Shown: in pieces, positions 1-64,000 of the stretch
How positions within the stretch are numbered: the stretch's first letter is position 1
Layout of the letters: the number at the start of each line of letters is the position of its first letter
Origin: Macrostomum lignano
Lineage: Eukaryota
Direction of reading: 5' to 3'
DNA: 64,000 nt
Assembly (NCBI GenBank): GCA_002269645.1
Contig: NIVC01000237.1
Location: 1-64,000 of the forward strand
Program-made: the position numbers and the translations under genes
Notes under the pieces: model-generated
What the model was told of the DNA's origin: nothing
The model's input: only the letters and a program-made list of their open reading frames with translations
Database searches by the model: none

Positions 1-1095
1 TAGTTATTGCTAAAAAATACCGGTGCATTCATTATCAAGTGCTAGTTTTCCAAAATAATTTTGTTCTAGTGCACCAGTGAATAGTTTACTAACTATATAC
101 ACGAATTTTTGTGCAGGTTGTGAAAACTGGCACAGTTATAATTGTGACTTTGTTAATGTGCTCCGTCAACGTCACCAATCAACAATAAAATATTTGAAAC
201 TACTCATACTTCCGGTATTGAACGCACTTCTGAGATTTGTTTTGAGAGAGCTAAGAGCTGGGCAACTGAGCCTCAACTCTTAAACCCTGCTGGTGTCTGC
301 TGTTATTAAAATGGTAGCCTATCTCCAAAATTAGGTGTTAAATTGACTGAAGCAACTGATTCTCTAGTTTTTTTCCACAAAGGAGTATTGAGATCTTTGA
401 TTTTTTTGTCCTTGAGATTGTTGAGGCAGTGCAATATGCAGCCATTGGAGAGTCAGTATCAGGAACTTTTAAAACGAATTGCACATTTCAAGTCCACAGG
501 TTGCAAAACATTTCATCTGTGAAATATTAAACGCAAAGAACAAAATCCCACTGCCTACTACTATGAGTAGTTAGCGATCTAAACACTTAAATATTTGTTA
601 GCTAATTCGATTGTATGGTTTCAGATATTTTAACTATCTTGTTCGTGCTATATACTGCTATATAATACTATACTCTTAGTATAGTGTCATGATAATTTAA
701 CAGTGAAGGGTTATTATTGGAGATGGAGCCACTGCTAGCTCACCTTGAGTAACATACATGAACAAGTGACGTTGTGACACTGTCCGAGGTGTTGTGTTAC
801 AACAGAGTGCACAATTAGTCACTAAAAATGCGAATGCGAGTATCAGCGCTCATCCCGGATGCCCTAAGGCTGTTTCCGCATCCGCAGCTGCGGAGGGCAT
901 CTCAGGCATGGCACAGCCGATGCGACAGTTGGCCCGCTGCCAGCGACACCTCAATTAAGAAAGCCCTGAGGACGCGCACGAAAATGCTATGATGACTTTC
1001 TCAACAAAGTGTACCGGCCATCATGAGTGAAAATTTCACGACAAACTGCAGTGTAAGCGCAATGGCTCTGTCAAACTTTCCTGTGCGAAACGCAC

Positions 1096-2682
1096 AAATG
1101 TGGATGTTCAATGTGATGTGAATTTTGATAAAAACTTTCACTGCACTCGCCAAGCTCCCGGATCATTTCGTACTTGCACCTCGATCAGGATAGAACTGAC
1201 AACCCATAACAAATGTATTTTGCCAAAAAAGATGGTAGCAGAACTCCCGAATCAGGCATCGAGTGCATGAATTGTCTGCTTCTTCAGTTTATTTCCCCAC
1301 CAAGCCAGCAGCCGCAATCCACATGTACAGAGCAAGCAGCGCCTTCACCATTCCCTGCAACCCAGAGAGTAAAGCGAGAATAAGCTTTGCCGCAGCGATT
1401 AAGATCTGTCAGAGCTGTCAGTGAGCCGGGCCTCACTGGCCTGCACATCGCTGGGCTGATTGGCGCCTCCGGCTTACAGGACGCTGCACCTGCGGTATCT
1501 GCGCCTAGCGTAGTCGGCCTCATCTCCGGCTTCGTCGGCCGGCACCTCGATGGCGGCAGCTGAAAAGGACGCAAATGTTTTCAGAGTCCATAATGAGTGA
1601 CAAATCGATGAGTTACCAAATTCTCACTAAACTACTGATCGATGTCTCTCTTACCTGTCATAGCCAGGACGAGCATCGCGGCCACAAAGGCTTGCACTTG
1701 CTTGTAGTTCAGCATGACTGCTTTTGGGTTTGAGTTTCTTTGGCTTGCTAAGTGTGGTGTATAGCTTGAGCAGAAAGTAATTTGCCGAGTTGCAAATATT
1801 AACAACAATTATATACACATAAGGGACAGGGAGAGCTACCCCTGCAGGGCTCAGTTCACGTCAGTGTTTCCACCAGAGCCAGCTGCAAGCAAATCATGAG
1901 GGAATTCAACTCACTTTGCTGCTGCGGTGGAGCGCAGATCGTGGGTGGCGGGTGGCGCCGCTCGCCTTTGAATCGATGGTGGCGACTCTACTGGCCACCA
2001 CTGCATAATCATATTGCTGAGTATGCCGAAGCAACACGGGGCTGAGCTGGCTTGATCAATAACCTCGGTTTTCTCTAAGCTCTCGGGTGCATTGTGAAGA
2101 CACTGTAACAGCCATTTGCTTTGCTGGGAGCTGCTATGAGAAGGGTCGCTGCTTTGAGGGGGGGGTGTTTCGCTGCGGTGCGGAGTCCTCCAGCGGGATA
2201 TCCGCGACATGCTGGTAGCGCGTGAGACCAGCTCAGCAATTTCTTGCGATCGTAAATGCCGACCGCATGGAGTACCAGAGAAGAAATCTGGTTCGTGAAA
2301 ACTGACACCATTCACGCTCTGTCAGGTGGGGGCGAATTAGCCAACAAATGGGAAGCCAAATTACTCTTGGAAGAAAAAGCTTTTTCTGCGGCGGCATGCA
2401 CTGTTAGACAGCTAACGAGTGCTTAATGAGATCCTGGCGAATTTACATGAATGCTTGCAGCTGAGGCTGAAACTGGAAAGCTGATACTCAAAGATATCAA
2501 CATGGAGTTCTAATAATGTTCTAGTTTAGTACTCCATGGCTTTGGCTTGAATCGATTCGATATTTGTGTGAGTGAGTTGAGGGAACTTTATTCCTATTCA
2601 ATGGGAGCGAATTGGCAAATATTTTTTGCTGGGTAAAGCAAATTAAAAACAAACTGCCTGCCACTCCAGATTCTCTCTATGG
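1096..2682 (-). repeat. Segmental duplication arm A (contains peptide gene copy A)
   Basis: Near-identical reverse complement of 11274-12853; largely a direct copy of 13509-15015; only scattered SNPs. Confidence 0.9.
1474..1715 (-). CDS. Small secreted prepropeptide, copy A (48 aa; exons 1655-1715 and 1474-1559)
   Basis: ATG at 1715, 61-nt exon, 95-nt GTAAG...TTTTCAG phase-1 intron, 86-nt exon ending TAA; translation MLNYKQVQAFVAAMLVLAMTAAAIEVPADEAGDEADYARRRYRRCSVL; upstream TATATAA and downstream AATAAA on the same strand. Confidence 0.75.
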
Positions 2683-3171
2683 TGTAGCGAGTGAATTAGA
2701 ACGCAGTGGAATCATTATGTGGAAGCAAGATAGAAAGGTTGTAACTCTCGGCTCGGCTCGACTAGCCTCGGCTTTACACCATTTTACCCTCGATTTTGAA
2801 CAAGGAAAACTTCGAAACTGACAAACTCCTCTTCAATATTGACACTCTATGGTCGGGCACTCAAAATCTAAAATCAATATCGACAGATCAAGCTTCAATT
2901 TTGACAAACTCTGGTTCAATTTTGACAATGCACGTTTAGTCAACTTCTCCTGGGAGAATTCGGTAACAAAGTAATCCAATGAAAGCCTGAACGGGGCTGA
3001 AGTGAGCTGTGCAAAATCAGCTTATTCTGACTTTGCTTTTTGGATCTACAAGTATTGATAAAATTTATTTTTCTCTATCCTTTACACACACAGACTAAAA
3101 TAGCCTGACTGGTTGGGCTGCAAAGTCCGATTCTATTTTGACAGAGTTGCTTCAAAACTGACACTCTATGG

Positions 3172-3561
3172 CATGGATGAATGAATAGAATGGATTGCTA
3201 TTCTGGCTCTGGCTATTTTCGTTTTTGACTCTTTTGCATCCGGTTCCCCCCCGTGCCTTTTCATTGGTTGATGATTGCCATAGACAATTTTCGGCCTTCG
3301 CCCCTTTCTTTCGATGCACAAGCGCAAAGAAATGAGAATGTCAGTTACTTGCAGAGAATATCGAGCGCTCGTAGGTCTTCCCCCTTTATTTCAAAACACG
3401 AGCGAAAGCGCTTGTGCATCGAAAGAAAGGGGCGAAGGCCGAAAATTGTCTATGGCAATCATCAACCAATGAAAAGGCACGGGGGGGAACCGGATGCAAA
3501 AGAGTCAAAAACGAAAATAGCCAGAGCCAGAATAGCAATCCATTCTATTCATTCATCCATG
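3172..3561. mobile_element. hAT-type MITE (390-bp hairpin)
   Basis: ~155-bp arms starting CATGGATGAATG; 8-bp TSD CTCTATGG (3164-3171, 3562-3569); the opposite foldback arm shows the empty site. Confidence 0.85.
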
Positions 3562-3769
3562 CTCTATGGTTTGTGTACCCAAAAAGTCCGCTTCATTTTT
3601 GACAACTCCGAATCAATATTGAACAGTTTACAATCGATTTTGACTAAGACATTTTTTGAAAGAGATTTAGACAATTTTTACTAAGATTTCTCTCTTGAGT
3701 AGGGGGGGGGTACTTGCTATTTGGGAGAGGGGGTACTACGAGTACATGTATAGGAATCTTTCTATCCAG

Positions 3770-4195
3770 GTATGCTTGCTATCTGGGTGGATGTTTGCTA
3801 CCTGGATGATGCTTGCTATCTGCAATATGCTTGCTATCTGGGGGATGCTTGCTATCTGGGTGGATGCTTCTATCTGGGTGGATGCTTGCTATCTGGGTGG
3901 ATGCTCTCTATCTGGGGGATGCTTGCTATCTGGGTGGATGCTTCTATCTGGGTGGATGCTTGCTATCTGGGTGGATGCTTGCTATCTGGGTGGATGCTTG
4001 CTATCTGGGTGGATGCTTGCTATCTGGGGGATGCTTGCTATCTGGGGGATGCTTGCTATCTGGGTGGATGCTTGCTATCTGGGTGGATGCTTGCTATCTG
4101 GGTGGATGCTTGCTATCTGGGTGGATGCTTGCTATCTGGGTGGATGCTTGCTATCTGGGTGGATGCTTGCTATCTGGGTGGATGCTTGCTGTCTT
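3770..4195. repeat. 19-bp minisatellite (GGATGCTTGCTATCTGGGT)n at the centre of the foldback
   Basis: About 22 tandem units; explains the spurious ORFs 3695-4234. Confidence 0.95.
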
Positions 4196-5044
4196 GGGAT
4201 GTTAAATGACCGGCCTTTTGCTAGAGTCCCTTGAGAGAGCAGGGACTCTAGCAAGCATCCCTGGCTAGAAAGATTCCCATACATGTACTCGTAGATACAT
4301 GCAGCCAGTACCCCCTCTCCCGAATAGCAAGTACCCCCCCCCCGCAAGAGAGAAATCTTAGTCAAAATCGATTGTGAACTGTTCGATATTGATTCGGAGT
4401 TGTCAAAAATGAAGCGGACTTTTTGGGTACACAAACCATAGAGTGTCAGTTTTGAAGCAACTCTGTCAAAATAGAATCGGACTTTGCAGCCCAACCAGTC
4501 AGGCTATTTTAGTCTGTGTGTGTAAAGGATAGAGAAAAATAAATTTTATCAATACTTGTAGATCCAAAAAGCAAAGTCAGAATAAGCTGATTTTGCACAG
4601 CTCACTTCAGCCCCGTTCAGGCTTTCATTGGATTACTTTGTTACCGAATTCTCCCAGGAGAAGTTGACTAAACGTGCATTGTCAAAATTGAACCAGAGTT
4701 TGTCAAAATTGAAGCTTGATCTGTCGATATTGATTTTAGATTTTGAGTGCCCGACCATAGAGTGTCAATATTGAAGAGGAGTTTGTCAGTTTCGAAGTTT
4801 TCCTTGTTCAAAATCGAGGGTAAAATGGTGTATTTGATTGATACAGTAACGAGAAATAGAGTATTTGTCTATGGTCAAAAGGGTTGTAGCTTATTAATGC
4901 TACAAGATACTCCCCCCTCCTAGATGAAATACAGTACATGACTATGCTGTAGATAATTGGAGACAAAAAAACTGGTTTGAACAGTGCAGGGGAACGAGTA
5001 GGCAATCAATGCAGAAGCTATAGGTCTATCGGTTAAAATATGGT

Positions 5045-8000
5045 TCAAATATTGCTAGGTGGATTGTCCTTCTGGAAGATTTGCACGGAGGTCTCGCTCT
5101 TAAATCGCACGCGGTTTGAGCTGCGCGACCTTGTGTTAGCGGCGGGAGCGTCGCTTGGCGGGTCTGGTGTAGCTGCCGGCTGCTCTTGATGGGCTGTTGG
5201 CAGGGTGGCGGGCTTGACACGATCGATTGACACTACGGTAGGTTTGCTGTTGATCTGGAGTGTCATTGTGGTGTCGTGCCTGTCCAGCACCGCGTACGGG
5301 CCTTGGTAAGGAGCCTCCAGGGGTCGTCGCACACGGTCCAGCCGCAACCAGACGTGTGTGCACGGGCTCAGCGGGGCTGGCAGATGCACGGCTATCTCTC
5401 GCGTTCTCGGCTGCCGGTATGGGAAGAAAAGTTGAGTGTAGACTAGTCGAGAGCTCCTTGAGCGCAGAAGTGTCGGTGACGACCGTGGGACCAGCGGTTG
5501 CTCACCCGTAACAATGGAGAACGGAGAGGCACCTGACTCATCTGGGAAAATGCGCATGCCCAGGAGCACGACGGGCAGCTGCTGCAGCCAGTTCTTGCCG
5601 CGCGTTTTTAAACCGACCTTTAGCGTCCGGTGTGTACGTTCGATGATACCGTTAGCTCTCGGATTATAGGCTGAAGTGCGGATGTGGTGGATGCCGAGTA
5701 GGTCCGTCAAGTTCTTCATGAGCTCAGCTCGGAATTGGGATCCCTGGTCACTGATCAGCGTCAAAGGTGGGCCGAACCGAGAAATCCAGGTTTCCAGGAA
5801 GGCTTGTGCGACTGATGTGGCGGCAATGTTCGAAAGCAGTGCTGCTTCGAACCAGCGTGAGTAGGCATCGATCATGGTGAGTAGGTAGCGAGGCTTCGGG
5901 CCGGGATCTTCAGACACATGAGGCGGTAGCGGTCCAACTAGGTCAATGTGTACCGTAGTGAATCTCTGAGATGGCACAGGCAGCTGCTGCAGTGGGCGTT
6001 GAACATGTCGTCCAGTCTTGCACTGCTGGCATCGTTGGCACTCGGCTACCCACTTGCGAATGTCGGAACCAATTAGTGGCCAGAAGAACCGATAGCTAAT
6101 GAGCCGTTGCGTAGCTTTTCTGCCGGGGTGTGCAAACGAATGCAGCGAGTTGAACACCGCGCGTCGTAGTACTTCAGGAACTACGGGACGCGGGTTAGTC
6201 TGCGAAGTCTCACAGCGTAATGGGTAGTCTTTAATCCCGATTTCGAAGTTGCTGAACCGGCCTACTGGTTGATCGTTGGCGGGTAGACCGTCTTTCTGGG
6301 CTCGAGGGATAGCCGGCAAATCCACAGAGGGCGGGATGTCAGCTAGTAGCCTGACGGACGATGGTGGCTCCGCCTCGGAGGTGAGATTGGGACGAGATAG
6401 TGCATCGGCAACCACGTTGTTCTTATCGGCGATGTGAACGATGTCGCTGACAAACTCAGTGATCACGGATAGGTGGCGTTGCTGTCGGTCCGAAAAACGC
6501 TCCTTTCTGTTGCCGAAGGCTCCGATGATGGGCTTGTGGTCGCAGAACACAGTGGTTTGCTGGCCTTGAATCATGTTCTTCCAGGCCTTGACCGAGGAGT
6601 TCCCGATCGAAGGTGCTGTACGCAGTCTCGGTGTCGGATAGTTTCCGCGAGTAGAAAGCTAAGGGTGAAGACTGGCCGTCCACCACTTGATGTAGCGCAC
6701 CACCGATGGCGGTCGAGCTGGCGTCCGTTGTGATCGTAAACGTGGCCTGGGGATGAGGAAAAGCGAGCGTGACCGCTTCCGCGAGACTGTTCTGAAGCGC
6801 TTTCCAAGCGCGACCGTGGTGCTCCGTCCAGACGAATGTCGTTGAGGCGAGCTGCCGCAATGGTAGGACGATCTTTGCGTAGTCCGGGATGCACCAGTGG
6901 TAAAATCCGAACATCCCGAGGTAGCGCTGCAAGGCCTGGTGGTCAGTAGGAGGGGAAGCTGTCGGAAGGCCTCGACACGGTGGGGCAAGGGTCGAATGCC
7001 GTCCGCAGACACGAGATAGCCGAGAAACTCCACAGACTCGCGGAAGAACCGAAACTTGTCCGAATTGACTCCCAAACCTTTGTCGGTAAGTCGTTGCAGA
7101 ACTGTTTCAATGTGTACTTGGTGCTCTTCCTGAGACCTGCTGTGCACCAGGATGTCGTCGATGTAGGTAGTGACGAATGGTAGGTCCCGAAACACGGAGT
7201 CGACATATCGCTGAAACGTGCTAGCGGCGTTCCGGAGACCAAAAGACATCCGCAGGTATTCGAACGAGCCGAACGGGGTGCAAATCGCCGTCTTCTCGAT
7301 GTCCTCATCTGCCATCGGAACGAAGTGATAGGCCTTGACGAGGTCAAGGGTGCTTAAAACCTTTGCACCGTGCAGCTGATGATTGAAATGGTTGATGTTA
7401 GGGATAGGGTAGCGGTCTGGCTTGGTTGCCGCGTTTAAAGCTCGATAGTCTCCGCAAGGTCTCCAGGAACCGTCCTTTTTCTTCACCATGTGCAGCGGGG
7501 AAGCCCATGGACTGGCGGAGGGGCGGACGATGCCAAGGCGCAGGAGCTTGTCAAACTCCGCTTTTGCGACCGCGAACTTGGCAGGGGCAAGCGGTCGAGG
7601 TCGACAAAAAATGGGCTCGCCGGTGGTCTCAATACGATGCCGAACCGACGTGGCGGGTGCTGCGGTGTAGTCCGGAGCTTCCAGAACTCGAGGGAACCGA
7701 GCAAGCGGTGTGGTGGGCTCAAGCAACGTGGCGGCGATGATTTGAGGGACTGAATCACTAGACGAACAGAGAGTCGCACGCAAAGATGTCACAGGGTCTT
7801 GAATGCGCCGTGACTTCAGGTCGATGAGGAGACCAAACTTGAGGAAGAAGTCTGCACCGAGGATGGGCGCGGTACTGGTAACAATGAACGTCGCAGGATA
7901 TGGTCTACGAAGACCGGGGATAGCCAGTGTGACACAACATTGGCCGAAGGTTCGGATTTCACGGCCATCGACGCCGCAAAGCTTGACATGGGTGGGTGCG

Positions 8001-8143
8001 AGTAGATTTTGAGGAACAAACTGCAAAGGAAGAAGCGACCGTTCGGCGCCGGTGTCAACGATGAACGAAACGGGCGTACGGAGGACTTGGCAACGAAGAA
8101 GCAGTGTGGTGGCCTTTGATGGGTCGCGGCTCGGCCGAGGCAT
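5045..8143 (-). pseudogene. pol: Gypsy pol (protease, RT, RNase H, integrase), frameshifted
   Basis: FIVDTGA protease motif; [22 protein letters not shown] and YIDDILV RT motifs; [11 protein letters not shown] RNase H; HSFAHPG...CQRCQ zinc finger, VHIDLVGP, ISDQGSQF, NGIIERTHR integrase; split across 3 ORFs. Confidence 0.93.
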
Positions 8144-8151
8144 GGGACCAA

Positions 8152-10059
8152 CTAGTTTGACACCTGGCTTGGTGTCGGACTGGACACCCGGGACTGAGCC
8201 GGAGTGGGCTGGCGGCTAACAAGCAGTGTCGACGGTTTCGAGCCTGGCCACTGGCACCTGTAGAGATCTTCAAACACAGTAGCCTACTAAAAGTAGTAAT
8301 ATAAAGTTATGAATACAAATTTAAAAATAGCTATGTGTCATACTCTATTTTTAGTAATACAAGTAATATCACGCAAACAGCGAGTGGCAAATTTAAAAAT
8401 AGCTATGTGCCATGCTCTATTTTTAGCAATACCAGTCATATCACGCAAACAGCGAGTGGCTATGCTATTGTTCGAAAAACCGGTTCTCGACATCTATTTT
8501 TAGAACTTCCAAATATGGTAAATGTTAACCTGAATGTAACCCAAGTCTCACCCCTTTCTATTCAAAAACCCCACCTGTCAAATAATAAAATTCCTTTCGT
8601 GAACTCATCAAAAAAACCGGTTTTGAGCTCAAGGCCGACTCAAGGCCGACAAATTGTGTATAAATACAAACGCAAAATCCGAGCTGAAATCTCAGACTCG
8701 GAGCAGCCTCCAAAGAGGCTATATCTCTGAGGAAGAAATAAACACCAATTGGTAAGCTTTGTTCAAATCTTCGTTATTTTGATTATTGAGAGCGATTGTT
8801 ATTGCCGGCCGTTACTGTTCAGTTGATTTTATTGAGTCTATTGAGTTTGAGGCCTCCCTTTTCCTAAGGGATTGGATAGGATCTGCGGACCGATTCCGAT
8901 ACCCTTAGAGGATTATTGATTTGATTGATTTTGGTTATCCTAGATTAACCGATAGGAGCACACGACTCCGATTCCGTTAGTTCTAGAAGAAGACGCCCTT
9001 TCTGGAGGACCTCGTATTGCTATAGAAGTTGATTCTGTTACTAGGGCGCATCGTTGACATTGATTTCGGCACTCGAGAATATATTGAATTCTGCACTTGA
9101 AGAAATACTGCGACGTCGAGTTAATTGTTACGCTCTCACCTTCGGCCGACTCTAGACTTCAAGAAGACTACCCCGGGAGGAACAGCTCTACGGAGATGAG
9201 CTCTACAGACACGCGCGACAAAGAAGAGGAGCCCACAACAGTAAGTGATCACTGATTTTGTTCCCAGGCTTAAGTGTCTGGAAGTGGGAGTTTTCGGAAG
9301 ACTGATCACCTCCCGAATCAACTCTTCACACCATGGTCGGCACGTGCGAGCATCGGCGGCGTAGTAGAGATGACTGTTGCAGATCTTGGGCCGTCGGCGT
9401 GGGTTCCGGTTGGAGCGCGGGTCCTCAGGCTTCCTGCTACGAAAAGGACCAGCGTTGCTCCTCGGGTGCTCTTGGCCGGTGGCAGCGGCGCGGTTTACAG
9501 AGGCGAATGGGGTGGTGCAACCGGCGACCGCCAGCATGCTGTCGGCGATCTTCGCAAACGCGTCCAGCTCCGCCTGTTCGTGAACGACCAAGGCCGAACG
9601 GATGTGGGTGGGCAGGGCAGTTAGGAGTCGAGACTTGATGATGCTGTCATCGACTTGTAAACCTATTTCGCTGAAGCGCCGCTTGATGTCGGTTACCAAC
9701 TGAGATGGGCGGCGATCCCCGAGCTCCACAGCAGCGAGGGCCTCTTCGATTCGTTGGTGTCGGTTGGCGCGCAAAGCTTCTAGCACCGATGTTTTAAGCG
9801 AGGCGTAGTCCTCTGTGCCTAGGTCGATCGAGCAGGCAACGTCCTCAGGCAGGGCCGCTAACGTATGATGGAGCTTGGTCGCAGCGTGGGTGATTCCAGC
9901 TAAAGTGAACTGCGATTCCAGTTGCCGGAACCAGATCTCGGGCGACTTCCGGTAGAAGGCGGGAGGTTTTATAGCGATGCGTTGCACGAAGGCCTCTTGT
10001 ACTGGTTGCGCCAGGGCTCCAGCTTCGGGCGCTAACGGCTGCTGCTGTGTGTCCTCCAT
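8152..10059 (-). pseudogene. gag: Gypsy gag interrupted by a solo LTR
   Basis: IKPPAFYRKSPEIWFRQLESQF and CNSHLYYAADARTCRPWC; the frame resumes as QWPGSKP...SN* after removing 8259-9328 plus one TSD copy; pol lies in the -1 frame. Confidence 0.88.
8259..9328. mobile_element. Solo LTR (1070 bp) of a second LTR retrotransposon
   Basis: TGTAGAG...CTCTTCA termini; 4-bp TSD CACC (8255-8258, 9329-9332); internal TATAAA and AATAAA on the + strand. Confidence 0.85.
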
Positions 10060-10075
10060 ACCACACGCTCTGCTA

Positions 10076-10683
10076 TCGCTTTTGACGCTCTAGATAAGAC
10101 TTTAGACATTCAAAATAAGACTGCATAGGATCGCAAGCAAGGCCAGGCTAGCCACGGCCAGAGCAAGCCCAGTCTTGGCTGCAGCTAGGGATGGCTTGGC
10201 CATAGACTAAAAAATGGAATATCAAAATGAGAATAAGACGCTCAATATGAGACTGAGTGTGAAAGCCTTCAGATATCGCTCTAACCCTCTGACCCTCAGC
10301 CAGCTCTCCTTCTTCACCCCTTGGGTTGCATCTGACCCCTTGGATTTCACTGTGATGGCACCATCGATTCCTGCAGCAGTCCGCCAGGCTGACTTCAGTG
10401 ATGGACTAAACATTTCGATATGCTATTCTGCTTCTTGTTTATTGCCTAATTTCTCCTTAGCTGTTTGTATGGTGACTGCCAAAAAGCAAATAAATTACGT
10501 TCACTCCCGGTCTCATATTGAGCGTCTTATTCTCATTTTGATATTCCATTTTTTAGTCTATGGCCAAGCCATCCCTGCAGCCAAGACTGGGCATGCTCTG
10601 GCCGTGGCTAGCCTGTCCTTGCTTGCAATCCTATGCAGTCTTATTTTGAATGTCTAAAGTCTTATCTAGAGCGTCAAAAGCGA
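10076..10683. mobile_element. TA-target hairpin MITE inserted in the Gypsy primer-binding site
   Basis: Long inverted arms (TCGCTTTTGACGCTCTAGATAAG...); TA at 10074-10075 and 10684-10685; removing it restores TAGTAGCAGAGCGTG next to the 5' LTR, resembling a tRNAi-Met PBS (TGGTAGCAGAG). Confidence 0.8.
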
Positions 10684-10875
10684 TACTAATTTGTAGCGAG
10701 TGAATTAGAACGCAGTGGAATTATTATGTGGAAGCAAGATAGAAAGGTTGTAACTCTCGGCTCGGCTCGACTAGCCTCGGCTTTATTTGATTGATACAGT
10801 AACGAGAAATAGAGTATTTGTCTATGGTCAAAAGGGTTGTAGCTGATTAATGCTACAATGGAACTCCCTGGCCAG

Positions 10876-11140
10876 CTCACTTACTCACTCACTCACTCAC
10901 TCATTCATAAATTAACTTACTCACTCACTCATTCACTCATTCATGAACTCATGAACTCATGAACTCACTCATGAACTCACTCATAAACTCACTCACTCAC
11001 TCCTCACTTACTCATGAACTCATGAACTCATGAACTCTGAACTCAGTCATGAACTCACTTACTCACTCATAAACTCAGTCATGGGCTCACTTACTAACTA
11101 ATGAACTCAATCACTCACTCAGTCATGAACTCATTCACTC
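10876..11140. repeat. Degenerate (CTCA)n/(CATGAACT)n low-complexity tract at the centre of the A/B inverted duplication
   Basis: Visible tandem CTCA and CATGAACT units. Confidence 0.85.
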
Positions 11141-12135
11141 AGTTGACTCCAAGTTGGCTGCCTGCTCTGCAGCTTATTAATTGGGCACTCGTTAGCGACC
11201 GCGAGCTGCGGAGCTGCGCAGAGGGGGCTGCGGTCGGGCGTGTCCTGCAAGCGGCAGCCGGCCAGGGAGTTCCATAGAGAGAATCTGGAGTGGCAGGCAG
11301 TTTGTTTTTAATTTGCTTTACCCAGCAAAAAATATTTGCCAATTCGCTCCCATTGAATAGGAATAAAGTTCCCTCAACTCACTCACACAAATATCGAATC
11401 GATTCAAGCCAAAGCCATGGAGTACTAAACTAGAACATTATTAGAACTCCATGTTGATATCTTTGAGTATCAGCTTTCCAGTTTCAGCCTCAGCTGCAAG
11501 CATTCATGTAAATTCGCCAGGATCTCATTAAGCACTCGTTAGCTGTCTAACAGTGCATGCCGCCGCAGAAAAAGCTTTTTCTTCCAAGAGTAATTTGGCT
11601 TCCCATTTGTTGGCTAATTCGCCCCCACCTGACAGAGCGTGAATGGTGTCAGTTTTCACGAACCAGATTTCTTCTCTGGTACTCCATGCGGTCGGCATTT
11701 ACGATCGCAAGAAATTGCTGAGCTGGTCTCACGCGCTACCAGCATGTCGCGGATATCCCGCTGGAGCGACTCCGCACCGCAGTGAACCCCCCCTCAAAGC
11801 AGCGACCCTTCTCATAGCAGCTCCCAGCAAAGCAAATGGCTGTTGCAGTGTCTTCACAATGCACCGAGAGCTTAGAGAAAACCGAGGTTATTGATCAAGC
11901 CAGCTCAGCCCCGTGTTGCTTCGGCATACTCAGCAATATGATTATGCAGTGGTGGCCAGTAGAGTCGCCACCATCGATTCAAAGGCGAGCGGCGCCACCC
12001 GCCACCCCACGATCTGCGCTCCACCGCAGCAGCAAAGTGAGTTGAATTCCCTCATGATTTGCTTGCAGCTGGCTCTGGTGGAAACACTGGCGTGAACTGA
12101 GCCCTGCAGGGGTAGCTCTCCCTGTCCCTTATGTG

Positions 12136-12142
12136 TATATAA
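12136..12142 (+). promoter_or_regulatory. TATA box of peptide gene copy B (conserved in all four copies)
   Basis: TATATAA starting 100 nt upstream of the ATG at 12236. Confidence 0.6.
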
Positions 12143-12235
12143 TTGTTGTTAATATTTGCAACTCGGCAAATTACTTTCTGCTCAAGCTATACACCACACT
12201 TAGCAAGCCAAAGAAACTCAAACCCAAAAGCAGTC

Positions 12236-12477
12236 ATGCTGAACTACAAGCAAGTGCAAGCCTTTGTGGCCGCGATGCTCGTCCTGGCTATGACAGGTAA
12301 GAGAGACATCGATCAGTAGTTTAGTGAGAATTTGGTAACTCATCGATTTGTCACTCATTATGGACTCTGAAAACATTTGCGTCCTTTTCAGCTGCCGCCA
12401 TCGAGGTGCCGGCCGACGAAGCCGGAGATGAGGCCGACTACGCTAGGCGCAGATACCGCAGGTGCAGCGTCCTGTAA
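12236..12477 (+). CDS. Small secreted prepropeptide, copy B (48 aa; exons 12236-12296 and 12392-12477)
   Basis: Same two-exon structure as copy A; intron 12297-12391; only the phase-1 join gives a start-to-stop CDS; hydrophobic N-terminus, acidic middle, Arg-rich C-terminus. Confidence 0.78.
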
Positions 12478-12657
12478 GCCGGAGGCGCCAATCAGCCCAG
12501 CGATGTGCAGGCCAGTGAGGCCCGGCTCACTGACAGCTCTGACAGATCTTAATCGCTGCGGCAAAGCTTATTCTCGCTTTACTCTCTGGGTTGCAGGGAA
12601 TGGTGAAGGCGCTGCTTGCTCTGTACATGTGGATTGTGGCTGCTGGCTTGGTGGGGA

Positions 12658-12663
12658 AATAAA
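12658..12663 (+). terminator. Polyadenylation signal of copy B
   Basis: AATAAA ~180 nt after the stop; conserved in all copies. Confidence 0.55.
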
Positions 12664-13508
12664 CTGAAGAAGCAGACAACTCAGGCACTCGATGCCTGAT
12701 TCGGGAGTTCCGCTACCATCTTTTGGCAAATTAGTTTGTTATGGGTTGTCAGTTCTATCCTGATCGAGGGTGCAAGTACGAAATGATCCGCGAGCTTGGC
12801 GAGTGCAGTGAAAGTTTTTATCAAAATTCACATCACATTGAACATCCACATTTACGAGCTGTTTCAAGCAGAAGCCATGGAGTACTAAATTAGCTTTTAA
12901 ATAGAACTCCATGCTTAAGTCTTTGAAGTTCCAGATTTAATTAAAGGTTTCAGCCTCAGCTTCAGCCATGCATGTAAATTCGCGAGGATCTCATTAAGCA
13001 CTCGTTAGCTGTCTAACAGTGCATGCCGCCGCAGAAAAAGCTTTTTCTTCCAAGAGTAATTTGGCTTCCCATTTGGCTAATTTGCCCCCACCTGACAGAG
13101 CGTGAATGGTGTCAGTTTTCACGAACCAGATTTCTTCTCTGGTACTCCATGCGGTCGGCATTTACGATTGCAAGAAATTGCTGAGCTGGTCTCACGCGCT
13201 ACCAGCATGTCACGGATCGGATATCCCACGGCCACGGACCCGCCCGGCAACAAACCACCTCACTTTGAACTCTGCACCGGAACGCACCAACCCCTTCCCC
13301 CCTCGACAGCAGCGACCCTGTACCTGGTACATTGATCTGCACATCAACAGGGCCTGCTTTGCCAAGGAGACCGCAAATAGAACCTGGAGATAACTCTTCG
13401 CCACTCACCCGTGCTTAACTCAGGTGTTTTTTCGGTCGCCTTCACGTTAAGGAGCCCTATTTGGTGCAACCGAATTCCGACGAAGCCACCGAGAGTTTCA
13501 ACCTCCTG

Positions 13509-15146
13509 CTTGCACTCTCGATCAGGATAGAACTGACAACCCATAACAAACTTTTTTGCCAAAAGATGGTAGCGGAACTCCCGAATCAGGCATCGAGTGC
13601 CTGAATTGTCTGCTTCTTCAGTTTATTTCCCCACCAAGCCAGCAGCCACAATCCGCATGTACAGAGCAAGCAGCGCCTTCACCATTCCCTGCAACCCAGA
13701 GAGTAAAGCGAGAATAAGCTTTGCCGCAGCGATTAAGATCTGTCAGAGCTGTCAGTGAGCCGGGCCTCACTGGCCTGCACATCGCTGGGCTGATTGGCGC
13801 CTCCGGCTTACAGGACGCTGCACCTGCGGTATCTGCGCCTAGCGTAGTCGGCCTCATCTCCGGCTTCGTCGGCCGGCACCTCGATGGCGGCAGCTGAAAA
13901 GGACGCAAATGTTTTCAGAGTCCATAATGAGTGACAAATCGATGAGTTACCAAATTCTCACTAAACTACTGATCGATGTCTCTCTTACCTGTCATAGCCA
14001 GGACGAGCATCGCGGCCACAAAGGCTTGCACTTGCTTGTAGTTCAGCATGACTGCTTTTGGGTTTGAGTTTCTTTGGCTTGCTAAGTGTGGTGTATAGCT
14101 TGAGCAGAAAGTAATTTGCCGAGTTGCAAATATTAACAACAATTATATACACATAAGGGACAGGGAGAGCTACCCCTGCAGGGCTCAGTTCACGCCAGTG
14201 TTTCCACCAGAGCCAGCTGCAAGCAAATCATGAGGGAATTCAACTCACTTTGCTGCTGCGGTGGAGCGCAGATCGTGGGGTGGCGGGTGGCGCCGCTCGC
14301 CTTTGAATCGATGGTGGCGACTCTACTGGCCACCACTGCATAATCATATTGCTGAGTATGCCGAAGCAACACGGGGCTGAGCTGGCTTGATCAATAACCT
14401 CGGTTTTCTCTAAGCTCTCGGGTGCATTGTGAAGACACTGCAACAGCCATTTGCTTTGCTGGGAGCTGCTATGAGAAGGGTCGCTGCTTTGAGGGGGGGG
14501 TTCACTGCGGTGCGGAGTCGCTCCAGCGGGATATCCGCGACATGCTGGTAGCGCGTGAGACCAGCTCAGCAATTTCTTGCGATCGTAAATGCCGACCGCA
14601 TGGAGTACCAGAGAAGAAATCTGGTTCGTGAAAACTGACACCATTCACGCTCTGTCAGGTGGGGGCAAATTAGCCAACAAATGGGAAGCCAAATTACTCT
14701 TGGAAGAAAAAGCTTTTTCTGCGGCGGCATGCACTGTTAGACAGCTAACGAGTGCTTAATGAGATCCTGGCGAATTTACATGAATGCTTGCAGCTGAGGC
14801 TGAAACTGGAAAGCTGATACTCAAAGATATCAACATGGAGTTCTAATAATGTTCTAGTTTAGTACTCCATGGCTTTGGCTTGAATCGATTCGATATTTGT
14901 GTGAGTGAGTTGAGGGAACTTTATTCCTATTCAATGGGAGCGAATTGGCAAATATTTTTTGCTGGGTAAAGCAAATTAAAAACAAACTGCCTGCCACTCC
15001 AGATTCTCTCTATGGAACTCCCTGGCCGGCTGCCGCTTGCAGGACACGCCCGACCGCAGCCCCCTCTGCGCAGCTCCGCAGCTCGCGGTCGCTAACGAGT
15101 GCCCAATTAATAAGCTGCAGAGCAGGCAGCCAACTTGGAGTCAACT
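13509..15146 (-). repeat. Segmental duplication arm C
   Basis: Inverted copy of 11141-12778, separated from it by a ~730-bp spacer. Confidence 0.9.
13808..14049 (-). CDS. Small secreted prepropeptide, copy C (48 aa; exons 13989-14049 and 13808-13893)
   Basis: Identical CDS and intron to copies A and B. Confidence 0.75.
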
Positions 15147-17322
15147 TGGATTGCTTTCATGACCCAGATCATATCAAGCATTGGAATCAATCGTACGAAA
15201 AGACAAAACTGTTTTTAATTTTTGCATAGAATTGAATAAATTTTTCTCTCTCGGTTGGACTTTCGATGACGCCCTTGGATCTTTGAAAAACTGCTTTCAG
15301 GAAAGAAGACTGTACCTGTATGCCTATTTATTACCGAAATTACACATGCGGTTTTTCTTACAAATCACTGTCTAAGAATAACTGCTAGGGCGAGTTGATG
15401 CGGAATTGTGTGTTCTCAAGACAAAGAACTTTTGCCCAAACTCTTGGCAGGTTTTGACCATTGCCAACAATGTGCACTCACAAACAAACTCAAGCCATTG
15501 GTCCTTTTATATTTAATTTCTAAATGACACACAAAAGATTGGAGTGGGCTGAGATGCACAGTGAGTGAGGGAGTGAGTTACTGTAAACTTTGTCGAGCAG
15601 TAGAAAGTTGACTGCTCTACAGCTCATTAACTGGGCATTCGTTAGCGACCTGCGTGTCCTGCAAGAGGCGGCCGGCCAGGGAGTTCTATAGAGAGAATCT
15701 GGAGTGGTAGGCTCAGCCCATACGCAGCTTTTATAAATTTAGTGCTTTAAACAGCCAAGGAAACTTCGCCAGCTCACTCCTATTGAATACTAATAAAGTC
15801 ACCTAAACTCACAGAAATATCGAATTCATTTGAAGCCAAAGCCATGCAGTATTAAACTAGCATTTAAATTAGAACTCCATGTATTTGGACTTTCCTGCAG
15901 CTTTGCAGTTTCAGCTACAGCTGCTGTCATACATGCGCCCTGTGAAGGTACAAATGTAGCTGCTGTGAAGTACATGAATATAATTTCGAGAAAGCTATTC
16001 CAAGTTTAATTTATGATTTGTGTCAACTAAGCCTCTAGAAGCCTCTAGCATACACAACTACTTAACGCGTGTAAAGTGGTCGATTTTCAGGCATATTTGA
16101 CGCAAAAAACGCAAATTATACTACTATCTGAAAAATTAAGTAAGTAGTATATGAAAACGCTATCCTAAGCGTGATATATGTACACATAGCATACTTCTAT
16201 ATGTACTTGCATATGTACATTAACCCCCATCTATTCCCAATCCTATATGTACATTGTCTACTTCTATGTCTACATGTACATTAATCCCTATCTAATTTCC
16301 CCAATGTACCTCTATATGTACACTGCATACTGTACTTGCATTTTAAACCCATATCTACTTCTAGGACAATTTCTATATGTACAGTGTCTACTTCTATATA
16401 TGTACATTAATTCCCAATCTACACGACAGTCCCCAGCTGTATTTGAAACCCTCTATACAACAGCAGCCAGTTATGTACATTCTCTCTCTCTCTCTTCGAG
16501 TAAACGAAAATTTCCTACTCGAAACACCTGTATACAGTGTATATTGCAGAGGTGGGGTGCGCTCGCCGGCTGTACAATCCGTTGCATGCGTCATCCCCCA
16601 GCCCTCAAGAATGAAAGGCTTCAATGATATGGTTCGGTACAAACGGCCGAATTATTTACAAACAGCATTGTAAAGAGAAAGGAATATATATTTACAAAAT
16701 CGATAAAATCAGTAGCATATTACAAAAAAGCTTATGCACAACATTACCAGCCAATAGAATATACAGAAAATTTTACATTGTTTTTCAATAATCTCCTTTT
16801 GATAAATGATTTTAAGCAAGTCTGACACGCAAAATATGTACAATTGATTTTTACATTGGCAATTTCACCGCATACAAGGCAAAAATGTTTTATGTACCTT
16901 TGATGTATAGTTGGTTTCTCTTCATAAAATATTTTTTATGTAAATTTGACATGTAAAATATGTACAACAAATAGATTTCACTCTGACAAATATACCGCAC
17001 ACAATACAAAATGTTTTGATGTCCATTTATAGTCAGTTTATAACCACAAGGGCCAGCATTATTTATAGCCATAAGGCCGGCTGCGCACAACCCCGCCGCC
17101 GTACAGTCGTTTAGTCAGCACGCAGGGACTACTCAAACATCGGGACGGGAAACTAGGCAAATCATGGTGAAGGTATTACGAGGCTGGTTTGTTAGCAGCT
17201 GACGAGGCTGGCTGGCTTATTTGTATTGAGCGATACTTTGTTGTCTATGGTTATTTTCTATTATTTGAAGCTTGTGATACCGTTATTTCGACTGCAGTCC
17301 AGCAGGGGATGCTGGCATTATA

Positions 17323-18236
17323 ACGGGTGTCCCAAAAAAAGGGTAACACTTTGTGCGCTCACTGTGAGTGAGCAGTTAGGCCTAGCACAGTAATTTAACA
17401 GGTCTGTAAATACTGCGATAGTGAAGGCGGCAGTGTGAGCGCGAAACGAAAGGCTTAAGGCCCCATATGGCCGTGGGCCCAATATAAATATATTTGTTAG
17501 GCGACAGTGAACGATGCGTACATTCATGAACATGTACATTGCTACGCTATTGATGCTATTGATTAGGACAGAGCGGGCGAGAGAGAGAGAGCGCTGGCAA
17601 CAGGCACCGCCCTGCTAGGCTAATTCAACTAGGTGGCAATAACAAGGTCCACAGTAAACATTTGTAAGTTTTTCCCACAAACATTTGGTTGCGAAAAATT
17701 GCTCCAGAGGCGAGTTATTGAGCACAGAAGTGTACGCTAGCTTTTCTGCCAAGCTTTGCCATACACAGCTGTCATAGACAATCTTAACGTTTAAGAAATT
17801 TAAGAAATTTTAACGTTACATCAGTCTCAGAGTCTATGCATGCTCTGTCATTTTTCTTACGCAAAAGATTGTCTATGGCCTCCATCTATGGCAAAGCTTA
17901 GCAGAGAAGCTAGCGTACACTTACAAGCTCAAAAAATCAATAACGATTTTTCAAATAAACTGCTATTTGACCACACACCGTCTCAGAGTCTATGCTCCTT
18001 AAGATTTTTTAAAGCAAAAGATTGTCTATGGCAGCTGTGTATGACAAAGCTTGGCAGAAAAGCTAGCGTACACTTCTGTGCTCAATAACTCGCCTCTGGA
18101 GCAATTTTTCGTAACCAAATGTTTGTGGGAAAAACTTACAAATATTTACTGTGGACCTGTTAAATTACTGTGCTATAGGCCTAACTGCTCACTCACAGTG
18201 AGCGCACAAAGTGTTACCTTTTTTTGGGACACCCGT
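17323..18236. mobile_element. Tc1/mariner-like MITE
   Basis: TIR ACGGGTGTCCCAAAAAAA, TA on both sides; the arms extend ~230 bp once the nested LTR is removed. Confidence 0.8.
17405..17644. mobile_element. Solo LTR (240 bp) nested in the MITE left arm
   Basis: TGT...ACA termini; 5-bp TSD AGGTC (17400-17404, 17645-17649), a length typical of BEL/Pao or Copia. Confidence 0.75.
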
Positions 18237-18422
18237 TATTATAGCAGCTAAGTTTCTGGCAGAGGAGTAGGACAAGCCCGATTTTTCTGCTTGGCATCAA
18301 TGCCAAGAAAGTGCAGCGTTGTTGGCTGCAAGTTATTTATGAGTCCGAACGATTAGCTATACAAAACTCGGTTGAGCGAGAGCGATGGAAAAAGGCCCTA
18401 CCGAACATCCTGGAGGTAGGCG

Positions 18423-21230
18423 CTATTTGAGTATCCCTGTCAGCACGCGCTGAAACGTCTTGTCCATACTGGTCGTATGGATGGTACAAGACGTCTTGTC
18501 GCGCCTGAACTGAAACTGCGACAGCTGCAGAGAGCCGCCGTGCAGCAGGGCGCTGCGCAGGTCCTCACTGCGCTCCCAAACCTCTGGCGTCAGGCGAATG
18601 CCCTTGCATTTCAGGAACTGGCTCCGGGCACCGGCCGCATCCTCGACAATGTAAGTGTAGAGCTTGGGCCCTCCACTTACAAAGTCGGTCATTTGGCTGC
18701 CTGCGGGCACCTCGTCGGTCCACATTCCGAGGCTCGTGCCATCGGCCGGCTCCCATTGGCCCTCGGAATGGCGGTAAACGACCCTGTGTGTGTGTGGGTG
18801 GGCAATTAGTCAGGTACTAAATCTTATTTACATGTATATACGTAATCAATTCTAAAAGAATCTATCCAGCCAATACTTACGAGTCGGTGTCGCAATAAAT
18901 GGCCCGTTCGCCGAGACCCTCCAAGGCCTCGTACAGGCAGGCGCAGCCGGGCCTGCGTGGTCGTAAGGACCCCGATTGGTACGTTGGAGTAGCGGAACGG
19001 CCGCTGATTAAAGTAGCGGTGCCGGTACTCCAGCAGCATAAACTCACTGCCAATCGGCTCGCAGGCCTTGACCTGGAGTTTCGGATCGGTCAGCCGGGCG
19101 AGCCAGTCCTCGTAGCTGGAAACAATCTCAGGTCATCGCGCTGACAGAATTTACCCCAGAGCCTGTGAAAATATTGGATTTGTGCTGCTACTGTTAGTAG
19201 AAGAAAAATTTTAAAAAGCAGAATTATGATTACTTTCGAATTCAAAAAGATTTTCGCCACAAAGCGAAGTCTTGGGTTGGACTCGACCCCGTCCAGCTTG
19301 ACGCCTTCCTTGGCGTAAAAATCGGCAATGTAGGCAGCCCGCTCATCGTCAGTCATGCCGGGGGAGCCGCTCGACTCGGCCTTCAGCTTGAGAAAGGTGT
19401 TGACATATTCGCTGAACAGGCCGGTCCTCTGCTCTGTCCAGTAGGCTAGCGCGTGTCCGGCTTGCAGACGGTAGCCCAACTGGAAGGCCTTCCGCAGCTC
19501 CAGCGTTGCCCAGGTACCCGTCAGCGCCCGCTCCTGGTCTGATTGGCTGCAGCACTCGCGGCTGCACTGCTCCTGCTGCTGCTCCATACAGGTGCGGCAA
19601 AGCCCAAAAATGAGCTTCTTCTGCACCCTGTATGGCAACAGCGGAATGTGCAGATCTGACGGCGGCAGCACTGTTACTTCGGCAATGCCAAAGTAGCTGG
19701 CCAGCGCGTCAGAGTCGAGTGTCTGCGGCGTCGGGTGGTGCACCGGGTGGCCAATCGGGTATGCGTCTTTTGATTGTACCGTCGGGTACAGAGAGACCTG
19801 CCAGTTTAAATAAAACATTATTTTTCATAAACTGTATTTCATATTTTGCAAAATATTCTACTACATTAGTAGTATCACTACTCACCACATCCCGATATTT
19901 GAGCGCCTCAGTCTCACTGGCCATAGCATGCGGGATGAAGCATTCTACTCGACCGCCGTAGAGCGCATCCTCCATCTTGAGCGGTGCACGCAGATGAGCA
20001 GTTGCGGCGATAAAATCAGCCTGCGATGCCAATACAGTGTCATATTCATGCTCCCAAATGACACGAACACTGTAATTATGCCGCTCCAACTCGCGAGTGA
20101 ACCGCTCAGTCTCGTGGCGGATGTGGCTCAGAGGCTGCCGCTTTAGTGGGTGGACAACATCCTGGTCGGGCATACACTGCTCGCAGTCATGGTAGAAACA
20201 GCCATGAAACTGCAAAACAATGTTTGTAGCCTCATCGAAGCCTTTCACCTTGCGGCCGAGAATGACAGCCTGAACAAATGGTTCAAGCCCATCGCAAATG
20301 TCTGCAATTATCGCCCTGTACTTGAGCTACACAGCCCTCGCGAAGCAGGACTGTGTCGCTCAAACAATAATCGAGATATTCCCGATTAAGGTTGAACAAC
20401 TCGCCCTGTCGCGAGGCCAACCATGCACAGATGGAGTCGTATTCCTTGTTGGCCTTGCCGCCGTAGTAATCAATAGCCGGGTAGGGGCCCACGTAGTTCC
20501 AATCGGCCGGCTTGTTGAACTCGTGGGGAAAGGTCCCCTTGGCCAGCTTTGTTGCAAGGCCCAGCGCTTTGGGAATTGTGCAAGCAGGATTGGCATAAAG
20601 TTGAGCGAGTTTTTAAAAACCAACTTGTCAACCGTCATGCACATTAGCCGGCTGCCTTGAAACACCACTTGTGGCCGCTTCTTGGCCAGGCCGTTGAGTA
20701 GAGCGCCGAGCAGCAAAATAGCATCGTAGTCAGATGCATTGTGAGCCGCAACTATGGCGCCGCCTCGGAATGTTGTGCTCAGCCAGGCGAAAAAATGCAT
20801 TCAGCGGGCTCGAGCCCACTGCCACAAAGTCGGCCATTTGGCAGGCACAGTCTGAGTGGGTGACGCAATTGGAGAAATTCTCCCCCAAATCGACATTGAC
20901 GGTCAGCAACATGTTGTCAGCAGTCAGTTTAGCCGCGACAAAATCATCGGCGTGCAGGTCCGCGCAGAGCACAGAAATTATTTCATCAAACGTAGCTCGA
21001 ATATCGACCATATCTGCTGTGAACGATACTGCATACTTGTAGTCTTTTGCCTTAAATTTAGGCAGGGCCTTTGCCCCGCCAAGGCGCGCAATGAAGCCTG
21101 AAAAATTGGAGTGCTTGAAATTAGAATTGCAAGCGGCGGCGGCGGGTGAATGACTCATGAAATAAAATCAACTCCTTACCATTGCCTTCGACAGTGTCGG
21201 GCTGGGGCGGGGGTGGAAATTTAGCCAAAT
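18423..21230 (-). pseudogene. Protein-primed family B DNA polymerase (Polinton type), intron-containing, decayed
   Basis: AAHNASDYDAIL and FKNSLNFMPILL exonuclease motifs; YCLSDTVLL; FHGCFYHDC/VIWEHE VSR-like insert; ALYGGRVE; KYRDV|VSLYP; KIFLNS|LWGKF; ARLRLYEALEGLGERAIYCDTDS|VVY; FVSGGPKLY; KCKGI. Introns 21098-21179, 19798-19885, 19163-19237, 18784-18880; frameshifts and deletions present. Confidence 0.9.
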
Positions 21231-22470
21231 CTGCAATTAAAATGTGCATGGTGACTAAAATTCTGACCGATGGAGGGCAATTGTCTCAGTCGCCGCCTGA
21301 CATCTTTCAGCGGCCGGGTCTGAGCACCGCGTGGCTTTGTGTAGGTCCGTGGCAATGGTGACCTCTTCTGGGAAGGGGGTCCACGGAGGCAGGGGTGCCG
21401 GTAGTTCTTGTGGAGTCAGCTGTCCGACTGCAAGGTTGGTCAGCCACTGGCCGATCCTCTGGAAGCACGGTTTGAAAGAAAGAGCCAGGACGTCTTCGTC
21501 AACGGGGTCCGCTTCCGGATCGGTTTCACTCTTGAGGAGAGCTTCATGAGCCCTGCAGCGGAGGCGGGCTTGACTTGTCGCTCCAGAAGCCGGCGGGCGG
21601 GGTCCCCGGTCGGGAGGAGGCTCAGCCTGGTGTATTCTCTAGCAGCCTGATCCAGCGCTCTGAGGAATAGGGCAGGTAGGCCAGCCTCCGCAAGCAGGGT
21701 CCGCCTGTTAGTGATGCCAAGGCAGCCCGTGATAATGCGGGCGCATTTGTTCTGTTCGGCTTCCAGCTTGTAGCGGTTCGTGGGGGCCGCGTGGGTGAAA
21801 TAGATCGAGGAGCCATAGTCCAAGATGGAGCGGATGTAGGCGGTGTAGGCGGTTCGGAGGGTAGTTCTATCAGCTCCGAAGTGTTTGCCTGCGATGGCCA
21901 GCAAGCAGTTGCGTCGATTAGCCATCCTAGTTTTGACCAAATCGACGTGTCTGGAGAAAGTCAACTGGTCATCGAACTTGAAGCCCAAGAAGGTGGATTC
22001 AGCTTCGTAACGCAGGGGCTCATTTTCGATGCAGAACCCCTGGCGCACTTTGCCGCCACATTCCGCGGGATTGAGAGTGAATGTGGTGAAGCTGCACTTG
22101 TGAGTGCTCAATTGGACTTTCCAGCGTTTAGTCCAACAAACAATGGCGTCGAGGGCCGGCTGGGCGCAATCCGTGCACTCTTGCAGGCTACGGCCAGTGT
22201 CAGTATTGCCGTGTCATCCGCGAAGAGAGATCGATGCACCCTATCGTCGAGGCCGTCGTCGATGTCGTTAACGTAGATCAGCCAGAGGAGGGGTGCGAGA
22301 ACTGATCCTTGAGGGAGGCCGTCCGTAAAGACTCTCCAGTTGGAGCAGATGCCGTCCCAGCGGACTCTGGCGCGGCGATCAGAGAGGAGGTTCTTGACGA
22401 AGCGGATGACATGGGCCGGGATGCCGAGTCTGGCCATTTTATCATACAAGCCGGGTCGCCAGATTCGGTC

Positions 22471-22840
22471 GTTTTATTTTTTTATTAGAGGCAGGGGGGT
22501 TGTGTGCACCCTGGCGCACTTTAAGCGACATAGGCACACAACCGGCGAGAGGCATTACTACCCATTCCGCCGACTCCCCTGAGCAGGCATACAAGCGCGC
22601 GGATACGTACGCAGGCACACAAGCACACAGGAGTGTACAGCGGCCCTAACTTTATATTATCGTTAGGCATGTGCACTTCACTGCGCCTTGGGGGGTTGGC
22701 TCTCAAGGCCGTTAATTGCACGAGCAGAGCCAAGCCGAGATTCCAATTCAGCCCCAAATTAATGTGACTGCACTTGGAATCGAGCCTGGGTCGCTGGCAC
22801 ACCAGAGCAGCTGCGCTATCGCTGGGCTACGGCCCCCCTT
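22471..22840 (-). mobile_element. tRNA-derived SINE (family 1) inserted in the LINE RT
   Basis: A box TAGCCCAGCGATAG, B box GGCTCGATTCC, A-rich tail, 10-bp TSD AGATTCGGTC; homologous to 62632-62998. Confidence 0.9.
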
Positions 22841-25128
22841 AGATTCGGTCCTAGGCCTTGGCAAAGTCCAGGAGGATCAGGATAGCGCGCTCAGACTTGC
22901 CTTGCTCGAGGGCGTCAAAGATGGCCTGGGTGATACGGGCCAGTTAGTCGATCGTTGAGTGGCCTTTGCGGAAACCGGCCTGGTTTTTGTTAAACAGGTT
23001 GCGCGATTCAAGCCAGTGGAAAAGGCGGTTCTGGAGGATGAGCTCGGCCAATTTGGCAATGCAGCTGAGAAGCAAAATGGGCCTGAAGAGTCAGTCTGCC
23101 CAGGGTCTTTCCCTTTCTTATGGATAGCGATGATTTCGGCACGCCTCCAAGCGGCAAGCATGGTGCGGTTTAACCAGCAGTCGTTGAGGAGTTCGAGGAG
23201 GCGGCTTTTTCCACGAGGGGAGGCTTGACGAAGGAGTTCATTGCTCGGGGCTTTCCCGTTTTTGAGCTGCTTGGTGGCCAGCTCCGGTTCGGTGTTGGTG
23301 ATCGGGCTACAGATGTCGGAGCGGGTGCCGTCGCAGGTGCAGTTCAAGACTGCGCGGCGCGCCTCTTGGATGATGGGGCGGTCCTCAGCCTTATTTTTTC
23401 CAATTCTGGAGACCTCGGCATAGGCTCTGCAGAAGAGCTCCGCTTTCGCTCGGGCTGTGGCCGCGAGTGGATTCGATGGATAAATGTTGCCGCTGGCCGG
23501 ACGTTCGAAGGCTGCGGCCGGCTTAGAGCTGGGTATGCGCCCATCGAAGCGTTTGATCAGCCTCCACATATCACCATCCGGCTCAGCGCACTGAGCGCGC
23601 TGAGCCGCTCGCGGAAATCAAGCTTCTTTTCCTCCTGGATGACACGGGCGGCCTCTTGTTTTAGGTCGGAGTACCGGCGGATGCTTTCAGGGTCATCGGA
23701 GCTCTCGATCAGGGAGAGGCGACTTTCTTCCCGACGGTCCGCAGCTTTCTGGCAGCGTTCATTCCAGAAGGGCTGTCGCTTTCTGGGGCCGCTGCCGAAG
23801 GGGATGGCCTAGCGGGCCGCACCGGTGAGGGCGCTGGTGATCAGTTGATTATGGCGATCGGCGGAACAGCACGCCGAATTCAGTAGGTTTTTGATTCTAG
23901 CCAGCCTGGAGTCAAGGTCAACCCGGAAGGCCTGCCAGTCAGCTTTTTGAAGTTGAACCGGCTGGGAGATTTCGGCTTCACAGGGTCGTTGGCGTCGAGA
24001 TTTACCAGCATCGGCAGGTGGTCAGAGCCGATACCCTCAAGGGTGCACCAGTCGGCGCGGCTGGCCAGGTCGGCTGTGACGATGCATAGGTCAGGAGCTG
24101 ATTTCCCCCCTGTAGCCGGATTAAGGTGGGTGTGGCCTCCGTCGATGAGTATCGACAGGCAGCAGTTAGTAGTCCACTCTTCAATCGCAGTACCTAGCTG
24201 GTCCTCCCTCTGGAAAGGGTCCCAGCAGGTGGCATGCGCGTTAAGGTCTCCTGCGATAAGCGTGCGAGGGCCGAGGATGAACCCATCTGGGTTGAAGGTG
24301 GCCTCGATGTCCTCACGGGTGCTGCGGCGAGCCGGTGGAACATAGGTGTTTATGACTCGGATTGGTTTAGCGCCCGCGAGAAAGATTTGGGTGCCATGGC
24401 AGTAGCAAGTGTGATCGTTAGGTTGCCTATGGGCCGACTGTAGTCTTTTGAATGCGGTGTCATCTCTAACCAGGGTGAGGATCCCGCCTTGGTTTGCTTC
24501 AGCGGGGCCGTTCGTCTCGTCCGGGCAGCAGTCGTTTCGTCCGCTGATGTTGTAGCCGGCAAAGGAGGGGCCGTAGATTTAGGGCGGAGGAAAGTCTCTT
24601 GGAGCATAACGACGTGGGGGGCGCTTGTCGGCGATGATTTTGGCGAGTTCTGTGGCGCGTTTCTTGAGGCCGTTGCAGTTTAGGATAAGGGCAATCACCG
24701 GGGGTTTGCGCCTTCGGGTCCGCACTTCCGGCTCCGGGGGCGGATCCATTAGGGCGGGCGTACCGGTGTTAGCCTGGGAGCGCTACCGTCTTTGGCGGCC
24801 GTGCTGGAGGCCGTGCCGCTCGTTTGAAAATGTTTCACGTCGTGGCACGCCGTGCGGAGCCTTTCGGCAGGTCTGTAGCCGCCAGATTGTCGTGGCGAAT
24901 TTAGCACCGGCGTACTGGTAGGTGTCGGTTTGGCTGGCGGCGGCGCATTGTCAGTCTTGTTTCGGCAGGGTTGGCATTCCCAAGGGGTGCCAGAGACAGA
25001 AAAGTGGCGAAGTGCTTTAGGCTGATGTCAGTGCACCTTCTGTGGTTCCAGGTGCGGCACCTCGCACATTGTATCGAACAGTCGGCTCCATAGCCGAAGT
25101 TCTTTCTACAGGCTCCACAAGGGAACCT

Positions 25129-25167
25129 GGGTCCCGGGTTGGCTTCGATGTCGCCAGCAAGGAGCAG
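25129..25167 (-). other. 2A-like ribosomal skipping (StopGo) motif LLLAGDIEANPG|P
   Basis: Matches the D[V/I]ExNPGP consensus, directly before the PHD finger. Confidence 0.85.
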
Positions 25168-25304
25168 AAATGTAGTAAACCAGCTCAGGAGGTGCGACCA
25201 TGTTCTTCGGTTCTTGGGCATCGACGACAGTCTTCTGGGGACGCGCAACCTCCCTTCGCGACCGGTTTGACAGGTCACGGTCAGTTGCGCAGTGAAAGTG
25301 AGAC

Positions 25305-44385: not shown

Positions 44386-45317
44386 AGCCTGTCTGTATTC
44401 CAGTTTTCCAGAATCTGAGGCATAAAAACTCGAGAGAGAAAGTGCAGTGTAGGAATTTTCGTTGCAACAGATATGCGGTTATATCGCTAGTGCCGTTAGT
44501 GAGTATAAATATATTTTATTGATTGTAACGGGAATACTAGATGAGAAGAAGAGGAAAAAGAAAATGTCAAACAAGAGCTGGGAATAAAAACAGAACTTCG
44601 GGGGCGAAGCGAAAACCGAAGCCCCTAGCCAGGGCGGTGTCCAAGCAGCAGTGCGCCAACTGTTAGATTCGTTTCGTAGAACAAAAGCGGCCGGGGAAAT
44701 CGCAATAGAAAAAGGCGATAAAGGCGACAGAAAACTACTTATAATATTAAATAATGCAAAAAAAACAATTTTTGTTTGAAAAAAAACTAACGGACAAAAA
44801 AGTTTGTGTAAAATGGTAATGGCTGCTGAAAGTAGTAGGATGACCCGAAAATGTTTAACTAATTAGTAATTTATGAAATTCTAGCGCAACACCGAGAGAA
44901 GACAATCATTTGCTGGGAAGACAATTTACAGGTTTTCCTTTTTGATCTGCAATTTTCGGTTGCTATGGGTAACCAATGTAAACAGTGCAGCGATCTAGGA
45001 ACTGCAGAGCCTTCAAAGGAGACCTAGAAAAGTTAGTAGCAGGAAATCTAGCAAACAAAACTACAGATCTGGCGCCCAGAAAAAGCTGCAGAAAAAGCAG
45101 GCGAAAGCGGAAGTAAAATATAATCGGATATGCAGTTAATCATAACCGAATCATGATTCCTGTGGGCCAGGTGAAATGTTTAATAACGGAACGAGTAGCA
45201 TACAGGCTGAAGCAATTATTAATGGAAATGTTTCGACAAATTGATAATTAGTGTGGAAATCAGTACGATGATAGGACTGTACTTGAAGAGATTAAGTTCA
45301 ATATCACCTAATTCAAC

Positions 45318-46030
45318 CTCAATTAGCCTAATAATTACACCTGCATTCCCAACCATAATTAGCCTAATAATTACACCTGCATTCTCAACCTCAATTTGCC
45401 TAATAATTACACCTGCATTCCCTAACTTCAATTAGCCTAATAATTACACCTGCATTCTCAACCTCAATTTGCCTAATAATTACACCTGCATTCCCTAACT
45501 TCAATTAGCCTAATAATTACACCTGCATTCTCAACCTCAATTTGCCTAATAATTACACCTGCATTCCCTAACTTCAATTAGCCTAATAATTACACCTGCA
45601 TTCCCTAACTTCAATTAGCCTAATAATTACACCTGCATTCTCAACCTCAATTTGCCTAATAATTACACCTGCATTCCCTAACTTCAATTAGCCTAATAAT
45701 TACACCTGCATTCTCAACCTCAATTTGCCTAATAATTACACCTGCATTCCCTAACTTCAATTAGCCTAATAATTACACCTGCATTCTCAACCTCAATTTG
45801 CCTAATAATTACACCTGCATTCCCTAACTTCAATTAGCCTAATAATTACACCTGCATTCCCTAACTTCAATTAGCCTAATAATTACACCTGCATTCCCTA
45901 ACTTCAATTAGCCTAATAATTACACCTGCATTCCCTAACTTCAATTAGCCTAATAATTACACCTGCATTCCCTAACTTCAATTAGCCTAATAATTACACC
46001 TGCATTCCCTAACTTCAATTAGCCTAATTA
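45318..46030. repeat. 36/37-bp minisatellite (AATTAGCCTAATAATTACACCTGCATTCCCTAACTTC)n
   Basis: About 19 units just downstream of the stop codon of the - strand gene. Confidence 0.95.
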
Positions 46031-46122
46031 ATAGGCTAATTAATAGAACATAGCCTAATTAAACCTAAAAAAAGCAGCAATCTTGAGTTCACAAACGAGA
46101 ACTATCGAGCTGCAGAGGGCAA

Positions 46123-61544
<15,422 letters not shown>

Positions 61545-62631
61545 TGTGCTTGCAGGAATCAGTGAGATTTGAACTGTAGCTCAGATCAACTGAAATGAGT
61601 GGTAAAGTTATGCTGTAAGCAGGAAGCTGTTTTTTTTTAACAGAATTTTTCATTACTAGCATATCTTTTTCAGACATTGTGCTATACAGAACAGATGTTC
61701 ATGGTGAATAATTATTGTTTCCTAAGGCAATTACAATCAAAATTAAGCAAAGTATACTATAGAAAAAAATTGTTGTGCCATTTTTGTACAATGCCATTTA
61801 ATAACCATTTGCCATTTCCAATTTTCACATGTCATAGCAAAACTATAATACAAAAATTGAAGCTCTGACAGCAAAATAATATGAAATTAGATGTGGGACA
61901 TGTTATATAATCACAATGAAGATTTAGCCATAATTGTAAACTATAACTGTTCAATCCATCTTGAATTTTCTATTGGCAACTATTTTGTATATGTATCTCT
62001 GATGATTGTTAGGATTTACTATAAACATAGGTAAACAATCATAGCCTATAATGGGAACTATTAATTCAAAAGGACTTATGATCTAACTTGATAATTAAGA
62101 GATATAAACTATACAATGGTTAATAAAGTTGAGTTACTTATACCTTATATATGCGCAATCTGAAATTATACCAGCTATATAATTTAGTTTTGACTTGAAA
62201 AAATTCCACTTAGTTTAAAGACCAAGTAAGACCTCAAACAAAATAAAGTTTCAATTTATAGTAGCTTTTTTGTCAAAAAGGCAAAAAATCTTAAATAGCA
62301 GTTGCTTAATATGTATTATAATATAATAGGAAATACTATCTCCTAGAAGACTTTAGTTAATTAACTAAGAGAAGAAATTACAAAGAAAACTATGCAGGTT
62401 TTAAAGGCCTAATATATCTGTACTATAGTCTAGATAATTATAGGCGTAGACAAATATAAAAAATTCTAGTTTTTTATTCTACTTGAAAATAATTACACTG
62501 AAAACAAGGTTGCTTATATGCCAACTTAAATAATACATAGATTATTGCATCCTTTGATTTTGGACAAACATTGCCATCTACTAGCAAGCTATAATGCCTT
62601 TTATATCATATATATTTTAAAAAGCAAATAA

Positions 62632-62998
62632 AGGGGGGCCATAGCCCAGCGGTAGCGCAGCTGCTCTGGTGTGCCAGCGACCCAGGCTCGATTCCAAGTG
62701 CAGCCACATTAATTTGGGGCTGGATTGGAATCTAGGCTTGGCTCGCTTGTGCAATTAACGGCCTTGTCGAGAGCCAACCCCCCAAGGCGCAGTGAAGTGT
62801 ACATGCCTAACAATTGATAAAGTTAGGGCCACTGTACACTCCTGTGTGAGTGTGTGCCTGCGTAACGTTTCCGCGCGCTTGTATGCCTGCTCAGGGGAGT
62901 CAGCGGAATAGGCAGTAATGCCTCTCACTGGTTGTGTGCCAATGACGCTTAAATTGTGCCAGGGTGCACACAACCCCCCTGCCTTTAATAAAAATAAA
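62632..62998 (+). mobile_element. tRNA-derived SINE (family 1)
   Basis: A and B boxes, A-rich tail, TSD AAAAGCAAATAA (62620-62631, 62999-63010); homologous to 22471-22840. Confidence 0.9.
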
Positions 62999-64000
62999 AA
63001 AAGCAAATAATTATAATATTTATTATCTAACATTGAATTTATCTATTAAGTAAGCTCATGAAAATTGCTAAAATAATACTTTTGATACAAAATTAATAGG
63101 CCTGAAAGTATAAAAATGATAGGCCTTAGACTCTAAGGCTAATCACAAATGCTTAGGATAGCCTAATAATAATTGTTGGTAAGGCCTAGATTCTATAAAG
63201 CTAAAAACAATTAAATTAACAATTAACAATTATGCACAAAGCCTAAAAATGAAAACAATTATATTTTACTACATTAACTTTCTTATTATATCTAACTGAA
63301 ATTAATCTACTAGGTCCTATATTTAAAATATTTTACGAAATTATGCTACTATTTTGGCAGATAGAGAGTAAAGACCCATCCATCCTGCAATGATCTAACA
63401 TCAACATGATCTCCAGTGTATTATGATAATATGAATTGAAGTTCAAAAAACTTTTTAAATTTAATTTAACCCTCAAAAATTGGGCCACGATAATAGAAAA
63501 TTCTCCATAAAATACATGGAAAAAATTATTGTAAGAGGGGATCCATTGGTCATTGGACCCCAAAATTTTGTTTGAGGGTTAAACCTGTAAATTGTAATTT
63601 AAAAAAGGACTACCAAATGGTTTTTAAATAGATTGGATCCCTTGCTTAGGAATTCATAATTTCTAATTAGGGGCCTACTGTGAGGTTAGTCAATTATAAT
63701 GCTTTGGACAAAAACGATGAGCAAATGCGGAGAGTTTATATAAATTTCTTTTTGATACAACACAACACAATCAGTGGATATGCTTTATGAGTAAGCCCTG
63801 CTGCCAAGATGTGATATAATTTACTTATTTATTTTCAATCAATTACATTAGTAGAAAAAATACAAGATAGAAAAATTTCACGAGAAAACTACCTTTGAGT
63901 CGACAGTCACGTCTGGAAATCGGATGCTGGCGGAAACGAGTGGGCCCGACTTATTCTAAATTGGCGCCCACGCTCTGACTCAGAAATAGTTACAAAAATA

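Follow-up and report, generated by a model that had tools for sequence, protein, structure and literature searches.

A protein-primed DNA polymerase (pPolB) gene with six spliceosomal introns was found in Macrostomum lignano, on an element of about 9 kb that we consider to be probably derived from a Polinton, likely to replicate itself from its ACTAC ends and likely to be inserted by an integrase borrowed from Polintons. The introns are old, family-wide and spliceosomal. Polintons are defined by the polymerase together with an integrase, and are described as intronless; the lineage reported here, which is young and multi-copy, separates the replication half of Polinton transposition from the integration half, and it makes testable both a protein-capped linear intermediate and the way in which Polintons lost their virion genes and turned into plasmid-like replicons.

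The polymerase gene of the window and its product

The DNA analyzed is a stretch of 64,000 nucleotides (contig NIVC01000237.1, positions 1 to 64,000 of the forward strand), hereafter the window, which holds one copy of the element (Table 1). As an earlier note made from the sequence alone had claimed, introns A, B and C interrupt the polymerase motifs of the same letter on the minus strand, and they are AT-rich, the exons beside them having a GC content of 0.56-0.61; the unusual donor of intron B is real, and is common only to the window copy and its three closest copies. The fourth AT-rich intron of that note is probably intron 2, which has the expected ends and is less AT-rich. Four introns are not the total for the gene, given that full-length copies have six, three of them outside the polymerase motifs. 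The end of the gene had been placed at position 18423, where the stop codon is spurious and lies inside an insertion that we take to be hAT-like from its ends and the size of its duplication; the true last codons and stop are found beyond it. The window copy is dead, as had been noticed, with deletions, frameshifts and two insertions; a deletion of about 1.2 kb at position 20892 took the remainder of exon 3 together with intron 3 and the beginning of exon 4.

Table 1. Features of the element copy in the window (window positions) and two reading frames of a family-2 copy (positions in L064).
Feature	Position	Strand	Remarks
Whole element, family 1 copy	16057-27380	-	ends 5'-ACTAC...GTAGT-3'
6-bp target duplication TACACA	16051-16056 and 27381-27386		flanks the element
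Terminal inverted repeat, downstream of polymerase gene	16057-16517	.	90% alike to other end over 490 nt
pPolB last codons and stop	17059-17122	-	separated from exon 7 by insertion
hAT-like non-coding insertion	17123-18439	.	CAGGG ends; 8-bp duplication TCAGCACG
Nested TA-flanked MITE	17323-18236		inside hAT-like insertion
pPolB exon 7, main part	18440-18783	-	after motif C
Intron C	18784-18880	-	motif C (YxDTDS); phase 2; 97 nt; GC 0.35
pPolB exon 6	18881-19162	-	frameshifted in window copy
Intron B	19163-19237	-	motif B (KxxxNSxWG); phase 2; 75 nt; GC 0.28; donor GAAAGT, non-canonical in window copy
pPolB exon 5	19238-19797	-
Intron A	19798-19885	-	motif A (DxxSLYP); phase 0; 88 nt; GC 0.25
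Exon 4 remnant	19886-20891	-	exonuclease and VSR regions; 180-nt deletion near 20270 and frameshifts
Exon 3 remnant	20892-21097	-	terminal-protein domain
Intron 2	21098-21179	-	82 nt; GT-AG; GC 0.43
Mini-exon 2	21180-21230	-	intron 1 acceptor just before
LINE-like insertion	21270-25378	-	stands in the place of exon 1 and most of intron 1; PF14529 at 23883-24578; RT-like motifs
Upstream part of element	25379-26894	.	TATA-like site; region in which copies share no conserved reading frame
Terminal inverted repeat, upstream of polymerase gene	26895-27380	.
PC4-like ORF, family 2	L064:1978-3057	-	faces away from polymerase
Acidic ORF, family 2	L064:3180-3636	-	faces away from polymerase

The identification of the gene product as a pPolB was borne out: the protein is a Polinton-type pPolB that matches Pfam PF03175 above the cut-off, with motifs A, B and C present. 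From its sequence, it is predicted to have about 1,300 aa and to comprise terminal-protein, vOTU protease, exonuclease, VSR and polymerase domains. The fold model of the N-terminal exon is confident (pLDDT 90) and matches Y-family little-finger domains with Z values of 5-6.7, below Z 8; a little-finger fold has been reported for terminal proteins (PMC11071308), and with these modest Z values the exon may have a terminal-protein-like fold. A Foldseek search against viral models gave no match below E 0.001. The vOTU cysteine is invariant in 75 alignment rows and the histidine column is nearly invariant in 11; the exonuclease and polymerase motifs are whole, and no match to a superfamily 1 helicase was found. 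The pPolB phylogeny, suggested as a check by the earlier note, places the polymerase among the VSR-containing animal Polinton polymerases, at 35-40% identity, and the nearest proteins are three environmental ones; in viral contigs, no locus was found that would give the gene context of these outside relatives.

Introns in two families and in guessed RNA contigs

A DNA search of the same genome with the window polymerase gave 41 matches, the best 30 of which were fetched for intron comparison; some of these family-1 copies are near-duplicates, so that 30 overstates their independence. Introns A, B and C are present at the same sites in all 30, and in 22 of them all three have GT-AG ends; taken singly, GT donors were found in 30 (A), 25 (B) and 28 (C) copies, and AG acceptors in 29, 30 and 30, respectively. 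The exon flanks are fixed and the intron lengths vary (A, 81-88; B, 69-78; C, 74-97 nt). Intron positions are thus shared by the members of the family, GT-AG ends are conserved, and no intact paralogue without the segments was found among them. The less damaged copies have a seven-exon gene with a short basic exon 1, an intron 1 of 1.0-1.2 kb, a mini-exon and five short introns.

A sister family (family 2) was revealed by a Pfam polymerase search of the genome, in which 91 of 974 candidates were scored. Its polymerase shows 68% protein identity to that of family 1, and its introns occupy the same six positions and phases. By flank patterns, introns 2, 3, A, B and C were recognized in 18, 16, 18, 20 and 19 of 20 family-2 copies, all of them GT-AG, and intron 1 is present in 11/11 family-2 and 5/6 family-1 copies. 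Between the families, introns at the same position cannot be aligned with one another (z -1.6 to 1.0). The introns have pyrimidine tracts and GT-AG ends, and a branch-like YTRAY motif is present in 8 of the 10 that were scanned. Given that the six sites are shared, that the intron interiors are unalignable, and that the synonymous sites of the two families have diverged almost to saturation (dS ~1.7), the introns must be older than both families.

These data bear on the idea that the segments are copy-specific insertions or recent introner transposons, or that the gene has been domesticated as a host gene and multiplied through segmental duplication. Introners have been described in dinoflagellate Polinton-like elements (10.1101/2025.03.18.643946), which likewise carry spliceosomal introns, and some of the copies studied here are near-duplicates or clustered. 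Nevertheless, two families as far apart as 68% in protein use the same six sites; no intron is like another or like its counterpart in the other family (no convincing introner-like repeat similarity was found among 10 introns of the two families, and the largest z among 45 pairs, 3.4, was between low-complexity tracts); and each resolved copy has its own target duplication. According to the available part of that report the dinoflagellate introners are mostly young, repeated, post-integration insertions, in contrast to the six unrelated introns described here, which predate the split of the families. We regard this idea as largely refuted and hardly credible.

Motifs A, B and C, which make up about 2% of the gene, each contain one intron, and together hold three of the six; the chance of such clustering is on the order of 1 in several thousand by a rough, post-hoc binomial estimate. 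Our preferred guess is that motif introns were kept where an imprecise loss is lethal. Two other readings were tried and discarded. Intron A could be taken for coding sequence, since it has 81 nt and is open in several copies, but its length ranges from 81 to 88 nt, motif A is interrupted by it, and contigs of guessed RNA runs skip it. An intronless polymerase in contig G000:C234 (L093:7200-9440) lacks introns A, B and C, but it is only about 38% identical and is not a sister in the tree. It is a single, decayed, AT-rich pPolB of the VSR type, which we read as a separate incursion.

Evidence of splicing came from contigs of four public runs, which were aligned to the sister copy L051:900-9250 (85% likeness). 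The RNA nature of the runs is a guess of the tool, and no run holding the window stretch is recorded as RNA. Introns C and A are skipped exactly in the guessed RNA runs X1 and X2 (study P1) and X5 (study P2), and intron B in X2 and X5. The skipped stretches measure 79, 75 and 81 nt and, read on the plus strand, have CT..AC ends; each run contributes a single contig per joint, the shorter side of which has 24-74 letters. No intron-skipping joints were found in the control run X13, which has the highest coverage and whose kind is unrecorded. For intron 2 a junction is weakly indicated, and by run X1 alone; the joints listed include none for introns 1 and 3. The junction check therefore supports exact removal of introns A, B and C in guessed RNA contigs of two studies. 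Since the spliceosomal introns are family-wide, expression needs nuclear splicing, which agrees with the claim of the earlier note that they are long-resident in a lineage dependent on it. Database proteins 91-100% identical to family 2 are from M. lignano itself, where the gene is spliced in part by existing automatic models, which carry no comment on the element. Apart from the gene, a 71-nt skip at L051:8137-8209, in an upstream region of family 1 that appears to be non-coding, occurs in three guessed RNA runs and is absent from the control run; it may stem from a non-coding RNA that is spliced.

Purifying selection acts on the exons, and the polymerase was working during the spread of the element: within family 1 exons 5-7 have a dN/dS of 0.11, against 0.05 within family 2 and 0.15 between the families, calculated from copies with open exons only (14 per family; 17 of 196 between-family pairs). 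These exons are open and have GT-AG sites in 13 of 30 family-1 copies and in 14 of the 18 family-2 copies that were parsed. With introns and a selected polymerase in both families, the introns have been carried through many rounds of spread.

Ends, gene content and non-coding derivatives of the element

The less damaged family-1 copies measure about 9.5 kb and the family-2 elements 8.8-10 kb, and the terminal repeats of the latter are mostly 98-100% alike. ACTAC ends with a 6-bp duplication were identified in 15 of 19 polymerase-bearing copies, the other four being unresolved or without duplication. About 100 polymerase matches occur in the genome; when a stretch of polymerase from this clade served as query, all 149 candidates were scored, and the ten unassigned ones all belong to family 1 or 2. 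Integrase, ATPase and capsid were found in none of the full-length copies by Pfam or by tblastn with resident integrases, two tests that did detect the integrase in full-size Polintons of the same genome. Pfam detection of capsids is weak, so the absence of a virion module rests partly on the gene content, the polymerase gene leaving little space for one. The idea that the 3 kb upstream in family 1 conceal genes was considered and rejected, because no frame is conserved between copies and no Pfam match was obtained.

Family 2 has two further ORFs. The PC4-like ORF has a homologue in the PC4-like ORF of a resident Polinton (30% over 101 aa, E 2e-8); its atlas matches to PC4 score 0.85-0.86, which is a lead only, and its single-sequence fold has a pLDDT of 36. 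The acidic ORF, which apparently has an intron of its own near the 3' end, was examined as a candidate integrase and discarded: its only homologues are from the same species, it has neither a Pfam domain nor an atlas match, and it is absent from family 1; one automatic UniRef name mentions a DDE domain, without Pfam support. At the very ends of family 2, bases 8-27 differ between copies (39% versus 2% further in; L063-L074), and are identical at both ends of the same copy in 7 of 10 copies, an identity that under our preferred explanation would be a signature of replication; resident AGTAG elements seem to have a similar variable end block.

The family-2 end pattern gave 99 matches in the genome against 0 for the reversed control, and 27 of 33 paired ends span 8.3-9.8 kb. 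Twenty loci with these ends, mostly without a polymerase match, were fetched in search of a coding partner; 19 of them have 6-bp duplications, and neither Pfam nor tblastn revealed an integrase, ATPase or capsid of their own at any of the 20. The candidates turned out to be non-coding palindromes on inspection: 13 are palindromes over their whole length, with arms 98.4-99.5% alike and a conserved central hairpin, and the remaining loci include three long-armed forms with a short spacer, two nested ones and two derivatives of about 1.2 kb. A young palindrome family (L173-L190; e.g. L185:202-9024) is 99-100% alike in at least 20 loci and measures 8.7-9.4 kb; it has the ACTACT ends of family 2, 6-bp duplications, a branched central hairpin of about 80 nt and no Pfam match. 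The unique flanks with duplications argue against an assembly artefact. These palindromes look like snap-back defective genomes, and as palindromic deletion forms they fit a linear DNA that is protein-primed and replicated by strand displacement; for the kalilo plasmid, the title of a paper reportedly names a similar form. Nesting was also seen: one palindromic element lies inside a Polinton integrase gene (L190, G000:C1944), a Polinton lies inside a palindromic element (L166/L167, G000:C106), and further cases are L067 and L179.

The resident Polintons, of about 16-17.5 kb, have a single-ORF pPolB of 990-1480 codons, an rve integrase and an A32-type ATPase. Their polymerases are intronless and fall on distant branches, and the identity to the family-1/2 polymerase is only 17-22%, so the element did not arise by deletion from any helper sampled. 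Among 13 larger elements, nine have 5'-AGTAGT ends with a 6-bp duplication and none has ACTAC, which is the reverse complement of the motif of ordinary resident Polintons. The genome shows 115 integrase matches, from a search that scored 114 of 2318 candidates. At least three canonical lineages with intronless pPolB are present (L075-L092, L115-L125, L154-L171), several of them internally deleted; one carries a dUTPase, and another has an F5/8 domain and a weak PLA2-like match beside the integrase.

Because non-coding elements carry ACTAC ends and duplications, these ends are integrated by enzymes that act in trans; this is shown for the non-coding derivatives and is very likely for the polymerase-bearing copies. 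Judging from sequence, the helper is likely to be the integrase of a resident full-size Polinton. The weak point of this explanation is that the ends of the presumed helpers (AGTAGT) differ, and that their recognition of ACTAC ends is only presumed.

In the mechanism that we favor, the gene would be transcribed and spliced in the nucleus, where removal of introns A, B and C is seen in guessed RNA, that of intron 2 weakly, and that of introns 1 and 3 would follow from the sequence. The product, with recognizable terminal-protein, vOTU, exonuclease, VSR and polymerase motifs, would be an active protein. It would replicate an extrachromosomal linear copy by protein-primed strand displacement, in the way suggested for the free linear copy of Polintons (PMC8097293, PMC11071308), and this copy would then be integrated by what is presumably a borrowed enzyme, the 6-bp duplication being its visible footprint.

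A different source of the integrase has to be weighed. The introns would be equally real if a cognate ACTAC-ended element that escaped detection, or an exogenous virus, supplied the integrase and perhaps a capsid in a bipartite or satellite-virus system. The ends are unlike those of every resolved resident Polinton; families 1 and 2 and the palindromes, with unrelated contents, converge on 8.3-9.8 kb, as a packaging limit would cause; and with the integrase and Pfam polymerase searches scored for part of their candidates, an autonomous partner could be missed, an intron-split integrase being hard to see in the former. Yet the 20 loci with family-2 ends hold no integrase, ATPase or capsid of their own, and the clade polymerase search, scored for every candidate, brought up nothing outside the two families. 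We consider such a partner unlikely.

It is more doubtful still that the element is a passive, non-autonomous transposon with the polymerase as cargo, replicated and integrated by resident Polinton proteins or by an LTR/Ginger-type integrase. Palindromes and derivatives of about 1 kb do spread without any gene, and integrases of LTR retrotransposons exist in the genome, one of them within the window; but for a cargo gene, neither purifying selection within both families, nor intact terminal-protein and vOTU motifs, nor splice sites that were kept while the intron interiors turned over would be expected, and this account seems improbable to us.

Comparison with Polintons and linear plasmids

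The element resembles animal Polintons/Mavericks (adintovirus-like) in its 35-40% identical protein with the same domains, in its terminal inverted repeats, 6-bp duplication and trinucleotide end repeat, and in the PC4-like ORF of family 2. It differs from them in that integrase, ATPase, protease and capsid were not detected. Intact vertebrate Mavericks of 12.7-24.6 kb are reported as intronless in the available text of PMC8097293, in contrast to the six introns within about 9 kb of the present element, and their end motifs are given there as (AGT)2, (AG)3 and (AC)3A, compared with ACTAC(T) here. The definition of a Polinton includes its own retrovirus-like (rve) integrase (PMC5499653); the element is Polinton-like in replication, and departs from Polintons in integrase, virion modules and the AG-type end motif. 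The earlier note was therefore right to point to a Polinton/adintovirus-like lineage for the polymerase, but the carrier is not a complete Polinton or adintovirus, being of smaller size, with those modules not found and the end motif reversed. Introns are not special to this lineage, nor is the loss of the capsid needed for their gain, since a complete Maverick in the metagenome contig OBLZ010000281.1 has a GT-AG intron of about 120 nt (L172:6817-6936) in the VSR FYG/CxxHGC motif of its pPolB.

Non-autonomous deletion derivatives of Polintons keep the ends and sequence of the parent and move with enzymes supplied in trans. Such derivatives are present in this genome; the element has instead its own ends, a selected polymerase lineage and non-coding satellites.

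Yeast cytoplasmic linear plasmids of the pGKL type and transpovirons are also Polinton-derived linear DNAs with terminal repeats, a replication protein of the TP-vOTU kind and no virion genes, and transpovirons, of about 7 kb, can integrate (PMC11071308, PMC5499653). In contrast to these cytoplasmic or giant-virus-associated molecules, the element resides in animal chromosomes with integrase-type footprints and needs nuclear splicing, and while transpovirons have a helicase fused to an inactivated polymerase, it keeps the whole polymerase. Compared with a free linear plasmid, it is known here from integrated copies, for which the palindromic derivatives give indirect support for free linear DNA. 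It is tempting, though tentative, to see in it a linear replicon of animals that depends on nuclear splicing, a polymerase-only satellite that parasitizes the integrases and perhaps the capsids of Polintons and is itself parasitized by the 9-kb snap-back palindromes. If this were true, transpovirons and yeast linear plasmids would have in this replicon a nuclear counterpart in animals, and it would be invisible to screens based on long ORFs or on a linked integrase. In the accessible part of a large survey, only pPolB genes linked to an integrase were kept (10.1101/2023.08.22.554363), and by this filter a spliced polymerase-only lineage would be missed. Our literature searches brought up no description of Polintons in Macrostomum, of ends reading ACTACT, or of an intron-split Polinton derivative with the polymerase only; Repbase, supplements, most subscription papers, and Kapitonov and Jurka 2006 could hold such families.

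Other features were observed in the window. Positions 5045-10089 on the minus strand hold the gag-like, protease/RT and integrase ORFs of an LTR retrotransposon. Inverted repeats of 500-900 nt with 99-100% identity at 11141-15146, 1227-2682 and 28462-29092 probably represent a young foldback/MITE family. Exons of a host gene with KY-like immunoglobulin domains (PF23265) lie at 46637-48384 and 60669-61580, amid long repeat arrays of tetranucleotide type.
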